Shown: in pieces, positions 1 through 33,477 of the stretch | How the letters are laid out: each line of letters begins with the position of its first letter | Position numbering within the stretch: position 1 is the stretch's first letter | IMG/VR virus record: IMGVR_UViG_3300029193_000102 | Span: 1 to 33,477 of that record | Source of the DNA: a virus | Taxonomy: Duplodnaviria > Heunggongvirae > Uroviricota > Caudoviricetes | DNA length: 33,477 nucleotides | Strand: one strand, 5' to 3' | Made by a program: the position numbers and the translations under genes | The notes under the pieces: model-generated | What the model saw: only the letters and a program-made list of their open reading frames with translations | What the model was told of the DNA's origin: nothing | Databases searched by the model: none

Positions 1-798
1 TTAATGAACATTCGTCGCCGAAAACGAGTCTGTATCATTAGCGTGATGCAGTCTCTGCAAAGGATCTTGTTGATAAAATTGGCAGAAACGTTGCCACAAT
101 GAAGGGAAACGAGGAGCAAAAAGTTCTGGGGCGCTAAAGAAATATTCAGAAAGTACGGCAAAACATTCAGCAGGATCACTGGCAGCATAAGCATCGATGC
201 TCGCCGCATTCTCGCCAACCAATTCGATTTCTTCCTGAATGTTGTTCATTGCAGCATGAAGATCGTGTTCCCAGCCAGCAACCTCACGCAACGGAATAAA
301 GGGAACTCCGCTGGCGCGATCGCCGTTACGGGTGTCCAGCTTATGAGCGACTTCATGAATAATCAGGTTAAAACCAGAAGCATCAAAAGAATCTTGTATA
401 TCCAACCAGTTCAAAACGATAGGCCCTTGCTGCCAGCTCTGACCTGACTGAACAATACGTTGGTTATGCACCAGACCGATATCGTCTTCCCATTCATCAT
501 CGACCACAAATGGCGCAGGATAAATTAAGACTTCATGAAAACCATCCAGCCATTCCAGTCCTAACTCCAGAACGGGCAGGCAAAATAGAAGTGCTATCCG
601 GCAGCTTCTTAATGAATTCAGCTCAAAGCCCTGTAAAGGAACAAGCCGTTTTTGCTGTAAAAAACGTTCGGCAAGAGTGACTAATTTGCTTTGTTCCTGT
701 TCCGTCAGACACGTTAAAAGGGGGATCGATAGTGCTTCCTGCCAGGGAAGGGCAGTTTGATGTGCTGATTCTTGTACTTTCCAGGGCCACTTAATCAT
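1..798 (-). CDS. mtfA: MtfA (Mlc titration factor A, YeeI-like); host chromosomal gene
   Basis: ORF track 1..837 (-); product begins [28 protein letters not shown] from the internal ATG at 796..798, which I recall as the MtfA N-terminus; sits next to serU as I recall for E. coli. Confidence 0.8.
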
Positions 799-891
799 CG
801 TTTTGCTCGCAAACTCGTCACTTGAACAAAATTGCACGGACAGGGACTGTTAAAATGCCAAATTTCCTGGCATCATGGCAACCATCTGAAC

Positions 892-981
892 GGAGAGATG
901 CCGGAGCGGCTGAACGGACCGGTCTCGAAAACCGGAGTGGGGGCAACTCCACCGGGGGTTCAAATCCCCCTCTCTCCGCCA
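892..981 (+). tRNA. serU: tRNA-Ser, anticodon CGA; prophage integration target
   Basis: 90-nt sequence GGAGAGATGCCGGAGCGGCTGAACGGACCGGTCTCGAAAACC...GGTTCAAATCCCCCTCTCTCCGCCA with long variable arm, T-loop GGTTCAAATCC and 3' CCA; anticodon loop CTCGAAA. Confidence 0.9.
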
Positions 982-1026
982 AAATTCAATCACTTACACA
1001 TCATTAAGTCAGTGACAAAAATCACA

Positions 1027-1063
1027 CTTGGAATTACTTGGAATATTTTCTTGGAATATTTTC
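1027..1063. repeat. Three direct copies of CTTGGAAT(T/A) (tandem TTGGAATATTTTC x2 plus one partial) between tRNA 3' end and int stop; candidate integrase arm-type sites of attL
   Basis: Copies begin at 1027, 1037 and 1050; overlap the int stop codon (1034..1036) and lie 46 nt after the tRNA. Confidence 0.4.
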
Positions 1064-2059
1064 AGGTAACGGGACATCAAGTGTCGGTGAAACTTTAACC
1101 TTCCTGTCATAGATTAGCACTTGCCCCTCGGTTTTGTGACCAGAGAAAAGTTGCTTATCCCGACTGCTTCCTTCATAGTCTGAAATTCCTTTCGCCTTCA
1201 GATCATGAAAGGTGAAGTCGGTTAAAATACCTGAAATTTTGCCTGCGCGATTTCTTGCTTCTACCCACATTTCGTTAAAGCCTTTGTACATATATCGGTT
1301 GCCGTATTGATTGCTGATTACATAGGCGGATGTTGGTAACTGTTTTGCTTTTTCGATCGCCGCCTGTAATCGTGGACTCCATGCTTTTATCTGTTTTTTT
1401 CCTGTTTTCCCTTGCTGGATAAAGATCCCGTCGTTTCCAATCTGCTCCCATTTCAGCGATAACACATCGGAAACCCTTGCTGCACACAGATAGGCAATTT
1501 CCATTGCGATAAAAACAGGAAGAGGTGCAACGCTTAATACTGCCTGGTATTCTTTGTCGGTTACATATCGTTCGCGGTTTTTGGCCTTGAATTTACTTAC
1601 ACCTGCACATGGGTTAGCCTTCACGTACCCTCGCTCATACCCCCAACTGTAAACACGGGACATACTGCTTTTTTCATGGTTGGCTTGCGTTTTACTCTGC
1701 TCCCCTCTTTTGTCCATGTATCGACGGATGTGTTCTGGTTTTATGGAATCCGCTGGTACCTTACCGAATACGGCAAGCAACTTTTTTTGATGTTGCAGAT
1801 AATCTTTTTGTGTTCTTGGACTAAGGTCACTGTAATAGGCGCTGGCGAGGAATTTTTCCCACAAGCGACCGAATGTCATTGCACGATCGCGATTATTTAC
1901 AGTTTCCTCATACTTTTTCCATAAAGCAGCTAAACCATCCTTGATGGCGGTTAGTGTGACAGATTCTCTGGATGTTGGTTTCCATACATAACTATATTTA
2001 TTTGGGTATACATTTGGAGGTAATTTTTCGTGTTCAGGATTTTTCCTTCGTCTTCCCAT
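1034..2059 (-). CDS. int: Tyrosine integrase, lambda Int family
   Basis: 341 aa; N-terminus MGRRRKNPEHEKLPPNVY resembles the lambda Int arm-binding domain (MGRRRSHERRDLPPNLY); C-terminal HDLKAKG...GH...LIYDRK catalytic-type motifs; adjacent to tRNA. Confidence 0.9.
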   Translation of the reverse strand: MGRRRKNPEHEKLPPNVYPNKYSYVWKPTSRESVTLTAIKDGLAALWKKYEETVNNRDRAMTFGRLWEKFLASAYYSDLSPRTQKDYLQHQKKLLAVFGKVPADSIKPEHIRRYMDKRGEQSKTQANHEKSSMSRVYSWGYERGYVKANPCAGVSKFKAKNRERYVTDKEYQAVLSVAPLPVFIAMEIAYLCAARVSDVLSLKWEQIGNDGIFIQQGKTGKKQIKAWSPRLQAAIEKAKQLPTSAYVISNQYGNRYMYKGFNEMWVEARNRAGKISGILTDFTFHDLKAKGISDYEGSSRDKQLFSGHKTEGQVLIYDRKVKVSPTLDVPLPENIPRKYSK

Positions 2060-2262
2060 CAGATCGCACCAAAATTCGGCTCTACCTCGCGTGGTGGTAA
2101 AGTTTTATTGCAGGTAAATAGATCCCGGCTGACAATCGGTTTGCCACTACGATTGGTATAGAACGGAAGCCCGTTTTCCATTAACCATTTTCGCTGGTGG
2201 CTTGCATATTTGCAGCCCGTTAATATTAGCAATTCATCTTCGGTTAAAAATAAGCTGCTCAT
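2059..2262 (-). CDS. Excisionase-like small protein (DUF4224-type)
   Basis: 67 aa, stop overlaps int start (ATGA); position immediately upstream of int; MSSLFLTEDELLILTGCKYASHQRKWLMENGLPFY resembles DUF4224 excisionase-like proteins. Confidence 0.6.
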   Translation of the reverse strand: MSSLFLTEDELLILTGCKYASHQRKWLMENGLPFYTNRSGKPIVSRDLFTCNKTLPPREVEPNFGAI

Positions 2263-2320
2263 AGCTATATCTCATAACCGCCGCTAACTATATACGGTTA
2301 GCGGCAATTAGGGTTGAACA

Positions 2321-4762
2321 TTAAAAATCAGCCTGACTCGGGATCAGTTTTTGCCAGATAGCTGAAACGTATTTTGCCTGGTAACGAGCGTCATCAAGTG
2401 CATTATGGCGCTCACCTTCGAATGGAATAGCCGTTCTGGCATCGAAGTCTATGGCTTTCCCCAGCTCAACGATTGTGCGTACATCGCGATCGTTGTAGTA
2501 ACGCCACGGGCAGGGGATCCCCTGCCGTTCGTATGAACGGCGCAAAATCGTGTTGTCGAAGTTGGCTCCATTTCCCCAGACCTGAACAAAAAATTCACCG
2601 GAGTTTTCGTCGATAAATTCCCGCAATTGTAACAGTGCATCATCTAACGGGATTTCATCGGTCATAATGGCAGATTGCGCTTCGCGTGATTGCTTAAGCC
2701 ACCATTTAATGGTGTCCCGATCAATGACTCCGCCAGCAGTTTCCAGATCGATAGTCTTACTAAATTCCGGTCCCATATCTCCGGTTTGCGGATCGAAAAA
2801 TATTGCACCTATTGAGATGATCGGGGCATCAGGATTTTTTCCCATGGTTTCAAGGTCGATCATTAGATGGTCACACGTCCTGCTGGTGGATGTGATTTCG
2901 TGATGACCGTTCACCTTAATTGAGTGATCTGCCGTCTCGCCAGTTTTATTATCGCTGGCGTGATGCTGATTGCCGCCAGGGTTCTCCTTGTGTGGATGTT
3001 CAGCGCCTTCCATTTCCTCCGGATCATTTTCCTGAACTTCAACCTGATTCTCTTCATCGAATGTTTCCTGGTATGTTGCGTCGCCCATCACCGCGCCACA
3101 ATCAGGGCAGTTGCCGCCACCGCTCTGACCGCAGGCGGTGCAGACTTTTTCCGGTTCCTGTTGCGCTACTGGTTCGGATTGTTTCGTTTCTGGCTCGTTT
3201 TGTAACGCATTTGGGCTGTTTTGTTCCGCTTTTTGGTCGTTCCGTTCCGATTCATGCTGGTTCTGGTTCACAGAATCGCGAGTCTGGATCCCCTTGACCC
3301 ATTTCGGATCATTAGGGTCGCTAATCCCCTCAACAAATTCACCACGCGATACAGCAAGTAACTTATCGGCGTCAGGCTGGCTGATATTGGCTGCCTGCAT
3401 AATTTTGTTTACTTCGTCAGCGGTGACTTTTACTTGGTTAGCGGAACTCACCTGCGACTGAGCATCCAGCGACTGCGCGTTTTGGCCATGTTCAGTTGTA
3501 TCCGGTTCCATTGTTTCAGTTGTTGCCTGTTCACCTGCCATTGCGTCAGATGGTTGTGGTTTTTCTTCTTCTGTTTCACGCTCAGTAACCACCTCGCGGT
3601 TAATTTCTTCCAGGATATCTTTTTCCGGCGTATGCCGGGCAGCTGTGAGAGTTTCCTTGCTGGGGTTCTCGTGATCAGTTTCCGTCAAATAGGCGTTGAT
3701 ATACCCCTGAAGGCGTCCCGGGTAGTGATAAAATTCAGGGTGTGCGCTTCGGATAAGTGCAAAAATAGCGGCGCGGGAATAGTCCAGAATACCCGGGGTT
3801 GCACGAAGTGCTGCGGACCATTCTTTGAACGGACTTTCTTTGTTCAGGACTACTTCTTTTGCGCGACGATAAACGCTGCCCGGAATTTCATAAATATTAA
3901 AATCCATCGGAAGTGTGGATGCTGCAATCTCCACATCCAGTGTGTCGAGGGTGTGTACTAAATTCGGATTGCGATCGGTTTTGTTCCCACCGCCAGCATT
4001 AGCACCGAAAGCCGTGCGGGTGATGCGTGAAACACGATTTCCTTTCATCCACTCTTTTGTCAGCAGACCCCGATCAGTGTAGTCAGCGTCCAGGTATGCT
4101 TCGAAAAAAGCAGTTATTAGTCCCAGGTCTGAATTACCAGGATTAGGGAAAACTTTGTCAGTGTCACGAACCAGTTTGTGGAGGTCGCGAATCTCCAGCG
4201 AGTCGAGCAGACTGGTTTTATGCGAAATAGCCAGGGCAGTAACAGCCGGTAGTTCTTCAGCCCGTGCAATGTGTAATGCCTGGAGTTCGTCGCGTGAAAC
4301 GTGCGTTACTGGTTTTTCGCTGCCGTGTTGAGCAAGCCAACGAATGGGCAGTTCCTGACCGGAGACAGGCAGAAGCATGCTCTCCTCAATCTCAGTCATG
4401 TCTTCGCCGTTGATGTTGGTATTGTCAGTGCTGGCTGGTTTGTCCCGAACAGAGGGGGAAGGGCCGATAAATGTCATTGTGATGCCATCTTTCCCGCCTT
4501 TTTCATAGCGGTTGCAGAATTCAGTATCAAACACGCCTTCTGGCGGAAGGTCGTCAACAACGGGCAAATTGACGCGGACGGGTTTTTTAAAGTCGTCTTC
4601 ATCATAATCGTTGTCATCCATTGCGGTAATGCAGCGGGAGATTGCAACAGATAATTTTTTTGCTGTAGTCCAGTAAAAACCACCTTTAATTCCTAGGCGT
4701 TTTCTTACTTTGTCATTTTTTGCTTCGCAATATAGTGCAAATTCTTCTTTATCAGTGCTCAT
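2321..4762 (-). CDS. Large exonuclease-like protein: C-terminal DEDDh-type 3'-5' exonuclease domain, central Cys4 zinc ribbon, acidic linker, uncharacterised N-terminal half (possibly the intact form of Qin YdfE)
   Basis: 813 aa; C-terminal motifs [10 protein letters not shown] (Exo I-like) and [13 protein letters not shown] (Exo III H-x4-D-like); [16 protein letters not shown] zinc ribbon; Qin-like gene order int - ydfE - ydfD - dicB. Confidence 0.7.
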
Positions 4763-4855
4763 TATTGGTAAACCTCATCACAGATTTAAGGGTGAACAAA
4801 TCTCTGCCATTGCTGACATATAAGAATGAAACTGGATATTTATTACGGTGCTGTT

Positions 4856-5047
4856 TTAAAGACCTGCCGGGATTTCGTTATTATCCTGGTGAATAACTTT
4901 ATCGACCGGATAACAGTTGCCTGGAATTTTCTGTTCGGTTGCTGCTGCCATACATTCCTGCATTGTTCTGTGAACACTGACTGCAATATCAACTGGCTCT
5001 CCGGAAACAAGAAAAACCGTCAGAATAAGTGCAAATACTGGATTCAT
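4856..5047 (-). CDS. ydfD: YdfD-like small protein with N-terminal hydrophobic segment (Qin lysis-associated peptide)
   Basis: 63 aa from ATG 5045..5047 with AGGA upstream; MNPVFALILTVFLVSGEP... signal/TM-like N-terminus; directly downstream of dicB as in Qin. Confidence 0.55.
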   Translation of the reverse strand: MNPVFALILTVFLVSGEPVDIAVSVHRTMQECMAAATEQKIPGNCYPVDKVIHQDNNEIPAGL

Positions 5048-5232
5048 TGTGCACATCCTTTTGGCATCAGACGTAAACGGGCCAGCATTGAGACAATGCA
5101 TACTTTATTTAATAACTCCCGTTCGTGTTTTCTTTTGTTAATGGCATCTTCAGTAAATACAGGATTACTGATAGTGACGCCAATTTCAAAACAACCTTCA
5201 GACGTATTAACGTTTGGTAATAACGTTTTCAT
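5044..5232 (-). CDS. dicB: DicB cell-division inhibitor
   Basis: 62 aa from ATG 5230..5232 with GAGGA 8 nt upstream; MKTLLPNVNTSEGCFEIGVTISNPVFTEDAINKRK... matches recalled E. coli K-12 DicB in length and sequence. Confidence 0.7.
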   Translation of the reverse strand: MKTLLPNVNTSEGCFEIGVTISNPVFTEDAINKRKHERELLNKVCIVSMLARLRLMPKGCAQ

Positions 5233-5401
5233 TATCGCGTCCTCAACAATGAATTTTGTGATGCAGTGCCTGGTGCCTCCAGGTGACGTTAACCAGTTAA
5301 CAATTAACGCCGGATACAGAGAATCCACCCATAACACTGTTTTTGGTTTTAACTGTTCCGCGTGCGCTCAGCCGCATTCACCACATCACAAAATTCACTT
5401 T

Positions 5402-5459
5402 AAAAAGGGCGGCAGAGCAGTCACGGAGTAAAACTGATACCGCCAAACGTCACCAGAAA
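5402..5459 (-). ncRNA. dicF: DicF small RNA (53 nt at 5407..5459) with 3' stem-loop and U-tract
   Basis: Minus-strand sequence TTTCTGGTGACGTTTGGCGGTATCAGTTTTACTCCGTGACTGCTCTGCCGCCC followed by TTTTT matches recalled DicF; lies upstream of dicB as in the Qin dicB operon. Confidence 0.7.
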
Positions 5460-5799
5460 ATTGATAACAGAGGGCGTTGCAGCGGGGTTGTCACTTAAGC
5501 GTATGGTCAACCTGACAACCCGGTGTCCTCAACGGGGAAGGAATAACCCCGCCATACTTACCGCCGCGCCATTTCGCGGGTTGCCACAACCGGAAGCGCA
5601 CGGTCGACGAAAATTTAACGACAGGCTATCTATGAACCAGCTACCTCGCCGTGTGCTTTCGCGTTATGCTCTGACTTTTCAGAGAAATATCCTTTCAGTA
5701 AACTGTCAGTGCCGGATGTTCACCCGTGTCCGGCGCACGCACTCCACTTCACCCGTGGAGAACTCCTTAATTACCAACCTTAGCTTCGTTGGTTAGCTA

Positions 5800-6018
5800 T
5801 TAACGCGGGTATGTAATCATTCTGGCAATGCTTAATGCCGCTGCTTTTTCCAGATTGGTGATATCCTGCTCCAGAGCGGACAGATTTTCAGCCTGCTTAG
5901 CCCTGGCTTCATTGGCCCATTTCAGATCCTGCGCTGCATTAATTTTCTGGCGCATCCACTCATAAAGTTCATCATCGGTATAGTCTGGCGCGATGATGAC
6001 GGGTTCTCGTTTCTGCAT
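5800..6018 (-). CDS. Hypothetical 72-aa protein (position and size equivalent to Qin YdfC)
   Basis: ATG 6016..6018 with AAGGAG 6 nt upstream; predicted coiled-coil-rich small protein; same strand as the dicB module. Confidence 0.5.
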   Translation of the reverse strand: MQKREPVIIAPDYTDDELYEWMRQKINAAQDLKWANEARAKQAENLSALEQDITNLEKAAALSIARMITYPR

Positions 6019-6089
6019 GTCGGCTCCTTGTGGTTAGCGTTGCCTGCTTTTAACCACGTCAGGCGAGGTGGTATCCTCTGAGGGGTCTG

Positions 6090-6446
6090 TTACTCGAGAG
6101 GAAATTGGTTATGAGTACAATCAAGTTTTCTTGCCCAGAATGTGGTGGCGAAGTCTTTGACACATCCTTTAAGCCGCAGGGCTCTGACAGTTTCGCGGGA
6201 GCCATCTGCAAAAATTGTGGTCACCTTGTAACTGAAGATGAGTCCTCGCAGTTCGATGATGAAATCGTTGACAATATCTTCGGTGCACTCACCAGAGACT
6301 TTCTGAAGTAAAGGCGCATACCGCTTAGTTACCGCTCTGATAATTCTTACCTGTCCGGCAATGGCGCTGATGTCAATATAAAGCGCCATTGCTGCTTCTT
6401 TGCCGATCCCGGGATGCCTTCCATTCTGATGTTTGACTTCGCCCAC
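6090..6446 (-). CDS. Hypothetical 118-aa protein (GTG start); conflicts with the antisense zinc-ribbon ORF at 6111..6311
   Basis: AGAGGA 7 nt upstream of GTG 6444..6446; same strand as the surrounding early-left operon; no recognisable motif. Confidence 0.3.
   Translation of the reverse strand: MGEVKHQNGRHPGIGKEAAMALYIDISAIAGQVRIIRAVTKRYAPLLQKVSGECTEDIVNDFIIELRGLIFSYKVTTIFADGSRETVRALRLKGCVKDFATTFWARKLDCTHNQFPLE
6111..6311 (+). CDS. Hypothetical 66-aa zinc-ribbon protein (CPECGG...CKNCGH); antisense to the 6090..6446 ORF
   Basis: ATG 6111 with GAGAGGAAA upstream; two CxxC pairs ~22 residues apart; opposite strand to neighbouring genes. Confidence 0.35.
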   Translation: MSTIKFSCPECGGEVFDTSFKPQGSDSFAGAICKNCGHLVTEDESSQFDDEIVDNIFGALTRDFLK

Positions 6447-6636
6447 TGAGAAATCCTCTGTTTCCCCTTAACGCCGGGGTAGCGGAACAAAAACCTGCTG
6501 CATAGTTATTAAAGTTGAACCCTGCCGTCATGTTCTTACGCCTCGGGCTGGCTACTTAACCCCTGACCACTGCCTGGTAACTCGAAGTATTGCCCTGCAT
6601 TCTGTGGGGCGGGGTGGGTTGGTATGAAAAGAAGGA

Positions 6637-6673
6637 TACCCATAGGTATTTAAAAAGTAAATACCTATGGGTA
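6637..6673. promoter_or_regulatory. 16-bp perfect inverted repeat TACCCATAGGTATTTA / TAAATACCTATGGGTA (5-bp spacer); candidate operator upstream of the dicB-type operon
   Basis: Arms at 6637..6652 and 6658..6673; lies in the 270-bp non-coding gap between the repressor gene stop and the first early-left ORF. Confidence 0.35.
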
Positions 6674-6715
6674 AATTTTTGCGGTGTCTTAACTGGTGAC
6701 TAGTTGTTTGGTGAG

Positions 6716-7135
6716 CTATGATGCGTTTTGTGCTTTCTTTTTACGGATTTCTTCGTAGATCATATTGTAATACTGTTTTTTCTCTTCAAGAGTTTTTAAT
6801 AATTTATCCGCTTCACTTTCTGGCAGTTCGTCTAAGAGATCTAAAAAAATACGTTGTCGTGGCGTTAGAACCCTTGTTTCATAACTGGAGGCTGTGTTCG
6901 TTGATGATGAAACGATACCATCCATCCATCCCCGGGGTAACCCAAAGGACTCTTCGATAATCTCCACCATATCATCAGCGATCCGTTTTTTTCCCTTTTT
7001 CCCCTCTGGGTACAACATTCTTGATACATAAGAAGGCTCGCGCCCGATCTTTCTGGCCACGTTAACCGCTTTACCATCGCATTTCTCATCACGAATTTTG
7101 ATGAGTTGCTGTCGTCTAAATTCATATTTGTCCAT
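6716..7135 (-). CDS. Prophage repressor, HTH (DicA/RacR-like immunity repressor), possibly translated leaderless
   Basis: 139 aa; HTH-like segment GKAVNVARKIGREPSYVSRML; C-terminal FLDLLDELPESEAD resembles recalled DicA; divergent from a Cro-like gene; no SD before the ATG but a TATTAT -10 (7142..7147) sits just upstream. Confidence 0.7.
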   Translation of the reverse strand: MDKYEFRRQQLIKIRDEKCDGKAVNVARKIGREPSYVSRMLYPEGKKGKKRIADDMVEIIEESFGLPRGWMDGIVSSSTNTASSYETRVLTPRQRIFLDLLDELPESEADKLLKTLEEKKQYYNMIYEEIRKKKAQNAS

Positions 7136-7141
7136 AGGTAA

Positions 7142-7211
7142 ATAATAGATGCGATTACCGCAAGGTAAACAACCTGTGGGTATTGACTTTTGTTTACCTG
7201 TGGGTATTCTT
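7142..7211. promoter_or_regulatory. Divergent promoter/operator region: direct repeats ACCTGTGGGTATT (7172..7184, 7196..7208) overlapping a rightward promoter (-35 TTGACT 7183..7188, -10 ~7205..7211) and a leftward promoter (-35 GTTTAC 7165..7170 rc, -10 TATTAT 7142..7147 rc)
   Basis: Repeats and hexamers read directly; spacings 16-17 bp; placement between the divergent repressor and Cro-like genes. Confidence 0.4.
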
Positions 7212-7235
7212 TGCTGTGTTTACTAAGGAGTAGCT

Positions 7236-7517
7236 ATGGAAGAATTAAGAATATTTCTCAATTCTCTTTCGTCAGATGAACAGCGTATGTTTGCATGCGA
7301 GTGTGGTACCAGCATCGGTTATCTAAGAAAGGCATTGAGTAAAGGTCAAGTGTTAGGGGCATCGTTATGTGTCCTTATTGAGCGAGCCAGTAATGGTGAA
7401 GTTACACGTCAGCAACTAAGGCCTTTTGATTGGATGAATATTTGGCCCGAGCTGGAAGATACCAAAACGTTAACACAACCACTTTCTAGGAGCTTGATTC
7501 ATGAAAATCAAGCATGA
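7236..7517 (+). CDS. Cro-like HTH regulator (YdaS/DicC-like)
   Basis: 93 aa; AAGGAG SD 7 nt upstream; HTH segment CGTSIGYLRKALS; QLRPFDWMNIW resembles recalled Rac YdaS; divergent from the repressor. Confidence 0.7.
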   Translation: MEELRIFLNSLSSDEQRMFACECGTSIGYLRKALSKGQVLGASLCVLIERASNGEVTRQQLRPFDWMNIWPELEDTKTLTQPLSRSLIHENQA

Positions 7518-7926
7518 ACACATCCGCATGGCGATGAATGCATGGGCGCGTCCTGATGGCGAAAAAGTTCCAGCAGCTGGAATAACCCAGGCTTATTTTG
7601 AGTTGGGTATGACGTTCCCAGAACTGTATGACGACAGCCATCCGGAAGCCCTGGCTCGCAATACCCAGAAAATTTTCCGCTGGGTAGAGAAAGACACCCC
7701 TGATGCTGTTGAAAAAATGCAGGCTCTGTTACCGGCGATCGAAAAGGCGATGCCGCCTTTGCTGGTGGCCCGTATGCGCAGCCACAGTTCTGAATATTAC
7801 CGTGAGATCGTCGAACGGAGGGATCGGCTGGTGAAGGATGTCGATGATTTTGTTGCGTCAGCGGTTGTTTTGTATGACCAGATGAATCGCGGCGGCCCGG
7901 CAGGGAATGCTGTGGTGATGCACTAA
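7501..7926 (+). CDS. YdaT-like regulator (CII-position protein)
   Basis: 141 aa; N-terminus MKIKHEHI matches recalled Rac YdaT; AGGAG SD; start overlaps the Cro-like gene end. Confidence 0.65.
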   Translation: MKIKHEHIRMAMNAWARPDGEKVPAAGITQAYFELGMTFPELYDDSHPEALARNTQKIFRWVEKDTPDAVEKMQALLPAIEKAMPPLLVARMRSHSSEYYREIVERRDRLVKDVDDFVASAVVLYDQMNRGGPAGNAVVMH

Positions 7927-7948
7927 AAGCACGGTGTTCGGGGGGTTT

Positions 7949-8911
7949 ATGAGCAGCAAGCTTCATGGTCTTGTCTGGGAAGGGTGCGCCTTCACCGGCA
8001 TGATCTTATCCAGGGTGGCGGTTATGGCCCGTCTTGCAGACTACAGCAATGACGAGGGCGTGTCATGGCCTGCCATTGAAACTATCCGGCGTCAGATCGG
8101 TGCAAGAAGTGAATCCACAGTGAAATCGGCTATTGCAGAACTGGCGAAAGAGGGCTGGCTGACGAAGGAAGAGCGTAAGGTCGGTGGGCGTAATGTAAGC
8201 AATATCTATCGGCTTAATGTGGAAAAACTCGAAGCAGCTGCGGCGGCGGCGCGTGAGTCATATAAACCGAAAAGAAAAATTAGCCCGGCAAAAAATGACC
8301 CGTTAACAGTTGACCCGTCAAATATTGACCCCTCAACGGTTGACCCGTCAAATTTTGATGGATCAACTGTTGATAAAAAACTGCCGATTAGGGGGGCGAT
8401 GATTGACCCCGATCCGTCAGTATTAAAACCTGATCCGTCAGATAAAAGATCTTCTTGTCCGGACGCTTCGCAACCGGACCCGCAGACGGCTGAACAGGAT
8501 TTTTTAACCCGACACCCTGACGCGGTTGTGTTCAGTGCGAAAAAACGCCAGTGGGGAAGTCAGGAAGATTTGGTGTGCGCACAGTGGATCTGGGGACGAA
8601 TCGTGAGTCTTTACGAGCAGGCGGCCAGCTATGATGGCGAGATCACTAGACCGAAAGAACCCAACTGGACAGCATGGGCCAATGACGTTCGCACAATGCG
8701 GATGCTGGATGGCAGAACTCACAGACAAATTTGTGAAATGTTTGGGCGTCTCCAGCGGGATTCGTTCTGGGTAAAAAACATCATGAGTCCGGCAAAACTC
8801 CGGGAAAAATGGGATGAACTGGTTATCCGCCTGGGGCGTTCGCCTGCGCAGCGTTGCGTGAATCACATTTCTGAACCGGACACTGAAATTCCGCCGGGCT
8901 TCAGGGGGTGA
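7949..8911 (+). CDS. Replication initiator (lambda O-like role) with N-terminal winged-helix domain and internal pentapeptide repeat
   Basis: ATG 7949 after G-rich SD (ORF track starts at GTG 7934); N-terminal HTH-type domain; immediately followed by a DnaC-like loader; contains iteron array. Confidence 0.7.
   Translation: MSSKLHGLVWEGCAFTGMILSRVAVMARLADYSNDEGVSWPAIETIRRQIGARSESTVKSAIAELAKEGWLTKEERKVGGRNVSNIYRLNVEKLEAAAAAARESYKPKRKISPAKNDPLTVDPSNIDPSTVDPSNFDGSTVDKKLPIRGAMIDPDPSVLKPDPSDKRSSCPDASQPDPQTAEQDFLTRHPDAVVFSAKKRQWGSQEDLVCAQWIWGRIVSLYEQAASYDGEITRPKEPNWTAWANDVRTMRMLDGRTHRQICEMFGRLQRDSFWVKNIMSPAKLREKWDELVIRLGRSPAQRCVNHISEPDTEIPPGFRG
8310..8441. repeat. Iteron-like direct repeats (TTGACCCGTCAAAT family) with exact 15-bp periodicity inside the initiator gene; candidate replication origin
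   Basis: Copies start at 8310, 8325, 8340, 8355, 8370, with degenerate copies at 8403 and 8431; they encode the repeated VDPSN(I/F)D peptide. Confidence 0.5.
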
Positions 8912-8917
8912 CGTGTC

Positions 8918-9664
8918 ATGAAAAACATTGCGGCAGTTGGGGTTCTTGAACGTATTCGCAGACTTGCACCACAGGGGGCGGTTCCACCGTACCGGACGGT
9001 GGAGGAGTGGCGGGAATGGCAACTTGCTGAAGGACGAAAACGCAGCGAGGAGATTAACCGCCAGAATCGCCAGTTGCGGGTGGAAAAAATCCTGAATCGT
9101 TCGGGCATTCAGCCTCTGCACAGCAAATGCTCGTTTGCAAATTATCAGGTGCAGAACGACGGGCAAAAATACGCGCTGAGCCAGGCCAAATCCATAGCTG
9201 ACGAACTGATGACCGGGTGCACGAATTTTGTGTTCAGCGGTAAAACCGGCACCGGGAAAAATCACCTTGCAGCGGCGATGGGCAACCGGCTGATGGTGAA
9301 GGGGCGCAGCGTGATTATCGTCACCGTTTCTGACGTCATGAGCGTGTTGCATGACAGCTACGACAACGGCAAATCCGGGGAAAAATTTTTACAGGAGCTT
9401 TGCGGGGTTGATTTGCTGGTCCTGGATGAAATAGGCGTTCAGCGGGAGACGAAAAACGAGCAGGTGGTATTGCACCAGATAATTGATCGCCGGACAGCAT
9501 CACTGTGCAGTGTCGGGATGTTAACAAACCTGAATCATGCCGCAATGAGTACGCTTCTTGGTGAGAGGATTATGGACCGCATGACCATGAACGGTGGTCG
9601 ATGGGTGACGTTTAACTGGGATAGCTGGCGTCCAAATGTCAGCAATATGAGGGTTGTGAAGTAA
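8918..9664 (+). CDS. DnaC-like helicase loader (IstB-type AAA+ ATPase)
   Basis: 248 aa; Walker A GKTGTGKNHLAAAMG, Walker B LLVLDEIG. Confidence 0.85.
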   Translation: MKNIAAVGVLERIRRLAPQGAVPPYRTVEEWREWQLAEGRKRSEEINRQNRQLRVEKILNRSGIQPLHSKCSFANYQVQNDGQKYALSQAKSIADELMTGCTNFVFSGKTGTGKNHLAAAMGNRLMVKGRSVIIVTVSDVMSVLHDSYDNGKSGEKFLQELCGVDLLVLDEIGVQRETKNEQVVLHQIIDRRTASLCSVGMLTNLNHAAMSTLLGERIMDRMTMNGGRWVTFNWDSWRPNVSNMRVVK

Positions 9665-9685
9665 TTTTGTCCGGAGGAAATTTTA

Positions 9686-10456
9686 ATGGAAACCGTATCT
9701 GACGCACTGAAAGCACTGAAAAAAGCCTCTTCACATGTGGTGGCAGCTCGCCTTGGAATCAGTCGTGAAGAGGCTGTCAACGAGCTGTGGGAACTCAAAA
9801 GAAAAGGCGTCGTTGATAAAACTGGTCACACCTGGTTTCTGGCTGGCGAAGGTGAATCCCGGGTAACCGAAGAGCGGCCAGTAAAATCTGAAGCACAGGA
9901 TATGCTGACCGGGGAGGTCGAACAAAAAGTTACCGCAGACATGATGATTGAGTTTATCGGTCAGGATGGGGCTAAAACGTGTGAGGAACTGGCGGGTAAG
10001 TTCGGTGTCAGTACTTGCAAGGTTGCTTCCACGCTGGCGGTGGTAACCGCAACGGGGCGGCTGGCACGCGTTAATCAGAACGGTAAATTTCGTTACTGCA
10101 TGCCGGGCGATAATTTACCAGCAGAGCCGAAAGCCGCGCTGGTAACGGAAAGTGATGGTAAGGCCTTTCCTCAGCCAGCAGGTGCTGCGTTACCAGTCCG
10201 GGAAGCCGCAACACAGGAAGAAATTAAAACAGAAACTGTGGCGGACATTGTGCAGCCGTTGCCATCGTTTACCGAAACGCAAGCAGATGAGCTGATTTTT
10301 CCGTCCCTTCGCAGGGCAAACCTGGCGCTGCGCAGGGCGAAAAGTGATGTTCAGAAGTGGGAGCGAGTCTGCGCCGCGCTGCGGGAGCTGAACAAGCACC
10401 GGGATATTGTTCGACAGATTACTGATTCTTCCCGCCGTGTTGTATCGGAAAAGTGA
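9686..10456 (+). CDS. Hypothetical early protein, 256 aa, two winged-helix-like segments
   Basis: GGAGG SD; SHVVAARLGISREEAVNELWELKRKG and TCEELAGKFGVSTCKVASTLAV segments. Confidence 0.55.
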   Translation: METVSDALKALKKASSHVVAARLGISREEAVNELWELKRKGVVDKTGHTWFLAGEGESRVTEERPVKSEAQDMLTGEVEQKVTADMMIEFIGQDGAKTCEELAGKFGVSTCKVASTLAVVTATGRLARVNQNGKFRYCMPGDNLPAEPKAALVTESDGKAFPQPAGAALPVREAATQEEIKTETVADIVQPLPSFTETQADELIFPSLRRANLALRRAKSDVQKWERVCAALRELNKHRDIVRQITDSSRRVVSEK

Positions 10457-10471
10457 TTGCCGGAGGCGCTT

Positions 10472-10864
10472 ATGGCAAAAGTATTTACACCAGAAGAGCG
10501 GGAAGAAGTGAAGGCGCGCATTGTGGAATTCGTGCGCCTGAGCGGACGAGAAACTTTTCGACAACTGGCAGATAAAACGGGTGTCAGTAAGACCGCTATT
10601 CGTCGTTTATCTGGTGCGCTTGCGGCCAGTGGTGATGTCTGGCTCTCTGGTTGCGGGGTATTTCCATCAGAGCAGGCGTATCGCGTATGGCGTAAGACAC
10701 CGGAGAAGGCTGCTGACCCGACACTGATTCGAAAGTTACCTGACGGAGAAATACGTCGTTACAACAGACGGCAGAACATAATTTTTCGTGAGTGCCGCCA
10801 GAGCGAAGTTATGCAGCGTGTGCTGGCGTTCTATCGGGGAAACTTTCAGGAGGTGATGGAGTGA
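10472..10864 (+). CDS. Hypothetical early protein, ~130 aa
   Basis: ATG 10472 with GGAGG 6 nt upstream (ORF track begins at TTG 10457). Confidence 0.5.
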   Translation: MAKVFTPEEREEVKARIVEFVRLSGRETFRQLADKTGVSKTAIRRLSGALAASGDVWLSGCGVFPSEQAYRVWRKTPEKAADPTLIRKLPDGEIRRYNRRQNIIFRECRQSEVMQRVLAFYRGNFQEVME

Positions 10865-11157
10865 GGGTCAGAGTTTATATTGCCGGTCCAATGACGGGAT
10901 ATGAAAATTTCAACCGTGAGGCGTTTCACAAGGCGGAAGAGGAACTGAAACGGGAAGGGCATACCGTCTTAAACCCGGCAGTACTTCCGGACGGGCTGAC
11001 ACAGCCGCACTACATGGATATTTGCATGGCAATGATTCGTTGTGTGGATGCGATTTACATGCTGAATGGCTGGCAGCGGTCAGCGGGCGCTAAGGCAGAG
11101 CTGGCACTGGCGGAGAAACTGGGGCATGCAGTGATTTATCAGGAGGTGGCTCAATGA
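10861..11157 (+). CDS. DUF4406-like protein (nucleoside 2-deoxyribosyltransferase-like fold family)
   Basis: GTG 10861 overlapping upstream stop, GGAGGTG just upstream; motif VYIAGPMTGYENFNREAFHKAEEELKREGH. Confidence 0.5.
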   Translation: MRVRVYIAGPMTGYENFNREAFHKAEEELKREGHTVLNPAVLPDGLTQPHYMDICMAMIRCVDAIYMLNGWQRSAGAKAELALAEKLGHAVIYQEVAQ

Positions 11158-11615
11158 GAGAGGTTAACTATGAGGCGCTTCGTGAGGCAGCACAAAACTA
11201 TCAGTCGACGCTGGCGTGGTATCAGGCTATCCCGGACAGCCCAAATGCTGAACGGGATTGTGATGCGGCTCTTGCTGCGTTTAAGCGTCACATCCGTCAT
11301 CGGGAAGCGGATATTATCGCTGATTTGCTGGATGGACTGGAAGAAGCAAAATCACAACTCAAAGAGCAGCGTGAGTATTACGAAGGCGTTATCTCTGATG
11401 GGAGCAAGCGTATTGCTGAACTGGAAGCGCGGGAAGTTCAATTACCGACTCGCTACGACCTTCGATATGGACACCCGATAAATGCAGATGAGCGACATGT
11501 CATGATACCTAAAGAAAATGGCAGTTGGCTTTACCTGATTGACCTAGAACACGCATTACGCGTCTCTGGCATTCGCATCAAAGGAGAGGAGCATGGAAAT
11601 AAAACCAGAGGATGA
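11154..11615 (+). CDS. Hypothetical early protein, 153 aa
   Basis: ATG 11154 overlaps upstream stop (ATGA); AGGAGG SD. Confidence 0.55.
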   Translation: MREVNYEALREAAQNYQSTLAWYQAIPDSPNAERDCDAALAAFKRHIRHREADIIADLLDGLEEAKSQLKEQREYYEGVISDGSKRIAELEAREVQLPTRYDLRYGHPINADERHVMIPKENGSWLYLIDLEHALRVSGIRIKGEEHGNKTRG

Positions 11616-11949
11616 GTTAAGCAATATCGTTTTATTTCCGGTAAAAGAGGATGACCCTCGTAATCAGGTTAATTTTCTTTATGAGCCATCGGAAAGACCA
11701 TATTGTCATCACGCCTCTGTCCGGGTTGACGAAAAAGAGCGTCAGGTCCGCTGTAAAATCTGCGGTGCAGTTGTGGAGCCATTTGACTGGATGCTCTCTG
11801 TGGCGAAAAGAGAAACCAGACTGGCAGATGATGTAAGGCACTTGCGCCAGGAGGAGCGGGAAAGGCGAAAAAATATAGAAAAGCTAATTCAGATTGAGCG
11901 TAACGCGAAAGCGCGGATACGCAGGGCGACAAAATCCAGAACTGAATAA
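11593..11949 (+). CDS. Hypothetical zinc-ribbon protein, 118 aa, Arg/Lys-rich C-terminus
   Basis: AAGGAGAGGAG SD; CHH...CKICG motif. Confidence 0.55.
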   Translation: MEIKPEDELSNIVLFPVKEDDPRNQVNFLYEPSERPYCHHASVRVDEKERQVRCKICGAVVEPFDWMLSVAKRETRLADDVRHLRQEERERRKNIEKLIQIERNAKARIRRATKSRTE

Positions 11950-12042
11950 TTAAATTTAGCTTTGTTAAAAATTTAATCCTTAACCGGAGGGATTTCTGCA
12001 CCCTCAGAACATCAGGAAGCCGCCCGAAAGGGCGGTAGTTAA

Positions 12043-12225
12043 ATGCGAAAGTTTAAAATAATTATTGAAACGGGAATAGCCGGTGGAGATTTCGAGGATG
12101 AATTCGAAGTGGATGATGATGCGACGCCTGATGAAATACATGACGAAGCAAAAGATATTTTCTTTAACTACTGCAATTACTCATATCACGAAATAAAAGA
12201 CGAAGAGGAAGAGCAAAATGGCTGA
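12043..12225 (+). CDS. Hypothetical small acidic protein, 60 aa
   Basis: ORF with ATG at 12043 preceded by a short hairpin (12020..12035); very acidic composition. Confidence 0.4.
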   Translation: MRKFKIIIETGIAGGDFEDEFEVDDDATPDEIHDEAKDIFFNYCNYSYHEIKDEEEEQNG

Positions 12226-12394
12226 TTTTGGTTCAACTAAATACAACGTCAGTTTTGAAGCATGGCATGAACTGTTAATGGACTATGCAGAGTTACGTGG
12301 TGGCAGTGCTGCTGATGCTGAAGCATGGCGTGATGATTATGAAGCAGGAAAAACTCCGGTCGAAGCATATTGTGATGAGTGGGGCGATGAATGA
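12218..12394 (+). CDS. Hypothetical 58-aa protein (below the ORF-track size cut-off)
   Basis: ATG 12218 overlaps the upstream stop and its TGA overlaps the next ATG (12391); translated by hand as MADFGSTKYNVSFEAWHELLMDYAELRGG...CDEWGDE. Confidence 0.4.
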   Translation: MADFGSTKYNVSFEAWHELLMDYAELRGGSAADAEAWRDDYEAGKTPVEAYCDEWGDE

Positions 12395-12906
12395 GCGAGA
12401 TTAATTATCAGGAAGGGCATGAAACGGCAGGGCAGGCAAAACCAGTTGCATGGCGATATCGCTACGTGAAAAAAGACGTTACAGACTTTCAGGGGAAGCC
12501 GTGGGCTGGTGACTGGAAATATGTACCGACAAAAGAGGATTGTAACGACAGGCCGAACTATGAAATTCAGGCCTTATTCATCGGCCCGCCAGTCCCGGTG
12601 ACATCAGAAGGACTGGTTAAAGCCGTGCGCTTTTATGAACAGGTAAAGCGTGAGAATCCGCCAGTCGAAACAGGAGCATGGAAGGATGCTGTTGACTGGG
12701 TGCTCAGAGAGGCCTGCTGCGCTGCCATTCTGGGTAAAGCCGACAATCCACCAGCATCCGGCAATCAGGTTAGCGAATTAACAATGTGGGTTAAACGACT
12801 GGTCAGTCAACTGAAAAAAGCTCAGCCGGACTGCAAATTACCGGAGAAGGCGATGGATTACCTGAAACGAAATGGACTGATAAGCGTGGAGGATGTTTTA
12901 CGATGA
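12391..12906 (+). CDS. Hypothetical early protein, 171 aa
   Basis: ORF track; translationally coupled to the upstream small ORF. Confidence 0.55.
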   Translation: MSEINYQEGHETAGQAKPVAWRYRYVKKDVTDFQGKPWAGDWKYVPTKEDCNDRPNYEIQALFIGPPVPVTSEGLVKAVRFYEQVKRENPPVETGAWKDAVDWVLREACCAAILGKADNPPASGNQVSELTMWVKRLVSQLKKAQPDCKLPEKAMDYLKRNGLISVEDVLR

Positions 12907-13026
12907 ATATTTAGACTAAAGAGTTTGTAACGCTATGTAAGTGATTTTTTCTGGTTTAGATATTTATATGTCCGGCCAAATTGAGGTGTGTTTAAATGTT
13001 ATTGCTCATTGATTGTAGGGGGAATA

Positions 13027-13206
13027 ATGAAAAACGCATTGCAGTTTTTGTTTGTTGCGTTCTGGTTGTTCGCATCATGTATGCCCATCATCTTCACAGC
13101 AAGGTATATGGAAAAAATTGATGTTTTGATATTAATGTTTGGACATATAAATGCCCTTTTTTTAGGGGTGTTCATGGCGGTCATGTGCATTGAATACTGG
13201 CGGTAA
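13027..13206 (+). CDS. Small two-helix membrane protein (59 aa) in an AT-rich islet
   Basis: ATG 13027 with GGGGGA upstream; two hydrophobic stretches; surrounding DNA is conspicuously AT-rich. Confidence 0.4.
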   Translation: MKNALQFLFVAFWLFASCMPIIFTARYMEKIDVLILMFGHINALFLGVFMAVMCIEYWR

Positions 13207-13465
13207 ATACAGCGAACGCCATTGGTTTAGTTGGATATTTACTGTGCCGGACAAAAACGGTTTGCGGGGAAATCTTAGTTAAGTAGAATAACTGCGGGTG
13301 CTTGAGGCTATCTGTCTCAGGCATGAACACCAAAAGGCAGATAGAGAAAAGCCCCAGTTAACATTACGCGTCCGGCAAGACGCTTAACATTAATCTGAGG
13401 CTCAATCTATGAACGGCAAATCTAGGTTAGCCTCTTACGTGCCGAAAGGCAAGGAGAAGCAGGCT

Positions 13466-13621
13466 ATGAAGCAGCAAAAGGCGATGTTAGTCGCCCTGAT
13501 CGTCATCTGTATTACCGTCATTGTGACGGCACTGGTAACGAGGAAAGACCTCTGCGAGGTACGAATCCGAACCGGCCAGACGGAGGTCACTGTCTTCACA
13601 GCTTACGAACCTGAGGAGTAA
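13466..13621 (+). CDS. hok: Hok/Gef-family type I toxin (HokD/RelF-like)
   Basis: 51 aa MKQQKAMLVALIVICITVIVTALVTRKDLCEVRIRTGQTEVTVFTAYEPEE, near-identical to recalled HokD; AAGGAGAAG SD 7 nt upstream. Confidence 0.8.
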   Translation: MKQQKAMLVALIVICITVIVTALVTRKDLCEVRIRTGQTEVTVFTAYEPEE

Positions 13622-13691
13622 GAGACCAGGCGAGGGGGAAATCCCTCGCCACCTCTGATGAGTCAGGCATCCTCAACGCACCCGCACTTAA

Positions 13692-13717
13692 CCCGCTTCG
13701 GCGGGTTTTGTTTTTTC
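13692..13717 (+). terminator. Rho-independent terminator after hok
   Basis: CCCGC-TTCG-GCGGG followed by TTTTGTTTTTTC. Confidence 0.55.
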
Positions 13718-13788
13718 CTGGCATTCTGGTTTACAATTCGCACGTCAGCCTGAACACCTGACACCTGCTGCGCCAGCAGAGAAAACAG

Positions 13789-14061
13789 ATGGCGCACAAA
13801 ACCAAATTTCACAATTCTGATACCGACCTTGCCATCCGGCATGGGCGGCGTTCACACGCATTTAAAACCGACTGGTACCAACACCCACCATGTACTGAAG
13901 AACAGGCCGAATGGCTAATTCATAACTACCGCAGACGCGGATACGAGATTAAGAAAGCCCTCAGCCTCGATTATCGTCACTGGATAATCTATGTCAGGCT
14001 CCCTTATTCCGAACGCTCACCGCGCCCATCCCGCACATTCCAGCAACGCATCTGGAGGTAA
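13789..14061 (+). CDS. Hypothetical 90-aa protein upstream of DUF968
   Basis: ORF track; its stop (14059..14061) is 1 nt before the DUF968 GTG start. Confidence 0.4.
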   Translation: MAHKTKFHNSDTDLAIRHGRRSHAFKTDWYQHPPCTEEQAEWLIHNYRRRGYEIKKALSLDYRHWIIYVRLPYSERSPRPSRTFQQRIWR

Positions 14062-14062
14062 C

Positions 14063-15121
14063 GTGCGGATATTACTTCGACCTGTTCTGGTACCGGAACT
14101 CGGGCTGGTGATCCTTAGGCCGGGCCGTGAATCCATGCAAGTATTTCATAACCCTCGAGTGCTGGTGGAGCCTGAACCGAAAAGCATGCGCGGTCTGCCG
14201 TCCGGAGTCGTCCCTGCCGTTCGCCAGCCGCTGGCGGAGGATAAATCATTACTGCCATTTTTCAGCGATGAGCGTGTGATTCGTGCTGCTGGCGGCGCTG
14301 GCGCACTGTCTGACTGGCTCCTGCGTCATGTTAAATCCTGCCAGTGGCCTCATGGAGACTATCACCACAGTGAAACCGTCATACATCGTTACGGTACCGG
14401 CGCAATGGTGTTGTGCTGGCACTGCGACAACCAACTGCGCGACCAGACCTCCGAATCACTCGGGCAACTTGCTCACCAAAACCTGTCTGCATGGATGATT
14501 GACGTCATACGCCATGCAATGAATGGCTCGCAGGAACGGGAATTATCGCTGGCTGAATTATCCTGGTGGGCGGTCCGCAATCAGGTGGCGGACGCGCTAC
14601 CGGAAGCGGTATTACGTCGTTCGCTGGGGTTGCGTGCGGAAAAAATCCGCTCAATGTACCGTGAAAGCGACATCGTACCGGGAGAGCAGACCGCCACCAG
14701 CATACTGAAGCAGCGCACAAAAAATATTGCGCTACCACTTCACGCCCACCAGCAACAAATCCGGCCACAGGAAAAGACGGTGGTCAGCATTGCCGTTGAT
14801 CCGGAGTCACCGGCTCAGTATCTCCAGCGCCAGAAACCACAACGGGAAGAGATGCCTGTATACACGCGCTGGGTAAAAACGCAGAAATGCATGACGTGCG
14901 GTAATCAGGCAGATGATCCGCATCACATCATTGGTCATGGACTGGGAGGGATGGGAACAAAGGCTGACGATTTGTTTGTTATTCCGTTGTGCCGTAAATG
15001 CCATAACAAACTACATGCCGGAGTAAAAGATTTTGAAGAAAAACACGGCAGTCAGTTGTTGTTGCTGATTCGTTTTTTAATGCACGCGAGAAACTCGGGT
15101 GTTCTGAAGTGGAAAGCATAA
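14063..15121 (+). CDS. DUF968 protein (YdfU-like) with C-terminal Cys/His motif
   Basis: GTG 14063 with GGAGG 4 nt upstream; ~352 aa like recalled YdfU; C-terminal CMTCGN...HHIIGHG...CRKCHNKLH. Confidence 0.65.
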   Translation: MRILLRPVLVPELGLVILRPGRESMQVFHNPRVLVEPEPKSMRGLPSGVVPAVRQPLAEDKSLLPFFSDERVIRAAGGAGALSDWLLRHVKSCQWPHGDYHHSETVIHRYGTGAMVLCWHCDNQLRDQTSESLGQLAHQNLSAWMIDVIRHAMNGSQERELSLAELSWWAVRNQVADALPEAVLRRSLGLRAEKIRSMYRESDIVPGEQTATSILKQRTKNIALPLHAHQQQIRPQEKTVVSIAVDPESPAQYLQRQKPQREEMPVYTRWVKTQKCMTCGNQADDPHHIIGHGLGGMGTKADDLFVIPLCRKCHNKLHAGVKDFEEKHGSQLLLLIRFLMHARNSGVLKWKA

Positions 15122-15487
15122 ATGACCGAACGCATAGAATTTGTTTTGCCTTACCCGCCGACGGTGAACACTTACTGGCGACGCCGTGGCAGCACATATT
15201 TTATCTCGGAGGAGGGAAAGCGTTATCGCCGGGCTGTGGCGCTTATTGTTCGCCAGCAGCGGCTGAAATTAAGCCTGTCCGGAAGGCTGGCGATAAAGGT
15301 GATTGCAGAGCCACCGGATAAGCGTCGTCGCGACCTGGACAACATTCTGAAAGCACCGCTGGATGCGCTGACGCATGCGGGAGTGCTCATTGATGACGAG
15401 CAGTTTGATGAAATCAATATTGTACGTGGTCAGCCAGTATCTGGTGGACGGCTGGGTGTGAAGATTTACAAAATTGAGAGTGAGTGA
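15122..15487 (+). CDS. rusA: Holliday junction resolvase RusA
   Basis: 121 aa; matches recalled RusA motifs LPYPPTVNTYWRRRG and DKRRRDLDNILKAPLDALTHAGVLIDD. Confidence 0.85.
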   Translation: MTERIEFVLPYPPTVNTYWRRRGSTYFISEEGKRYRRAVALIVRQQRLKLSLSGRLAIKVIAEPPDKRRRDLDNILKAPLDALTHAGVLIDDEQFDEINIVRGQPVSGGRLGVKIYKIESE

Positions 15488-16050
15488 GCGTAAATATGAT
15501 ATATCCGGAAATTACAGGCAAAAGCGGCGAGCATTTGCGTCTAAAAACGCTGGAAGCAGTCTGGATCCAGGGGAAATTACGGATGTGGGGGCGGTGGTCG
15601 TATATTGGCGGCGGTAAGACGGGAAATATGTTCAACCAATTACTGACCTCTAAAAAGCTGACAAAAACGGCAATTAACGAGGCGCTCCGGAGGATGAAAA
15701 AAGCTGGTCTGGACAAACCTGAACTTGAGGCTTTTTTGCGGGATATGATCAACGGCAATCAAAAAAGCTGGCTGGCACATTGTACCGATTCAGAGGCGTT
15801 AATAATCGACAGGGTTATTGGTGAAGTCCTGGCAGGCTATCCCGGGCTGCTCAATGTCCTGAGTCAGCGTTATGTGGGGCGGGGGATGACTAAGCGCAAA
15901 ATGGCTGAACTGCTGAATGATGCACACCCGGAATGGAGTTTAAGAACCTGTGAAAGACGCATTGAGCATTGGCTAAAGGTGGCAGAATTTATTTTGTACA
16001 AACCAATGGTTATGGCTTTTGGTATAGAGAAAAAAGTTATTGCTTTTTGA
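15484..16050 (+). CDS. Putative late-gene antiterminator (Q-like), assigned mainly by position
   Basis: 188 aa; lies between rusA and a strong terminator that precedes the late genes; alternative start ATG 15496. Confidence 0.5.
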   Translation: MSVNMIYPEITGKSGEHLRLKTLEAVWIQGKLRMWGRWSYIGGGKTGNMFNQLLTSKKLTKTAINEALRRMKKAGLDKPELEAFLRDMINGNQKSWLAHCTDSEALIIDRVIGEVLAGYPGLLNVLSQRYVGRGMTKRKMAELLNDAHPEWSLRTCERRIEHWLKVAEFILYKPMVMAFGIEKKVIAF

Positions 16051-16127
16051 CGTAAAAACTGCTTCAATTCCGGTACGCTTCGCAAAGCTGTACCACGAGG
16101 CGAATAGCAGACATGGACATTTGAAAG

Positions 16128-16151
16128 AGCCCGCTTTTTGCGGGTTTTTTT
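16128..16151 (+). terminator. Rho-independent terminator downstream of the Q-like gene (tR'-like)
   Basis: CCCGC-TTTTT-GCGGG followed by TTTTTTT. Confidence 0.6.
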
Positions 16152-16274
16152 ATGCCTGAAAAACGGCACAGAACATTAAACGCGCTGGTGGTTGCGAATA
16201 CCGGTCTTTCAGCTTGCTGGCTTTTCCGACAAGAGTTATTGGTATGTTACGTTAACCAGAAAAGGGAAAAAGAC

Positions 16275-16472
16275 ATGCTAAAACAGCAGGATATGACCGA
16301 AACCGCCAGAGTGGTGTTTAATGAGTTAAGCGTCACCGAACCGGCGACAGTCGGGGAGATTGCACAGAATACTTACCTTTCACGCGAACGCTGCCAGTTA
16401 ATACTGACCCAGCTTGTTATGGCGGGTCTGGCAGACTATCAGTTTGGTTGTTACAGACACCTTCAGTCCTGA
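16275..16472 (+). CDS. Small winged-helix-like protein (65 aa)
   Basis: ATG 16275 with AAAGGGAAAAAG upstream; TVGEIAQNTYLSRERCQLILTQLVMAGLADY; stop codon sits inside a terminator hairpin. Confidence 0.4.
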   Translation: MLKQQDMTETARVVFNELSVTEPATVGEIAQNTYLSRERCQLILTQLVMAGLADYQFGCYRHLQS

Positions 16473-16486
16473 AGGCTTTTTTATTT
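16460..16486 (+). terminator. Rho-independent terminator
   Basis: CCTTCAG-TC-CTGAAGG followed by CTTTTTTATTT. Confidence 0.5.
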
Positions 16487-16804
16487 GTGGTAAATTGGCG
16501 GCTGGTGGGTGTGGTGGTTGTTGCTTTCCCGTTGCTGAAAAAGAAAACGCCAGACTGTTAGCCGGGTATCAGTTATCTGGAGAAATTTTTAAATACCTCA
16601 CAATTCAGGCGGTTGACTGTTGTCTGGTTTGCGGGGAGTTTGTTAAAAGAAACTGGCATGGTGAATCCCCCTGTGCGGAGGGGCAATCAGCAACTGGTGT
16701 TTTGTCACCGACCCTTATCCTTTCTGTGCGGGTTCAGGTGCTGATACTGAACTCACCGGGAGGCACCCGGCATCATGTGCATGATGATACAGATACGCGG
16801 CTTT

Positions 16805-16830
16805 AGCCCCTCTCCGGAGGGGCTTTCTTG
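16805..16830 (+). terminator. Rho-independent terminator (plus strand)
   Basis: AGCCCCTC-TCCG-GAGGGGCT followed by TTCTTG. Confidence 0.45.
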
Positions 16831-16835
16831 TGGGC

Positions 16836-16861
16836 AAAAAAAAGCCCGAGTGGGTTCGGGC
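16836..16861 (-). terminator. Rho-independent terminator (minus strand), convergent with the previous one
   Basis: A8 run then GCCCGA-GTGGGT-TCGGGC on the plus strand, i.e. hairpin plus U-tract on the minus strand. Confidence 0.4.
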
Positions 16862-17043
16862 AACAGCATGAGATATACATTTTTATAATCGAATGGATTT
16901 TAACCAGAATTCATAAGGCTGCGCAACTGCGCGGTCTTTTTCGAATTGCGGGCTGTCGTCTCTCTTCTGCCATTGTCCTGTAACTTCCGGACTTCAGCCT
17001 GCTCCTTATCTGACTCACAATATTATCCCGGCCGGGAGGATTC

Positions 17044-19014
17044 ATGGCATTTAAACACTACGATGTGGTCAGGGCGGCATCGCCGTCAGACCTTGCGGAT
17101 GCGCTTGCTCAAAAAATTCGTGAAGGATGGCAACCATACGGCGGGCCGTTTTCTTCGTACACGGATGATGGCGCAGCACTTATTCAGGCGATTGTCGCAG
17201 AAGGTAATGTCACCACACCTGTGGTGGTGAAGCCGTCGGATGGAGAAGGCGCAGTTATCAGCACCACCAGCAACCCGGAGTATTACTTTGTTGTTGCCCT
17301 GGCCGGGCAGTCAAACGGTATGGCGTATGGTGAAGGGCTTCCGCTGCCGGAGACATATGACCGTCCGGACCCGCGTATTAAACAGCTGGCGCGTCGCAGC
17401 ACTGTCACGCCGGGTGGTGCGTCCTGTAACTACAATGACATTATTCCTGCGGACCACTGCCTGCATGATGTTCAGGATTTGAGTAAGTTTTCACACCCGA
17501 AAGCCAGCGCAGCTCAGTATGGATGCGTGGGGCAGGGATTACATATCGCGAAGAAATTGTTGCCGTTTATTCCGGCGAATGCCGGTATTCTTCTGGTTCC
17601 GTGCTGCCGTGGGGGTTCTGCATTTTTGGCGGGCGATGAAGGTACCTTCAGCGAATCCACCGGCGCAAGCGAGACCTCGGCACGCTGGGGTGTAGATAAG
17701 CCACTGTACAAGGACCTGCTTACCCGTACTCAGGCCGCACTGAAGGCCAACCCTAAAAATATTCTGCTTGCAGTGGTCTGGATGCAGGGCGAGTTTGATT
17801 TGAAACAGGGTGCATACGCCACTCAGCCGGGGCTGTTTGATTCCATGGTGGAAAAATATCGTTCTGACCTGTCGGAATTCGGAGGTCAGTGTCTCGGGGG
17901 CTCTCCGTCATCAGTTCCCTGGATTTGTGGCGACACGACCTACTACTGGAAGCAGACTTATTCTTCGCAATACGATGCGGTGTATGGTGCATACAAGACG
18001 AAATCCGCAAAAAAAATCTTCTTTGTGCCGTTTATGACGGATGAAAACGGGCGAAATGTGGGTACCAACGAGCCGTCAGAAGATCCGGATGTTGCGGATA
18101 TTGGGTATTACGGAGCCGGTGGTCGAACGGACGCCAAAACCTGGACGACGGCTGACCGTAAAACGCATTTTGGATCATGGGCACGTCGTGGGATTATTTC
18201 CGACCGTCTGGCAACGGCGATTCTTGTGCATGCCGGGAGAACCGCTGAATTCATTACCGGAAAACAGCCTGATACGGTGAAGCCCACCGGACCTTCCGGT
18301 GAAGGTACGGAGAGAGAGCCGGAAGGTCCGGTCAGTAACCGAACCCTGATGAGTCTGCTGGCGTCCGGCGAAGACCTGGCATCACAGGGCTGGCGCTATT
18401 ATCACAAACCGGCGAGCGGAGACAATGTTAACAAAAACATTGCTGAAGCGGTGGTCAGTGATGCGGGGGCTACGGGAGGTAAGGCCCTGCAACTGAATAA
18501 ACCGGAAAACCACATCTGGTTTCTGGAGCATGATGCAGCCGGGCAGGGGGCAGAGTTGCTGAAGAAAGGAGGACGTGTGAGCGTACGGTTTAAGTTGCCG
18601 GGTTCACTGGTGCCGAATCAGTTTGCCCTGGGCATTTACTGGCAGTTGTCGTCCCTGCCGGAGGGAGTGACGCTGGCAGAGGAAGGCAACGACATGCTGA
18701 TGTCCTTCTTCCTGCAGACGGATGCGACGAACCTGAACGCGATGCACCACAAGAAGCCGAATGCGAAGCTGGAAACGTTCGGGGTCTTTGATAACGGATG
18801 GCACACACTGGCTTTTGAGTTTGCCGGAAACAACAGCATTCAGGTGACGCCGGTACTGGATGAGAAACGGGGGACGCCGTTCACACTGGTGAAATCTCCG
18901 GCATCAGGGGCGGTGGACAAACTGCAACTGACAGGCATATCAAAGGCGGCGACATATACGCTGCTGATTGACAGTGTGAAGGTGGAAGTGAACAACGCGG
19001 ACATCGCGGCATGA
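17044..19014 (+). CDS. nanS: Prophage sialate O-acetylesterase (NanS-p type; DUF1737 N-terminus plus SGNH/SASA esterase domain)
   Basis: 656 aa; GGAGG SD; N-terminus MAFKHYDVVRAASPSDLADALAQKIREGWQPYGG; esterase motif ALAGQSNG; position between Q and lysis genes as in Stx phages. Confidence 0.8.
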   Translation: MAFKHYDVVRAASPSDLADALAQKIREGWQPYGGPFSSYTDDGAALIQAIVAEGNVTTPVVVKPSDGEGAVISTTSNPEYYFVVALAGQSNGMAYGEGLPLPETYDRPDPRIKQLARRSTVTPGGASCNYNDIIPADHCLHDVQDLSKFSHPKASAAQYGCVGQGLHIAKKLLPFIPANAGILLVPCCRGGSAFLAGDEGTFSESTGASETSARWGVDKPLYKDLLTRTQAALKANPKNILLAVVWMQGEFDLKQGAYATQPGLFDSMVEKYRSDLSEFGGQCLGGSPSSVPWICGDTTYYWKQTYSSQYDAVYGAYKTKSAKKIFFVPFMTDENGRNVGTNEPSEDPDVADIGYYGAGGRTDAKTWTTADRKTHFGSWARRGIISDRLATAILVHAGRTAEFITGKQPDTVKPTGPSGEGTEREPEGPVSNRTLMSLLASGEDLASQGWRYYHKPASGDNVNKNIAEAVVSDAGATGGKALQLNKPENHIWFLEHDAAGQGAELLKKGGRVSVRFKLPGSLVPNQFALGIYWQLSSLPEGVTLAEEGNDMLMSFFLQTDATNLNAMHHKKPNAKLETFGVFDNGWHTLAFEFAGNNSIQVTPVLDEKRGTPFTLVKSPASGAVDKLQLTGISKAATYTLLIDSVKVEVNNADIAA

Positions 19015-19165
19015 TAAAAAAAGGCCGCCAGCAATGAAGGAAAGGGATGAACTGTGTCCACTACATGAATGCTGGCGGCTGGTAAAACGACCACGATGAC
19101 ACCGAAGTTTGCGATATTTTTCTACAAAAATAAGTAAATCATGTCAACTATCACGGTGAGAAACC

Positions 19166-19348
19166 ATGACATTTCTGAACCAGTTAATGCTGTACTTCTG
19201 TACGGCAGTCTGTGTTATGTATCTTCTTTCGGGTGGGTACAGGGCAGTGCGCGATTTCTGGCGCAGGCAGATTGATAAAAGGGCCGCTGAGAGAATCAGC
19301 GCCAGTCAGTCAGCCGGAAGCAAACCCGAAGATCCGCTCATTCCGTAG
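19166..19348 (+). CDS. Small membrane protein, 60 aa
   Basis: ORF track; one hydrophobic helix LMLYFCTAVCVMYLLSG. Confidence 0.4.
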   Translation: MTFLNQLMLYFCTAVCVMYLLSGGYRAVRDFWRRQIDKRAAERISASQSAGSKPEDPLIP

Positions 19349-19385
19349 TCACTTTCTTGACAACACCTTTCAACGAGAAAATCCC

Positions 19386-19631
19386 ATGTCAGAAATCACA
19401 TCCCTGGTCACTGCTGAGGCAGTGAAGGAAGTCCTGCGCTCTGAAGAAGTCCGGAGTGCACTGAAACAGAAACTCCGCCAGAACCTTGAGGCGCGTCTTG
19501 ATGCAGAAGTGGATGCCATTCTGGATGAGCTGCTGGGCGTACCAGCGGTTCCGGAGCCGGAAGGTATCGCGGGTGACGGGAGTGCTTCAGATGGCGGTGA
19601 ACCCACACCTGACAGCGACATGATGATGTAA
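19386..19631 (+). CDS. Hypothetical acidic protein, 81 aa
   Basis: ATG 19386 with GAGAAAA upstream; ORF track's longer version (19212) lacks an RBS. Confidence 0.45.
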
Positions 19632-19707
19632 GCCTGCGCAAGGGACCATCGGTGTGTGCCGGTGGTCTTTATATTGTTGTGAGCTTCCGGATAACGGGAG
19701 ACGGGGT

Positions 19708-19923
19708 ATGTACCAGATGGAAAAAATCACAACAGGTGTGTCATACACCACGTCAGCGGTGGGAACGGGCTACTGGTTCCTGCAGTTGCTGGACAGGGTT
19801 TCCCCGTCTCAGTGGGCGGCAATAGGCGTGCTGGGGAGTCTGCTGTTTGGGCTGCTGACGTACCTGACTAACCTGTATTTCAAAATCAGAGAGGACCGGC
19901 GTAAGGCGGCGCGGGGAGAGTAA
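19708..19923 (+). CDS. Holin with dual-start motif (MYQM)
   Basis: 71 aa; two Met codons at 19708 and 19717; TM segments; resembles recalled DLP12 EssD-type holins (..[40 protein letters not shown]). Confidence 0.8.
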
Positions 19924-19927
19924 AGCG

Positions 19928-20278
19928 ATGAAGAAAAAATACGAACTGGTTGTTAAAGGGATAAATAATTACCCGGATAAGATTACTGTTACTGTGGTAC
20001 TGGAAATTGGTGGGTATCCGTCACTGTTGTTGCCAGATGTGGCGATTAGTCTTGACCGTACTGAAGGTGCCACGCTGGAGTTTTACGAAGCTGAGGCGAA
20101 AAAGCAGGCGAAGCAGTTTTTCATGGATGTTGCTGCCGGGTTATGTGAAGGGAACGAACCGTTGCCGGAAAAGCGCCCCGTAATTTTAGAGGCGCAGAAT
20201 GTGTTGATAACCTACAAAGGAAAGCTACCGGGAAGAATTACTTGTTCTCTGAAGACTCCACCGGAATCACAACCTTAA
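19928..20278 (+). CDS. Hypothetical 116-aa protein inserted between holin and endolysin
   Basis: GGAGAG SD; no signal peptide or TM segment. Confidence 0.5.
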   Translation: MKKKYELVVKGINNYPDKITVTVVLEIGGYPSLLLPDVAISLDRTEGATLEFYEAEAKKQAKQFFMDVAAGLCEGNEPLPEKRPVILEAQNVLITYKGKLPGRITCSLKTPPESQP

Positions 20279-20341
20279 TTCACTGACCGGAACAGATAAA
20301 CCTGTCCGTGGGCAGAAACCGATAAATCCTGATAAATATCC

Positions 20342-20875
20342 ATGAACACCAAAATCAAATACGGCCTGTCGGCTGCCGTTCTGGCGCTGATTGCCGCTGG
20401 TGCGCCTGCGCCTGACATTCTCGACCAGTTTCTGGATGAAAAGGAAGGTAACCACACCACGGCATACCGTGATGGTGCGGGGATCTGGACCATCTGCCGT
20501 GGAGCCACCCGGGTGGATGGTAAGCCTGTTATTCCTGGCATGAAGCTGTCGAAGGAAAAATGCGACCGGGTTAACGCCATTGAGCGTGATAAGGCGCTGG
20601 CATGGGTGGAGAAAAACATCAGAGTGCCACTGACCGAACCCCAGAAAGCGGGGATCGCGTCATTCTGTCCGTACAACATTGGTCCCGGTAAGTGTTTCCC
20701 GTCGACGTTTTACAGACGAATTAATGCAGGTGATCGAAAAGGTGCCTGCGAAGCGATTCGCTGGTGGATTAAGGACGGTGGCAGAGACTGCCGTATTCGC
20801 TCAAATAACTGTTACGGTCAGGTATCCCGTCGTGACCAGGAGAGCGCGCTGGCGTGCTGGGGTATCGACAGATAA
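20342..20875 (+). CDS. Endolysin, lysozyme-type with N-terminal SAR (signal-anchor-release) domain
   Basis: 177 aa; N-terminal YGLSAAVLALIAAGA; catalytic E..D..T region EGNHTTAYRDGAGIWTICRGAT. Confidence 0.85.
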   Translation: MNTKIKYGLSAAVLALIAAGAPAPDILDQFLDEKEGNHTTAYRDGAGIWTICRGATRVDGKPVIPGMKLSKEKCDRVNAIERDKALAWVEKNIRVPLTEPQKAGIASFCPYNIGPGKCFPSTFYRRINAGDRKGACEAIRWWIKDGGRDCRIRSNNCYGQVSRRDQESALACWGIDR

Positions 20876-20967
20876 GCAGAATATTTTGCTGAAAAATAAG
20901 GCATGGCCACGCGGGCGGATAACACGAAATCCTGCGAACTGGCGAAACGTAAGTGAATAAAAGTAAA

Positions 20968-21005
20968 AACCCCGTTTGTTGGCACCAAGCGGGGTTTTGT
21001 GTTTC
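20968..21005 (+). terminator. Terminator-like hairpin plus T-tract after the endolysin gene
   Basis: AACCCCG...CGGGGTT stem followed by TTTTGTGTTTC. Confidence 0.4.
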
Positions 21006-21031
21006 TGACCTTGAGTAAGGCAAGGGAGAAC

Positions 21032-21214
21032 ATGGCGAAGTATAAACGAATTCTGTTGAGGTTGACTATGAAAAACGGCCTTGAACTGAAAGCGCCTGTA
21101 ACTGATGACATCAGCAGAGCACTGGCTTTTGCCATTAAGTGGGTGGCGGTCGGTGTTGCTGTGTCCCCGATGCTGTATGGGCTGGCAAAACTGGTCATTG
21201 CGTTGAAATCATGA
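21032..21214 (+). CDS. Hypothetical 60-aa protein with C-terminal hydrophobic helix
   Basis: ATG 21032 with AGGGAGAA upstream. Confidence 0.4.
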
Positions 21215-21228
21215 AGGGAGGATTAAGC

Positions 21229-21360
21229 ATGCCAGACAAACTCATAACGCTGGCGAAGATCCTCTGTGTAATTGTCGGCATTTCATTTTCACTAATGCTG
21301 GTTGCTCTTTTTCTTTCCATGGCCTGGATGATGTTGTCTTCGTCGGGGCTGCTGGGGTGA
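21229..21360 (+). CDS. Hypothetical 43-aa membrane peptide
   Basis: ATG 21229 with AAGGGAGGA 7 nt upstream; highly hydrophobic. Confidence 0.3.
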
Positions 21361-21830
21361 ACATAAACCGAATGCTTTCCGCGTTTATCGTTATTCTGCT
21401 GGTGGCCTGTGGTGCGCTGTGGATGGCAACAGACCATTACCGTGATAACGCGATTACCTACAAAGCGCAGCGCGATAACAAAGCCAGAGAACTGAAGCTG
21501 GCGAACGCAACCATTACTGATATGCAGGTGCGCCAGCGCGATGTTGCTGCGCTCGATGCAAAATACTCGAGGGAATTAGCCGATGCGAGAGCTGAAAATG
21601 AAACTCTTCGCGCTGATGTTGCCGCTGGTCGTAAGCGCCTGCGGATCAACGCCACCTGCCCCGGTACCGTGCGTGAAGCCACCGGCACCTCCGGCGTGGA
21701 TAATGCAACCGGCCCCCGACTGGCAGACACCGCTGAACGGGATTATTTCATCCTCAGAGAACGGTTGATGACAATGCAGAAGCAGGTGGAAGGGGCGCAG
21801 GAATATATCCGCACTCAGTGTATTAACTAG
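21357..21830 (+). CDS. Rz: Rz i-spanin
   Basis: Strong similarity to recalled lambda Rz ([25 protein letters not shown]...DVAALDAKY...[27 protein letters not shown]); alternative start ATG 21372. Confidence 0.8.
21583..21768 (+). CDS. Rz1: Rz1 o-spanin lipoprotein, embedded in Rz in the +1 frame
   Basis: MLPLVVSAC lipobox; Pro-rich [27 protein letters not shown] matches recalled lambda Rz1. Confidence 0.75.
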
Positions 21831-21853
21831 TATTTTTGTTATCCGGAGAATGC

Positions 21854-22078
21854 ATGAAGAAATTACTGGTAACCGTAAAGCCTCTTCAGGGAACAATTCT
21901 GTTCCGTATTTTGCAGCGTGGTCGTGTTCTTGTTGAAGGTTCGTTCAGTGGTAAATGTATGCAATTACACTCCCGGACCTTTCAGGTGAATGCCACGAAT
22001 GAAGAGCTAACCGTTGAGTGTACGATGAATACCGCTAAATGCCGCATGGTATCCGCTGCATTACAGCGAGTGTGTTGA
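21854..22078 (+). CDS. Hypothetical 74-aa protein
   Basis: ATG 21854 with GGAGAA upstream. Confidence 0.35.
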   Translation: MKKLLVTVKPLQGTILFRILQRGRVLVEGSFSGKCMQLHSRTFQVNATNEELTVECTMNTAKCRMVSAALQRVC

Positions 22079-22329
22079 GCGACCTTATTATCCATGCGCG
22101 GTATTGTCGCCGTATCCCCGCATTAACAGAGACCGCAGCCCGACCGGGATACTCCTCTGCGCGAGTGTGCGGGGATAATCAAAAACGATACACACCGGGG
22201 TTTACCGCGTTAACGGAGCGCGGCGTTGTCCCCTCATAGTCGCCTGTCCGGTGCGATGGTGGAAGAAACCGGACTACATTGAAAATGATAACCATTATCA
22301 TTTTTGCGGGTCCTCCTGGTGGGGTGGGC

Positions 22330-22365
22330 CTGAACACGGGGCGGGCGGCGCGGAAAAAGGCGCAT
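22330..22365. other. Putative cos site (cosN-like) of a lambda-type packaging system
   Basis: ACGGGGCGGGCGGCGCGG resembles the recalled lambda cohesive-end region (ACGGGGCGGCGACCTCGCGGG); ~185 bp upstream of the small terminase gene; downstream cgtcatcatcat and tgtttttaat resemble lambda cosB-region sequence. Confidence 0.4.
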
Positions 22366-22536
22366 TTTTGTGATTTTATCGTCATCATCATAATAATGGT
22401 AACTTATTGTTTTTAATGTGTTTAGCATTAAAAAGATGATGATTGCGGTTGATTTTTGTTCGACATCTTTATATGGCGGCATTTCTTTACAAAAAAAGAG
22501 CCACTTTTGTTCAGCGGTTTATGTGGAGGGATGTAA

Positions 22537-23013
22537 ATGGACGGCGAGCTGAAAAATATGAAGTTAAATATTAATCAACTGGCAGCCCTTTCAGGTCTGC
22601 ACCGGCAGACTGTTGCCGCCAGAATGGCGGATGTTCCTCTTGCACCAGGCAGTAATGAAAAGAAAAAACTGTATCTCCTGACGGATTTGATTATTTCGTT
22701 GCTGGAAAAACCACCGACTTCCGAAGATGAAGAGATGAACCCACATGATCGGAAGGCATGGTATCAGTCCGAGCGCGAGCGTCTTAAATTTCAGCATGAA
22801 ACTGTTCAGCTTGTGCCTGTCAGTGATGTCAGGCGGTCCTTTTCTGTCGTGGTGAAAGCGATAGTTCAGGTACTGGAAACCTGGCCTGACCGGCTGGAAA
22901 GGGACAGAGGTTGGACCGCATCACAACTGAATGAAGTACAGATTGTGGTTGATGAGATCCGCGACACACTGGAAAAGGCAGTCATTGACTGTTGTGATGA
23001 GGCCGATATGTGA
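22537..23013 (+). CDS. Terminase small subunit
   Basis: 158 aa; GGAGGGA SD; N-terminal HTH NINQLAALSGLHRQTVAARM; immediately upstream of the large terminase gene. Confidence 0.7.
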   Translation: MDGELKNMKLNINQLAALSGLHRQTVAARMADVPLAPGSNEKKKLYLLTDLIISLLEKPPTSEDEEMNPHDRKAWYQSERERLKFQHETVQLVPVSDVRRSFSVVVKAIVQVLETWPDRLERDRGWTASQLNEVQIVVDEIRDTLEKAVIDCCDEADM

Positions 23014-25133
23014 ATCAGGTGAACGAGAGCCATAGCCGCGCATCCGATATCTGGCGCGAAGTGGCCTCGCTGTTTCGCCCGCCCAGCCGGTTACCAGTAG
23101 CGGAAGCCATCAGGCGTTATATGCGGGTACCACGGGGAGCCAATACTTCCGGTCCGTGGGAGTCATCGCTGACGCCCTATATGATTGACCCCATTAATAC
23201 ATTATCAGCCCGTGAATATGACGCGGTGGTGTTTGTGGGACCTGCGCGAACCGGGAAAACCGAAGGGCTGATTGACGGCTGGATTGTGTACGGCATCATC
23301 TGTGATCCGGCGGATATGCTGGTGGTGCAAATGACCGAGACGAAGGCGCGGGAACACTCCAGAACGCGTCTTTCCAGAACGTTTCGTCACAGCCCGGAGG
23401 TCAGTAAGCGTCTCAGTCCTTCCCGTAATGACAACAACGTCCACGATAAAATGTTTCTTGACGGCTCCTTCCTGAAGATTGGCTGGCCGTCGATCACTGT
23501 ATTTTCTTCTTCGGATTACCGTCGTGTGGCGCTGACGGATTATGACCGTTTCCCTGAAAACGTGGACGGGGAAGGGGATGCCTTCACCCTGGCATCAAAG
23601 CGTACCACCACCTTTATGTCCTCGGGGATGACCCTGGTCGAGAGTTCGCCGGGGCGGGATATCACTGACACCAAATGGCGCTGTGGCGGCGCACATGAGG
23701 CACCGCCAACAACGGGGATCCTGTCACTGTATAACCGGGGAGACCGCCGCCGGTGGTACTGGCCGTGTCCGCACTGCGGGGAATATTTTCAGCCGGTGAT
23801 GGATAACATGACCGGATACCGGAATAACCCGGATTTTGTGGCTGCCGGTCAGGCTGCCCGTCTGATGTGTCCGCATTGTCGCGGGCTGATTGCCCCTGAG
23901 CAGAAACGCGAACTGAATAACAAAGGGATCTGGCTTCGTGAAGGTGAACGGGCGGTGGCGGACGGCAGTATCACCGGAACACCACGAAATTCCAGGATTG
24001 CGTCATTCTGGATGGAGGGGCCGGCTGCGGCGTTTCAGACCTGGGAACAACTGATTTTTAAACTGCTGGCGGCAGAAGAAGAGTATGAGCGAACCGGCAG
24101 TGAAGAGACCCTGAAAGCGGTGGTGAACACCGATATCGGACGCCCCTATCTGCCCCGTTCAGCCACGGAACAGCGTAAAAGTGAACTGCTTGAACAGCGT
24201 GCCGAGCCGTTTCCCCGGCGATCTGTGCCGGATGGTGTGCGTTTTATTGAGGCAACGGTTGACGTACAGGGCGGTAAAAATCGCCGTTTTGTTGTGCAGA
24301 TCACCGGATACGGAGAGCAGGGGGAACGCTGGATTGTTGATCGCTATAACATCCGGCATTCACTGCGCTGCAGTCCCAACGGTGAAAGTCTGCCGGTTGA
24401 TCCGGCGGCATATCCGGAGGACTGGGATTTGTTGCTGACGGATGTGTTCCATAAAACATGGCCGCTGGCTTCTGATCCGGATGTGCGCATGCGTCTGATG
24501 GCCATGGCGGTGGATACGGGAGGGGAAGCCGGGGTGACAGATAACGCCTATCGTTTCTGGCGTCGTTGCCGGAGTGACGGACTGGGCAACAGGGTGTTTC
24601 TGTTCAAGGGGGATGGACTTCGCCGTGACAGGCTGATTAACCGTACCTTCCCGGATAATACCGGCAGAAGTGCCCGCCGTGCCAGAGCCAGTGGCGATGT
24701 CGCGCTGTGGCTGGTTCAGACGGATGCGTTTAAGGACCGTGTAAATAATGCCCTGTGGCGTGACACACCAGGGCCGAACTATATCCACTTTCCCGACTGG
24801 CTGGGGCGATGGTTTTACGATGAGCTGACCTATGAAGAGCGCGGCAGTGACGGAAAATGGCGAAAACCGGGCAGGGGAGCTAACGAGGCGTTTGACCTGC
24901 TGGTTTATGCGGATGCGCTTGCCGTTCTGCATGGTTACGAAAAGATCCGCTGGCCCTCCGCACCGGACTGGGCACAGCGGGAAACGTGGCTCGTCTTCCC
25001 GCAGGAGCGTTCTGGTGAAACGGTATCCCCGGAACTGACGGCCGGGGCAGAAAAACGCCGTCGCCGGAAGAAAAAACTACGGACGGAGCGTGCGGAAGAT
25101 AATCCATGGATAACATCAGGAGGCTGGTTGTGA
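23010..25133 (+). CDS. A: Terminase large subunit (lambda gpA family)
   Basis: 707 aa; ATPase motif VGPARTGKTE, CPHCGE zinc motif and nuclease-region DTGG as in lambda gpA; GTG start overlapping the small-subunit stop. Confidence 0.9.
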   Translation: MNQVNESHSRASDIWREVASLFRPPSRLPVAEAIRRYMRVPRGANTSGPWESSLTPYMIDPINTLSAREYDAVVFVGPARTGKTEGLIDGWIVYGIICDPADMLVVQMTETKAREHSRTRLSRTFRHSPEVSKRLSPSRNDNNVHDKMFLDGSFLKIGWPSITVFSSSDYRRVALTDYDRFPENVDGEGDAFTLASKRTTTFMSSGMTLVESSPGRDITDTKWRCGGAHEAPPTTGILSLYNRGDRRRWYWPCPHCGEYFQPVMDNMTGYRNNPDFVAAGQAARLMCPHCRGLIAPEQKRELNNKGIWLREGERAVADGSITGTPRNSRIASFWMEGPAAAFQTWEQLIFKLLAAEEEYERTGSEETLKAVVNTDIGRPYLPRSATEQRKSELLEQRAEPFPRRSVPDGVRFIEATVDVQGGKNRRFVVQITGYGEQGERWIVDRYNIRHSLRCSPNGESLPVDPAAYPEDWDLLLTDVFHKTWPLASDPDVRMRLMAMAVDTGGEAGVTDNAYRFWRRCRSDGLGNRVFLFKGDGLRRDRLINRTFPDNTGRSARRARASGDVALWLVQTDAFKDRVNNALWRDTPGPNYIHFPDWLGRWFYDELTYEERGSDGKWRKPGRGANEAFDLLVYADALAVLHGYEKIRWPSAPDWAQRETWLVFPQERSGETVSPELTAGAEKRRRRKKKLRTERAEDNPWITSGGWL

Positions 25134-25342
25134 GCACAGAAGAAGCCAGAGAAATGATACAGCGGTACCGTGAAGCGGAAATGGCCGTACTGGAGGGGAA
25201 GTCTGTCACCTTCAACGGACAGCAACTGACGCTGGAAAGCCTTTCTCAGATCCGCGCCGGACGTCAGGAGTGGGAACGCAGGCTTGCCGCGATGGTGAGC
25301 CGCAGGCGGGGAAAACCAGGATTTAAACTGGCGAGGTTTTAA
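25130..25342 (+). CDS. W: Head-tail joining protein W-like
   Basis: ~70 aa from GTG 25130 (AGGAGG 6 nt upstream; alternative ATG 25106); C-terminus RRRGKPGF resembles lambda gpW. Confidence 0.6.
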   Translation: MSTEEAREMIQRYREAEMAVLEGKSVTFNGQQLTLESLSQIRAGRQEWERRLAAMVSRRRGKPGFKLARF

Positions 25343-26844
25343 TGGCAATTATTGATGATGTGATAGGCGTGTTTTCCCCCGGCTGGAAAGCAGCCAGACT
25401 GCGTTCAAGGGCGTTAATCATGGCCTATGAGGCGGTGAAACCGACCCGGACACATAAAGCCCGGCGGGAAAATCGCTCTGCTGATCAGCTCAGTAAATAC
25501 GGTGCGGTTTCCCTGCGGGAGCAGGCCCGTTTTCTGGATATCAATCATGACCTGGTGATTGGTGTGTTTGACAAGCTGGAAGAGCGGGTGATTGGTGCCA
25601 GGGGAATTATTGTGGAGCCTCAGCCATTACGAAAAAACGGGGAAATGGCGGCAGAGCTGGCTGCGGATATCCGCCGGTTGTGGGCTGAGTGGTCCGTGAG
25701 TCCGGATGTGACAGGGCAGTATACCCGTCCCGTGCTTGAACGTTTACTGCTGCGGACCTGGCTGCGGGATGGTGAAGTGTTTGCGCAGATGGTCAGTGGT
25801 GCGGGAAACGGTCTGGAACGGACGGCGGGAGTGCCATTCTGGCTTGAGGCGATGGAGCCGGATTTTGTTCCCATGCGCACTGATGAATCCGCCGGACTGA
25901 ATCAGGGGGTTTTTCTTGATGAGTGGGGAAGACCGAAAAAATATCTGGTTTATAAAAATTATCCGGTCAGCGGCCGGCAGAGTGATACGAAAGAAATCGC
26001 TGCCGGAAAAATGATCCACCTGAAGTTCACTCGTCGTCTGCATCAGACGCGAGGCTCATCCATGTTATCGGGGGTGCTGATACGGATCAGTGCCCTTAAG
26101 GAGTATGAGGATGCGGAACTCACTGCGGCGCGTATTGCCGCGGCGCTGGGACTGTATATCCGTAAAGGTGACGGGCAGGACTATGAAGAGCCGGGGATCA
26201 AAGAAACCGACCGGGAAGTCCATATCACACCGGGTATTATTTATGACGATTTGCGCAAGGGCGAGGATATCGGCATGGTCAAATCAGACCGTCCCAATCC
26301 CAACCTTGAAACTTTCCGCAACGGCCAGTTGCGTGCAGTGGCAGCGGGCAGTCGTCTGAGTTTTTCCAGTGCGGCGCGTAACTATAACGGCACCTACAGT
26401 GCCCAGCGGCAGGAGCTGGTCGAGTCCACGGATGGTTACCTGATCCTGCAGGACTGTTTTATTGGCGCGGTAACCCGTCCGGTGTACCGGACATGGCTGA
26501 ATATGGTGGTTGCGGCAGGTCTGCTGAAAATTCCGGCGGATGTGGAGATGAAAACGCTATATAACGCGACGTATTCCGGTCCGGTGATGCCGTGGATCGA
26601 CCCGGTTAAGGAAGCTGAAGCCTGGAGAATTCAGATCCGGGGTGGTGCAGCGACAGAATCTGACTGGGTGCGTGCCGGCGGGCGCAATCCGGATGAGGTC
26701 AAACGTCGCCGCAAGGCTGAAATTGATGAAAACAGCAGACTGGGGCTGGTCTTTGATACTGACCCCGTCAACGACAAAGGAGGCAACAGTGCCGGAACTG
26801 AACAACAGCGTCAGCAGGCCACCGACAGCCAGCATGAAGAATAA
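25342..26844 (+). CDS. B: Portal protein (lambda gpB family)
   Basis: 500 aa, placed after W and before the protease as in lambda. Confidence 0.85.
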   Translation: MAIIDDVIGVFSPGWKAARLRSRALIMAYEAVKPTRTHKARRENRSADQLSKYGAVSLREQARFLDINHDLVIGVFDKLEERVIGARGIIVEPQPLRKNGEMAAELAADIRRLWAEWSVSPDVTGQYTRPVLERLLLRTWLRDGEVFAQMVSGAGNGLERTAGVPFWLEAMEPDFVPMRTDESAGLNQGVFLDEWGRPKKYLVYKNYPVSGRQSDTKEIAAGKMIHLKFTRRLHQTRGSSMLSGVLIRISALKEYEDAELTAARIAAALGLYIRKGDGQDYEEPGIKETDREVHITPGIIYDDLRKGEDIGMVKSDRPNPNLETFRNGQLRAVAAGSRLSFSSAARNYNGTYSAQRQELVESTDGYLILQDCFIGAVTRPVYRTWLNMVVAAGLLKIPADVEMKTLYNATYSGPVMPWIDPVKEAEAWRIQIRGGAATESDWVRAGGRNPDEVKRRRKAEIDENSRLGLVFDTDPVNDKGGNSAGTEQQRQQATDSQHEE

Positions 26845-28813
26845 ATCCTGGTTCAGGATGCAGGCGGGTGGTCAGGGTGAGGCGGATATTTATATTTATG
26901 ACGAGATTGGTTTCTGGGGAGTTACCGCGAAGCAGTTTGTCAGCGATATGAATGCCCTGGGTGATATCACCCACATTAATCTCCACATCAACTCACCGGG
27001 TGGCGATGTCTTTGAAGGCATCGCCATTTTTAATGCCCTGAAAAATCACGGTGCGGCCATTACCGTGTATGTGGATGGCGTTGCCGCCTCGATGGCATCC
27101 CTGATTGCGATGGCCGGTGACACGGTCATTATGCCGGAAAATGCCTTCATGATGATCCATAAACCCTGGGGGATCAGCGGTGGTGATGCGGAGAAAATGC
27201 GCACTTATGCCGAACGTCTGGACAAACTTGAGTCGGTTATGGTGCCGGTATATGCGCAGAAAACCGGAAAAACTACCGATGAAATTGCCGCCATGCTGGC
27301 GGATGAGACCTGGATGTCCGGTGCCGAGTGTCTGGCACACGGATTTGCAGACCAGGTGACGCCAGCCGTTAAGGCAATGGCATGTATTCAGTCAAAACGT
27401 ACAGAGGAATTTAAAAAGATGCCGGAATCCATCCGAAATATGATCACGCAGCCATACAACAGTGCCCCGCGTGATACCACAGTGACAATCCCTGCACCGG
27501 CGGTAACAGAACCATCACCGGTACCGGCAGTGTCTGATGAGGCGACCATTCGCGCCCGCGTTATGGCAGAACAGAAAGCCCGCATGTCAGGCATTAACGA
27601 TCTGTTTGCCATGTTCGGCGGTCGCTATCAGACGCTTCAGGCACAGTGCGTGGCTGATCCTGACTGTTCGCTGGAAATGGCCCGTGAACGTCTGCTGAAT
27701 GAAATGGGCAAGGAGTCCTCGCCGACCAACAAAAATACACCGGCTCATATTTATGCCGGAAACGGCAATTTTGTGGGGGACGGGATCCGCCAGGCGATGC
27801 TGGCCCGTGCCGGATTTGAAAATGTCGAGAAGGATAACGCCTATAACGGGATGACCCTGCGTGAATGGGCTCGCATGTCACTGACGGAGCGCGGTATTGG
27901 GGTGGCCAGTTATAACCCCATGCAGATGGTCGGGCTGGCGCTGACGCACAGCACCTCTGATTTTGGCAATATTCTGCTGGATGTGTCGAACAAGGGGCTG
28001 ATCCAGGGCTGGGAGGAATCAGAAGAAACCTTCCAGAAGTGGACCCGTAAGGGACGCCTGTCAGACTTCAAAACAGCGTATCGCGTGGGGATGGGCGGTT
28101 TTGGTTCTCTGCGCCAGGTTCGTGAGGGGGCGGAGTATAAATACATCACCACCTCAGATCGCAAGGAGACCATTGCACTGGCCACTTACGGGGAGATTTT
28201 CTCCATCACCCGCCAGGCCATTATCAATGATGATCTGAATATGCTGGTGGACGTGCCGATGAAGATGGGGCGTGCGGCGAAGGCAACGATTGGTGACCTG
28301 GTTTACAAGGTGCTGACGGATAACCCGAAACTGTCAGACGGTAAGGCGCTGTTCCATGCCGATCACAAAAATATTGCCACCGGTGGGATTTCCGTTTCCG
28401 GACTGGATGCGGCCCGTCAGATGATGCGCCTGCAGAAAGAAGGCGATCGCGCCCTGAATATCCGTCCGGCCTTTATGCTGGTACCGGTGGCACTGGAGAC
28501 GGTGGCGAACCAGACCATCAAATCGGCCAGTGTGAAAGGGGCGGATGCAAACGCCGGTGTCATTAACCCCATCCAGAACTTTGCTGAGGTGATTGCAGAA
28601 GCGCGTCTTGATGCGGCAGATCCGAAAACCTGGTATCTGGCGGCGGCACAGGGCACTGACACCATTGAAGTGGCCTGGCTGGATGGTGTGGACACTCCAT
28701 ACATTGATCAGCAGGAAGGTTTCACCACTGACGGCATTGCCACAAAAATCCGTATTGATGCCGGAGTGGCACCACTTGACTGGCGCGGGCTGGTGCGTTC
28801 GTCGGTGGCCTGA
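26834..28813 (+). CDS. Prohead protease (ClpP/S49-like) fused to a putative major capsid domain
   Basis: ~660 aa from ATG 26834 (track ORF begins 26642 inside the portal gene); protease region INSPGGDVFEGIAIFNAL...ASMASLIAMAGD; C-terminal ~330 aa of capsid-like character; no separate major capsid gene follows. Confidence 0.7.
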   Translation: MKNKSWFRMQAGGQGEADIYIYDEIGFWGVTAKQFVSDMNALGDITHINLHINSPGGDVFEGIAIFNALKNHGAAITVYVDGVAASMASLIAMAGDTVIMPENAFMMIHKPWGISGGDAEKMRTYAERLDKLESVMVPVYAQKTGKTTDEIAAMLADETWMSGAECLAHGFADQVTPAVKAMACIQSKRTEEFKKMPESIRNMITQPYNSAPRDTTVTIPAPAVTEPSPVPAVSDEATIRARVMAEQKARMSGINDLFAMFGGRYQTLQAQCVADPDCSLEMARERLLNEMGKESSPTNKNTPAHIYAGNGNFVGDGIRQAMLARAGFENVEKDNAYNGMTLREWARMSLTERGIGVASYNPMQMVGLALTHSTSDFGNILLDVSNKGLIQGWEESEETFQKWTRKGRLSDFKTAYRVGMGGFGSLRQVREGAEYKYITTSDRKETIALATYGEIFSITRQAIINDDLNMLVDVPMKMGRAAKATIGDLVYKVLTDNPKLSDGKALFHADHKNIATGGISVSGLDAARQMMRLQKEGDRALNIRPAFMLVPVALETVANQTIKSASVKGADANAGVINPIQNFAEVIAEARLDAADPKTWYLAAAQGTDTIEVAWLDGVDTPYIDQQEGFTTDGIATKIRIDAGVAPLDWRGLVRSSVA

Positions 28814-28835
28814 TAACCGAGTTATCACAATCACT

Positions 28836-28854
28836 GCCCGAAAGGGCTTTTTTT
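28836..28854 (+). terminator. Terminator-like hairpin plus T7 after the capsid gene
   Basis: GCCC-GAAA-GGGC followed by TTTTTTT; preceded by palindrome TGATAACCGAGTTATCA (28811..28827). Confidence 0.4.
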
Positions 28855-28901
28855 ATGCCTGAAAAACAGCCCCACAGGGGGCTGTCCGGAGAAACAGCAT
28901 T

Positions 28902-29228
28902 ATGGCGAAAAATTTTGTACAGGACGGTACCACCATTGAACTGGTGAATGCCGGAGATCAGACCATCCTGAGCGGTGCTGCGGTGGTGGTCGGCAGTATG
29001 GTGGCCGTGGCCATTACCGATATTCCTGCCGGTGATGCCGGTGACGGTTTTGCCGAAGGCGTGTTCCTTCTGCCCAAACAGTCTGCTGACGACATTCAGT
29101 CCGGCGCGGTGGTTTATCTGAAGGACGGGGTTGTGCAGCTGGCTGCAGAGGGTGCGGTGGCCGCGGGGGTAGCCTGGGAAAATGCTCCTGCAAACAGCGC
29201 CACTGTGGCGGTAAAAATCAATGTCTGA
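28902..29228 (+). CDS. Putative head decoration protein
   Basis: 108 aa Gly/Ala/Val-rich protein directly after the capsid gene; lambda D-equivalent position. Confidence 0.5.
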   Translation: MAKNFVQDGTTIELVNAGDQTILSGAAVVVGSMVAVAITDIPAGDAGDGFAEGVFLLPKQSADDIQSGAVVYLKDGVVQLAAEGAVAAGVAWENAPANSATVAVKINV

Positions 29229-29502
29229 TCTGTTTACGCGAATGTGTTGCCGGATGGACGGGGCGACCGTTCGGGTGATGGGCAAACAGGCGGAGATTAA
29301 CGGCGTCGTGTATGACGTGATGCCGGAGGAAGAGTCCGCGGAGATGGGGGCGCTTTCGGGCAGCCAGTTGTCACTGGTGGTGTTTTCAGCCCGGTACCGT
29401 CCGGCCCGTCATGATGTTGTTGTGTTTGATGGCCGTACACTGACGGTGACCCGTTATGACACGTACAACGGTAAACCCCGGATTTTTGTCGAACAGGAAT
29501 GA
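29221..29502 (+). CDS. Putative head-tail connector / head completion protein
   Basis: 93 aa; overlaps upstream stop; position between decoration protein and Z. Confidence 0.45.
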   Translation: MSDLFTRMCCRMDGATVRVMGKQAEINGVVYDVMPEEESAEMGALSGSQLSLVVFSARYRPARHDVVVFDGRTLTVTRYDTYNGKPRIFVEQE

Positions 29503-29504
29503 GC

Positions 29505-30128
29505 ATGGCAATAAAAGGTCTGGCGCAGGCCATGAAAAATCTGGATGCAATTGACCGCCGTGCCGTTCCCCGGGCCTCTGCCACGACACTGAACCGCGTG
29601 GCGGGGGCCATCATTGCGAAAACGGCCACTTCAGTTGCCAGGGAGCTGGCCGTTCCCCGCCGTCTTATCCGTGCCCGCATCCGGTTAAGTCCGGCACGAC
29701 CGGATAAGGTTTATGCAAAGGTTTACATCAATACCGGCAACCTGCCTGCCATCAAACTGGGGGAGGCCCGCGTTCGACTTTCCCGCAGAAAACGGAGAAA
29801 GAAAGGACAGCGTGCGGCCCTGAAAGGGGGCGGCAGTGTGCTGATTGTGGGGAAAAGACGGATCCCGGACGCCTTTATCACCCGACTGGCTAACGGACGC
29901 TGGCATGTGATGCAGCGTATGCCGTGGGCACCATCGTCCACCGGCGCTGACAGCAAAGGGAGGCCGAAACGCCACCGTCTGCCAATTGAAGTGGTGAAAA
30001 TTCCGACTGCCGGACCGCTGGCAGAAACCTTTGAACGTGAACGGGACCGGATGTACCGGGAAAAATTACCAGTGCAGATGATGAAAGCCATGACGCATCA
30101 GTTACGCCTGGTGCTGAAAAGAAAATGA
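29505..30128 (+). CDS. Z: Tail completion protein Z
   Basis: MAIKGLAQA..., RRKRRKKGQRAALKGGGSVL, NGRWHVMQR, VVKIP and HQLRLVLKR match recalled lambda gpZ. Confidence 0.8.
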   Translation: MAIKGLAQAMKNLDAIDRRAVPRASATTLNRVAGAIIAKTATSVARELAVPRRLIRARIRLSPARPDKVYAKVYINTGNLPAIKLGEARVRLSRRKRRKKGQRAALKGGGSVLIVGKRRIPDAFITRLANGRWHVMQRMPWAPSSTGADSKGRPKRHRLPIEVVKIPTAGPLAETFERERDRMYREKLPVQMMKAMTHQLRLVLKRK

Positions 30129-30140
30129 CAGGGAGGGTGT

Positions 30141-30539
30141 ATGAAACACCGTGAAATACGGGCGGCAGTTCTGTCTGCCCTGAAAGACAATATTTCTGAG
30201 CGGGTGAGCTGGTTTGACGGCCGCCCGGTTTTTATTGATGAACAGGAACTGCCTGCTGTTGCTGTTTACCTGACTGATGCGTCTGCTGCTGACGAGTTCG
30301 TTGATGAGGGGACCTGGGAGGCGACACTGCATATTGAATTTTTTCTCAGGGCAAAAGAACCGGACTCGGCACTGGATATGTGGATGGAAGAGAAAATCCT
30401 TCCTGCGCTGGAGGCGGTTCCCGGCCTCAGTGCGTTACTGCTGAAGATGAATCTTCAGGGGTATGACTACCGCCGGGATGATGAGTTTATGATGTGGGGA
30501 TCGGCAGATCTCCTGTGGAAAATTACCTACGAGATGTGA
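30141..30539 (+). CDS. U: Tail terminator protein U
   Basis: [11 protein letters not shown]...FPAVAVYLT...GYDYRRDD...ITYEM match recalled lambda gpU. Confidence 0.85.
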
Positions 30540-30546
30540 GGACGAT

Positions 30547-31293
30547 ATGGCAACACCAAATCCCCTGGAGCCGGTAAAAGGTGCCGGTACCACTCTGTGG
30601 GTTTACAACGGCAAGGCTGATGCTTATGCAAACCCGTTGTCAGACGATGACTGGCAGCGACTGGCTAAGGTGAAGGATCTGACGCCGGGCGAGATGACGG
30701 CTGAACCCTACGATGATAACTACCTGGATGATGAAGACGCGGACTGGACCGCGACCGGGCAGGGACAGAAATCTGCAGGTGATACCAGTTTTACGCTGGC
30801 CTGGAAACCGGGAGAGGAAGGTCAGAAAGGGCTTATAGGCTGGTTTGAAAGCGGCGATGTCCGGGCCTATAAAATCCGTTTTCCGAATGGCACGGTGGAT
30901 GTGTTTCGTGGCTGGGTCAGCAGTATCGGTAAGGCCGTGACGGCGAAAGAAGTGATCACCCGCACGGTGAAAGTCACTAACGTGGGTAAACCTTCTGTAG
31001 CGGAAGAACGCAGCAAAATTACGCCGGTCACTGCGATTAAGGTAACGCCGACAGGTACGGTTGAAAAAGGGAAAACAACCACCCTGACCGTTACTGTGGA
31101 ACCGGAAAATGCAACGGATAAGACATTCAGGGCGATTTCCGCCGATCCATCGAAAGCCACCATTAGCGTGAAAGATATGACGATTACTGTGACGGGGGTT
31201 AAGGATGGAAAAGTCAGCATCCCTGTGATTTCCGGTAATGGTCAGTTTGCTGCGGTGGCTGAAATTACCGTTAATAATGTGCCGGGTGGCTAA
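30547..31293 (+). CDS. V: Major tail protein V with C-terminal Ig-like domain
   Basis: Near-identical stretches to recalled lambda gpV ([52 protein letters not shown]). Confidence 0.9.
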
Positions 31294-31311
31294 AGAGCTG
31301 AGAGATAAGCG

Positions 31312-31743
31312 ATGTTCCTGAAAACAGAACAATTTGAATATAACGGTGTATCCGTCACGCTTTCTGAGCTGTCTGCGCTGCAGCGTATTGAGCATCTTGC
31401 CCTCCTGAAACGGCGGGCAGAAGAGGCTGAAGCCAGCGGCAACCTGCAGGTGAGTGTGGAAGATCTTGTCAGAACCGGCGCGTTTCTGGTGGCGATGTCC
31501 CTGTGGCATAACCATCCACAGAAAACGCAGTCACCGTCAATGAATGAGGCCGTGATGAAGATAGAGCAGGAAGTGCTCACCACCTGGCCTGCCGATGCCA
31601 TTGCCCGGGCGGAAGACGTGGTGTTGTGCCTGTCCGGGATGATCGAAGCTGTTCGTCCGGATACTGATATTACTGAAGTGGCGAAAAATAACACGCTGAC
31701 TGATGATGATTTTTCTGCGGGAAAGTCTTCGACGGTGAGCTGA
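31312..31743 (+). CDS. G: Tail assembly chaperone G
   Basis: MFLKTEQFEYNGVSVTLSELSALQRIEHLAL...FLVAMSLWHNHPQKTQ...SAGKSSTVS matches recalled lambda gpG. Confidence 0.85.
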   Translation: MFLKTEQFEYNGVSVTLSELSALQRIEHLALLKRRAEEAEASGNLQVSVEDLVRTGAFLVAMSLWHNHPQKTQSPSMNEAVMKIEQEVLTTWPADAIARAEDVVLCLSGMIEAVRPDTDITEVAKNNTLTDDDFSAGKSSTVS

Positions 31744-32174
31744 ACTTTGCCCTCAGACTGGCGCGTGAGATGGGGAGACCCGACTGGCGCGCCATGCTTG
31801 CCGGGATGACATCCACCGAATATGCCGACTGGCACCGTTTTTACCGCACGCATTATTTTCAGGATACCCAGCTGGATATGCATTTTTCCGGGCTGACGTA
31901 CGCTGTACTCAGCCTGTTTTTTTGCGATCCGGATATGCATCCCTCTGATTTCAGTCTGCTGGCACCCCGACGTGATGATGAGCAGACGGAGATGCCGGAT
32001 GAGGACGATATGCTGATGCGGAAAGCGGCAGGTCTTTCTGGTGGTGTCCGCTTTGGGGCTGACGGGAAGGAAATCGTTATGGTCAGTGATGACATGCGGA
32101 GCAGTACAGAGGATGAAGCCATGCTGATGATGGTGTCTGAGGGAATTCCAGGAGGTGTACGCTATGGCGGGTAA
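31312..32174 (+). CDS. T: Tail assembly chaperone G-T fusion made by programmed -1 ribosomal frameshift at GGGAAAG (31719..31725)
   Basis: Slippery heptamer in X XXY YYZ register near the end of G; -1 frame continues VFDGELNFALRLAREMGRPDWRAMLAG... matching recalled lambda gpT. Confidence 0.75.
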
Positions 32175-33477
32175 TTTTGCCGATCTGACAGCTGTTCTTA
32201 CACTGGATTCAACCCGTTTTTCTGAAGAGGCTGCACGGGTAAAGAAAGAACTGGGTGAAACCAGTGACCTTGCGGATTTGATGGCCGGGCGTGTCAGCCA
32301 GTCTTTTAAGAAACAGGCCGCTGCTGTTGAGCAGGGGCTGAGCCGTCAGGCGCTGGCTGCACAAAAAGCCGGGATTTCCGTCGGGCAGTATAAAGCGGCC
32401 ATGCGAACCCTGCCCGCACAGTTTACGGATATCGCCACGCAGCTTGCCGGTGGTCAGAATCCGTGGCTGATCCTGCTGCAACAGGGCGGTCAGGTGAAGG
32501 ACTCCTTCGGCGGGATGATCCCCATGTTCAGGGGGCTTGCCGGTGCGATCACCCTGCCGATGGTCGGGGTCACCTCGCTGGCGGTGGCGACAGGTGCGCT
32601 GGTGTACGCCTGGTACCAGGGAGATTCCACGCTTTCAGCGTTTAATAAAACCCTGGTTCTTTCCGGTAATCAGTCCGGACTGACTGCCGATCGCATGCTG
32701 ACGCTCTCCAGAGCCGGACAGGCCGCAGGGCTGACGTTTAACCAGGCGAGTGAGTCACTGGCAGCCATGGTGAATGCCGGTGTGCGTGGTGGTGAACAGT
32801 TTGATGCCATCAACCAGAGTGTCGCGCGTTTTGCGTCTGCATCCGGTGTGGAGGTGGACAAGGTTGCAGAGGCTTTCGGAAAACTGACCACCGACCCGAC
32901 GTCGGGGCTGACTGCAATGGCGCGCCAGTTCCGTAACGTGACGGCAGAGCAGATTGCGTATGTCGCACAGCTGCAGCGTTCCGGAGACGAGGCCGGGGCC
33001 TTACAGGCGGCGAACGATATCGCCACGAAAGGCTTTGATGAGCAGACCCGTCGCCTGAAAGAAAACATGGGGACACTGGAGACCTGGGCGGATAAAACAG
33101 GGAAGGCATTCAAATCGATGTGGGATGCCATTCTGGATATCGGTCGTCCTGAGTCCTCAGCGGATATGCTCGCCAGTGCACAGAAGGCATTTGATGAGGC
33201 GGATAAAAAATGGCAGTGGTACCAGAGCCGGAGCCAGCGCCGGGGAAAAACCGCCTCTTTTCGTGCCAACCTTCAGGGCGCATGGGATGACCGGGAAAAT
33301 GCCCGTCTGGGTCTGGCAGCGGCAACGCTGCAGTCGGATATGGAAAAAGCCGGTGAACTGGCGGCAAGGGACAGGGCTGAGCGTGAGTCGTCACAGCTGA
33401 AGTATACCGAAGAGGCGCAGAAGGCTTACGAACGGCTGCAGACGCCGCTGGAGAAATATACCGCCCGTCAGGAAGAA
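32163..33477 (+). CDS. H: Tail tape-measure protein H, 3'-truncated by the window edge
   Basis: ATG 32163 with GGAGGTG upstream; long stretches identical to recalled lambda gpH (QALAAQKAGISVGQYKAAMR, GGQVKDSFGGMIPMFRGLAGAITLPMVG); no stop before the window end. Confidence 0.9.

What the first reader, a model, noticed from the sequence alone, without database searches (positions are those of the whole stretch)
7136..7235. Compact immunity switch: repeated operator overlapping divergent promoters, and a likely leaderless repressor mRNA
Two copies of ACCTGTGGGTATT (7172..7184, 7196..7208) overlap a rightward promoter for the Cro-like gene (-35 TTGACT, 17-bp spacer) and the -35 of a leftward promoter whose -10 TATTAT ends about 7 nt before the repressor ATG. 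The repressor gene has no Shine-Dalgarno sequence, which is the arrangement seen for lambda cI expressed from pRM. The regulators themselves look like a mix of DicA/RacR-like repressor and YdaS/YdaT-like partners.
Basis: partly seen in the sequence, partly recalled or inferred. Interest (0 to 1): 0.45.

Follow-up and report, generated by a model that had tools for sequence, protein, structure and literature searches.

The report
Prophage lysis-lysogeny switch, leaderless repressor
This is the on/off control region of a lambda-like prophage of E. coli: an ordinary kind of switch whose repressor-binding sites, never described as far as I could find, are five small palindromes rather than two direct repeats, and whose repressor message very probably starts right at its start codon.

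Summary
ACCTGTGGGTATT occurs exactly twice (7172-7184, 7196-7208) in the 100-bp gap between a leftward repressor gene (6716-7135) and a rightward Cro-like gene (7236-7517).

The two repeats are part of a larger set of five palindromic sites, TACC-N4-GGTA. Three lie in the gap: OR1 7195-7206, OR2 7171-7182 and OR3 7156-7167. Two lie just past the repressor gene, at a mirror-image leftward promoter: OL1 6637-6648 and OL2 6662-6673.

The same sites, at the same distances from the repressor ATG, recur in about 25 loci from Gamma- and Betaproteobacteria and in the lambdoid phage mEp043. Only the half-sites, the promoter hexamers and the ATG are invariant.

In 26 of 28 loci a -10 hexamer sits 6-7 nt before the ATG. 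The start codon is always ATG, no usable Shine-Dalgarno sequence is present, and the protein is conserved from codon 1. A leaderless repressor mRNA is therefore well supported, though not mapped experimentally.

The repressor is a mosaic. Its DNA-binding domain is that of mEp043-type, S24-peptidase cI repressors, and its short tail resembles that of DicA. It is not RacR-like.

Verdict: a new member, with a new operator specificity, of a well-known kind of switch. Interest is moderate to low.

The parts
6716..7135 (-). Repressor gene (139 aa). N-terminal HTH DNA-binding domain (aa 1-~75), disordered linker (aa 77-87), C-terminal helix-turn-long-helix tail similar to that of DicA.
   Evidence: ORF. 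RefSeq annotates the same start. PHROG 5736 matches end to end, E 6e-70. Homologues and alignment. AF2 model with pLDDT 86. Best fold match is the Rep repressor of Salmonella phage SPC32H, 5D50. The tail aligns to DicA aa 84-129.
7142..7147 (-). -10 hexamer TATTAT of the repressor (PRM-like) promoter. It ends 6 nt before the ATG, so the predicted transcription start is the A of the ATG at 7135.
   Evidence: Scan. An equivalent hexamer (A2, T6, at least 4/6) lies at 6-7 nt in 26 of 28 related loci.
7164..7169 (-). -35 hexamer TTTACC of the PRM-like promoter. It is embedded in the left half of OR3. The spacer to the -10 is 16 bp.
   Evidence: TTTAC is invariant in the alignment of 18 loci.
7156..7167 (.). 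OR3: TACCGCAAGGTA, centred at -26.5 of the PRM-like promoter. Predicted site of negative autoregulation. Its central 4 bp are not YRYR.
   Evidence: Exact palindrome. Present at -32/-33 from the ATG in nearly all relatives, always 15 bp from OR2.
7171..7182 (.). OR2: AACCTGTGGGTA, with one conserved imperfect half-site. It abuts the -35 of PR and is centred at -41.5 of the PRM-like promoter.
   Evidence: The imperfect half (GGTT on the repressor strand) is conserved in most relatives.
7195..7206 (.). OR1: TACCTGTGGGTA, lying between the -35 and -10 of PR and overlapping the -10 by 2 bp.
7183..7188 (+). -35 hexamer TTGACT of the rightward (PR-like) promoter.
   Evidence: Its complement CAA, directly next to OR2, is invariant in relatives.
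7205..7210 (+). -10 hexamer TATTCT of the PR-like promoter. Its first two bases are the last two of OR1.
   Evidence: The same overlap is seen in relatives.
7225..7230 (+). Shine-Dalgarno sequence AAGGAG of the Cro-like gene, 5 nt before its ATG. It serves as a contrast to the repressor gene.
   Evidence: Sequence.
7236..7517 (+). Cro-like gene (YdaS family, 93 aa).
   Evidence: Pfam YdaS at 25.8 bits, below the cutoff of 30. PHROG 35. 73% identical to mEp043 Cro. Homologous Cro-like genes occur in nearly all loci with this operator design.
7494..7511 (.). TTGATTCATGAAAATCAA: an exact match to the YdaT operator TTGATT-N6-AATCAA, at the ydaS/ydaT junction. Predicted site for a cII-like, PRE-type establishment promoter.
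   Evidence: the only exact match in the window. The motif and its position match those footprinted in CP-933P (PMC9986795).
7501..7926 (+). cII-like gene (YdaT family, 141 aa).
   Evidence: Pfam PF06254 at 37.8 bits, above the cutoff of 21. PHROG 163, CII-like activator. 31% identity over the full length to K-12 YdaT.
6662..6673 (.). OL2: TACCTATGGGTA, directly upstream of the -35 of the leftward PL-like promoter.
   Evidence: Exact palindrome. A distal pair spaced 25-26 bp is conserved in most relatives, and in mEp043 it lies upstream of gene N.
6637..6648 (.). OL1: TACCCATAGGTA, between the -35 and -10 of the PL-like promoter.
6633..6661 (-). PL-like promoter, a mirror copy of PR: TTTACT (6661-6656) / 17 bp / TATCCT (6638-6633). 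It matches 8/12, below the scanner's threshold, and was read by eye and by alignment with relatives.
   Evidence: Inverted repeat I1, 6632-6655 against 7188-7211. The conserved layout OL2 | -35 | OL1 | -10 is seen in about 23 loci.
6627..6673 (-). Perfect 16-bp hairpin made of OL2 and OL1 plus flanks, followed by UCCUUCUUUU. It is the likely intrinsic terminator of the repressor transcript, 43 nt past the stop codon.
   Evidence: Terminator scan. RNA fold of -24.6 kcal/mol, z = -6.9.

Best explanation
This is the immunity (lysis-lysogeny) switch of a lambdoid prophage, built on the lambda plan but with its own DNA-binding specificity.

Operators. The 139-aa repressor binds as a symmetric dimer to 12-14-bp palindromes TACC-N4-GGTA. 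Three sites lie in the 100-bp gap.
- OR1 and OR2 are 24 bp apart. They cover the -10 of the rightward promoter and abut its -35, so their occupation shuts off the Cro-like, cII-like and replication genes.
- OR2 is centred at -41.5 of the leftward repressor promoter. That is the position from which lambda cI activates PRM.
- OR3 overlaps that promoter's -35 and spacer. At high repressor levels it would shut off the repressor's own synthesis.

Leftward promoter. Two further sites, OL1 and OL2, occupy the same positions in a mirror-image leftward promoter just past the repressor gene. That promoter drives the Qin-like ydfC-dicF-dicB / exonuclease operon.

Terminator. In this window the two OL sites also form a perfect 16-bp hairpin with a U tail. 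It probably terminates the repressor transcript before it can read into that operon.

Leaderless mRNA. The repressor promoter's -10 ends 6 nt before the ATG, so the maintenance transcript should begin at the A of the AUG and be translated without a leader, as for lambda cI, PaaR2 and RacR.

Other regulators. The Cro-like protein presumably binds the same sites in the opposite order. The YdaT-like protein binds its exact operator at 7494-7511 and is expected to drive an establishment promoter.

Induction. The repressor carries a DicA-like tail instead of an S24 peptidase domain, so induction is not expected to go through RecA-stimulated self-cleavage.

What is shown here: the sites, their geometry, their conservation, the protein homologies and the coding constraint. 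What is inferred: binding, the order of site occupation, activation and autorepression, the transcription start, termination, and the route of induction.
For: Sites in the window:
- Four exact TACC-N4-GGTA sites against 0.14 expected, all flanking the repressor gene, plus one site with a single mismatch.
- A 41-kb stretch of a near-identical prophage holds only these four exact sites. K-12 Rac and Qin control loci hold none.

Phylogenetic footprint:
- In loci encoding repressors whose N-terminal domain is 49-82% identical, from Yersinia, Edwardsiella, Pantoea, Aeromonas, Ferrovum, Oxalobacter and others, sites sit at -72/-73, -47/-48 and -32/-33 from the ATG. The window has them at -71, -47 and -32.
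- The OR2-OR3 spacing is an invariant 15 bp, and the OR1-OR2 spacing is 24-25 bp.
- The central 4 bp vary while the half-sites do not.
- In an 18-locus alignment the invariant columns are the half-sites, the CAA next to OR2 (the complement of the PR -35), TTTAC (the PRM -35) and the ATG.
- The functional lambdoid phage mEp043, with annotated cI, Cro, cII and N, has the same OR1-3 and an OL pair upstream of N.
- The layout OL2 | -35 | OL1 | -10 is conserved.
- The Cro-like proteins are homologous across these loci.

Leaderless design:
- A -10-like hexamer lies 6-7 nt before the ATG in 26 of 28 loci. SD-like strings, where present, lie upstream of that hexamer.
- The start codon is ATG in 28 of 28 loci. 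Codons 2-45 show many synonymous codons under a conserved amino-acid sequence: R7, R8 and L11 each use five or more codons. No in-frame downstream start has an SD.
- Precedent: the paaR2 transcription start mapped by 5' RACE at the ATG, with N-terminal sequencing (PMC8630535); the strongest racR promoter gives a leaderless transcript (PMC9638921).

Other points:
- Hairpin terminator.
- Exact YdaT operator.
- Repressor structure and domains.
Against: - No binding, transcription-start or expression data exist for this repressor or for any member of its family. I found no paper on this motif, and none of the 14 papers that mention mEp043 turned up as a study of its operators.
- Both promoters match the consensus only moderately (9/12 each), and the number of promoter-like hits in the region is no higher than in shuffled sequence. 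The promoters rest on conservation, not on the scan.
- The PL-like promoter scores only 8/12.
- OR2 and OR3 are 15 bp apart, about 1.5 helical turns. That differs from lambda and makes lambda-style cooperativity between them unlikely, so the order of filling and the autoregulation logic are guesses.
- A few relatives (Klebsiella L005-L011) lack OR2 and the Cro homologue. One distant relative (Orbus, L027) has a clear SD.
- The extended hairpin is specific to this window's lineage.
- No antirepressor or convincing LexA box was found in the window, so the induction route is open.
Confidence: 0.77

Rival explanations
1. One reading: the operator is the 13-bp direct repeat ACCTGTGGGTATT, present in two copies and read head-to-tail. 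These two copies would make up the whole switch.
For: The two copies are identical over 13 bp and 24 bp apart.
Against: - In relatives the central 4 bp and the flanks of OR1 and OR2 differ from each other. Examples are CGTG against TGTG and CATA against CGCA. Only the inverted half-sites are invariant.
- OR3 and the two OL sites fit the palindrome but not the 13-mer, with 2-3 or more mismatches.
- The predicted DNA-binding domain is an XRE-type HTH, whose relatives bind palindromes as dimers.
Confidence: 0.04
2. The repressor is made mainly from a leadered transcript that starts further upstream. Candidates are a YdaT-activated promoter near 7500 or another promoter inside the gap. Under this reading the TATTAT near the ATG is not the working -10, and translation starts at the same ATG without an SD.
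For: - K-12 racR has three promoters, only one of which is leaderless (PMC9638921).
- An exact YdaT site lies at 7494-7511, and a PRE-type promoter exists in CP-933P. Leadered repressor transcripts are therefore expected during establishment.
- The promoter scan is not enriched over shuffles.
Against: - A -10-like hexamer is held at 6-7 nt from the ATG and 16 bp from TTTACC across highly diverged loci, while the bases between them vary freely. That is hard to explain unless this promoter is used.
- The start codon is ATG in every locus, as leaderless translation requires.
- This rival is more likely to coexist with the leaderless maintenance transcript than to replace it.
Confidence: 0.12
3. 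The inverted repeat at 6637-6673 is only a bidirectional intrinsic terminator after the repressor gene. Its resemblance to the operators is coincidental, and there is no leftward operator-controlled promoter there.
For: A perfect 16-bp stem with T runs on both strands and a strong fold. The PL-like hexamers match only 8/12.
Against: - Pairs of exact TACC-N4-GGTA sites 25-26 bp apart lie downstream of the repressor gene in about 23 related loci. Most of them do not form the extended hairpin, yet all keep the layout site | TTGAC-like -35 | site | TAnnnT.
- In mEp043 the pair precedes gene N.
- The arm is a 79% mirror copy of the PR region (I1).
Confidence: 0.04
4. The three genes form a toxin / repressor (toxin-antitoxin-like) module, as the Pfam names 'YdaS toxin' and 'YdaT toxin' suggest, rather than a phage developmental switch.
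For: Pfam names. Two papers describe RacR as a repressor of the YdaS/YdaT 'toxins'.
Against: - Genetic context: an apparently complete lambdoid prophage with replication, Q, lysis and head genes.
- The Cro-like protein is 73% identical to the Cro of a plaque-forming phage.
- YdaT acts as a cII equivalent and YdaS as a Cro equivalent in CP-933P.
- Jobling's critique of the toxin reading (PMC5917428).
Confidence: 0.03

Closest known systems
Phage lambda cI / Cro / OR-OL switch with leaderless cI mRNA from PRM
   Same: - Divergent repressor and cro genes.
- Three operators in the gap, overlapping PR and PRM.
- OR1-OR2 centre distance of 24 bp.
- OR2 at about -42 of the repressor promoter.
- A second operator set at a leftward promoter beyond the repressor gene.
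- A -10 hexamer 6 nt before the ATG, with no SD.
- A cII-type activator encoded after cro.

The lambda geometry is taken from established knowledge and from the summaries in PMC8630535.
   Different: - 12-14-bp sites (TACC-N4-GGTA) instead of 17-bp sites.
- OR2-OR3 spacing of 15 bp.
- Only two OL sites.
- No S24 self-cleavage domain on this repressor.
- The Cro, cII and repressor proteins are unrelated in sequence to lambda's.
- Here the OL sites double as a terminator hairpin.
PaaR2 / YdaS / YdaT switch of cryptic prophage CP-933P (E. coli O157:H7)
   Same: - A short non-S24 repressor divergent from ydaS-ydaT, with a gap of about 100 bp.
- Leaderless repressor mRNA, shown there by 5' RACE and N-terminal sequencing.
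- OR-type and PL/OL-type operators.
- YdaT operator TTGATT-N6-AATCAA at the ydaS/ydaT junction, which is found exactly in this window.
   Different: - Different operator sequences: 18-bp palindromes with the half-site consensus GTTTAGTAA.
- The PaaR2 operon carries a toxin-antitoxin pair downstream; this one does not.
- The repressor sequence could not be compared directly here.
RacR / YdaS / YdaT of K-12 Rac
   Same: Same gene order and neighbours. Three inverted-repeat operators. The strongest racR promoter gives a leaderless transcript. YdaT is a true homologue at 31% identity.
   Different: No sequence similarity between the repressors. The RacR operator TAGGC-n3-GCCTA is absent from the window. 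RacR O3 overlaps its own ATG, which is not the case here.
DicA / DicC / dicBp switch of Qin
   Same: - A short repressor without a peptidase domain.
- Homologous C-terminal ~46 residues.
- The repressor gene is followed directly by a repressor-controlled promoter for a ydf-dicF-dicB operon. DicF lies at 5407-5458, and DicB and YdfC are annotated in near-identical genomes.
- Described as a bistable switch in PMC10448788.
   Different: The N-terminal DNA-binding domain, the operators and the Cro partner are unrelated to DicA/DicC. No homologue of the DicA antirepressor Rem is present in the window.
cI / Cro immunity region of lambdoid phage mEp043 (and phage CharmingMan)
   Same: The same operator motif, number of sites, spacing and promoter layout, including the leaderless geometry. 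The repressor DNA-binding domain is 65% identical over 86 aa (76% over the first 72). Cro is 73% identical.
   Different: mEp043 cI is 228 aa with an S24 peptidase domain, and it is followed by a lambda-type cII and N. The window has a DicA-like tail, YdaT, and a Qin-like left operon. I found no experimental work on the mEp043 switch.

Membership tests
Lambdoid CI/Cro immunity switch | Divergently transcribed repressor and cro-like genes separated by a short regulatory gap | tested here: met
   6716-7135 (-) and 7236-7517 (+), with a 100-bp gap. RefSeq annotation agrees.
Lambdoid CI/Cro immunity switch | Multiple related operators overlapping both divergent promoters | tested here: met
   OR1, OR2 and OR3 overlap or abut the -35/-10 hexamers of both promoters. 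They are conserved in about 25 loci.
Lambdoid CI/Cro immunity switch | Second operator set at a leftward early promoter (OL/PL) | tested here: met
   OL1 and OL2 at 6637-6673, with mirror-image promoter hexamers. The layout is conserved in relatives and lies upstream of N in mEp043.
Lambdoid CI/Cro immunity switch | Repressor with a C-terminal S24 (LexA-like) self-cleavage domain | tested here: not met
   No Pfam domain. The protein ends at 139 aa with a DicA-like helical tail, whereas relatives of 221-242 aa carry PF00717.
Lambdoid CI/Cro immunity switch | Repressor and Cro physically bind the operators and form a bistable circuit | not testable with these tools
   Needs EMSA or footprinting and reporter assays.
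Leaderless repressor mRNAs (lambda cI from PRM, PaaR2, RacR PracR3) | Transcription starts at the A of the AUG, or within 1-2 nt of it | not testable with these tools
   Only the geometry is available: the -10 ends 6 nt before the ATG.
Leaderless repressor mRNAs (lambda cI from PRM, PaaR2, RacR PracR3) | -10 hexamer at a fixed 6-7 nt from the start codon, with no SD between or just upstream | tested here: met
   Window: TATTAT, 6 nt, ATG. 26 of 28 related loci have an A2/T6 hexamer at 6-7 nt. SD-like strings occur only upstream of the hexamer.
Leaderless repressor mRNAs (lambda cI from PRM, PaaR2, RacR PracR3) | AUG start codon, with the protein really beginning there | tested here: met
   ATG in 28 of 28 loci. 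M1, K3, Y4, E5, R7 and R8 are invariant or nearly so, with synonymous codon variation. No SD-preceded internal start.
RacR family | Sequence similarity to K-12 RacR | tested here: not met
   BLASTP best E value of 2.3.
RacR family | Operators (T/A)TAGGC-n3-GCCTA(T/A) | tested here: not met
   No match in the window, even with one mismatch allowed.
DicA (NCBIfam NF007257) | Full-length match above the curated cutoff | tested here: not met
   24.5 bits against a cutoff of 101. Only aa 86-136 align. Pairwise identity is 33% over 46 aa.
YdaT (Pfam PF06254), cII equivalent | Pfam match above the gathering score, and the cognate operator TTGATT-N6-AATCAA at the ydaS/ydaT junction | tested here: met
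   37.8 bits against a cutoff of 21. Exact site at 7494-7511. Motif taken from PMC9986795.
YdaS (Pfam PF15943), Cro equivalent | Pfam match above the gathering score | tested here: not met
   25.8 bits against a cutoff of 30. The similarity to K-12 YdaS covers only 28 aa. PHROG 35 matches, and the protein is 73% identical to mEp043 Cro. It acts as a Cro-type partner even though formal Pfam membership is sub-threshold.
mEp043-type immunity cassette (defined here) | Repressor N-terminal domain MDKYE...REPSYVSRMLYPEGK...PRGWMD; TACC-N4-GGTA sites at about -72, -47 and -32 from the ATG; a distal pair; a YdaS-family Cro | tested here: met

The most novel reading that the evidence does not exclude
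The window carries a widely spread but undescribed immunity cassette, present from Enterobacterales to Betaproteobacteria. It consists of the repressor DNA-binding domain, the TACC-YRYR-GGTA operators and a YdaS-type Cro.

In this prophage the usual SOS-cleavable S24 domain of the repressor has been swapped for a DicA-type tail. If the DNA specificity is unchanged, the prophage would be immune to SOS-inducible phages of the mEp043 type, and would be held off by them, while itself ignoring RecA. That would make it a natural non-inducible allele sharing operators with inducible phages.

In addition, its two OL operators double as the terminator hairpin of the repressor transcript. Repressor occupancy and transcript termination would then be coupled at a single 37-bp element.
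Probability: 0.35. Interest if true: 0.45.

Novelty: new member of a known kind. Interest (0 to 1): 0.3.

Why it matters
About 15% of complete E. coli genomes (813 of 5,426) carry this immunity region. They include O145:H28 and O55:H7 strains, and there the gene is annotated only as 'hypothetical protein'.

Knowing the repressor, its five operators and its promoters has four practical consequences:
- These prophages can be annotated correctly.
- It identifies what keeps the DicF/DicB cell-division inhibitors and the recombination genes silent.
- It predicts cross-immunity with mEp043-type phages.
- It adds roughly 25 natural examples to the short list of leaderless genes in enterobacteria, in which the leaderless design is conserved across very diverged sequences.

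It does not change the general picture of how lambdoid switches work.

Tried and rejected
- RacR-likeness: tested by BLASTP and by an operator search, and rejected.
- Full DicA membership: rejected. Only the tail matches.
- DicC as the Cro relative: no similarity.
- Sequence search against solved structures: only chance-level hits, such as the Z-alpha domains of ADAR1 at E about 0.08. The fold search was more useful.
- LexA boxes: two CTGT-N8-ACAG matches at 21417 and 28882, no more than chance would give and not next to any candidate antirepressor.
- Homologue of the DicA antirepressor Rem: none in the window.
- Literature on the motif or on the mEp043 switch: nothing found. The primary paper on the SPC32H Rep structure was not in the searchable library.
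- Leaderless geometry at K-12 dicA by eye: no clear -10 at 6-7 nt, so no claim is made.
- The promoter scanner is not enriched over shuffles and missed the PL-like promoter, so I did not rely on it.
Full report
**What is in the sequence**

The finding covers the whole 100-bp gap (7136-7235) between a leftward ORF of 139 aa (6716-7135) and a rightward ORF of 93 aa (7236-7517). The 13-mer ACCTGTGGGTATT is present exactly twice, at 7172-7184 and 7196-7208, and nowhere else in the window.

- Rightward: TTGACT (7183-7188) / 16 / TATTCT (7205-7210).
- Leftward: TTTACC (7169-7164) / 16 / TATTAT (7147-7142).

TATTAT ends 6 nt before the ATG. The 20 nt upstream of the ATG hold no Shine-Dalgarno-like string, whereas the rightward gene has AAGGAG 5 nt before its ATG.

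**The repeats are part of a five-site palindromic operator system**

Each repeat copy contains TACC/AACC-TGTG-GGTA. Searching for TACC-N4-GGTA gives four exact matches in 33.5 kb against 0.14 expected, and no shuffle reaches four. The matches are at 6637-6648, 6662-6673, 7156-7167 and 7195-7206. A one-mismatch site lies at 7171-7182. All five lie within 570 bp around the repressor gene.

I name them as follows:

| Site | Coordinates | Position |
|---|---|---|
| OR1 | 7195-7206 | between the -35 and -10 of the rightward promoter |
| OR2 | 7171-7182 | directly against that -35; centred at -41.5 of the leftward promoter if it starts at 7135 |
| OR3 | 7156-7167 | over the leftward -35 and spacer |
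| OL2 | 6662-6673 | upstream of the PL-like -35 |
| OL1 | 6637-6648 | between the PL-like -35 and -10 |

The OL region is a mirror copy of the PR region (inverted repeat I1, 79%). On the minus strand it reads OL2 | TTTACT | 17 nt including OL1 | TATCCT. That is a PL-like promoter pointing at the left operon.

**Who the proteins are**

The window is a lambdoid prophage of E. coli. At least 80% of 6600-7950 is found in 813 of 5,426 complete genomes. In near-identical genomes the neighbours are an exonuclease, DicB and YdfC on the left. On the right are replication genes, Q, lysis genes and HK97-type head genes.

- **Repressor.** It has no Pfam domain but matches PHROG 5736, 'transcriptional regulator', end to end. 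It has no similarity to RacR.
  - Its last ~46 residues are 33% identical to the tail of DicA (NCBIfam hit far below the cutoff).
  - Its first ~75 residues are shared at 65-82% identity with many 221-242-aa repressors that carry an S24/LexA peptidase domain. These include cI of the lambdoid phage mEp043.
  - An AlphaFold model (pLDDT 86) shows a helical HTH domain, a disordered linker (77-87) and a helix-turn-long-helix tail.
  - The best fold match is the N-terminal domain of the Rep repressor of Salmonella phage SPC32H (rmsd 1.6 Å over 72 columns), followed by XRE-type regulators.
- **Cro-like protein.** The rightward gene product is sub-threshold for Pfam YdaS but 73% identical to mEp043 Cro.
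- **cII-like protein.** The next gene is a true YdaT (Pfam above cutoff; 31% identity over the full length to K-12 YdaT).

**Comparative test of the operators**

A scan of one genome per species with an alignment of the repressor family returned 29 loci. I added mEp043 and phage CharmingMan.

- In about 25 of these loci TACC-N4-GGTA sites lie at -72/-73, -47/-48 and -32/-33 from the repressor ATG. The window has them at -71, -47 and -32. The loci come from Yersinia, Edwardsiella, Brenneria, Pantoea, Leclercia, Atlantibacter and Aeromonas, and from the betaproteobacteria Ferrovum, Oxalobacter and a Hydrogenophilaceae MAG.
- The OR2-OR3 distance is always 15 bp and the OR1-OR2 distance is 24-25 bp.
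- The central four bases differ between sites and between loci. This rules out the 13-bp direct repeat as the recognised unit.
- In OR1, OR2 and the OL sites the centre tends to YRYR. In OR3 it does not.
- The promoter-proximal half of OR2 is conservedly imperfect (GGTT).
- In an 18-locus alignment with 68% mean column identity, the invariant columns are the half-sites, the CAA next to OR2 (complement of the PR -35), TTTAC (the PRM -35, which is also the left half of OR3) and the ATG.
- Almost all exact sites in these 5-kb loci are at the canonical positions.
- A distal pair 25-26 bp apart, laid out as site | TTGAC-like hexamer | site | TAnnnT, follows the repressor gene (plus any cargo) in about 23 loci. 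In mEp043 it lies upstream of gene N.
- The Cro-like proteins of these loci are homologous to each other.

The DNA-binding domain, the operators and Cro therefore travel together as a cassette. The repressor's C-terminal domain (S24 or DicA-like) and the cII-type gene (lambda-type or YdaT) are exchangeable.

**Leaderless repressor mRNA**

- In 26 of 28 canonical loci a hexamer with A2 and T6 and at least 4/6 matches to TATAAT sits 6 or 7 nt before the ATG and 16 bp after TTTACC. Examples are TATTAT, TAGAAT, TAAAAT, TATGAT, TAGACT and GATACT. The bases between the hexamer and the ATG vary freely.
- SD-like strings, where they occur, lie upstream of that hexamer.
- The start codon is ATG in all 28 loci.
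- Codons 2-45 show heavy synonymous variation under a conserved protein: R7, R8 and L11 use five or more codons each. Translation therefore starts at this ATG. No in-frame internal start has an SD.
- Direct experimental precedent exists for the two analogous switches. The paaR2 transcription start was mapped by 5' RACE at the ATG, with the N-terminus sequenced (PMC8630535). The strongest racR promoter gives a leaderless transcript (PMC9638921).

I rate the leaderless maintenance transcript as likely (about 0.75) but not shown.

**Other parts of the circuit**

- The two OL sites and their flanks form a perfect 16-bp hairpin followed by UCCUUCUUUU on the repressor strand, 43 nt after the stop codon. 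It folds at -24.6 kcal/mol, z = -6.9. It is the only candidate for stopping the repressor transcript before it enters the left operon. The extended stem is specific to this lineage.
- An exact copy of the footprinted YdaT operator TTGATT-N6-AATCAA lies at 7494-7511, across the ydaT start. This is the position described for CP-933P and points to a cII/PRE-type establishment route.
- The left operon contains DicF (5407-5458) and, by annotation of near-identical genomes, YdfC and DicB. The repressor thus plays the part DicA plays in Qin (PMC10448788).
- No Rem-like antirepressor and no convincing LexA box were found. How the repressor is inactivated is unknown.

**Comparison and verdict**

The region works like the lambda, PaaR2 and RacR switches, and it passes the sequence-level tests for a lambdoid immunity region. 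The exception is the S24 domain, which it lacks, as DicA, RacR and PaaR2 do.

It is not a RacR-family or full DicA-family member. Its true relatives are the uncharacterised mEp043-type immunity regions. I found no paper describing this operator motif or this switch.

It is a new member, with a new specificity and a mosaic repressor, of a very well-known kind. The interest is modest. It lies mainly in the unusually clean phylogenetic footprint, the conserved leaderless design, the domain swap that should uncouple the prophage from SOS, and the dual operator/terminator element.

Noticed in passing
window 7494-7511: Exact match to the YdaT operator TTGATT-N6-AATCAA (TTGATTCATGAAAATCAA), spanning the ydaT start codon. 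This is the position footprinted in CP-933P, and it suggests a cII/PRE-like establishment promoter reading leftward through ydaS.
   Followed up: partly
window 5407-5458 (-): DicF sRNA (Rfam RF00039, 76.7 bits), lying between a YdfC-like ORF (5800-6018) and the DicB region. The operon under the PL-like promoter is therefore Qin-like (ydfC-dicF-dicB), so this repressor probably controls cell-division inhibitors.
   Followed up: partly
window 6105-6311 (+) and 6311-6626: A 68-aa zinc-ribbon ORF, annotated elsewhere as 'ECs_2282 family putative zinc-binding protein', lies on the opposite strand inside the leader of the leftward operon. About 300 nt downstream of the predicted PL start carry no annotated minus-strand gene. 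In O55:H7 a DUF1391 gene sits there instead.
   Followed up: no
window 6865-7125 (-), proteins P0010 and P0019: Some E. coli genomes carry alleles in which the repressor is called from an out-of-frame internal ATG (MNLDDSNSSKFVM...) and rejoins the normal frame later. These look like frameshifted, probably inactivated, copies of the repressor.
   Followed up: no
window 16627-16835 (+), 16839-16891 (-), 13296-13471 (+): Rfam hits to STnc100 (130 bits), AsxR 'anti-stx2' sRNA (63 bits, exactly at threshold) and the sok antitoxin RNA next to hokD. This is a typical sRNA load for EHEC-type lambdoid prophages.
   Followed up: no
window 892-978 (+): A tRNA gene near the left end. In strain BEN5202 the matching prophage sits next to tRNA-Ser and mtfA, whereas in O55:H7 RM12579 the same immunity region lies in a Rac-type prophage with intR/xisR/ralR/recT/recE. 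The cassette therefore moves between prophage backbones.
   Followed up: partly
loci L005, L007, L009-L011 (Klebsiella): Repressors of 242 aa with the same DNA-binding domain keep OR1, and mostly OR3 and the distal sites, but lack OR2 and have no YdaS-type Cro upstream. This appears to be a different regulatory layout built from the same domain and operator.
   Followed up: no
operator sites in all loci: The central four bases of OR1, OR2 and the OL sites follow YRYR, while those of OR3 do not. The PRM-proximal half of OR2 is conservedly imperfect (GGTT or GGCC). Both features look like built-in affinity tuning by non-contacted bases, as is known for phage 434 operators (from my own knowledge).
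   Followed up: partly

What the first reader, a model, noticed from the sequence alone, without database searches (positions are those of the whole stretch)
8310..8441. Iteron array with exact 15-bp periodicity inside the replication initiator gene
Five TTGA(C/T)-type repeats start at 8310, 8325, 8340, 8355 and 8370 (consensus close to TTGACCCGTCAAAT), with two degenerate copies at 8403 and 8431. They encode a pentapeptide repeat (VDPSN(I/F)D) in the initiator. This is the lambda O/ori arrangement, where the origin lies within the initiator gene and the repeat is constrained at both DNA and protein level.
Basis: partly seen in the sequence, partly recalled or inferred. Interest (0 to 1): 0.5.

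Follow-up and report, generated by a model that had tools for sequence, protein, structure and literature searches.

The report
Prophage replication origin inside initiator gene
The 15-bp repeats are real and are most likely the binding sites of a lambdoid prophage's replication origin, sitting inside the gene for the protein that binds them; this is a textbook arrangement, seen here in an initiator family where I found no description of it.

Summary
TTGA-N4-TCAA occurs four times in the 33.5-kb window, all at 8310, 8325, 8340 and 8355, exactly 15 bp apart. Weaker units lie at 8295 and 8370, and two iteron-like GATCCGTCA boxes at 8411 and 8432.

The array lies in a 320-aa O-like initiator gene (7949-8911), followed by a DnaC-like loader gene. 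The initiator has a winged-helix N-domain (Pfam HTH_36, not lambda O). Its C-domain is homologous to that of phi80 gp15.

The array and boxes fall exactly in the part of the gene that encodes a predicted disordered linker (aa 108-169).

Comparative evidence for a DNA-level function:
- 77 of 80 distinct homologues across Enterobacterales carry at least 3 units at exactly 15 bp.
- Synonymous codons are fixed by position in the repeat but randomised in the conserved N-domain.
- Units occur in both orientations, which changes the peptide (D-P-S versus E-G-S).
- The repeat type changes when the N-domain changes.
- The most conserved DNA in the gene (8384-8473) is the GATC-box/AT-rich block.

The lambda-like "origin within the initiator gene" reading is therefore supported, but by inference only, without a replication assay. 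Protein-level constraint on the repeat looks weak. Verdict: a new member of a known kind, of moderate-to-low interest.

The parts
7949..8911 (+). Initiator gene (320 aa from the ATG at 7949; an in-frame GTG lies at 7934). RefSeq names it 'helix-turn-helix domain-containing protein'. It belongs to PHROG 391, 'replication initiation O-like'.
   Evidence: ORF list. Pfam HTH_36 at aa 25-71, with no Phage_rep_O match. PHROG 391, E 2e-115. RefSeq annotation of identical genes.
7949..8263 (+). Codes for the N-terminal winged-helix DNA-binding domain (aa 1-105), the presumed iteron-binding module.
   Evidence: AlphaFold2 model with pLDDT 74-88: helix-turn-helix plus a beta-hairpin wing. Foldseek matches MarR/PadR/ArsR-type winged-helix dimeric regulators. 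Pfam HTH_36 and a weak DnaD_N match.
8270..8455 (+). Codes for a predicted disordered linker (aa 108-169). It contains the whole repeat array and both GATC boxes.
   Evidence: pLDDT 30-40 over residues 108-169. Coordinates converted from residue numbers.
8295..8306 (.). Degenerate iteron 0: ATGACCCGTTAA.
   Evidence: In register, 15 bp before the unit at 8310.
8310..8321 (.). Iteron 1: TTGACCCGTCAA (dyad TTGAC/GTCAA).
8325..8336 (.). Iteron 2: TTGACCCCTCAA.
   Evidence: It is mutated to TTGCCCCCTCAA in a share of close E. coli relatives.
8340..8351 (.). Iteron 3: TTGACCCGTCAA.
8355..8366 (.). Iteron 4: TTGATGGATCAA. Its centre is in the flipped orientation, and its reverse complement contains GATCCATCA.
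8370..8381 (.). Half-degenerate unit TTGATAAAAAAC (left arm only), at the start of an A-rich stretch.
   Evidence: GC is 0.30 over 8350-8389.
8384..8473 (.). The most conserved DNA block of the gene across genera. It holds a left iteron arm (TTGACCCC, 8403), GATC box 1, an AT-rich spacer, GATC box 2 and GATAAAAGATCTTCTTGTCCGG. It is the candidate site of unwinding and helicase loading, and it is also the junction where modules are exchanged.
   Evidence: 78-88% nucleotide identity among sub-family A genes from Erwinia, Mixta, Edwardsiella and Morganella, the highest in the gene. Sequence listing. Megablast homology to other phages starts at 8411 or 8444.
8411..8419 (.). GATC box 1: GATCCGTCA.
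   Evidence: In the family the first box is GATCC(G/A)T(C/T)A in 77 of 77 genes, with Asp always encoded by GAT.
8432..8440 (.). GATC box 2: GATCCGTCA. It lies 21 bp after box 1 here, and 24 bp after it in 69 of 76 relatives.
8420..8455 (.). AT-rich segment (about 65% AT here; family mean 65-71%), bounded by G/C-rich DNA. It is the candidate DNA-unwinding element.
   Evidence: Composition profile. Family-averaged AT profile anchored on box 1.
8489..8848 (+). Codes for the helical C-terminal domain (aa 181-300). It is homologous to the C-domain of phi80 gp15 and is the presumed loader/helicase-recruiting module.
   Evidence: pLDDT 80-93. BLASTP against phi80 gp15: 36% identity, E 5e-26. PHROG hits annotated 'DnaD-like helicase loader' and 'replisome organizer'.
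8849..8908 (+). Codes for a disordered C-terminal tail, ...SEPDTEIPPGFRG, matching the C-terminus of E. coli DnaT.
   Evidence: phmmer against PDB chains 2ru8, 6aep and 9zbt. NCBIfam DnaT positions 159-179. P-x-G-F-R is invariant in the six-sequence alignment of the window protein with five diverse phage homologues, which spans both C-domain types.
8918..9664 (+). DnaC-like AAA+ helicase-loader gene.
   Evidence: Pfam IstB_IS21, E 7e-19. NCBIfam PRK12377, E 1e-152, and DnaC, E 1e-89.

Best explanation
Window 8295-8473 is the replication origin of a lambdoid prophage, embedded in the gene of its own initiator.

The proposed steps are these:
1. The initiator's N-terminal winged-helix domain, probably as a dimer, binds the dyad-symmetric units TTGA-N4-TCAA, which recur every 15 bp. 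There are four good units at 8310-8366, a weaker one on each side, and two related GATCCGTCA boxes at 8411 and 8432.
2. The resulting nucleoprotein complex destabilises the adjacent conserved AT-rich block, about 8420-8455.
3. The initiator's C-terminal domain and its DnaT-like tail bring in host DnaB with the phage DnaC-like loader encoded by the next gene.

The origin sits in the stretch of the gene that encodes a disordered linker between the two folded domains. The DNA can therefore be selected for protein binding while the protein only needs an open reading frame. A period that is a multiple of three lets units be gained or lost without a frameshift.

Shown here: the anatomy, the DNA-level selection, the co-variation with the N-domain, the domain structure and the homology to phi80 gp15. 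Inferred: binding of this protein to these sites, unwinding at the AT-rich block, and helicase loading.
For: - **Specificity.** All 4 TTGANNNNTCAA matches in the 33.5-kb window are in the array at exact 15-bp spacing. No other comparable tandem repeat exists in the window.
- **Conservation.** 77 of 80 distinct homologous genes have chains of at least 3 (median 5) TGA-N4-TCA units at exactly 15 bp. They come from Escherichia, Shigella, Klebsiella, Erwinia, Edwardsiella, Morganella, Proteus, Providencia, Yersinia, Rahnella and others. No gene has such a chain at periods 12-18 or 21, and shuffled genes never exceed 2. Isolated phages that must replicate carry the array: SfII, SfIV, LLS, phiNP and Klebsiella phages.
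- **DNA-level selection.** In S-D-x-S-K units the first Ser is TCT in 201 of 238 (background 8%). The second Ser is TCA in 202 of 238 (background 14%), and Lys is AAA in 190 of 191. In the window's sub-family, GTT is used 15 of 15 times, ATT 16 of 16, TCA 20 of 20 and CCA 9 of 9. Conserved Ser, Asp, Val and other columns of the N-domain in the same genes use 2-6 codons, with the top codon at 0.33-0.83, mostly below 0.65.
- **Asp codon by position.** Asp is GAC in the array (81%) but GAT in 77 of 77 first boxes downstream, which creates GATC.
- **Orientation flips.** TTGACCCCTCAA (D-P-S) and TTGAGGGGTCAA (E-G-S) both occur. The DNA motif is kept while the peptide changes.
- **Co-variation with the N-domain.** N-domains 53-72% identical keep 15-bp TGA-N4-TCA units with altered flanks. 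Phi24B O (38% identical) has 21-24-bp repeats, GGGGTGGGGCAGGAGCTGCCC. mEp460_ev081 has the same C-domain (86.6% nt) but a different N-domain and 23-bp repeats that do not give a peptide repeat.
- **Conserved AT-rich block.** It lies directly after the array and is the most conserved DNA of the gene.
- **Protein model.** The array and boxes coincide with a disordered linker between a winged-helix domain and a helical domain.
- **Precedent.** The lambda, P22, L and phi80 initiators all carry their iterons inside the gene (PMC8022706; PMC7466680; GenBank JX871397 annotation). The window's C-domain is homologous to that of phi80 gp15.
- **Loader.** A DnaC-like gene is adjacent.
Against: - There is no experiment on this family. 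I found no paper that maps an origin or shows binding for an HTH_36-type initiator.
- The AT-rich block is only moderately AT-rich (about 65% over 40 bp), and in the window itself 8350-8389 is slightly richer. The place of unwinding is therefore uncertain.
- A 15-bp spacing is tight for one winged-helix dimer per unit, so the stoichiometry is unclear.
- Units within a gene are related by duplication, and the genes are related by descent. The codon counts are therefore not independent events; the N-domain control only partly corrects for this.
- Close E. coli relatives carry point changes in iteron cores and deletions of a unit or a box. The sites are thus not individually essential, or many copies lie in decaying prophages.
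- Most genus-level relatives have no loader gene next to the initiator.
Confidence: 0.8

Rival explanations
1. The repeats are DNA sites for the initiator or another protein, but they have a regulatory role and are not the site of initiation. Possible roles are autoregulation, a transcriptional roadblock within the pR operon, copy-number control by handcuffing, or Dam/SeqA-dependent timing. The actual origin would lie elsewhere.
For: - The DNA-level constraint shows only that the DNA is read by something, not what follows from that.
- The conserved GATC pair at 21-24 bp would suit SeqA or Dam, and GATC density here is the highest in the window.
- 30 of 76 relatives have an adenine methyltransferase gene overlapping the initiator's stop codon.
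- Iterons of plasmids serve both initiation and control (established knowledge of iteron plasmids).
Against: - No other iteron-like array exists in the 33.5-kb window.
- The array is followed by a conserved AT-rich block, as in lambda and phi80, where the in-gene iterons are the origin.
- A regulatory role and an origin role are not mutually exclusive.
Confidence: 0.1
2. The repeats are only a protein feature. On this view a slippage-generated pentapeptide-repeat linker (x-D-P-S-N) is selected for flexibility or length, and the DNA periodicity is a by-product.
For: - The units are in frame and encode a repeat in a predicted disordered linker.
- Copy number varies by whole units, as expected from slippage.
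Against: - Position-specific synonymous codons are fixed across genera, while N-domain codons in the same genes are randomised.
- The same tripeptide D-P-S is encoded GAC-CCG-TCA in the array but GAT-CCG-TCA in the boxes.
- Units flip orientation and change the peptide.
- The centre residue is free: A, P, T, G, S, R or V.
- A sister initiator has 23-bp DNA repeats that give no peptide repeat.
Confidence: 0.04
3. The signal acts at the RNA or single-strand level. The array folds into a long hairpin that regulates translation or mRNA stability of the initiator, or serves as a single-strand initiation signal.
For: The region is predicted to fold far better than shuffles, as RNA (z = -4.5) and as ssDNA (z = -5.1).
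Against: - Any tandem array of palindromic units is itself an extended palindrome, so the fold is an automatic by-product.
- No Rfam family matches here.
- Conservation concerns the arms TTGA/TCAA at fixed 15-bp spacing rather than compensatory pairing.
- In sub-family B the centres vary freely without a complementary partner.
Confidence: 0.03

Closest known systems
Bacteriophage lambda ori within gene O (four ~19-bp dyad-symmetric iterons plus an AT-rich region, with O and P proteins)
   Same: - The origin lies in the middle of the initiator gene.
- It has tandem dyad-symmetric sites followed by an AT-rich stretch.
- The initiator is modular, with an N-terminal site-specific domain and a C-terminal recruiting domain.
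- The next gene encodes the helicase-loading partner.
- Both lie in the pR operon after cro and cII (PMC7466680 and PMC8022706; window anatomy).
   Different: - The N-domain is Pfam HTH_36, not Phage_rep_O.
- The units are 12-bp cores at an exact 15-bp period instead of ~19-bp iterons at about 20-24 bp.
- The loader is DnaC-like (AAA+), not lambda P.
- Two GATC-containing iteron-like boxes flank the AT-rich part.
- The AT-rich tract is shorter and weaker.
Phage phi80 gene 15 / ori (gp15-binding sites annotated inside gene 15, GenBank JX871397)
   Same: - The C-terminal domain is homologous (36% identity, E 5e-26).
- The iterons lie at the same relative position in the gene.
- They are followed by a similar AT-rich junction: phi80 GTATTAAAAGATCTTCGTCCG, window GTATTAAAAC...GATAAAAGATCTTCTTGTCCGG.
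- The period is a multiple of three (21 bp).
   Different: - The phi80 N-domain is of the lambda O type (Phage_rep_O), and its iterons (TTCCCGAAAACGG-like) are unrelated.
- Its partner is the P-like gp14.
P22 gene 18 and phage L gene 18 (in-gene iterons of other sequence; L has six imprecise 11-bp repeats)
   Same: These are distantly related O-like initiators, each with its own short repeats inside the coding region. From them the authors infer the origin by the same logic used here (PMC8022706).
   Different: The repeat sequences and periods are different, and the partner is a DnaB-type helicase (gp12).
Initiators of SfII, SfIV, phiP27 (L17), LLS, phiNP and Klebsiella prophages (same HTH_36 family)
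   Same: They have the same N-domain family (53-72% identity) and the same 15-bp TGA-N4-TCA array and GATC boxes at the same place. phiP27 also has a DnaC-like neighbour.
   Different: - The unit flanks differ: TCTGAC-NNN-TCAAAA versus (A/G)TTGA-SSSS-TCAA.
- C-domains and downstream genes are swapped (Phg_2220_C domain; Dam methylase, PerC-like or P-like neighbours).
- None of these records annotates an origin, and the SfIV paper does not mention one.
Iteron-type plasmid replicons (pPS10, R6K, RK2, P1, F) and the Bacillus phage SPP1 oriL within gene 38 (from my own knowledge)
   Same: A winged-helix initiator binds tandem repeats next to an AT-rich unwinding element. In SPP1 the origin also lies inside the gene for the origin-binding protein.
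   Different: Plasmid iterons are usually 17-22 bp, spaced about two helical turns apart, and lie outside the rep gene. No sequence relationship to these was tested here.

Membership tests
Lambdoid 'origin within the initiator gene' arrangement (lambda O/ori type) | Tandem repeated sites inside the initiator ORF, between the parts that encode the N- and C-terminal domains. | tested here: met
   The array at 8295-8381 and the boxes at 8411 and 8432 fall in the linker, aa 108-169, between the folded domains.
Lambdoid 'origin within the initiator gene' arrangement (lambda O/ori type) | The repeats are specific to, and co-vary with, the N-terminal DNA-binding domain. | tested here: met
   The same N-domain family keeps the 15-bp TGA-N4-TCA units. 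mEp460_ev081 (different N-domain, same C-domain) and Phi24B O (38% identical N-domain) carry different repeats. This is comparative evidence, not a binding test.
Lambdoid 'origin within the initiator gene' arrangement (lambda O/ori type) | An AT-rich unwinding region lies directly next to the iterons. | tested here: inconclusive
   A conserved segment of 65-71% AT (family mean) follows the first GATC box, at about 8420-8455 in the window. It is shorter and less AT-rich than in lambda. Unwinding was not tested.
Lambdoid 'origin within the initiator gene' arrangement (lambda O/ori type) | A helicase-loading partner is encoded next to the initiator. | tested here: met
   A DnaC-like gene lies at 8918-9664. 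Relatives have P-like or DnaC-like neighbours in only 9 of 76 cases.
Lambdoid 'origin within the initiator gene' arrangement (lambda O/ori type) | The initiator binds the repeats, and the fragment supports initiator-dependent replication. | not testable with these tools
   This needs EMSA or footprinting and a mini-replicon assay. The only hint is a 16-kb circular record (NZ_CP148542.1) made of this early region. Its partial gene table lists no other replication initiator, but the record may be an assembly artefact.
Lambda O protein family (Pfam PF04492 Phage_rep_O) | The N-terminal domain matches Phage_rep_O. | tested here: not met
   There is no PF04492 hit at E <= 0.01; HTH_36 matches at 27.9 bits. 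phi80 gp15 run the same way matches PF04492 at E 6e-25.
Lambda O protein family (Pfam PF04492 Phage_rep_O) | The C-terminal domain is shared with lambdoid O-type initiators. | tested here: met
   36% identity, E 5e-26, to the C-domain of phi80 gp15.
PHROG 391 / HTH_36 'replication initiation O-like' initiators (SfII, SfIV, CP-933-type prophages) | Full-length match to the family profile and an HTH_36 winged-helix N-domain. | tested here: met
   phrog_391, E 2e-115, over residues 1-320. HTH_36 is above its gathering score. 56-57% identity to the SfII and SfIV proteins.
Iteron plasmid Rep replicons (RepA/pi type) | 17-22-bp iterons about two helical turns apart, outside the rep gene, bound by a WH1-WH2 Rep protein. 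| tested here: not met
   The units have a 15-bp period and lie inside the gene. The protein has one winged-helix domain plus an unrelated helical C-domain. Pfam gives only a weak RP-C N-terminal hit, in relatives.
DnaD-like / replisome-organizer proteins | A DnaD N-terminal winged helix and a DnaD/DnaB_2-type C-domain. | tested here: inconclusive
   Pfam DnaD_N scores 17.3 bits, below its cut-off of 27. PHROG families annotated 'DnaD-like helicase loader' and 'replisome organizer' match the C-domain at E 3e-26 and 1e-12. No structural comparison of the C-domain was pursued.

The most novel reading that the evidence does not exclude
Beyond being an ordinary in-gene origin, this origin class may be gated by adenine methylation, and it may load the helicase by mimicking the restart protein DnaT.

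Three observations point that way:
- Two iteron-like boxes are always written so as to contain GATC, with Asp encoded by GAT in 77 of 77 cases. They lie two helical turns apart, inside the most conserved and AT-rich part of the origin.
- About 40% of relatives have a Dam-type methyltransferase gene translationally coupled to the initiator gene.
- Every initiator examined ends in the C-terminal tail of DnaT (...IPxGFRG), whatever its C-domain.

Together these would describe a phage origin whose firing is controlled by Dam and SeqA, as at oriC, and whose initiator recruits DnaB-DnaC through a DnaT-like tail.
Probability: 0.2. Interest if true: 0.55.

Novelty: new member of a known kind. Interest (0 to 1): 0.3.

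Why it matters
This replication module is very common. Its DNA is found in 1886 of 5426 complete E. coli genomes, O157:H7 and other pathogenic lineages among them, and in prophages across Enterobacterales. Public annotation calls the gene only 'helix-turn-helix domain-containing protein' and marks no origin.

Knowing where the origin is, and what its binding motif looks like, has three uses:
- Prophage replication modules can be typed.
- Incompatibility or cross-activation between co-resident prophages can be predicted.
- Mini-replicons can be built.

The family also illustrates clearly how a DNA element can dictate the coding sequence of a disordered protein linker. Conceptually it adds an example to a textbook arrangement, not a new principle.

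Tried and rejected
- **DnaA box.** TTTTCCACA on the minus strand at 8218 fits TTWTNCACA, but such a match occurs in only 2 of 80 homologues, so it is treated as chance.
- **oriC 13-mer.** GATCTTTTATCTG (minus strand, 8439) has 2 mismatches. AGATCT after box 2 is confined to sub-family A (6 of 8 genes, 0 of 71 in sub-family B), and phi80 has the similar AAAAGATCTTCG. I note it as a resemblance only.
- **Structured RNA.** The region folds well, but that follows automatically from tandem palindromes, and no Rfam family matches here.
- **Promoters and terminators.** The scan found nothing in or near the array. Only pR/pRM-like sites at 7142-7210 turned up.
- **Literature.** The Stx-phage O/iteron paper (PMC7466680) looked like direct evidence because it names phage P27. 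Its iterons are of the lambda type, however, whereas GenBank phiP27 L17 belongs to the present family. It therefore gives precedent, not proof. The SfIV genome paper does not mention an origin. Searches for this family's iterons found nothing.
- **Solved structures.** A sequence search gave only the DnaT tail match.
- **Plasmids.** A 16-kb circular record carries this module, but it has homopolymer frameshifts and may be an assembly artefact, so I use it only as a hint.
- **Viral-contig scan.** It returned almost only near-identical E. coli copies. These were useful for unit-deletion variants but not for diversity, and the genome scan gave the diversity.
Full report
**1. The observation**

Reading 7900-9100 shows in-register 15-bp units:
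- 8295 ATGACCCGTTAACAG
- 8310 TTGACCCGTCAAATA
- 8325 TTGACCCCTCAACGG
- 8340 TTGACCCGTCAAATT
- 8355 TTGATGGATCAACTG
- 8370 TTGATAAAAAACTGC

Tandem Repeats Finder reports the array with periods 15 and 30 (score 101 for period 30). It is the strongest tandem repeat in the window.

The dyad TTGA-N4-TCAA occurs four times in the whole 33,477-base window on either strand. All four are at 8310, 8325, 8340 and 8355. Shuffles give a mean of 0.76, and none of 100 reaches four.

Downstream lie two GATCCGTCA boxes at 8411 and 8432, 21 bp apart. They differ from the iteron core TGACCCGTCA by one base. The fourth iteron contains the same box, GATCCATCA, on the other strand.

- The unit at 8370 is only half a unit.
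- A degenerate unit at 8295 was missed.
- The 'copy at 8403' is a left arm (TTGACCCC) fused to the first GATC box.

**2. The gene and its neighbours**

The array lies in an ORF at 7949-8911 (320 aa) on the + strand. The neighbouring genes are:
- a cI-like repressor on the opposite strand (6716-7135);
- a YdaS-type cro-like gene (7236-7517);
- a YdaT-type cII-position gene (7501-7926);
- a 248-aa DnaC/IstB-type AAA+ protein downstream (8918-9664).

pR/pRM-like promoter matches lie at 7142-7210. The window also holds DicF, sok, STnc100 and AsxR RNAs and a tRNA. It is therefore a lambdoid prophage of E. coli.

The protein matches PHROG 391, 'replication initiation O-like', over its whole length (E 2e-115). 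It matches Pfam HTH_36 at residues 25-71, but not Pfam Phage_rep_O. The N-terminal half plus the array is present in 1886 of 5426 complete E. coli genomes. There it is annotated only as 'helix-turn-helix domain-containing protein'.

**3. Protein architecture**

I built an AlphaFold2 model on a 43-sequence alignment. It gives four parts:
- a winged-helix domain, residues 1-105 (pLDDT 74-88);
- a disordered segment, residues 108-169 (pLDDT 30-40);
- a helical domain, residues 181-300 (pLDDT 80-93);
- a disordered tail.

Residues 108-169 correspond to nt 8270-8455. The array and both GATC boxes therefore lie exactly in the part of the gene that encodes the disordered linker.

Foldseek places the N-domain with MarR/PadR/ArsR-type winged-helix regulators. 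These matches are weak (E about 4e-3) but agree with Pfam.

The C-domain is 36% identical (E 5e-26) to the C-domain of phage phi80 gp15. The N-domain of gp15 is of the lambda O type. Its GenBank record annotates four gp15-binding sites inside gene 15 with a 21-bp period. Those sites are followed by ...GTATTAAAAGATCTTCGTCCG, which resembles the window's GTATTAAAAC...GATAAAAGATCTTCTTGTCCGG.

**4. Relatives keep the array**

Phage relatives at 41-63% protein identity (SfIV, Klebsiella phage 1 LV-2017, LLS, phiNP) have 15-bp arrays at the same place in the gene.

A scan of one genome per species returned 80 loci from many genera of Enterobacterales. In 77 of 80 distinct genes the longest chain of TGA-N4-TCA units (at most 1 mismatch) at exactly 15 bp has 3-9 members, with a median of 5. 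No gene has such a chain at periods 12-18 or 21, and shuffled genes never exceed 2. The three exceptions are two genes with more degenerate units, visible by eye, and one unrelated fusion.

Two sub-families appear.
- **Sub-family A:** the window, with Erwinia, Mixta, Edwardsiella and Morganella. The unit is (A/G)TTGA-SSSS-TCAA.
- **Sub-family B:** SfII, SfIV, Klebsiella, Proteus, Yersinia and others. The unit is TCTGAC-NNN-TCAAAA.

**5. The constraint is on the DNA**

I picked units by peptide pattern, which does not select for codon choice, and counted codons.

| Position in unit | Codon | Count | Background in the same genes |
|---|---|---|---|
| Sub-family B, first Ser | TCT | 201 of 238 | 8% |
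| Sub-family B, second Ser | TCA | 202 of 238 | 14% |
| Sub-family B, Lys | AAA | 190 of 191 | 60% |
| Sub-family A, Val | GTT | 15 of 15 | 23% |
| Sub-family A, Ile | ATT | 16 of 16 | 26% |
| Sub-family A, Ser | TCA | 20 of 20 | 11% |
| Sub-family A, Pro | CCA | 9 of 9 | 8% |

As a control for shared ancestry, I looked at conserved residues of the N-domain in the same genes. They use 2-6 codons, with the commonest at 0.33-0.83, mostly below 0.65. One invariant Ser, for example, is encoded by all six codons.

Four further observations point the same way:
- The centre codon of the unit is free: A, P, T, G, S, R or V.
- In sub-family A, units occur with the centre in either orientation. TTGACCCCTCAA encodes D-P-S, and its reverse complement TTGAGGGGTCAA encodes E-G-S. 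The DNA motif is kept while the peptide changes.
- The tripeptide D-P-S is written GAC-CCG-TCA in the array but GAT-CC(G/A)-TCA in the downstream boxes. Asp is GAT in 77 of 77 first boxes, which creates GATC.
- In mEp460_ev081 the repeat period is 23 bp, so there is no peptide repeat at all.

Caveat: units are related by duplication and genes by descent, so the binomial P values overstate the independence of the counts. The direction of the result is nevertheless clear.

**6. Co-variation with the N-domain**

- mEp460_ev081 shares the window's C-domain (86.6% nt identity from 8444 onward). It has a different N-domain and different 23-bp repeats.
- LLS and phiNP have the related N-domain and the 15-bp array, but a different C-domain (Phg_2220_C).
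- Along a series of N-domain identity, Kp4866-6 (72%) and phiP27 L17 (53%) keep 15-bp TGA-N4-TCA units with altered flanks.
- Phi24B O (38%) instead has GGGGTGGGGCAGGAGCTGCCC three times, at 21-24 bp.

This is the pattern long known for lambdoid O proteins, in which the N-terminal half and the iterons form one specificity unit.

**7. The block after the array**

Family-averaged AT content peaks at 65-71% over +10 to +45 from the first GATC box. In the window this is about 8420-8455. The peak lies between G/C-rich flanks, and the window's own profile gives 65% AT there.

Across the genera of sub-family A, nucleotide identity to the window peaks at 8384-8473 (78-88%). This is the highest in the gene, although the block encodes disordered protein.

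The two GATC boxes are 24 bp apart in 69 of 76 relatives and 21 bp apart here. The window's densest GATC cluster, 4 in 100 bp, is at this spot. Megablast homology to sub-family B phages begins exactly at 8411. The block is therefore also the junction at which modules are exchanged.

**8. Interpretation**

The best explanation is that 8295-8473 is the prophage's origin, in three steps:
1. The winged-helix N-domain binds the tandem dyad units and the two related boxes.
2. The complex opens the adjacent AT-rich block.
3. The C-domain and tail recruit DnaB with the DnaC-like loader.

This is the arrangement of lambda, phi80, P22 and L, as described in PMC7466680 and PMC8022706. Binding, unwinding and loading are inferred and have not been shown.

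Rivals:
- **A purely regulatory set of sites.** This is not excluded and is not mutually exclusive with an origin.
- **A protein-only linker repeat.** The codon data contradict it.
- **An RNA or ssDNA hairpin.** The fold (z -4.5 and -5.1) is an automatic consequence of tandem palindromes.

**9. Points against or uncertain**

- I found no experiment on this family.
- The AT-rich block is modest.
- 15 bp is tight for one winged-helix dimer per unit.
- Close E. coli relatives show core substitutions (TTGCCCCCTCAA, TTAACCCATCAA, TTGACCAGTCAA) and deletions of one 15-bp unit or one 21-bp box. Either these changes are tolerated, or they mark decay in cryptic prophages.
- Only 9 of 76 genus-level relatives have a P-like or DnaC-like neighbour. 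The commonest neighbours are a Dam-type methyltransferase (29) and a PerC-like protein (23).

**10. Novelty**

The kind of element, an origin with iterons inside the initiator gene of a lambdoid phage, is textbook. The specific family has four distinguishing features:
- an HTH_36 N-domain;
- 15-bp codon-locked dyad units that can flip orientation;
- paired GATC boxes;
- a DnaT-like tail.

I did not find it described in the searchable literature, and origins are not annotated in the records I inspected. I rate it a new member of a known kind, with interest 0.3.

The most novel reading not excluded is a Dam/SeqA-gated origin coupled to a DnaT-mimicking recruitment tail. I give it a probability of about 0.2.

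Noticed in passing
window 8849-8908 (last 20 codons of the initiator gene): The C-terminal tail ...VNHISEPDTEIPPGFRG closely matches the extreme C-terminus of E. coli DnaT, [21 protein letters not shown] (PDB 2ru8, 6aep, 9zbt; NCBIfam DnaT). P-x-G-F-R is invariant in the six aligned homologues, whichever C-domain they carry. This probably explains the 'primosomal protein I' annotations. It suggests that the initiator recruits DnaB-DnaC through a DnaT-like tail.
   Followed up: partly
window 8361, 8411, 8432, 8448; relatives L086-L165: The densest GATC cluster of the window (4 in 100 bp) sits in the putative origin. The two GATC boxes are conserved family-wide, with Asp always encoded by GAT. 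In 30 of 76 relatives an adenine methyltransferase gene overlaps the initiator's stop codon: 29 are Pfam Dam PF05869 and 1 is D12 class. Three more relatives have a C5 methylase there. A link to Dam/SeqA control is possible.
   Followed up: partly
L087, L088, L090, L091, L093 (gene nt 346-450); window 8355-8366: Iteron units occur with the G/C-rich centre in either orientation (CCCC versus GGGG). This creates long inverted repeats within the array and changes the encoded peptide. Whether the orientation sets the polarity of bound initiator is unknown.
   Followed up: partly
window 8411 and 8444: Nucleotide homology to otherwise different phage initiator genes starts exactly at the first GATC box (8411) or at AAAAGATCTTC (8444). 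The conserved origin block is therefore the recombination junction between the N-domain-plus-iteron module and the C-domain module.
   Followed up: partly
L003 (Escherichia phage mEp460_ev081) 1699-1828: This sister initiator has the same C-domain but a different N-domain. It carries five 23-24-bp repeats (GGTCAAAATGA...) at the equivalent place. The period is not a multiple of three, so there is no peptide repeat.
   Followed up: yes
L170 = NZ_CP148542.1 (15,977-bp circular E. coli 'plasmid' pZ1322PEC0161-2): This circular record consists only of a lambdoid early-right and lysis region. It holds cI, cro, this initiator with an intact array, the DnaC-like gene, Q and lysis genes, and resembles a natural lambda-dv. 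Its partial gene table lists no other replication initiator. The initiator shows paired homopolymer frameshifts, so the record may be a long-read assembly artefact.
   Followed up: partly
L006-L085, L167, L168 (close E. coli relatives): Variants include a 15-bp deletion of one unit (L033, L084) and a 21-bp deletion of one GATC box (L085). There are also core substitutions such as TTGCCCCCTCAA, TTAACCCATCAA and TTGACCAGTCAA. Some relatives lack the DnaC-like gene.
   Followed up: partly
window 892-978, 5407-5458, 13296-13471, 16627-16835, 16839-16891: Rfam matches above gathering score: tRNA (+), DicF (-), sok antitoxin RNA (+), STnc100 (+) and AsxR anti-stx2 sRNA (-). These are typical cargo of EHEC-type lambdoid prophages.
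   Followed up: no
window 8218-8226 (minus strand): TTTTCCACA is a consensus DnaA box (TTWTNCACA), about 85 bp upstream of the array. Such a match is present in only 2 of 80 homologues, so it is probably chance.
   Followed up: yes
window 7236-7517 and 7501-7926: The genes in the cro and cII positions match Pfam 'YdaS_toxin' (below its cut-off) and 'YdaT_toxin'. These family names probably mislabel ordinary lambdoid regulators. The two ORFs overlap by 17 nt.
   Followed up: no
L172 (phiP27, AJ298298) versus PMC7466680: The phage called P27 in the Stx-phage O/iteron paper has lambda-type iterons. The replication genes L17/L18 of GenBank phiP27 are an HTH_36 initiator with 15-bp units plus a DnaC-like protein. 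The discrepancy is unresolved.
   Followed up: no

What the first reader, a model, noticed from the sequence alone, without database searches (positions are those of the whole stretch)
9686..12906. Block of eight translationally coupled early genes of unknown function, including a DUF4406-like protein
Downstream of the replication genes, eight ORFs (256, ~130, 98, 153, 118, 60, 58 and 171 aa) are packed with overlapping or adjacent stop/start codons (for example ATGA at 11154 and 12391, GTGA at 10861). One has the YIAGPMTG motif of the nucleoside 2-deoxyribosyltransferase-like DUF4406 fold, one is a zinc-ribbon protein, and the first has two winged-helix-like segments. This is the genome position where lambdoid phages tend to carry host-takeover and anti-defence genes, but I cannot assign any of them a function.
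Basis: partly seen in the sequence, partly recalled or inferred. Interest (0 to 1): 0.5.

Follow-up and report, generated by a model that had tools for sequence, protein, structure and literature searches.

The report
Mosaic accessory early genes of prophage
The eight tightly packed genes are real, but they are an ordinary, already-annotated mix-and-match set of accessory early genes in a Rac-like E. coli prophage (including relatives of lambda Ren, lambda Ea22 and K-12 YdaW), not a single new system.

Summary
Eight same-strand ORFs (256, 130, 98, 153, 118, 60, 58 and 171 aa) fill 9686-12906 at about 97% coding density.

The window is a Rac-like lambdoid prophage of E. coli. The block is 99.8% identical to annotated RefSeq genomes. 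It lies in the pR early operon, after YdaS/YdaT-like regulators, an initiator and a DnaC-like loader.

- g1: DUF1627, a K-12 YdaW homolog.
- g2: DUF977, a lambda Ren homolog at Ren's map position.
- g3: DUF4406, a minimal NDT/DNPH1-fold protein with the Tyr and Ser-x-Gly-x-x-x-Glu catalytic motif conserved.
- g4: Ea22-like N-terminus and coiled coil with a different C-terminal domain.
- g5: conserved CHCC zinc ribbon plus a basic helix.
- g6 (DUF7167) and g7: small acidic proteins.
- g8: three-module mosaic of the Ea22 milieu.

The block is not a unit. The exact order occurs in 14 of 59 related loci (26 combinations) and in 189 of 5426 E. coli genomes. The g4-g8-type cassette sits in the exo-xis (pL) region of some Stx phages. 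Functions remain unproven. Counter-defence or lysis-lysogeny tuning is plausible for g1, g2 and g4.

The parts
9686..10456 (+). g1, 256 aa: DUF1627 protein with two winged-helix segments (about residues 1-56 and 73-138), an acidic linker and a C-terminal helical part. Homolog of K-12 Rac YdaW.
   Evidence: PF07789 at 1.3e-97 and phrog_630 at 1e-132. 54% identity to K-12 YdaW over residues 1-154, E=1e-53. The second winged helix resembles the Ren-type domain: phrog_142 at 3e-6, blastp to g2 E=3e-4, Ren-only HMM 17.8 bits against 2.8 bits or less for controls. pN/pS 0.45.
10472..10864 (+). g2, 130 aa: DUF977 protein, homolog of lambda Ren (winged helix plus a conserved C-terminal FRECRQSxxMxRVLAxY motif).
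   Evidence: PF06163 at 1.8e-40; phrog_142 'Ren-like exclusion protein' at 4e-43. Blastp to lambda Ren: 30% identity over 90 aa, E=1e-10. Same map position as ren, directly after the replication genes.
10861..11157 (+). g3, 98 aa: DUF4406, a minimal four-strand version of the nucleoside 2-deoxyribosyltransferase / DNPH1 / MilB N-glycosidase fold. Its GTG start overlaps the g2 stop (GTGA).
   Evidence: PF14359 at 5.7e-38; PF05014 (NDT) only 14.4 bits, below its cut-off. AF2 pLDDT 90.5. Foldseek PDB top hits are NDTs, DNPH1 and MilB, TMq 0.70-0.77, prob 1.0. Y6, S74, G76 and E80 conserved in 80-81 of 81 diverse members and aligned to DNPH1 Y24, S98, G100 and E104. pN/pS 0.12.
11154..11615 (+). 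g4, 153 aa: Ead/Ea22-like protein. It has the Ea22-type N-terminus and coiled coil and an unrelated C-terminal domain (about residues 97-153).
   Evidence: PF13935 at 9.5e-12, 46.1 bits against a cut-off of 27. Blastp to lambda Ea22: 39% identity, E=8e-17, ending at the coiled coil. No PDB sequence match to the Ea22 CTD.
11593..11949 (+). g5, 118 aa: CHCC zinc-ribbon protein followed by a near-invariant basic helix (residues 84-110). It overlaps g4 by 23 nt.
   Evidence: phrog_1621 at 2e-56. C38, H40, C54, C57 and the LRxEExxRRxNIxKLIQIERNAKARIR helix are invariant in 20 homologs. The family is restricted to Enterobacterales. No PDB hit with the profile. pN/pS 0.14.
12019..12036 (+). Hairpin GCCGCCC-GAAA-GGGCGGT inside the 93-nt g5-g6 gap (11950-12042). 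It ends 6 nt before the g6 start and has no T-run.
   Evidence: RNA fold of 11945-12050: MFE -28.7 kcal/mol, z = -2.68. Not called as a terminator. The gap is a mosaic joint: ArgO145 carries an extra gene between the g5 and g6 homologs.
12043..12225 (+). g6, 60 aa: DUF7167, very acidic (pI 4.05, 20 Asp/Glu), low GC (0.37), no recognisable Shine-Dalgarno site.
   Evidence: PF23768 at 7.9e-15; phrog_1997 at 9e-31. Properties. pN/pS 0.07. Found in only 17 phage records, all enterobacterial temperate phages.
12218..12394 (+). g7, 58 aa: small acidic protein (pI 4.06) with an internal EAW(H/R) repeat. No Pfam family.
   Evidence: phrog_519 (C-terminal part) at 2e-22. Homologs at 52-57% identity in virulent Vi01-like Ackermannviridae. 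pN/pS 0.15. Internal repeat is D5.
12391..12906 (+). g8, 171 aa: three-module mosaic protein (about residues 15-64 beta module, 60-115 helical, 108-171 helical) with an Ea22-type MSEINYQ N-terminus. ATGA overlap with g7 and no Shine-Dalgarno site.
   Evidence: phrog_660 at 4e-75; partial phrog_250 (Ea22 group) match. The modules occur separately and fused to other N- and C-termini, including DUF551 and Ead_Ea22. AF2 pLDDT 61.7 with breaks at 66-71 and 114-124. No PDB fold match. pN/pS 0.23.
7183..7210 (+). pR-like promoter (TTGACT-16-TATTCT) that most likely drives the operon containing g1-g8.
   Evidence: Consensus scan. It lies between the divergent repressor-like gene and the YdaS-like cro analogue. 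Inference only.
7934..9664 (+). Replication module directly upstream: an HTH_36/DnaD_N-like initiator (7934-8911) and an IstB/DnaC-like helicase loader (8918-9664).
   Evidence: Pfam; RefSeq annotation. Same order as ydaU-ydaV-ydaW in K-12 Rac.

Best explanation
The segment 9686-12906 is the accessory ('ren/nin-like') part of the rightward early operon of a Rac-like lambdoid prophage. It is transcribed from pR, after the cro/cII analogues and the replication genes, when the prophage is induced or the phage infects. It is not one machine. It is a string of single-gene (at most two-gene) modules that recombine at gene boundaries and at short conserved gene starts. The same genes therefore appear in many combinations, and even in the leftward exo-xis region of Stx phages.

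Likely roles, all inferred:
- g1 (YdaW-like) and g2 (Ren-like) are small winged-helix proteins that protect phage development against abortive-infection or exclusion systems of the host and its resident prophages. Lambda Ren counters Rex. YdaW was a hit as a blocker of the retron-Sen2 toxin.
- g3 is an active minimal N-glycosidase. It would cleave the base from a nucleoside 5'-monophosphate-type substrate through a covalent Glu80-ribosyl intermediate assisted by Tyr6, altering a nucleotide pool or destroying a nucleotide-derived molecule.
- g4 is an Ea22-type coiled-coil oligomer that biases the lysis-lysogeny decision and presents a different C-terminal ligand domain from lambda's.
- g5 is a zinc-ribbon/basic-helix binder of nucleic acid or of a host protein.
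- g6 and g7 are small acidic proteins that act as stoichiometric inhibitors of host proteins.
- g8 is another Ea22-milieu adaptor.

Shown here: gene reality, family membership, homology to Ren, Ea22 and YdaW, the NDT-like fold and motif conservation, operon placement, mosaicism. Inferred: every biochemical or biological role.
For: Context:
- 99.8% identity to an annotated E. coli prophage next to tRNA-Ser/mtfA.
- Rac-type upstream module.
- pR-like promoter and no internal + strand promoter or terminator signals.

Mosaicism:
- The exact eight-gene order occurs in 14 of 59 close loci with full flanks, among 26 compositions.
- Whole block in 189 of 5426 complete E. coli genomes, against g3 in 1210, g6-g7 in 1909 and any piece in 3760.
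- The g4-g8-type cassette lies between exo/ssb and int in Stx phage ArgO145.
- g8 and g5 homologs are fused to varied partners.
- The MSEINYQ-type start is shared by g8, lambda Ea22 and ArgO145 gp13.

Individual genes:
- g2 to lambda Ren, E=1e-10, at the same map position. Ren interacts with Rex proteins in a two-hybrid assay (bioRxiv 10.1101/2021.04.19.439022).
- g1 to K-12 YdaW, E=1e-53. ydaW is listed among prophage blockers of the retron-Sen2 toxin RcaT (bioRxiv 10.1101/2020.06.22.160242).
- g4 to lambda Ea22, E=8e-17. Ea22 is pro-lysogenic and tetrameric, with variable CTDs (PMC10834534).
- g3 fold and motif.
- g7 homologs in virulent phages argue for a role in lytic growth.
- Purifying selection on g3 and g5-g8.
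Against: - No function was tested.
- The Ren anti-Rex role rests on classical genetics that I recall (Toothman and Herskowitz, 1980), not on a paper read here. The one paper read calls Ren 'likely involved in DNA replication'.
- The YdaW evidence is a screen hit in a preprint, for a truncated K-12 protein that is only 54% identical to g1.
- The g3 catalytic mapping relies on a fold match plus a statistically weak alignment (E=0.064). g3 lacks the C-terminal third of NDT/DNPH1 enzymes, so it could be inactive on its own or have a different chemistry.
- pN/pS for g2 and g4 is uninformative.
- The promoter and terminator statements come from consensus scans only.
Confidence: 0.75

Rival explanations
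1. The genes are accessory replication and nucleotide-metabolism factors rather than counter-defence or host-takeover genes. g1 and g2 would be DNA-binding modulators of the adjacent initiator and loader. g3 would be a nucleotide-pool enzyme supporting phage DNA synthesis.
For: The genes sit directly after the initiator and DnaC-like loader. Ren is described as 'likely involved in DNA replication' and interacts with O-related partners in a two-hybrid assay. In 80 diverse genomes, the recurring neighbours of DUF4406 are RusA-, DnaB-, C5-methylase- and exonuclease-like genes. A phage NDT has been proposed to bias dA pools in dZ phages (bioRxiv 10.1101/2025.10.22.683976).
Against: All are dispensable in the sense that related prophages lack them in any combination. 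The g4-g8-type genes occur in the exo-xis region, away from the replication genes. There is no match to any characterised replication protein family.
Confidence: 0.25
2. The eight genes form one co-functioning multi-protein system (an operon-encoded machine, or a toxin-antitoxin-like set such as g2 neutralising the NDT-like g3).
For: Overlapping stop/start codons link g2-g3-g4-g5 and g6-g7-g8. A Ren-like gene was present near DUF4406 in 79 of 79 close loci.
Against: Only 14 of 59 close loci keep the full order. g3 is found with g1 only, with g2 only, or followed directly by g6-g8. Across species, a Ren-like gene accompanies DUF4406 in only 4 of 78 loci, and 94 of 134 immediate neighbours are singletons. 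The literature prop for a g2-NDT link failed, because YdaW is a g1 homolog, not a g2 homolog.
Confidence: 0.05
3. They are prophage-encoded defence or superinfection-exclusion genes that are expressed in the lysogen and benefit the host.
For: Prophages often carry such cargo. PHROGs files the g2 family under 'moron, auxiliary metabolic gene and host takeover'.
Against: No credible PADLOC match for any of the eight (best E=0.0022, scores under 16 bits). There is no internal promoter-like site, and the genes have the same orientation as the repressed pR operon. g7 relatives occur in strictly virulent phages.
Confidence: 0.07
4. They are decaying, non-functional remnants of a cryptic prophage.
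For: Rac-like prophages are often defective. The integrase is frameshifted in the closest genome. pN/pS for g2 (0.78) and g4 (0.60) is high, but it rests on only 35 and 52 differences.
Against: All eight reading frames are intact and conserved in hundreds of genomes. pN/pS is 0.07-0.23 for g3 and g5-g8. The catalytic and zinc-binding residues are invariant.
Confidence: 0.03

Closest known systems
Lambda ren / nin region (accessory genes between the replication genes and Q in the pR operon)
   Same: Same operon and map position. Tightly packed small genes with overlapping stops and starts. g2 is a sequence homolog of Ren. RusA and Q follow downstream, as the lambda nin genes precede Q.
   Different: Apart from Ren, none of the lambda nin genes (ninB-ninI) is present. 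The content is instead DUF1627, DUF4406 and an exo-xis-type cassette.
Exo-xis (ea) region of lambda and Stx phages, with Ea22
   Same: g4 shares the N-terminus and coiled coil of lambda Ea22. The series Ea22-like / zinc-ribbon / DUF7167 / 58-aa protein / MSEI(N/D)YQ-start protein is found, nearly identical at the DNA level through the first 22 nt of g8, in the exo-xis region of Stx phage ArgO145.
   Different: Here the cassette lies in the rightward (pR) operon rather than the leftward (pL) one. The g4 C-terminal domain is unrelated to the solved lambda Ea22 CTD. orf60a, orf61 and orf63 are absent from the block.
K-12 Rac prophage ydaS-ydaT-ydaU-ydaV-ydaW
   Same: Same gene order. g1 is the full-length counterpart of YdaW.
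   Different: K-12 Rac is deleted after ydaW, so it has no counterparts of g2-g8. K-12 YdaW keeps only the two winged-helix segments.
DNPH1 / Rcl, MilB/BcmB and nucleoside 2-deoxyribosyltransferases (NDT superfamily)
   Same: g3 has the same Rossmann-like fold. It has the beta1 Tyr and the Ser-x-Gly-x-x-x-Glu motif, with Glu at the position of the DNPH1 nucleophile E104 and Ser at the position of S98. From my recollection of the DNPH1 literature, S98 binds the 5'-phosphate; that role was not checked here.
   Different: g3 has only 98 residues and lacks the C-terminal strand and helices that complete the active site in NDT and DNPH1 dimers. It scores below the PF05014 threshold. No substrate is known for any DUF4406 protein; none of the three papers that mention it has the term in its title or abstract, and I did not open them.

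Membership tests
DUF4406 (PF14359) | Score above Pfam's gathering threshold over the full model | tested here: met
   129.7 bits against a cut-off of 22; residues 4-93 match model positions 2-91 of 91.
Nucleoside 2-deoxyribosyltransferase family proper (PF05014) | Score above Pfam's gathering threshold | tested here: not met
   14.4 bits against a cut-off of 28.8.
Nucleoside 2-deoxyribosyltransferase family proper (PF05014) | Full-length (about 130-160 aa) fold including the C-terminal elements | tested here: not met
   g3 has 98 aa and covers only about half to two-thirds of NDT and DNPH1 chains (TMt 0.47-0.57).
NDT / DNPH1 / MilB superfamily (fold level) | Flavodoxin/Rossmann-like beta-alpha fold matching solved members | tested here: met
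   AF2 pLDDT 90.5. Foldseek PDB: 2a0k, 8pqt, 6qai, 9da6, 4jem and others, TMq 0.70-0.77, prob 1.0.
NDT / DNPH1 / MilB superfamily (fold level) | Catalytic Glu nucleophile and beta1 Tyr at equivalent positions | tested here: met
   E80 conserved in 80 of 81 and Y6 in 81 of 81 diverse members. They align to DNPH1 E104 and Y24 (the alignment is weak on its own at E=0.064, but its register agrees with the secondary structure). The DNPH1 sequence was verified against PDB 8qhr.
NDT / DNPH1 / MilB superfamily (fold level) | N-glycosidase or transferase activity | not testable with these tools
   Needs a biochemical assay.
Lambda Ren family (phrog_142 / DUF977, PF06163) | Sequence homology to lambda Ren and a profile score above threshold | tested here: met
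   PF06163 138.6 bits against a cut-off of 22.1; phrog_142 at 4e-43. Blastp to lambda Ren E=1e-10.
Lambda Ren family (phrog_142 / DUF977, PF06163) | Position immediately downstream of the replication genes in the pR operon | tested here: met
   Here g1 lies between the loader gene and g2.
Lambda Ren family (phrog_142 / DUF977, PF06163) | Confers resistance to Rex exclusion | not testable with these tools
   A genetic phenotype; known for lambda Ren from my own knowledge only.
Ead/Ea22 family (PF13935) | Pfam score above threshold; Ea22-type N-terminus and coiled coil | tested here: met
   46.1 bits against a cut-off of 27. 39% identity to lambda Ea22 residues 1-118, E=8e-17.
Ead/Ea22 family (PF13935) | Lambda-type C-terminal domain (solved by NMR) | tested here: not met
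   The alignment stops at the coiled coil. No PDB sequence hit for g4. Stx-phage Ea22 proteins also differ here (PMC10834534).
Ead/Ea22 family (PF13935) | Location in the exo-xis region of the pL operon | tested here: not met
   g4 lies in the pR operon, downstream of the replication genes.
DUF1627 (PF07789) / YdaW | Pfam score above threshold; homology to K-12 YdaW | tested here: met
   324.4 bits against a cut-off of 28.1. 54% identity to YdaW, E=1e-53.
DUF7167 (PF23768) | Pfam score above threshold | tested here: met
   55.1 bits against a cut-off of 24.4.
Zinc-ribbon proteins | Two conserved metal-ligand pairs (CxH ... CxxC) | tested here: met
   C38, H40, C54 and C57 invariant in 20 homologs. 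The TFIIB-type Pfam model itself is below threshold (21.6 against 29), so this is a generic zinc ribbon, not a TFIIB family member.
Known anti-phage defence systems (PADLOC-DB) | Significant match of any of the eight proteins to a defence-system model | tested here: not met
   Best E=0.0022 with scores under 16 bits, all on generic HTH segments.
Single co-inherited operon system | Constant gene content and order across related elements | tested here: not met
   14 of 59 loci have the full order, among 26 compositions. 189 of 5426 genomes hold the whole block, against 1210-1909 for single modules.
Translationally coupled gene string | Stop/start overlaps or gaps of a few nucleotides at every junction | tested here: inconclusive
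   Five of the seven internal junctions overlap (-4, -4, -23, -8, -4). One has a 15-nt gap and one a 93-nt gap. Functional coupling was not tested.

The most novel reading that the evidence does not exclude
DUF4406 (g3) may be a widespread, minimal phage N-glycosidase acting on a nucleoside 5'-monophosphate-type molecule that matters for immunity. It could destroy a nucleotide-derived defence signal or a toxic nucleotide analogue, or interfere with NDT-type defence effectors such as those of type II retrons. In the same reading, the neighbouring Ren-like winged-helix proteins (g1, g2) and the small acidic proteins (g6, g7, the latter shared with virulent Vi01-like phages) would be new families of abortive-infection and defence inhibitors. 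The segment would then be a compact anti-defence island whose members each have a new mechanism.
Probability: 0.15. Interest if true: 0.6.

Novelty: already known. Interest (0 to 1): 0.25.

Why it matters
These families sit in a fifth to a third of complete E. coli genomes, and DUF4406 occurs in hundreds of phages of many phyla, yet none has a demonstrated biochemical function. The practical value of this work is a sharper list of experiments:
- Ren-like and YdaW-like winged-helix proteins against Rex and retron abortive infection.
- A defined catalytic hypothesis for DUF4406 (Tyr6 and Glu80, with a 5'-phosphate-type Ser74).
- Two acidic mini-proteins as candidate inhibitors.

It also shows that the 'exo-xis' cassette studied in Stx phages moves between the pL and pR operons. 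That matters for interpreting expression studies of Stx prophages. As a discovery, however, it is ordinary: a known, annotated, mosaic accessory region.

Tried and rejected
1. **g2-g3 two-gene module (Ren-like antidote plus NDT-like enzyme).** Rejected. The linkage is lineage-local: 79 of 79 close loci but only 4 of 78 diverse loci. Its literature prop was my error: K-12 YdaW is homologous to g1, not g2.

2. **D53 as the catalytic Asp of g3.** It is invariant in the enterobacterial alignment but present in only 36 of 81 diverse members, so I dropped it. D63 is acidic in 78 of 81.

3. **Sequence searches of the PDB.** g1, g2, g3, g4, g6 and g7 were searched singly, and g3 and g5 as profiles. 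Nothing significant came back.

4. **hhalign of the shallow g3 alignment against DNPH1.** Uninformative. It worked only with the diverse profile, and even then it is not significant on its own.

5. **g8 structure.** The AF2 model is low-confidence (pLDDT 61.7). Foldseek against the PDB found nothing, and against BFVD only low-TM hits. No fold assignment was made.

6. **Rfam.** No RNA family inside the block.

7. **Repeat and tandem-repeat scans.** Only short chance-level repeats, apart from a 27-nt g1/g2 HTH repeat.

8. **'LygF' label.** No relevant article turned up under this name among those listed.

9. **PADLOC.** No defence-system match.

10. **RcaT as an NDT-like protein.** I could not confirm this in the papers I read. 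Only retron-Eco1's effector is stated to be NDT-like.

Full report
**What is there**

| Gene | Coordinates | Size |
|---|---|---|
| g1 | 9686-10456 | 256 aa |
| g2 | 10472-10864 | 130 aa |
| g3 | 10861-11157 | 98 aa, GTG start |
| g4 | 11154-11615 | 153 aa |
| g5 | 11593-11949 | 118 aa |
| g6 | 12043-12225 | 60 aa |
| g7 | 12218-12394 | 58 aa |
| g8 | 12391-12906 | 171 aa |

The quoted overlaps are exact: GTGA at 10861 and ATGA at 11154 and 12391. In addition, g4 and g5 overlap by 23 nt and g6 and g7 by 8 nt.

The run is not seamless. There are 21- and 15-nt gaps before g1 and g2. A 93-nt gap between g5 and g6 holds a stable hairpin, GCCGCCC-GAAA-GGGCGGT, at 12019-12036 (MFE of the gap -28.7 kcal/mol, z = -2.68). 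The hairpin has no T-run and is not called as a terminator.

g1-g5 have GGAGG/AGGAG cores 5-8 nt upstream of their starts. g7 has only GAGG. g6 and g8 have no recognisable Shine-Dalgarno site. Termination-reinitiation coupling is therefore most credible for g8.

**Are they genes?**

Every ORF matches a Pfam or PHROG family at E <= 1e-11. Pooled pN/pS against 80-99.5% identical homologs is:

| Gene | g1 | g2 | g3 | g4 | g5 | g6 | g7 | g8 |
|---|---|---|---|---|---|---|---|---|
| pN/pS | 0.45 | 0.78 | 0.12 | 0.60 | 0.14 | 0.07 | 0.15 | 0.23 |

The g2 and g4 values rest on only 35 and 52 differences and are uninformative. The comparisons are pairwise to one reference and not independent, so these are rough figures.

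**Context**

The block is 99.8% identical over its whole length to E. coli M15 and about 99% identical to many other complete genomes. RefSeq annotates the same eight genes there as DUF1627, DUF977, DUF4406, ead/Ea22-like, hypothetical, DUF7167, hypothetical and hypothetical.

The element is a lambdoid prophage beside tRNA-Ser/mtfA. Upstream of the block lie:
- a divergent repressor gene;
- a YdaS-like cro analogue and a YdaT-like gene;
- an HTH_36/DnaD_N-type initiator (7934-8911);
- an IstB/DnaC-like loader (8918-9664).

This is the ydaS-ydaT-ydaU-ydaV-ydaW order of K-12 Rac. Downstream come hokD/sok, DUF968, RusA and Q.

A pR-like promoter lies at 7183-7210. No + strand promoter-like or terminator-like site falls inside the block, and the first + strand terminator is at 13690 (consensus scans only). 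The placement 'early genes downstream of the replication genes' is therefore right. It corresponds to the ren/nin position of lambda.

**Gene by gene**

**g1.** It scores 324 bits on DUF1627. Weak HTH matches lie at residues 18-48 and 85-137. It is 54% identical (E=1e-53) to K-12 YdaW over residues 1-154.

I first equated YdaW with g2, misled by labels in phage records. A direct comparison showed no similarity between YdaW and g2, and I corrected this.

ydaW is listed among the prophage genes that block the retron-Sen2 toxin RcaT in an overexpression screen (bioRxiv 10.1101/2020.06.22.160242). It also appears among predicted MarR-type transcription factors of unknown function (PMC9308461).

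**g2.** It is DUF977 and phrog_142, 'Ren-like exclusion protein'. It aligns with lambda Ren at 30% identity over 90 residues (E=1e-10). The strongest match is in the C-terminal FRECRQS..M.RVLA.Y motif.

Ren is the lambda gene that lets the phage escape Rex exclusion. That is classical genetics which I recall, not a paper read here. A recent preprint reports two-hybrid interaction of Ren with Rex proteins and calls Ren 'likely involved in DNA replication'.

g1's second winged helix is a distant relative of the g2/Ren domain. The evidence is weak but specific:
- phrog_142 at 3e-6;
- blastp E=3e-4, with a colinear second segment;
- a Ren-only HMM scoring 17.8 bits on g1 and 10.6 on YdaW, against 2.8 or less for six control proteins;
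- a 27-nt, 78%-identical DNA repeat in the HTH parts.

**g3.** It is DUF4406 (129.7 bits) and scores below threshold for the NDT family proper (14.4 against 28.8).

With a 33-sequence alignment, AlphaFold gives pLDDT 90.5. Foldseek's best PDB matches are all NDT-superfamily N-glycosidases: T. brucei and Chroococcidiopsis NDTs, human and rat DNPH1, and MilB/BcmB. TMq is 0.70-0.77 and probability 1.0. TMt is only about 0.5, because g3 lacks their C-terminal third.

I verified my recalled human DNPH1 sequence against PDB 8qhr. A profile of 81 diverse DUF4406 proteins then aligns full-length to it. E=0.064 is not significant alone, but the register agrees with the predicted secondary structure. 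The alignment places Y6 on Y24, S74 on S98, G76 on G100 and E80 on the nucleophile E104.

These columns are conserved in 80-81 of 81 members. S74, G76 and E80 were not part of the retrieval patterns. D53 looked invariant in enterobacteria but is not conserved across the family (36 of 81).

From the DNPH1 literature as I recall it, Ser at the -6 position from the nucleophile binds the 5'-phosphate, where true NDTs have Asp. I therefore predict a nucleoside-5'-monophosphate N-glycosidase rather than a nucleoside transferase. This is an inference.

None of the three papers that mention DUF4406 has the term in its title or abstract, and I did not open them. The family is in 344 phage records, including Vibrio, Arthrobacter, Mycobacterium, Aeromonas, Pseudomonas and Rhizobium phages.

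**g4.** It passes the Ead_Ea22 threshold (46.1 against 27). It is 39% identical (E=8e-17) to lambda Ea22 through the N-terminus and coiled coil. Its last ~55 residues are unrelated to Ea22, and it has no PDB relative.

Ea22 is a tetrameric, pro-lysogenic exo-xis protein whose C-terminal domain differs between lambda and Stx phages (PMC10834534).

**g5.** C38-x-H40...C54-x-x-C57 is invariant, as is a basic helix at residues 84-110, in 20 homologs down to 45% identity. The family is confined to Enterobacterales and lambdoid/Stx phages.

**g6 and g7.** g6 is DUF7167. Both are very acidic (pI 4.05 and 4.06) and of low GC. g6 is found only in enterobacterial temperate phages.

g7 has 52-57% identical homologs in virulent Vi01-like Ackermannviridae (155 of 172 phage records are below 60% identity; Vi01_151c). 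This argues against a lysogeny-specific role for g7.

**g8.** It has no Pfam family. Homolog coverage patterns and the breaks in a low-confidence AF2 model agree on three modules, at about residues 15-64, 60-115 and 108-171. In other prophage proteins these modules are joined to different N- and C-termini, including DUF551 and Ead_Ea22. Its MSEINYQ start is the Ea22-type start. Fold searches gave nothing usable.

**Is it a unit?**

No.

- Of 59 IMG/VR loci that carry a close g3 homolog and have full flanks, 14 have the order g1-g8, and 26 different compositions occur. Examples are g2-g3 alone, g1-g3-g4..., and g3 followed directly by g6-g7-g8.
- Among 5426 complete E. coli genomes, 189 hold the whole block, 1210 hold g3, 1909 hold g6-g7 and 3760 hold some piece.
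- In the Stx phage ArgO145, an Ea22-like gene, the g5, g6 and g7 homologs and an MSEIDYQ-start Ea22-like gene lie between exo/ssb and int. That is the leftward exo-xis region. An extra gene is inserted at the position of the 93-nt gap.
- Across 80 genomes of different species, DUF4406 has no conserved neighbour. 94 of 134 flanking ORFs are singletons, and the recurring ones are RusA-, methylase-, DnaB- and exonuclease-like. A Ren-like gene accompanies it in only 4 of 78 loci.

This rules out my working idea of a g2-g3 pair.

**Interpretation**

The best-supported reading is a mosaic accessory segment of the pR early operon. It is built from independently exchangeable genes whose products modulate host and phage physiology early in lytic development. 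Two members (g1, g2) have relatives linked experimentally to escape from abortive-infection systems. One (g4) has a relative linked to the lysis-lysogeny decision.

No protein matches a known defence system, and no RNA family lies in the block.

The main rival is that g1-g3 are replication or nucleotide-supply accessories. It cannot be excluded, because of their position and DUF4406's neighbours in other species.

**Novelty and score**

Every gene is already annotated in RefSeq and classified in PHROGs, and six of the eight are in Pfam. The arrangement is present in hundreds of sequenced genomes, and the region type (ren/nin and exo-xis accessory genes) is textbook. New here are only refinements:
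- the g2-Ren, g1-YdaW and g4-Ea22 links;
- the relocation of an exo-xis cassette into the pR operon;
- the catalytic-motif argument for DUF4406;
- the virulent-phage relatives of g7.

I rate the finding 'already known' with interest 0.25. The most novel reading not excluded is that several of these are new anti-defence proteins, including a nucleotide-directed minimal N-glycosidase. I put that at about 0.15.

Noticed in passing
window 11950-12042 (hairpin 12019-12036): The only sizeable non-coding gap in the block. It folds into a GNRA-type tetraloop hairpin that ends 6 nt before the g6 start, and g6 has no Shine-Dalgarno site. In Stx phage ArgO145 an extra gene occupies the corresponding position. 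It could be an RNA processing or stability element, or a control of g6 translation.
   Followed up: partly
window 13018-13206 (+): An ORF of 62 aa (MKNALQFLFVAFWLF...) with two hydrophobic segments lies between g8 and hok/sok. It is not annotated in the 99.8%-identical RefSeq genome and has no Pfam match. It may be a small membrane protein or a spurious ORF.
   Followed up: partly
window 13296-13471 and 13409-13621; terminator 13690-13707: A hokD/sok type I toxin-antitoxin locus (Rfam sok at 112 bits) lies directly downstream of the block and is followed by the first + strand intrinsic terminator.
   Followed up: no
window 16627-16835 (+) and 16839-16891 (-): Rfam hits to the sRNAs STnc100 (130.6 bits) and AsxR, the 'anti-stx2' sRNA (63.0 bits, exactly at its threshold), near the Q / late-promoter region of this prophage. 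The nearest RefSeq genome has three tRNA genes near this place, but the window has only tRNA-Ser at 892-981.
   Followed up: no
window 5407-5458 (-): DicF sRNA (76.7 bits), in the region where the nearest RefSeq genome annotates dicB. It belongs to the leftward early region of the same prophage.
   Followed up: no
K-12 locus L166:4253-4813 versus window g1 and g2: K-12 YdaW is a truncated DUF1627 protein (a g1 homolog), not a DUF977 protein. In several phage records the stretch spanning the g1 3' end and the g2 5' end carries the labels 'putative YdaW family protein' and 'LygF', which misled me into equating YdaW with g2/DUF977.
   Followed up: yes
phage record PP818812.1 (H2); locus L086 (JAIHTM010000290.1); locus L097: A record named 'Actinobacillus phage vB_Apl-pPE4' shares 88% nucleotide identity with this E. 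coli prophage block over 47% of it. MAG contigs labelled Collinsella sp. and Actinomycetes carry 94%- and 63%-identical DUF4406 genes (the Collinsella one with a Ren-like neighbour). These are probably host misassignment or mis-binned enterobacterial prophage contigs.
   Followed up: no
Salmonella phage Vi01, L167:3001-3195 (Vi01_151c): A 64-aa homolog of g7 (about 54% identity) lies in a cluster of small uncharacterised genes next to the major capsid gene of a virulent 157-kb phage. The family is common in Vi01-like phages of Salmonella and Klebsiella.
   Followed up: partly
proteins P0389, P0428, P0425, P0417, P0392 (g5 homologs): Some database proteins join the g5 zinc-ribbon module to Ead_Ea22, DUF977, DUF1627 or DUF1133 segments. 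These may be real fusions created at the overlapping gene junctions, or frameshift/annotation artefacts.
   Followed up: no
window 12256-12270 and 12319-12333 (within g7): A 15-nt direct repeat (93% identical), 63 nt apart, encodes a duplicated EAW(H/R) motif in the 58-aa acidic protein.
   Followed up: no

Follow-up and report, generated by a model that had tools for sequence, protein, structure and literature searches.

Comparison of two diverged lineages provides strong evidence that ORF59, a 59-codon open reading frame at 13027-13206 on the plus strand of the window, is a genuine gene whose protein was under purifying selection. The window is the whole 33,477-nt stretch of lambdoid prophage DNA analyzed here, and its mean GC content is 0.512. 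We regard ORF59 as a real gene because it has a diverged paralog of exactly the same length and because of the outcome of a permutation test on the differences between the two. With a probability of roughly 60%, ORF59 is an accessory protein-coding gene of the hok-bearing lambdoid prophages of Escherichia and Shigella, whose product would form a helical hairpin in the inner membrane, be expressed by read-through in the early-right block and act at the level of the membrane.

The AT-rich module and its borders

The ORF list of the window has the layout of a lambdoid prophage, with an integrase-sized ORF at ~1.0-2.1 kb, an early region and then terminase-/portal-sized late ORFs. The rightward early block runs in the order replication genes, ead/Ea22-like genes, ORF59, hok/sok, rem, DUF968, rusA and Q. 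Immediately 5′ of the AT-rich islet are rightward small early genes encoding Ead/Ea22-like, DUF7167 and 171-aa PHROG-660 (12391-12906) proteins, and a complete hok/sok locus is found ~90 nt 3′ of ORF59. The hok terminator is followed by a Rem-like ORF and then by the DUF968/YdfU gene, while the candidate lysis ORFs, which were taken from the ORF list rather than from a family scan, lie around 19.9-20.9 kb, ~7 kb downstream of ORF59. The features of the module and its surroundings are as follows.

12907-13026, plus strand: non-coding AT-rich part upstream of ORF59, putative 5′ UTR, at least 95% conserved in 1571 E. coli records, with the SD GGGGG at 13018-13022
12962-12973, plus strand: 5′ arm of a perfect 12-nt inverted repeat (partner 13141-13152)
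13027-13206, plus strand: ORF59, predicted two-helix inner-membrane protein of 59 aa, MKNALQFLFVAFWLFASCMPIIFTARYMEKIDVLILMFGHINALFLGVFMAVMCIEYWR (shuffles, paralog, dN/dS, permutation, AlphaFold2 and intactness)
13141-13152, plus strand: 3′ arm of the inverted repeat (partner 12962-12973), within ORF59 codons 39-42 (G-H-I-N)
13207-13250, plus strand: 3′ flank of the module, ending where the homology with ORF59-less hok loci begins (phage matches)
13262-13289, plus strand: putative hok mRNA promoter, TTGCGG-16 nt-TAGAAT, identified by eye
13296-13471, plus strand: hok mRNA 5′ leader and Sok-target region (Rfam RF01794, sok, 112.4 bits, E 2.9e-26)
13409-13621, plus strand: mok frame (Pfam PF01848 HOK_GEF, E 2.9e-22; PHROG 251, MokW-like, E 1.5e-31)
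13466-13621, plus strand: hok, 51 aa, nested in mok, with the HOK_GEF match; PGAP calls a near-identical gene hokD
13690-13707, plus strand: intrinsic terminator 3′ of hok, the first terminator-like site downstream of ORF59
15122-15487: RusA (Pfam)
15484-16050: Q-type antiterminator (Pfam)
17044-19014: NanS-p-like esterase (Pfam)

The original prediction, which was made from the DNA letters, described an AT-rich islet at 12907-13408 that carried a single hydrophobic ORF and lay directly upstream of hok. The sharp drop in GC content was confirmed by windowed calculation. No other 350-nt stretch of the window is as AT-rich as 12907-13256, whose GC content of 0.363 (vs 0.512) lies at the 0.1 percentile for stretches of this length. 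In 200-nt windows, the GC content was 0.355-0.39 across 12800-13299, 0.49-0.52 upstream and 0.485-0.56 downstream. The position next to hok was also borne out, as the hok locus is real by both its HOK_GEF match (E 2.9e-22) and its match to the sok model (112 bits).

The extent of the islet needed revision. Phage hok loci that lack ORF59 are homologous to the window only from ~13249-13253 onward, and the islet proper therefore ends at ~13250. Thus, the part from 12907 to ~13250 stands, while 13262-13408 consists of the putative hok promoter and the hok leader. The promoter-like sequence at 13262-13289 has a score of 8/12, which is under the threshold of the promoter scan, and its position fits the start of the Rfam match at 13296. 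It probably is the hok promoter and would belong to the hok locus rather than to the islet. The resulting module has sharp homology borders at the stop codon of the upstream gene and at ~13250. An imperfect 25-nt direct repeat (12956-12980 and 13231-13255, 72% identity) is found on either side of ORF59 and is not interpretable.

Coding status, paralog and linkage to hok

ORF59 starts with the ATG at 13027, which is preceded by the GGGGG at 13018-13022, and ends with the TAA at 13204-13206. The peptide given in the original prediction is encoded exactly there on the plus strand, and the description of a single hydrophobic 59-aa ORF with its own SD holds. The length of ORF59 by itself is unremarkable: ATG-initiated ORFs of at least 59 codons occurred in 19% of dinucleotide shuffles of the islet, and ORF length was thus rejected as coding evidence. 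When a GRAVY value of at least 1.2, that of ORF59, was demanded in addition to the length, 12 of 5000 shuffles qualified, and none of the 5000 did so once an SD-like motif was also required. Within ORF59, T accounts for 53% of the second, 36% of the first and 24% of the third codon positions.

A HMMER scan of 1.8 billion representative proteins revealed a second lineage (P0037/P0042; lineage B), whose protein has exactly 59 aa and shares 44% identity and 69% positives with ORF59 without gaps. At the DNA level, the two are 60% identical, again without gaps, and differ at 25, 17 and 30 of the 59 first, second and third codon positions, respectively. Nei-Gojobori analysis gave a pN of 0.33 vs a pS of 0.72, which is saturated, and a dN/dS of ~0.19. 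When the same 72 substitutions were distributed at random over ORF59 in 20,000 trials, only 2% of the trials remained free of stop codons and 0.2% reached the observed amino acid identity, while the observed BLOSUM62 score was reached in 0 of 20,000 (p below 5e-5). The 120 nt upstream of the ORF are only 52% identical between the two lineages, with indels. The ~40 nt after the ORF59 stop codon resemble the paralog locus by eye; the automatic alignment left them unpaired. The original prediction had named loss of the coding sequence in homologous islets as a reason to abandon the gene; we found instead that the reading frame is kept in the same-length paralog at 44% identity and a dN/dS of ~0.19.

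These comparisons bear on the possibility that ORF59 is spurious and that the islet, AT-rich and non-coding, nucleates H-NS, assists the hok promoter as an upstream element or is a spacer. Such a reading could draw on the 19% of shuffles that match ORF59 in length, the tendency of T-rich DNA to favor hydrophobic ORFs, the lack of a CDS at this position in the RefSeq records inspected and the fact that some phage annotators call the opposite strand. It is, however, largely refuted by the paralog of identical length, the permutation result and the dN/dS value as well as by the joint rarity of length, hydropathy and SD in the shuffles, and we consider it very improbable. We also rejected the minus-strand ORF itself, which has 63-83 aa and is called "hornerin" or hypothetical in three phage records. 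It mirrors the plus-strand frame in A-rich form and lacks an SD, and polymorphisms truncate it to a variable extent (stop or Leu at 13000; Gln to stop at 12953). Some phage records therefore annotate the wrong strand at ORF59. A 72-aa form of the protein starting from the GTG at 12988 was also rejected. In the paralog, a TAA in this frame lies 18 nt ahead of the ATG, and the conserved form is therefore that of 59 aa.

ORF59 is widespread. Of 5426 complete E. coli genomes, 1570 (~29%) carry the islet (12907-13262), every copy being at least 95% identical, and none of the 40 RefSeq rows listed has an annotated feature at this place. For the exact peptide, GenBank and UniProt hold the names "membrane protein [Shigella flexneri]", "putative membrane protein [E. 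coli ATCC 25922]" and UniRef A0A0J2DWW3; the product of ORF59 is named in GenBank as a hypothetical or putative membrane protein. A full-text literature search with the peptide string returned 0 papers. The first search of protein databases yielded only Escherichia and Shigella sequences with at least 76% identity, many of which were truncated or frameshifted. Several frameshift alleles occur at the T7 run at 13157-13163, and they are rare in the unbiased sample of IMG/VR copies collected via a 23-nt anchor outside the ORF, where ORF59 was intact in 114 of 116 copies. In another sample it was intact in 197 of 198 copies. Among copies of the module, ORF59 differs at 0-5 of its 180 nt, while the last 46 nt of the upstream gene differ at up to 13 positions and the 203-nt hok leader typically at 11-18. 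The islet is thus more uniform than its flanks, which suggests that the module spread recently among mosaic prophages.

The paralog was found in 1045 of the 5426 complete E. coli genomes, including those of Nissle 1917, 83972, ST131 and ATCC 11775; its carriers are B2-type E. coli, for example Nissle 1917, ST131 and ST73, and no annotated feature was found under it in any of the 30 RefSeq rows listed. It is located between ttcA, which is followed by an integrase fragment, and sit/ABC-3 fragments, uspF, ompN and ydbK. Further comparison revealed that the prophage in the window has a relative at the ttcA-uspF locus, colinear with it but heavily deleted. This remnant keeps ~110-nt pieces of the DUF1627 and DUF977 genes (window positions 10153-10264 and 10735-10846) and a 66-nt piece of hok (window positions 13534-13599), and the ORF59 paralog is the only element of that prophage left whole. 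GTDB genomes, IMG/VR and metagenomes were scanned at the DNA level with degenerate patterns, and 1.8 billion representative proteins and, by profile, 5.8 billion proteins were also searched. The relatives of ORF59 fell into two lineages only, at 93-100% and 44% identity; a third lineage was not found, nor were homologs outside Escherichia and Shigella. A seeming 52% relative (L005) turned out to be a frameshifted decayed copy.

Both lineages are associated with hok. In 73 of 96 sampled lineage A loci, hok is present at the same spacing, and in 22 more it is broken at its ATG by one identical IS insertion. ORF59 is intact in all of these 22 loci, and keeping ORF59 is thus independent of an intact hok. 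The paralog is followed, ~50 nt past its stop codon, by a 5′-truncated hok remnant corresponding to the 3′ half of the gene, and the ORF59-hok arrangement therefore predates the divergence of the lineages. By this comparison, the linkage of ORF59 to hok is old, older than the split of both lineages, which is at odds with a recent, incidental association of the two genes.

Such a linkage could mean that ORF59 is a partner of Hok, namely that its membrane protein adjusts or gates the action of Hok, or protects against it, during prophage induction. The order of the two genes has been kept in both lineages despite saturated synonymous divergence, their spacing is the same in 73 of 96 loci and no terminator lies between them. 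In addition, hokW-sokW is reported to aid the release of prophage Sp5 (PMC8621323), a setting in which a co-transcribed membrane protein would be plausible, although this is not evidence of one. We nevertheless consider the partnership improbable, given that 57 of 60 hok-bearing phage records are without ORF59 and that ORF59 is intact where hok has been destroyed by an IS (22/22) or, in lineage B, deleted. Moreover, text searches of a survey of Hok diversity, localization and genomic context gave no passage on a neighboring small ORF or such a partner (10.1101/2025.08.07.668861).

Predicted protein, expression and recent evolution

The prediction of a two-helix membrane peptide agrees with the AlphaFold2 model, which was built from a 10-sequence alignment and consists of helices at residues 2-25 and 30-58 with a mean pLDDT of 71.5. 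Hydropathy profiles also contain two hydrophobic segments in both lineages. Based on the positive-inside rule, both termini would face the cytoplasm (N-in/C-in) and a loop of 4-7 residues would face the periplasm, because the terminal residues K2 (R2-K3 in the paralog) and R59 are positively charged, whereas the loop carries no charge in ORF59 and is acidic in the paralog. Invariant across the lineages are W13, S17, C18, P20, I21, I22 and T24, then L36, F38 and G39, and finally E56, W58 and R59 at the C-terminus; N42, A43, L44 and G47 are nearly invariant, and the conserved positions also include Y27 and position 40 (H/Y). The conserved residues cluster in the periplasm-proximal halves of both predicted helices and in the C-terminal E56-x-W58-R59. 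This pattern points away from non-specific damage to the membrane and toward specific helix packing or the binding of a partner. The conserved residues may thus mediate a specific helix-helix contact, either in self-association or in the binding of a host or phage membrane protein.

Searches of Pfam and NCBIfam (E up to 1 in both), PHROGs and PADLOC gave no match for ORF59, and the family searches with the paralog were negative as well. A sequence profile search of the PDB returned nothing, and Foldseek searches of BFVD and the PDB with the AlphaFold2 model returned only non-significant, generic helical hairpins (best E 0.6 and 3.2, respectively). The suggestions of the original prediction that the peptide could be a membrane toxin or a superinfection-exclusion protein thus gained no homology support from the family, PADLOC, PHROG and fold searches. 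ORF59 is also outside the HOK_GEF family, as it has no PF01848 match and hhalign against the adjacent Hok gave a probability of 2.7%.

The consensus scan found no sigma-70-like promoter or terminator-like site of the islet's own in 12907-13262, although such a scan may miss a promoter in AT-rich DNA, and no promoter- or terminator-like site between the upstream gene and the hok terminator. Given this result and the position of ORF59 in a rightward early block, ORF59 would most likely be transcribed by read-through from the early-right promoter of the prophage after induction, with a transcript able to reach hok. The likeliest outcome would be a membrane-level accessory effect in lytic growth, such as a kil-type perturbation or the blocking of a membrane partner.

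RNA structure was considered in the context of a different reading, in which ORF59 is a second membrane toxin of type I TA-like character whose mRNA is kept inert by a long-range fold and/or an antisense RNA and which forms a two-toxin cassette with hok. The protein is small and very hydrophobic and adjoins a type I TA locus, and the perfect 12-nt inverted repeat would pair the 5′ UTR with codons 39-42. The four polymorphisms in this repeat (12962-12973/13141-13152) all preserve pairing in the plus-strand RNA, including a G-C to G-U to A-U series, and the stem belongs to the MFE fold (z = -1.98). The paralog, however, lacks the 12-nt stem, its best complement there being 8 nt. The stem is thus weak evidence, and we treat it as an unexplained detail. 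A local hairpin of the MFE fold would sequester the SD, but it was rejected because common alleles at 13000, 13006 and 13020 disrupt it. On the minus strand of the islet, the consensus scan detected no antisense promoter- or terminator-like site, and at E up to 1 Rfam matched neither strand of 12907-13262, although a novel sRNA could escape both scans; Rfam gave nothing useful at the paralog locus. Moreover, ORF59 has two predicted TM helices within its 59 aa and is unrelated to Hok in sequence (hhalign probability 2.7%), and an unguarded toxin would not be expected to stay intact in a remnant stripped of its regulation. We therefore give this second-toxin reading little credence. The fold of 13195-13300, which bears on a terminator of the module's own, had a z of -0.85. 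A 10-nt stretch of ORF59 (13167-13176) is complementary to the loop of the hok leader (13322-13331), but this match was discarded because it is at chance level and is not maintained.

A bolder version of these ideas would have ORF59 and hok form an ancient two-gene membrane module, with the hairpin acting with or on Hok, for instance in gating or timing depolarization at induction, or would make ORF59 a second toxin under a long-range mRNA fold; the ttcA-uspF copy would then be a domesticated small protein, kept by the host while the remainder of the prophage decayed. We hold this version to be doubtful.

The polymorphism among present-day copies differs from the divergence between lineages. 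Nonsynonymous and synonymous segregating changes number 9:1 in lineage A and 3:0 in lineage B (12:1 in total), and the density of variable sites in ORF59 (10/180) is like that in the non-coding flanks (11/120 and 2/56). The 12:1 ratio carries no sign of present-day purifying selection, at a low power that follows from copies being at least 95% identical. As calculated from the counts and the numbers of sites, it fits neutrality (P ~0.26) and not an omega of 0.19 (P ~4e-4). The excess may reflect constraint that was relaxed lately, mildly deleterious variants that are still unpurged or diversifying selection.

A relic gene would be consistent with these observations. ORF59 would then have been functional in ancestral phages and would now be silent, being AT-rich and probably bound by H-NS, and drift neutrally, with its copies intact because they are young. 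Besides the polymorphism ratio and the equal site density in the ORF and flanks, the frameshifted alleles on record and the decayed copy in L005 agree with this reading, the intactness of lineage A copies has little power where all are at least 95% identical, and the only known source of lineage B is the remnant of a dead prophage. In that remnant, however, the other elements have been cut to ~60-110 nt, yet ORF59 and its SD are whole in 18 of 18 sampled copies, and 114 of the 116 anchor-sampled lineage A copies are intact. An excess of nonsynonymous polymorphism is usual in very recent within-species comparisons and is no proof of lost function. We therefore regard the relic as unlikely, though credible, and favor an accessory gene whose product would act at the membrane.

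Comparison with known systems

ORF59 belongs to a new uncharacterized family of a familiar kind, that of the prophage accessory small membrane proteins, and its recognition adds a widespread family of this kind to the accessory gene set of E. coli prophages. ORF59 or its paralog is carried by ATCC 25922, Nissle 1917, 83972 and ST131, among others, and the two occur in ~29% and ~19% of complete E. coli genomes, respectively. In studies of prophage hok, such as those of phage release and prophage stabilization, ORF59 is a conserved neighbor of hok/sok to control for. Should ORF59 prove to have a membrane phenotype, its length of 180 nt, its natural knock-outs and its two diverged alleles would make it an easy genetic handle; without a phenotype, it would merely be another uncharacterized prophage gene.

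Phage morons are independent accessory units, examples of which are HK97 gp15 and lambda bor and lom. Like them, ORF59 deviates in composition from its neighbors, is a small accessory gene with a patchy presence among related phages and has sharp homology borders. Comparison with related hok phages, which the original prediction had proposed, showed that 3 of 60 hok-bearing phage records carry ORF59 and its islet, while the other 57, including 933W and Stx phages, do not and are homologous only from ~13249. Unlike morons, ORF59 is without a detected promoter or terminator of its own, lies in the early-right block rather than in a late operon and has an old linkage to hok. The moron reading thus stands as to foreign composition (GC 0.363 vs 0.512) and patchy presence, but not as to an independent transcription unit, for which the consensus scans found neither promoter nor terminator.

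Members of the Hok/Gef family have a single N-terminal TM helix and a conserved periplasmic tail that contains Cys, and type I TA systems are defined by an antisense RNA antitoxin and a small hydrophobic toxic peptide. ORF59 is like Hok in that it encodes a small hydrophobic membrane peptide and adjoins hok in the same orientation, and with 59 aa and a GRAVY of 1.2 it would fit the size and hydrophobicity of type I toxins. It differs from Hok in its two predicted helices vs one, the lack of a PF01848 match and the lack of a detected antisense RNA, and most hok loci are without ORF59.

Two-TM membrane proteins of phages include the superinfection-immunity protein Imm of T4 and class II holins/pinholins such as S21 68, which ORF59 resembles in its size class and its predicted two-helix hairpin. 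It differs from both in having no sequence or fold match, in lying outside the lysis cassette and in having neither a charged C-terminal tail nor a dual-start motif. With respect to holins, the C-terminus of ORF59 is only IEYWR, PHROGs gave no lysis match and the gene is ~7 kb upstream of the candidate lysis ORFs. Likewise, PADLOC and PHROG searches placed ORF59 in no known exclusion or defense family, and its BFVD and PDB fold matches were non-significant.

ORF59 is also similar in kind to the small membrane proteins of the E. coli chromosome that sORF searches and Ribo-seq brought to light (reviewed in PMC12648545). Like these proteins, ORF59 has fewer than 60 aa, is hydrophobic and was missed by standard annotation; unlike them, it is without a known partner or phenotype, is borne by prophages and is restricted to Escherichia and Shigella.

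Interruption of hok in islet-bearing prophages

The homology among islet-bearing prophage loci ended exactly at the start codon of hok in 22 of the 96 loci sampled, and all 22 of these hok-interrupted IMG/VR loci had a single junction in common, in which GAAGCAGGCTAT was followed directly by TGTTAACACC... In the PhiR42_1 phage, the DNA inserted at hok was an IS whose ORFs were of the HTH_29/HTH_32 and rve_3 types. Thus, the same IS insertion inactivates hok in about one quarter of the sampled copies. ORF59, the gene for a predicted two-helix membrane protein of 59 aa, was intact in the copies whose hok carried the IS insertion.

Hok-interrupting insertion
window 13466-13468: hok start codon, the point of insertion in 22 IMG/VR loci such as locus L090
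L206 (sampled record), about 3090-4475: the same feature

We also noticed that the Rac attachment region of B2-type E. coli contained a colinear, strongly deleted relative of the window's prophage, in which a paralog of ORF59 was retained intact. In one strain (locus L214), a full sitABCD-like operon adjoined the remnant.

Prophage remnant
L208 (sampled locus; E. coli CP042246.1), 4984-7170: remnant between ttcA and uspF
content: integrase fragment; DUF1627 and DUF977 gene pieces of about 110 nt; a stretch of unassigned DNA at 32% GC, about 550 nt long; intact ORF59 paralog; hok 3' fragment; sit/ABC-3 fragments

Boundaries of the AT-rich islet

The PHROG-660 gene upstream of the islet differed in its final 46 nt (window 12861-12906) by 9-13 nt among prophages whose adjoining islets were 95-100% identical. 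This contrast between a divergent gene end and a near-identical islet places a sharp recombination boundary at the stop codon of the PHROG-660 gene, whose family is mosaic and has several alternative C-terminal parts. ORF59 was bracketed by an imperfect 25-nt direct repeat (12956-12980 and 13231-13255; 72% identity, 275 nt apart), the second copy of which spanned the right-hand boundary of islet homology. The repeat could be a trace of module joining or could have arisen by chance. Within the 5' UTR of ORF59, position 13006 was T in the window, compared to A in 96 and G in 2 of the 98 homologous copies sampled, and this T is a change private to the window.

Other features around ORF59, hok and Q

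window 12933-13190, minus strand: ORF annotated in phage records
window 17044-19014, plus strand: 656-aa ORF 3' of Q, with DUF1737, SASA (sialate O-acetylesterase) and DUF6645 domains

The minus-strand ORF, annotated with 83 aa as "hornerin" or hypothetical in ON470612, ON470619 and PV340562, was shortened to 63 aa in the window by a stop/Leu polymorphism at 13000. The inspected RefSeq records had no annotated CDS on either strand at 12933-13190. The minus-strand ORF looks spurious.

The 656-aa ORF encodes a NanS-p-like prophage esterase; such esterases are typical accessory genes of Stx-like lambdoid prophages.

Codons 47-50 of ORF59 (13167-13176) were perfectly complementary over 10 nt to the first hairpin loop of the hok leader (13322-13331). 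The expected frequency of this complementarity was near chance, and it was absent from 26 of the 98 sampled copies. Directly 3' of hok, the hairpins and terminator were covered by a weak Rfam match to isrK (13630-13711, plus strand; E 0.005), an Hfq-binding RNA of the Gifsy-1 prophage; its 26 bits were below the gathering score of 50.

What the first reader, a model, noticed from the sequence alone, without database searches (positions are those of the whole stretch)
13230..13717. Hok-family type I toxin locus with structured leader and in-frame upstream extension
The 51-aa toxin is near-identical to recalled HokD/RelF and has a strong SD. The ~230-nt upstream leader contains paired elements (for example CTATCTG ... 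CAGATAG around 13305..13345), and the 3' UTR has a GGCGAGGG/CCCTCGCC hairpin before the terminator. An in-frame upstream ATG at 13409 would add 19 residues, which could be a mok-like coupling frame or chance. No relBE pair is present upstream, unlike K-12 Qin as I recall it.
Basis: partly seen in the sequence, partly recalled or inferred. Interest (0 to 1): 0.45.

Follow-up and report, generated by a model that had tools for sequence, protein, structure and literature searches.

The report
Complete hok/mok/sok toxin-antitoxin module in prophage
This is an ordinary, intact copy of the well-known hok/mok/sok RNA-regulated toxin–antitoxin cassette carried by a lambda-like prophage of Escherichia, the full-length version of the truncated hokD (relF) gene of E. 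coli K-12.

Summary
Window 13466..13621 encodes a 51-aa Hok/Gef toxin (Pfam 1.2e-22) that differs from K-12 HokD at 3 residues. The in-frame ATG at 13409 is mok. Rfam's hok-leader model ('sok', RF01794) scores 112 bits on the + strand.

All parts of the plasmid R1 paradigm are present. They are a hok promoter, a 5' tac element paired to a 3' fbi element, an anti-SD box, and an antisense Sok gene (13417..13347). The Sok -35/-10 boxes are identical to the experimentally validated sokW promoter. There is also a GC-rich 3' hairpin and a terminator. The full mRNA folds far better than shuffles (z = -7.1), and the key helices covary across 34 family members.

The locus is 90.7% identical to hokW-sokW of phage 933W, whose Sp5 copy is a proven type I TA system. 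About 3,900 of 5,426 complete E. coli genomes carry at least 80% of it.

There is no relBE. The K-12 form shares sequence only from 13452 onward.

Verdict: already known, low interest. One side observation may deserve follow-up. A 21-nt patch (13402..13422), the Sok 5' tail and its target loop, is hypervariable and occurs as about 20 discrete alleles.

The parts
13262..13289 (+). hok/mok promoter: -35 TTGCGG (13262..13267), 16-nt spacer, -10 TAGAAT (13284..13289), 6 nt before the inferred +1 at G13296
   Evidence: Read from the sequence. The -10 is nearly invariant in 98 prophage homologues. It sits at the same distance from the GG(G)YGC 5' end as the TATAAT of the R1-like and hokC loci. It falls below the threshold of the consensus scanner. 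Activity is inferred.
13296..13716 (+). Primary hok/mok mRNA, about 421 nt. By analogy with R1, the stable full-length form ends near 13684 and the active truncated form ends just after the hairpin at 13650.
   Evidence: Rfam RF01794 starts at 13296. The terminator was found. Fold z = -7.07. The same tac-to-fbi delineation gives 399 nt for R1-type loci. I recall R1's full-length hok mRNA as about 398 nt.
13296..13307 (+). tac (translational activator element), the 5' end GGGUGCUUGAGG
   Evidence: It pairs with 13671..13683 in the MFE fold of the full transcript. In 3'-truncated transcripts it pairs with 13349..13355 instead. It is invariant in the prophage group.
13298..13324 (+). Candidate metastable 5' hairpin (13298..13308 with 13314..13324) that would hold tac during transcription
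   Evidence: It appears as an alternative fold (transcript ending at 13665). It is also in the RNAalifold consensus, with compensatory changes (columns 8-13 / 21-26).
13308..13344 (+). Leader hairpin CUAUCUGUCU / AGGCAGAUAG, the 'CTATCTG...CAGATAG' of the finding
   Evidence: MFE folds. It is part of the Rfam consensus structure.
13349..13355 (+). ucb (anti-SD box), AAGCCCC
   Evidence: In the full-length fold, 13350..13353 pairs with the mok SD region 13399..13402. In the truncated fold, 13349..13355 pairs with tac. The names follow PMC9841398.
13347..13417 (-). Sok antisense RNA gene, about 71 nt: a 14-nt single-stranded 5' tail, then a long hairpin followed by UUUU
   Evidence: The coordinates were transferred from the sokW annotation in phage 933W through alignment A1. 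The fold is -29.9 kcal/mol with z = -4.93. Transcription was not tested here.
13424..13452 (-). Sok promoter: -35 TTGCCT (13452..13447), 17-nt spacer, -10 TAACCT (13429..13424)
   Evidence: It is identical to the same region of 933W. In the Sp5 hokW-sokW locus, primer YO-421 changed this -10 (plus-strand TAGGTTA to CCGGCTC) and abolished antitoxin activity.
13397..13434 (+). Sok-target hairpin of the truncated mRNA. The mok SD GAGG (13397..13400) lies in stem 13397..13402 / 13429..13434 (dcb). The upper stem is 13404..13409 / 13423..13428. The loop holds the mok AUG.
   Evidence: Folds of the truncated transcripts. The structure matches the Rfam consensus.
13402..13422 (.). Hypervariable patch covering the Sok 5' tail, the target loop and mok codons 1-5
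   Evidence: Mean pairwise difference is 0.31, against 0.048 for the rest of the leader and 0.072 for hok third codon positions. There are about 20 discrete alleles.
13409..13621 (+). mok reading frame, 70 codons, here in frame with hok
   Evidence: ORF list. The ATG is invariant, the frame is variable, and the ORF always passes the hok start.
13466..13621 (+). hok toxin gene, 51 aa, HokD-type, with SD AAGGAG at 13451..13456
   Evidence: Pfam HOK_GEF 1.2e-22. PHROG 251 'MokW-like host killing' 5.4e-32. The exact sequence occurs on at least 999 public contigs and is named HokD.
13461..13604 (+). Long-range helix joining the hok start region (13461..13471) to the hok 3' coding region (13594..13604)
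   Evidence: MFE fold. Covariation is strong across 34 family members. Example column pairs: 205/331 AU:14 GC:14, and 210/328 AU:23 CG:10.
13629..13650 (+). GC-rich 3' UTR hairpin GGCGAGGGG / CCCUCGCC. It probably blocks 3' exonucleases and so sets the end of the active truncated mRNA.
   Evidence: Fold. Helix 8 has compensatory changes in 5 of 8 pairs. The role is inferred from the R1 model (PMC1635323 figure legend).
13671..13683 (+). fbi (fold-back inhibition element), CCUCAACGCACCC
   Evidence: It pairs with tac at -21.5 kcal/mol, against -12.9 +/- 2.5 for shuffled tac. It covaries with tac between lineages.
13690..13716 (+). Intrinsic terminator: stem 13690..13707, then a T-run
   Evidence: Terminator scan.

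Best explanation
The region 13262..13716 is a complete, apparently intact hok/mok/sok type I toxin-antitoxin cassette. It sits as a self-contained 'moron' in the early region of a lambdoid prophage, between the replication genes and the DUF968-RusA-Q genes.

Proposed mechanism, following the plasmid R1 paradigm:
1. A weak promoter (-10 at 13284..13289) makes a stable mRNA that starts at G13296.
2. In the full-length mRNA the 5' end (tac, 13296..13307) pairs with the 3' UTR (fbi, 13671..13683).
3. That pairing leaves the anti-SD box (ucb, 13349..13355) free to sequester the mok Shine-Dalgarno sequence (13397..13400). The mRNA then neither is translated nor binds Sok.
4. Slow 3' trimming back to the GC-rich hairpin (13629..13650) removes fbi.
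5. tac then pairs with ucb. The mok SD and AUG are displayed in a hairpin (13397..13434).
6. Ribosomes translating mok (13409 onward) open the helix that holds the hok start. This allows translation of the 51-aa membrane toxin Hok.
7. The unstable antisense Sok RNA (13417..13347) is made from a promoter at 13452..13424. Its 5' tail binds the target loop and blocks mok translation, and therefore hok translation. The duplex is marked for RNase III cleavage.
8. When Sok synthesis stops, the stable mRNA pool is translated and the membrane is damaged. This could happen on loss of the element, on transcription shut-off or on prophage induction.

What is shown here: the ORFs, the family membership, the predicted folds, the covariation, and the identity of the Sok promoter with the validated sokW promoter.

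What is inferred: the transcript ends, the processing, the toxicity of this allele, and the biological role. The role is most likely prophage-linked. It could be stabilisation of the element, or assistance to lysis after induction as reported for hokW-sokW.
For: - Toxin family: Pfam HOK_GEF 1.2e-22 and PHROG 251 'MokW-like host killing' 5.4e-32.
- RNA family: Rfam RF01794 at 112.4 bits against a gathering score of 59, covering the full model at 13296..13471.
- tac-fbi pairing: present in the MFE fold. The whole-mRNA fold has z = -7.07.
- Refolding: truncated transcripts refold to tac-ucb plus the SD(mok)/dcb hairpin, as described for R1 (PMC9841398).
- Covariation over 34 diverse hok mRNAs: 95.9% of cells are paired, against 41-47% when partners are slid. 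The covariation score is 0.270 against 0.05-0.105. 102 cells have changes on both sides, against 5-21.
- Lineage-specific tac/fbi pairs: GGGUGC/GCACCC, GGCGC/GCGCC, GGGCGC/GCGCCC, and GGGUGCUCUGGAU/GAUCCAUGAGCACCC in Mixta.
- mok: the ATG is invariant and the ORF always passes the hok start, while its frame varies.
- Sok: the promoter is identical to that of sokW, where a -10 mutation abolished antitoxin activity and HokW was toxic. The Sok fold has z = -4.93.
- Relatives: 90.7% nucleotide identity to the 933W locus annotated mokW/hokW/sokW. Matches occur in 4,934 of 5,426 complete E. coli genomes.
- Module boundaries: conservation starts sharply at about 13283 and ends at about 13710.
- Genomic context: lambdoid prophage.
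Against: - No expression or toxicity data exist for this copy.
- Both promoters fall below the threshold of the consensus scanner.
- The two NCBIfam Hok models that hit score below their curated cut-offs (46.8 against 73, and 37.6 against 89). These are models of other Hok subfamilies.
- Chromosomal hok loci of K-12 and some other strains are reported not to mediate post-segregational killing (preprint 10.1101/2025.08.07.668861).
- For helix 1, the 3' ends of the aligned mRNAs were chosen by complementarity to tac. The 'percent paired' for that helix is therefore partly circular. The compensatory U-A / C-G exchange and the other helices are not affected.
- The biological role is unsettled. T4 exclusion by R1 hok/sok was not reproduced in a 2026 study (PMC13047441).
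Confidence: 0.9

Rival explanations
1. The cassette is structurally complete but functionally silent. On this view it is a decaying relic, like the K-12 chromosomal hok loci, that is transcribed too weakly to kill or that carries a non-toxic Hok allele.
For: - Chromosomal hokA, hokB and hokC loci were reported not to mediate post-segregational killing (summarised in the preprint).
- Both promoters are weak matches to consensus.
- The window's Hok carries three substitutions relative to the commonest HokD.
Against: - No regulatory element is damaged. tac, ucb, the mok SD and ATG, dcb, the Sok promoter, fbi and the terminator are all identical or nearly identical to the consensus of 98 homologues.
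- The three substitutions (V9, I16, T42) are residues found in HokC and in the P1-like HokD.
- The exact protein is on at least 999 contigs.
- A single chromosomal copy of R1 hok under its own promoter is lethal without Sok (PMC9841398).
- The 86%-identical HokW is toxic, and its locus is active in a single-copy prophage.
Confidence: 0.12
2. The in-frame 70-aa product (Mok fused to Hok) is itself the functional toxin, or a distinct isoform of it, rather than a by-product of translational coupling.
For: - In this lineage mok shares frame and stop codon with hok. mok translation therefore yields a protein that contains all of Hok.
- 78 of 93 parsed prophage loci keep this in-frame arrangement.
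- Sources name the 70-aa form 'Hok family toxin' or 'toxin MokC'.
Against: - 15 of 93 close relatives have mok out of frame (19-aa or 68-aa unrelated peptides), with unchanged hok and unchanged regulatory elements.
- R1 mok is also out of frame: the start codons are 58 nt apart, from the numbering in PMC9841398.
- In R1 only translation up to the hok start is needed.
- The first five mok codons are the most variable part of the locus.
- hok has its own strong SD.
Confidence: 0.08
3. The main role is defence against superinfecting phages by abortive infection, rather than prophage stabilisation or help with lysis.
For: - R1 hok/sok was reported to exclude T4 (cited).
- hok genes are enriched four-fold in prophages, and the authors raise defence as a possibility.
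Against: - T4 protection by hok/Sok was not reproduced in MG1655 or BLR (PMC13047441).
- No enrichment of hok next to defence systems was found.
- For the closest studied relative, hokW-sokW, the measured effect was faster lysis and two-fold more phage release after induction.
Confidence: 0.15

Closest known systems
hokW-mokW-sokW of Stx2 phage 933W / Sakai prophage Sp5 (AF125520; Takada et al. 2021, PMC8621323)
   Same: - It has the same architecture, element for element: the hok -10, tac, ucb, the Sok gene and promoter (identical -35/-10), an in-frame 70-codon mok, the fbi and the 3' hairpin.
- Nucleotide identity is 90.7% over 90% of the query. Hok is 86% identical.
- Both lie in lambdoid prophages.
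   Different: - The Sok 5' tail and target loop are a different allele, with 6 of 14 positions differing.
- The Hok C-terminus differs (FTAYEPEE here, FVDYESEK in HokW).
- 933W lacks the hairpin terminator found after fbi here.
- The position in the phage genome differs. In 933W the locus lies beside an 8.4-kb gene near the end of the record. Here it lies between the replication genes and the DUF968/RusA/Q genes.
hok/mok/sok (parB) of plasmid R1
   Same: - It has the same set of regulatory elements and the same predicted switch from the full-length to the truncated fold.
- mok is 70 codons with 19 codons before hok.
- Distances agree within 2-3 nt: mok ATG at +114 here against +116 in R1, and hok ATG at +171 against +174.
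   Different: - Hok is only 37-39% identical.
- tac/fbi are GGCGC/GCGCC in R1-type loci and GGGUGC/GCACCC here.
- R1 mok is out of frame with hok.
- The Sok hairpin here is 16 nt longer than the Rfam consensus.
- R1 is plasmid-borne, whereas this locus is prophage-borne.
hokD (relF) of the relBE-hokD operon in the Qin prophage of E. coli K-12
   Same: The toxin differs at 3 of 51 residues. The hok SD, the 3' UTR hairpin, the fbi and the terminator are shared.
   Different: - The K-12-type locus matches only from window position 13452 onward.
- relB-relE replace the hok promoter, tac, ucb, the mok start, the Sok gene and half of the Sok -35. What remains is an orphan fbi.
- The window has the complete ancestral-type module and no relBE.
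hokC/mokC/sokC (gef) of E. coli
   Same: Hok is 84% identical. The tac is the same GGGUGCUUGAGG. mok is in frame and shares its stop codon with hok.
   Different: It is a core-chromosome locus next to nhaA. In the example fetched it is disrupted downstream by an IS element, so fbi is lost. The Sok hairpin and the target loop differ.

Membership tests
[quoted passage not shown] | Small (about 50 aa) hydrophobic Hok/Gef toxin matching Pfam PF01848 above its gathering score | tested here: met
   79.7 bits against a cut-off of 22, covering the full 42-position model. The family-invariant residues of alignment A2 are kept: C15, T25-R26-K27, L29-C30-E31, R35, E40-V41, F44, Y47-E48.
[quoted passage not shown] | Overlapping upstream mok frame, with its own SD, whose translation runs through the hok initiation region | tested here: met
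   ATG at 13409 with GAGG 8 nt upstream. The 70-codon ORF passes the hok ATG. The ATG is invariant and the ORF always passes the hok start in 93 homologues, whatever the frame.
[quoted passage not shown] | cis-encoded antisense Sok RNA gene overlapping the mok start, with its promoter inside the mok/hok-SD region and a terminator-like hairpin | tested here: met
   Met at the sequence level only. The -35 TTGCCT, 17-nt spacer and -10 TAACCT are identical to the validated sokW promoter. The 71-nt RNA has a 14-nt tail and a hairpin, z = -4.93. Transcription itself cannot be tested with these tools.
[quoted passage not shown] | Long-range 5'-3' pairing (tac-fbi) that closes the full-length mRNA | tested here: met
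   12 bp with one bulge in the MFE fold. The energy is -21.5 kcal/mol, against -12.9 +/- 2.5 for shuffled tac. There is a compensatory U-A to C-G exchange (18, 14, plus 2 U-G) across 34 sequences, and further lineage-specific co-changes.
[quoted passage not shown] | Anti-SD (ucb) sequestration of the mok SD in the full-length form, then refolding to tac-ucb plus the SD/dcb target hairpin after 3' truncation | tested here: met
   Predicted in silico for transcripts ending at 13716, compared with those ending at 13670 or 13660. The Rfam consensus structure of the open form is matched. Real processing cannot be tested here.
[quoted passage not shown] | Match to the Rfam covariance model RF01794 above its gathering score | tested here: met
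   112.4 bits against 59, model positions 1-157 of 157. The match is on the hok-sense strand.
[quoted passage not shown] | Toxicity of Hok and its neutralisation by Sok; a stable mRNA and an unstable antisense RNA | not testable with these tools
   Only indirect evidence is available. HokW (86% identical) is toxic and is neutralised by sokW expressed from an identical promoter.
NCBIfam Hok subfamily models (NF007279 PRK09738; NF007290 HokA equivalog) | Score at or above the curated cut-off | tested here: not met
   46.8 against 73, and 37.6 against 89. The toxin is therefore not HokA or a PRK09738-type Hok. RefSeq names the identical sequence HokD.
relBE-hokD (relF) operon arrangement of K-12 Qin | relB and relE immediately upstream of hokD, with co-transcription and no hok leader | tested here: not met
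   There is no RelB or RelE similarity anywhere in the window (best E = 4.4). A complete leader is present. Homology with the relBE-hokD form begins only at 13452.
PHROG 251 'MokW-like host killing' (phage moron) | Profile match, and location in a phage or prophage as a self-contained unit | tested here: met
   E = 5.4e-32 over 50 of 50 positions. Conservation has sharp limits at about 13283 and about 13710, with unrelated flanks. The context is a prophage.

The most novel reading that the evidence does not exclude
The 21-nt patch 13402..13422 covers the Sok 5' tail, the loop and upper stem of its target hairpin, and mok codons 1-5. It may be under diversifying selection that creates mutually orthogonal Sok/hok specificity classes. 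Such classes would let several hok/sok-bearing prophages share one cell without one Sok silencing or 'disarming' another's toxin, much like immunity or incompatibility groups.

Supporting data:
- Among 98 unique prophage loci the patch is 4-6 times more diverse than hok third codon positions or the rest of the leader.
- It occurs as about 20 discrete multi-substitution alleles.
- Predicted tail-target binding is -21.5 to -23.5 kcal/mol for cognate pairs and -3.6 to -16.2 for non-cognate pairs.

The window carries one of the commoner alleles. Its Sok tail has the weakest predicted non-cognate binding of the six common alleles compared.

I found no description of this in the papers I searched, but the search was limited.
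Probability: 0.35. Interest if true: 0.45.

Novelty: already known. Interest (0 to 1): 0.15.

Why it matters
As an annotation result it matters little. The cassette is one of the most thoroughly studied RNA-regulated toxin systems, and this copy is a common allele present in most E. coli genomes.

It is useful in three small ways:
- It shows what the truncated K-12 hokD looked like before relBE replaced its leader. The K-12 copy still carries an orphan fbi.
- RefSeq-style annotation marks only 'hokD' here. It omits mok, Sok and the roughly 420-nt structured mRNA. The Rfam family named 'sok' in fact models the hok-sense leader, so strand calls based on it would be wrong.
- The hypervariable Sok-tail/target-loop patch gives a directly testable hypothesis about the specificity and coexistence of multiple prophage hok/sok modules.

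Tried and rejected
- Consensus promoter scan. It found no sigma-70-like site on either strand. Both promoters have only 3 of 6 matches in one hexamer. They were placed by homology with R1-like, hokC and sokW loci instead.
- Global RNAduplex of long upstream against downstream windows. It produced meaningless, very long duplexes. I replaced it with a search using a 12-13-nt tac query.
- Test for allele exclusion between co-resident copies. 10 of 11 same-genome pairs carry different Sok-tail alleles. Random expectation from the allele frequencies is about 0.89, so the data do not discriminate.
- YUNR U-turn motif in the target loop, checked by eye. It is present in the hokW allele (CUGA) but there is no clear one in the window's loop, so I did not use it.
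- Second half of tac-fbi in one fixed column register. R1-type loci lack the bulge that Escherichia-type loci have. Only the first 6 pairs were counted formally, and the rest was shown lineage by lineage.
- Structure prediction of the 51-aa peptide. I judged it uninformative and did not run it.
- relBE elsewhere in the window. None was found.
- A second hok copy in the window. None was found.
Full report
**1. What is in the sequence**

The window region 13230..13717 contains a 51-codon ORF (13466..13621). An in-frame upstream ATG at 13409 extends it to 70 codons.

The 51-aa product matches Pfam HOK_GEF over the whole model (79.7 bits, cut-off 22). It also matches PHROG 251 'MokW-like host killing' (5.4e-32). 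It differs from the RefSeq HokD protein WP_000813254.1 at three conservative positions: I9V, L16I and A42T. Each replacement residue occurs in HokC or in the P1-like HokD. The exact sequence is on at least 999 public contigs under the name HokD.

- AAGGAG at 13451..13456
- the CTATCTG.../...CAGATAG hairpin (13308..13317 / 13335..13344)
- the GGCGAGGGG/CCCTCGCC hairpin (13629..13650)
- the terminator (13690..13707 plus a T-run)

RelB and RelE have no similarity anywhere in the window.

**2. Identification**

Rfam's RF01794 ('sok antitoxin') matches 13296..13471 end to end at 112.4 bits, against a gathering score of 59. The match is on the + strand. The model ends in the hok SD and AUG. It therefore describes the sense-strand hok leader in its 'open' fold, not the antisense RNA itself.

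The 488-nt query finds matches in 4,934 of 5,426 complete E. coli genomes, and 3,906 of them cover at least 80% of it. The best identity is 97.7%, and the matches are annotated simply as hokD. It also hits 101 phage records. One is phage 933W, at 90.7% identity, where mokW, hokW and the antisense sokW are annotated.

The same locus in prophage Sp5 has been characterised experimentally. HokW is toxic. sokW expressed from its own promoter neutralises it. A mutation of the sokW -10 abolishes that protection. The locus speeds lysis and doubles phage release after mitomycin C (PMC8621323).

The mutagenic primer YO-421 changes plus-strand TAGGTTA to CCGGCTC. The window has the identical sequence at 13423..13429. 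In fact it is identical to 933W from 13423 to well into hok.

**3. Anatomy on both strands**

By homology, the hok -10 is TAGAAT (13284..13289), 6 nt before G13296. This is the same spacing as the TATAAT of the R1-like and hokC loci.

The minimum-energy fold of 13296..13716 (-166 kcal/mol; z = -7.07, no shuffle as good) shows two key features:
- The 5' end 13296..13307 pairs with 13671..13683 (tac-fbi).
- 13350..13353 (ucb, the anti-SD) pairs with 13399..13402, which overlaps the mok SD GAGG (13397..13400).

Transcripts cut at 13670 or 13660 refold. The 5' end now pairs with 13349..13355. The mok SD and AUG sit in a hairpin formed by 13397..13402 / 13429..13434 and 13404..13409 / 13423..13428.

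This is the full-length to truncated switch described for R1 (PMC9841398; PMC1635323). Distances from +1 agree with R1 within 2-3 nt.

On the minus strand the Sok promoter is TTGCCT (13452..13447), a 17-nt spacer, and TAACCT (13429..13424). It precedes a 71-nt RNA (13417..13347) with a 14-nt free 5' tail and a long hairpin followed by UUUU (z = -4.93). These coordinates coincide with the 933W sokW annotation transferred through the alignment.

**4. Comparative tests**

A pattern scan of IMG/VR returned 120 loci, of which 98 are unique. Their conservation profile shows a sharply bounded module running from about 13283 to about 13710. The flanks are unrelated (pairwise difference 0.54), as expected for a mobile 'moron'.

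The mok ATG is invariant and the ORF always runs past the hok ATG. Its frame differs between loci: 78 in frame, 9 in the +2 frame (19 aa) and 6 in the +1 frame (68 aa). In R1 the two start codons are 58 nt apart, so mok is out of frame there as well. What is conserved is its translation, not its peptide.

A protein-guided scan of species-representative genomes gave 80 further Hok loci, from Escherichia, Kluyvera, Photorhabdus, Pantoea, Mixta, Sodalis, Erwinia, Buttiauxella and plasmids. tac and fbi co-vary between these lineages:
- GGGUGC with GCACCC
- GGCGC with GCGCC
- GGGCGC with GCGCCC
- GGGUGCUCUGGAU with GAUCCAUGAGCACCC

Cognate tac-fbi energies average -19.6 kcal/mol, against -12.9 +/- 2.5 for shuffled tac.

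On a 34-sequence alignment of whole mRNAs, the tested structure is paired in 95.9% of cells, against 41-47% when partners are slid. The covariation score is 0.270 against 0.05-0.105.

That structure includes a long-range helix tying the hok start (13461..13471) to the hok 3' coding region (13594..13604). It also includes the GC-rich 3' hairpin. Both have many compensatory changes.

One caveat applies. The 3' ends of the aligned mRNAs were picked by complementarity to tac, so the pairing percentage of that one helix is partly circular.

**5. Relation to K-12 hokD**

Loci with the K-12 Qin gene order (flxA-ydfV-relB-relE-hokD-rem) match the window only from 13452 onward.

In these loci relBE has replaced the hok promoter, tac, ucb, the mok start, the Sok gene and half of the Sok -35. 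The SD, the hok coding sequence, the 3' hairpin, an orphan fbi and the terminator remain.

The window therefore carries the complete form from which the K-12 gene is derived. From my own knowledge, the loss of regulatory elements in K-12 hokD was noted by Pedersen and Gerdes (1999). I did not retrieve that paper.

**6. Context**

The window is a lambdoid prophage integrated at a tRNA-Ser gene next to mtfA in related genomes. It carries int, exo, dicB/DicF, cI/cro-like genes, replication genes, then hok, DUF968, RusA, Q, lysis genes and head-tail genes. In 933W the homologous module sits elsewhere in the genome, which again indicates a mobile cassette.

**7. Mechanism and role**

The regulatory mechanism I commit to is the R1 pathway described in the best explanation.

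Shown here: the elements, the predicted folds, the covariation and the promoter identity.

Inferred: the transcript ends, the 3' trimming, RNase III cleavage, and the toxicity of this allele.

The biological role is less certain. Three roles have been proposed:
- Stabilisation of the prophage.
- Help with lysis after induction, as measured for hokW-sokW. This is the best-supported role for a prophage copy.
- Defence against phages. This has become doubtful, because T4 exclusion by R1 hok/Sok was not reproduced.

hok genes are four-fold enriched in prophages.

**8. Side observation**

Inside the conserved module, positions 13402..13422 are hypervariable. The mean pairwise difference is 0.31, against 0.048 for the rest of the leader and 0.072 for hok third codon positions. 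Entropy reaches 1.9 bits per column. The patch occurs as about 20 discrete alleles.

The patch is exactly the Sok 5' tail and its target loop, which is the site of first contact in R1. Predicted tail-target energies are -21.5 to -23.5 kcal/mol for cognate pairs and -3.6 to -16.2 for non-cognate pairs.

Co-resident copies usually differ (10 of 11 pairs), but that is what allele frequencies predict by chance.

The idea of specificity classes is therefore open. It is the most novel reading that the data allow.

**9. Verdict**

The feature is an already known system in a typical place. Interest is low.

Noticed in passing
window 13402..13422: A hypervariable patch sits inside the otherwise conserved hok/sok module. 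It covers the Sok 5' tail, the target loop and mok codons 1-5. There are about 20 discrete alleles among 98 prophage loci. Diversity is 0.31, against 0.05-0.07 in neighbouring and synonymous sites. The Sok tails are predicted to be largely orthogonal between alleles.
   Followed up: partly
window 13296..13471 (+): The Rfam family RF01794, named 'sok antitoxin', matches the hok-sense strand and ends in the hok SD and AUG. It models the hok mRNA leader. The real Sok gene is on the opposite strand at 13417..13347. Strand assignments taken from this family would be inverted.
   Followed up: yes
window 13604..13607 (Hok Tyr47 codon TAC followed by G): [quoted passage not shown] This copy keeps the motif. 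Editing was not testable here.
   Followed up: no
L002:3171-3290 (K-12-type relBE-hokD locus): The K-12-type hokD keeps an orphan fbi (CCTCAACGCACCC) and the 3' hairpin, although its tac partner and the whole leader have been replaced by relBE. It is a molecular fossil of the complete module.
   Followed up: yes
window 13466..13621 versus L001:6237-6392: All four nucleotide differences in the hok coding sequence between the window and its closest genomic relative (97.7% identity overall) are non-synonymous, affecting three codons. None is synonymous. The numbers are small, and the variant is itself common.
   Followed up: partly
window 13461..13471 with 13594..13604: A long-range helix ties the hok start codon region to the 3' end of the hok coding sequence. 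It has strong compensatory variation across the family, for example AU:14/GC:14 at one pair. This fits a requirement for mok-translating ribosomes to open the hok start.
   Followed up: partly
window 5407..5458 (-), 16627..16835 (+), 16839..16891 (-), 892..978 (+): Other Rfam hits in the window are DicF (76.7 bits), STnc100 (130.6 bits), AsxR (63.0 bits, exactly at its gathering score and directly abutting STnc100 on the opposite strand) and a tRNA. By comparison with strain EC931, the tRNA is the tRNA-Ser attachment site next to the integrase.
   Followed up: no
window 12988..13206 (+): A 72-codon hydrophobic ORF lies just upstream of the hok promoter. It has no Pfam, NCBIfam or PHROG match. 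The region is not conserved among hok-bearing prophages, and nothing is annotated there in close relatives.
   Followed up: partly
L129, L147, L156, L189, L188, L190 (genome contigs); H29 (phages): Escherichia- or plasmid-type hok loci turn up in records attributed to unrelated hosts. HokD-type copies (93-95% amino-acid identity) are in records labelled Veillonella parvula (a MAG), Acinetobacter idrijaensis and Xanthomonas pisi. R1-type copies (43% identity) are in records labelled Streptomyces morookaense, Ferruginibacter and Oscillibacter. An 'Actinobacillus phage' record matches the DNA query at 94.4%. These are most likely contamination or mis-binning in the source records.
   Followed up: no

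What the first reader, a model, noticed from the sequence alone, without database searches (positions are those of the whole stretch)
13789..15121. DUF968 protein with C-terminal Cys/His cluster, coupled to an upstream 90-aa ORF
The stop of the 90-aa ORF (14059..14061) is 1 nt before the GTG start of the DUF968 gene, which has a GGAGG SD. The DUF968 C-terminus carries CMTCGN ... HHIIGHG ... CRKCHNKLH, an HNH-like or zinc-finger-like arrangement. The family is widespread in lambdoid prophages next to rusA but, to my knowledge, functionally unassigned.
Basis: partly seen in the sequence, partly recalled or inferred. Interest (0 to 1): 0.4.

Follow-up and report, generated by a model that had tools for sequence, protein, structure and literature searches.

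The report
Prophage YdfU-type HNH nuclease gene
This is the well-known but never-assayed prophage gene pair rem–ydfU: the larger protein ends in an HNH-type DNA-cutting domain, as already published, and sits with the RusA junction-cutting enzyme just before the phage's late-gene switch.

Summary
A 90-aa ORF (13789..14061) stops 1 nt before a GTG (14063) that has a GGAGG ribosome-binding site. The 352-aa product is a DUF968 protein carrying the quoted Cys/His cluster.

The pair is the Qin-prophage rem–ydfU pair. DUF968 was placed in the His-Me finger (HNH) superfamily, with YbcO, in 2017, and PHROGs already labels it "HNH endonuclease". The cluster is conserved: C276, C279, C310, H314 and H318 are present in 80/80 species-level homologues.

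Points beyond the literature I could search:
- The gene lies directly before antiterminator Q in 77/80 loci. RusA is within 3 kb in 61/80.
- Rem is adjacent in only 9/80 loci, and its lineage does not track the downstream nuclease type, so it is not an obligate partner.

No biochemistry exists for YdfU or Rem. The most likely role is a Ref/Rap-like endonuclease acting on recombination intermediates.

The parts
13690..13717 (+). Intrinsic terminator-like hairpin plus T-run at the 3' end of the upstream hok/sok module. It lies 72 nt before the rem ATG, with no sigma-70-like promoter between them.
   Evidence: 7-bp stem, 5 GC pairs, tail TTGTTTTTTC; sok RNA at 13296-13471; Hok/Gef ORF 13409-13621.
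13789..14061 (+). rem-like gene (90 aa). It is annotated 'hypothetical protein' in RefSeq and corresponds to rem of the Qin prophage.
   Evidence: phrog_1212 at E 1e-35; 491 homologue clusters, all enterobacterial.
13861..14058 (+). Conserved ~66-aa core of Rem (residues 25-90). In homologues from other genera the gene starts here with ATG-AAA. In this lineage the equivalent codon is TTT, and the ORF runs 24 codons further upstream.
   Evidence: The PHROG profile aligns to residues 25-90; alignment A2.
14054..14058 (+). GGAGG Shine-Dalgarno sequence for the DUF968 gene, embedded in the last two sense codons of rem (TGG AGG).
   Evidence: Read directly from the sequence.
14063..15121 (+). ydfU-type DUF968 gene: GTG start, 352 aa, TAA stop at 15119-15121.
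14063..14527 (+). N-terminal domain (residues 1-155). It has no Pfam family (phrog_11007 only) and is predicted with high confidence.
14339..14431 (+). Second, N-terminal Cys/His cluster (residues 93-123: C93-Q ... Y-H101-H ... beta-hairpin ... C118-W-H-C121-D-N). It has four invariant ligand-type positions in a predicted beta-beta-alpha element.
   Evidence: C93 and C118 invariant, position 101 C/H, position 121 H/C; strands 105-110 and 113-118 plus helix 119-125.
14540..14782 (+). Helical middle region (residues ~160-225, covered by the first half of the Pfam DUF968 model) followed by a low-confidence linker (residues 229-240).
14846..15106 (+). C-terminal His-Me finger (HNH, beta-beta-alpha-metal) nuclease domain, residues 262-348.
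14888..15016 (+). The Cys/His cluster of the finding (C276..H318). Predicted zinc ligands: C276, C279, C310, C313. Predicted catalytic and metal residues: H288, D303, H314, H318.
   Evidence: Residue roles are inferred from the alignment to HNH families and to Ref, not measured.
15122..15487 (+). rusA (Holliday-junction resolvase family). Its ATG abuts the DUF968 stop codon.
   Evidence: Pfam RusA E 4.5e-17; PHROG 34.
15484..16050 (+). Q-like late antiterminator (DUF1133 / Phage_antitermQ). Its GTG start overlaps the rusA stop by 4 nt (GTGA).

Best explanation
The region is the last part of the early-right ('nin') operon of a lambdoid prophage: hok/sok, then rem, ydfU (DUF968), rusA and Q. The four genes from rem onward are packed stop-to-start.

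The 352-aa DUF968 protein has two parts. Residues ~262-348 form a His-Me finger (HNH) nuclease domain. It is homologous to the stand-alone prophage protein YbcO and is structurally closest to the RecA-dependent endonuclease Ref of phage P1. One zinc is predicted to be held by C276, C279, C310 and C313. H288 is the predicted general base. D303, H314 and H318 sit at the catalytic-metal positions. Residues 1-155 form a separate, family-specific domain with its own invariant four-ligand Cys/His site. This domain is most simply read as a structural zinc site in a DNA- or partner-recognition module.

The most likely function is a metal-dependent DNA endonuclease that nicks or cuts recombination or replication intermediates (D-loops, branched DNA) of the replicating phage. 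It would work alongside RusA just before late gene expression, in the genomic slot that lambda fills with NinG/Rap.

Rem is a small conserved nin-region protein that is merely translationally coupled here. It is not a dedicated subunit of the nuclease.

Shown: gene structure, family membership, motif conservation, predicted fold, homology to YbcO and Ref, and synteny. Inferred: zinc binding, the catalytic roles of individual residues, nuclease activity, substrate, and any dependence on RecA.
For: Family and fold:
- Pfam DUF968 E 1e-63 plus HNHc_6; PHROG 96 'HNH endonuclease' E 1.7e-165.
- AF2 model pLDDT 86.2 with a beta-beta-alpha element at 285-319.
- hhalign: YbcO 89%, E 2.2e-6; Ref 76%, E 2.2e-5, sharing PC..C / HHI.G / PLCR.HH; NinG 39.5%, E 3e-4.

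Conservation:
- Catalytic and zinc positions are conserved across 32 and 80 homologues.
- The N-domain site C93 / 101 / C118 / 121 is invariant in ligand type in the same sets.
- The N-domain site is retained in three members that have lost the HNH histidines, which argues that the N-domain has an independent role.

Context:
- Q is directly downstream in 77/80 loci. RusA is within 3 kb in 61/80.
- The same slot after a Rem-like gene is occupied by YbcO or NinG in other phages.

Literature:
- DUF968 and DUF1364 are assigned to His-Me group 7 with a proposed recombination role (PMC5714182).
- Ref and phiNM1 Gp16 are RecA-dependent HNH nickases (PMC4330346, PMC12817073).

Rem:
- It is adjacent in only 9/80 DUF968 loci.
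- Its sequence lineage follows the upstream gene, not the nuclease type.
Against: - No nuclease, metal-binding or genetic data exist for YdfU or YbcO in the searchable literature.
- No sequence-level PDB hit, even with a family profile.
- Foldseek against the PDB gave nothing below E 0.6.
- The Pfam RecA_dep_nuc, YbcO and NinG models do not match the protein directly, so the links to the characterized enzymes are remote.
- Position 303 carries Asp where canonical HNH enzymes have Asn.
- The structure is a prediction made without metals or DNA.
- Synteny in mosaic lambdoid genomes is weak evidence for shared function.
Confidence: 0.6

Rival explanations
1. Host-directed effector. The nuclease mainly attacks or remodels the host chromosome, or acts on RecA filaments, to bias the lysis-lysogeny decision or inhibit host replication. 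Examples are phiNM1 Gp16 and P1 Ref. On this reading it does not process the phage's own recombination intermediates.
For: The closest characterized relatives by fold and profile are Ref and the HNHc_6 family. The HNHc_6 member Gp16 is a RecA-dependent nickase that inhibits host growth (PMC12817073). A strong Rho-dependent terminator upstream of ydfU is described as suppressing toxic prophage genes (PMC9160355).
Confidence: 0.15
2. Non-catalytic zinc-finger DNA-binding or regulatory protein. The HNH-like module is retained as a DNA-binding scaffold, for example as a regulator acting with Q, rather than as a nuclease.
For: Three of 32 representatives (P0202, P0209, P0232) lack H287/H288 and H314/H318 yet keep the rest of the protein. 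The gene is always next to the antiterminator Q. One family member is named a 'phage transcriptional regulator' in PMC5714182.
Against: H288, D303, H314 and H318 are retained in 28-32 of 32 representatives. H314 and H318 are retained in 80/80 genomic homologues. That pattern is expected for an active site, not only for a fold.
Confidence: 0.1
3. Packaging-associated HNH endonuclease that assists the terminase, as in HK97 gp74.
For: HNH proteins of similar size serve this role in many siphophages (background in PMC12817073).
Against: The terminase genes lie 7.4 kb downstream (22537-25133). The large subunit has its own GpA endonuclease domain. The gene is in the early operon before Q, not next to terS/terL, in all 80 loci.
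Confidence: 0.03
4. Rem is a dedicated partner of the nuclease (inhibitor, chaperone or specificity subunit), and the 1-nt stop-start coupling enforces their stoichiometry.
For: Rem-like genes sit immediately upstream of a nuclease gene in every context examined: DUF968, YbcO, NinG, RusA, or the RNase_T-type exonuclease of N15. Gaps are -4 to +8 nt.
Against: - Only 9/80 DUF968 loci have an adjacent Rem, and 58/80 have none within 3 kb.
- Rem proteins that precede YbcO and NinG can be 76-77% identical. Two that both precede YbcO are only 48% identical.
- The downstream nucleases belong to unrelated folds (HNH, RusA, DEDD exonuclease).
- One locus has a 139-aa gene between Rem and NinG.
Confidence: 0.1

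Closest known systems
YdfU (Qin prophage, E. coli K-12) / Pfam DUF968 (PF06147); His-Me finger group 7 of Jablonska et al. 2017 (PMC5714182)
   Same: Same family: Pfam score 214.9 bits, and 92-96% identity to hundreds of E. coli DUF968 entries. Same rem-ydfU gene pair. Same published classification as a His-Me finger with a proposed recombination role.
   Different: Nothing substantive; this is an allele of that gene. In this window it is followed by rusA and then a DUF1133-type Q.
YbcO (DLP12 prophage; Pfam PF07102/DUF1364; PDB 3g27)
   Different: YbcO is only ~96 aa and lacks the 260-residue N-terminal and middle regions. The Pfam YbcO model does not score this protein. YbcO is also biochemically uncharacterized.
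Phage P1 Ref (RecA-dependent HNH endonuclease; PDB 3plw; Pfam RecA_dep_nuc)
   Different: Ref has a 76-residue disordered basic N-terminus (PMC4330346), whereas this protein has a folded N-domain with its own Cys/His site. The Pfam RecA_dep_nuc model gives no hit. RecA dependence is untested here. The genomic context differs: P1 ref is a C1-controlled stand-alone gene.
Lambda NinG/Rap (branch-specific endonuclease; Pfam NinG)
   Same: It fills the same position in the nin region, after a Rem-like gene and before Q. It has a C-terminal His-Me finger. There is a weak profile relation (39.5%, E 3e-4).
   Different: A different Pfam family with a different N-terminal region. NinG phages often lack RusA, whereas DUF968 usually co-occurs with RusA.
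phiNM1 Gp16 / phiETA Orf20 type (Pfam HNHc_6)
   Same: The HNH part scores just above the HNHc_6 gathering threshold (29.1 vs 26.6 bits). Both are two-domain early phage proteins with a C-terminal CxxC...CxxH HNH.
   Different: HNHc_6 proteins have a NinB/Orf-like N-domain (PMC4118853, PMC12817073). The N-domain here shows no such similarity.

Membership tests
Pfam DUF968 (PF06147) | Score above the curated gathering threshold across the model | tested here: met
   214.9 bits vs 27.8; model positions 1-169 of 171.
His-Me finger / HNH superfamily | Beta-beta-alpha-metal fold | tested here: met
His-Me finger / HNH superfamily | Conserved His (general base) at the end of the first strand | tested here: met
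   H288 is present in 29/32 representatives. It aligns to the HH of Ref and to the Pfam HNH model.
His-Me finger / HNH superfamily | Metal-coordinating residues in the helix, and the Asn/Asp position before the second strand | tested here: met
   H314 and H318 are present in 28/32 and 80/80; D303 in 32/32. The residues have the correct types and positions, but metal binding itself was not measured.
His-Me finger / HNH superfamily | Metal-dependent nuclease activity | not testable with these tools
Zinc-finger HNH subclass (CxxC ... CxxC/H) | Four Cys/His ligands flanking the beta-beta-alpha core | tested here: met
   C276 32/32, C279 26/32, C310 27/32, position 313 C or H 26/32. All four are conserved in ligand type in 78-80 of 80 genomic homologues.
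YbcO / DUF1364 (PF07102) | Match to the Pfam model | tested here: not met
   No YbcO hit at E <= 10 for the C-terminal 94 residues. Homology is seen only by profile-profile comparison, so this is a sister family, not the same family.
P1 Ref family (RecA_dep_nuc, PF16786) | Match to the Pfam model | tested here: not met
P1 Ref family (RecA_dep_nuc, PF16786) | Cleavage only of RecA-bound DNA | not testable with these tools
   This is a biochemical property.
HNHc_6 (PF16784; Orf/NinB-HNH fusions) | NinB/Orf-like N-terminal domain joined to the HNH | tested here: not met
NinG/Rap (PF05766) | Match to the Pfam model | tested here: not met
   No Pfam hit; hhalign only 39.5%. It shares the genomic slot only.
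Translationally coupled gene pair | Stop and start within a few nucleotides, with the Shine-Dalgarno sequence inside the upstream ORF | tested here: met
   TAA at 14059-61, GTG at 14063, GGAGG at 14054-58. The same 1-nt gap occurs in 7 Escherichia/Shigella-type loci, and a 1-nt overlap in 2 Klebsiella loci. Actual coupling of translation was not measured.
Rem-like small protein (phrog_1212) | Match to the PHROG profile | tested here: met
   E 1e-35 over residues 25-90, the full profile 1-66. The family has no known function.

The most novel reading that the evidence does not exclude
YdfU-type DUF968 proteins are tandem His-Me modules. On this reading the uncharacterized N-terminal domain is a degenerate, non-catalytic duplicate of the YbcO-like HNH unit. 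It keeps the zinc site (C93, C/H101, C118, H/C121) but has lost the catalytic histidines, and it serves to recognise branched DNA or RecA filaments. The C-terminal Ref-like module does the cutting. The protein would then be an enterobacterial counterpart of RecA-dependent phage nickases, working with RusA.

Support is suggestive only:
- In-register profile alignment over 77 columns, P = 0.0077, against P = 0.7 for a reversed control.
- The same order of secondary-structure elements in both halves.
Probability: 0.25. Interest if true: 0.5.

Novelty: already known. Interest (0 to 1): 0.27.

Why it matters
A matching hok–rem–DUF968–rusA block covering at least 80% of the 2.3-kb query is present in 2562 of 5426 complete E. 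coli genomes. Both rem and ydfU are still on the list of uncharacterized K-12 genes.

The fold assignment itself adds nothing new. This analysis does sharpen what to test:
- The active-site and zinc residues to mutate.
- A prediction of two zinc sites per monomer.
- Ref, rather than generic HNH enzymes, as the nearest characterized model, which suggests RecA-dependent or D-loop substrates.
- Evidence that Rem need not be co-expressed as an obligate partner.

If YdfU proved to be a RecA-dependent nickase, it would extend that small enzyme class to the very common lambdoid and Stx-type prophages.

Tried and rejected
- Sequence searches of the PDB with the protein, the family profile and the N-domain profile found nothing.
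- NCBIfam and PADLOC gave no hit for either protein. There is therefore no match to the defence-system models in PADLOC.
- BLAST self-comparison of the two halves was uninformative.
- Apparent fusions of the N-domain to tail-fibre, portal or Q domains appear in the representative library. I rejected them as real architectures. The partners are unrelated structural genes from elsewhere in prophages, which fits prophage decay or assembly chimeras.
- The search for related loci failed with the divergent alignments A2 and A1. The IMG/VR scan with the Gifsy-2 Rem returned 80 near-identical loci, almost all with NinG downstream (73 of the 75 with a scorable ORF), so it added little diversity.
- A literature search for 'YbcO' alone returned superconductor papers. 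The refined search found no biochemistry.
- N-domain versus YbcO by hhalign was not significant (P = 0.51). That YbcO profile was very shallow (Neff 1.2).
- The packaging-HNH idea was rejected on gene position and the terminase type.
- A homing-endonuclease reading was rejected because the gene has a fixed position before Q in 80/80 loci.
Full report
**1. What is in the sequence**

The ORF at 13789..14061 (+) encodes 90 aa. Its TAA stop (14059-14061) is followed by one base and then GTG at 14063. GGAGG at 14054-14058 lies inside the last two sense codons.

The mechanical ORF list extends the downstream frame to an ATG at 13991 (376 aa). Four results favour the GTG:
- The PHROG 96 profile aligns from residue 25 of that long ORF.
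- 31 homologues at 25-96% identity all begin at the equivalent M-[RK]-x-L-L.
- RefSeq annotates the O111 orthologue 1 nt after the upstream stop.
- 43 of 80 homologous loci have GTG at that position.

The gene is therefore 14063..15121, encoding 352 aa. Its TAA abuts the ATG of rusA (15122..15487). The rusA stop overlaps by 4 nt the GTG of a DUF1133/Q-like antiterminator gene (15484..16050).

Upstream lies a hok/sok module: sok RNA at 13296-13471 and a Hok/Gef ORF at 13409-13621. It ends in an intrinsic terminator at 13690-13717. No sigma-70-like promoter precedes the 90-aa ORF, so these genes depend on read-through of the early operon.

The window as a whole is a lambdoid prophage next to tRNA-Ser. 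It has an integrase, a RecE-like exonuclease, O-like and DnaC-like replication genes, a NanS-type esterase and a lambda-type gpA terminase.

**2. Identity**

- The 2.3-kb block matches 4783 of 5426 complete E. coli genomes. In 2562 of them it matches at 80% coverage or more.
- Phage records annotate the two genes as rem and ydfU. This is the Qin-prophage pair.
- The large protein is Pfam DUF968 (E 1e-63) with a secondary hit to HNHc_6. It also matches PHROG 96, 'HNH endonuclease' (E 1.7e-165).
- The small protein matches only phrog_1212, of unknown function.
- NCBIfam and PADLOC have no model for either protein.

**3. Is the Cys/His cluster a family feature?**

Yes.
- In 32 sequences, mostly representatives of 50%-identity clusters: C276 32/32, C279 26/32, H287 28/32, H288 29/32, D303 32/32, P308 32/32, C310 27/32, position 313 C16/H10, H314 28/32, H318 28/32.
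- In 80 loci from different species (41-93% identity): C276, C279, C310, H314 and H318 are each 80/80, and position 313 is H60/C18.
- In that second set H287, H288 and D303 were part of the search pattern, so their invariance there carries no weight.
- Three representatives (P0202, P0209, P0232) have lost the HH pair and H314/H318. They are probably inactive.

**4. Fold and relatives**

- AlphaFold2 on the 32-sequence alignment gave pLDDT 86.2. The model has a beta-beta-alpha element at 285-319.
- Foldseek was not significant. Sequence searches of the PDB were empty.
- Profile-profile comparison:
  - C-terminal domain vs YbcO: 89%, E 2.2e-6, over the whole of YbcO.
  - Family vs P1 Ref: 76%, E 2.2e-5, sharing PC..C, HHI.G and PLCR.HH.
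  - C-terminal domain vs NinG: 39.5%, E 3e-4.
- The isolated C-terminal 94 residues also touch Pfam HNH (E 0.0038) and HNH_5.

So the C-terminus is a zinc-finger-type His-Me nuclease domain. It is a sister of YbcO and a remote relative of Ref.

**5. This is already in the literature**

- Curtis et al. 2014 noted a zinc-finger HNH motif in proteins then assigned to DUF968 (PMC4118853).
- Jablonska et al. 2017 placed DUF968 and DUF1364 (YdfU, YbcO, PDB 3g27) in His-Me finger group 7. They noted RusA and Q as neighbours and proposed a recombination or repair role (PMC5714182).
- No experimental work on YdfU, YbcO or Rem was found.
- Both ydfU and rem are still listed as uncharacterized in the 2024 K-12 y-ome survey (PMC11551758).
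- A strong Rho-dependent terminator lies upstream of K-12 ydfU (PMC9160355).

**6. The N-terminal domain**

Residues 1-155 are confidently predicted (pLDDT 88.5 for the domain alone). They have:
- no Pfam hit in any of 32 members;
- no PDB sequence hit;

The domain carries a second conserved cluster:
- C93 is 32/32 and 80/80.
- Position 101 is C17/H12 in the representatives and H 80/80 in the genomic set.
- C118 is 32/32 and 80/80.
- Position 121 is H24/C8 in the representatives and C71/H9 in the genomic set.
- Q94, W119 and D122 are nearly invariant.

These residues flank a predicted beta-hairpin plus helix (105-110, 113-118, 119-125). That is the same order of elements as in the C-terminal module. 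The cluster is kept even in the three members that lost the HNH histidines.

I tested whether the N-domain is a degenerate copy of the HNH unit:
- hhalign of residues 60-160 against 262-352 aligns 77 columns in the expected register (C118 to C310, C121 to C313, H102 to H287). P = 0.034 with 32 sequences. P = 0.0077 with about 60 sequences, against P = 0.7 for a reversed control.

This is suggestive, not established. If the reading is right, the copy lacks the catalytic histidines: S103 aligns to H288, D122 to H314 and R126 to H318.

Database 'fusions' of this domain to tail-fibre, portal or Q domains look like prophage-decay or assembly chimeras.

**7. Genomic context across the family**

In the 80 species-level loci, the gene directly downstream is:

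| Downstream gene | Loci |
|---|---|
| Antiterminator Q, Antiterm type | 64 |
| 201-aa type with no Pfam hit (counted here as a putative Q) | 12 |
| Antiterminator Q, Phage_antiter_Q type | 1 |
| RusA (Escherichia/Shigella only) | 3 |

RusA lies within 3 kb in 61 of 80 loci:

| Position of RusA | Loci |
|---|---|
| Directly upstream | 19 |
| Upstream with a Rha or KilA antirepressor gene between | 39 |
| Directly downstream | 3 |

So the family marker is 'last early gene before Q, usually together with RusA'. It is not 'upstream of rusA'.

The terminase genes lie 7.4 kb downstream, and the large subunit has its own nuclease domain. This argues against a packaging role.

**8. Rem**

- Homologues form 491 clusters, all enterobacterial, typically 66-69 aa. 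They correspond to residues 25-90 of the window ORF.
- In this lineage the ancestral ATG position is TTT, and the ORF begins 24 codons upstream, right after the hok terminator.
- In other phages and prophages a Rem-like gene sits immediately before NinG (Gifsy-2, Citrobacter, Salmonella, Kosakonia), before YbcO then RusA (mEp237, phiES15, E. coli, Cronobacter), or before an RNase_T/Lar exonuclease (N15). In one locus a 139-aa unknown gene lies between it and NinG.
- In 13 DUF968 loci the order is Rem, RusA, DUF968.

Rem therefore marks the start of a 'nuclease block'. Three results argue against a dedicated partnership:
- Only 9 of 80 DUF968 loci have Rem adjacent, and 58 have none within 3 kb.
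- Rem proteins preceding YbcO and NinG are up to 77% identical, while two that both precede YbcO are 48% identical. The Rem lineage follows the upstream DUF1367 gene.
- The downstream nucleases have unrelated folds.

The 1-nt stop-start junction is best read as ordinary operon packing with probable translational coupling.

**9. Mechanism, with what is shown and what is inferred**

Shown:
- gene structure, family membership and motif conservation;
- the predicted His-Me fold;
- homology to YbcO and Ref;
- synteny with RusA and Q.

Inferred:
- one structural zinc at C276/C279/C310/C313;
- H288 as general base;
- D303, H314 and H318 at the catalytic metal;
- a second zinc in the N-domain;
- endonuclease action on recombination or replication intermediates, in the slot that lambda fills with Rap;
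- possible RecA dependence, by analogy with Ref (PMC4330346, PMC3973344) and Gp16 (PMC12817073).

My estimates are about 0.9 for the fold, 0.7 for catalytic activity, 0.45 for a role on the phage's own recombination intermediates and 0.25 for RecA dependence.

**10. Verdict**

The gene is a common allele of a catalogued family, so the finding is ordinary.

The residual interest lies in three points:
- the uncharacterized N-terminal zinc domain, which may be a degenerate HNH duplicate;
- the Ref-like core, which gives a concrete and testable biochemical hypothesis for a very common y-gene;
- the clarified synteny rules for DUF968 and Rem.

Noticed in passing
window 13296-13717: A complete hok/sok-type module sits directly upstream of rem: sok RNA at 13296-13471, mok/hok ORF at 13409-13621, and terminator at 13690-13717. 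In this lineage the ancestral rem ATG position is TTT, and the ORF is extended by 24 codons to an ATG 72 nt after the hok terminator. This suggests the hok insertion reshaped the 5' end of rem.
   Followed up: partly
window 13970-13997 (-) and 13663-13842 (-): The only sigma-70-like site in 12900-16300 is on the minus strand inside rem (CTGACA-16-GATAAT, 10/12 match). A 59-aa antisense ORF overlapping the rem start is annotated as a hypothetical protein in RefSeq O111. This may indicate antisense transcription across the rem start and the hok 3' end.
   Followed up: no
window 16627-16891: Two Rfam sRNAs lie just downstream of the Q-like gene: STnc100 (16627-16835, +, 130.6 bits) and AsxR, the anti-stx2 sRNA (16839-16891, -, 63 bits, exactly at the gathering score). 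This is typical of the late-promoter region of EHEC-type lambdoid prophages.
   Followed up: no
loci L002, L004, L086-L101 (e.g. L086:1902-2707): In many enterobacterial prophages the Rem-like gene overlaps the stop of an upstream DUF1367 gene and co-varies with it. The downstream slot switches between YbcO and NinG. This suggests a recombination junction at the conserved Rem C-terminus (PRPSRxxQQRxWG).
   Followed up: partly
proteins P0202, P0209, P0232 (alignment A1): A DUF968 subgroup has lost the catalytic HH pair and H314/H318 but keeps the N-domain Cys/His site and the rest of the protein. These are likely nuclease-dead derivatives with a retained second function.
   Followed up: partly
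proteins P0127, P0143-P0146, P0175, P0178, P0230: Database proteins join the DUF968 N-domain in frame to tail-fibre, tail-tip J, portal or antiterminator Q segments. These are probably products of prophage deletions or assembly chimeras rather than real domain architectures.
   Followed up: partly
window 12391-12906 (+): A 171-aa ORF between the Ead/Ea22-like genes and the hok module has no Pfam or PADLOC hit.
   Followed up: no
window 2324-4762 (-): An 813-aa protein combines an exonuclease VIII (RecE-like) segment with a C-terminal Rv2179c-like 3'-5' exonuclease domain.
   Followed up: no
locus L003:2501-2713 (phage N15): N15 carries an unannotated Rem-like ORF (the old 'orf QD1') just upstream of gp41, which is an RNase_T-type exonuclease fused to a Lar-like domain.
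   Followed up: partly
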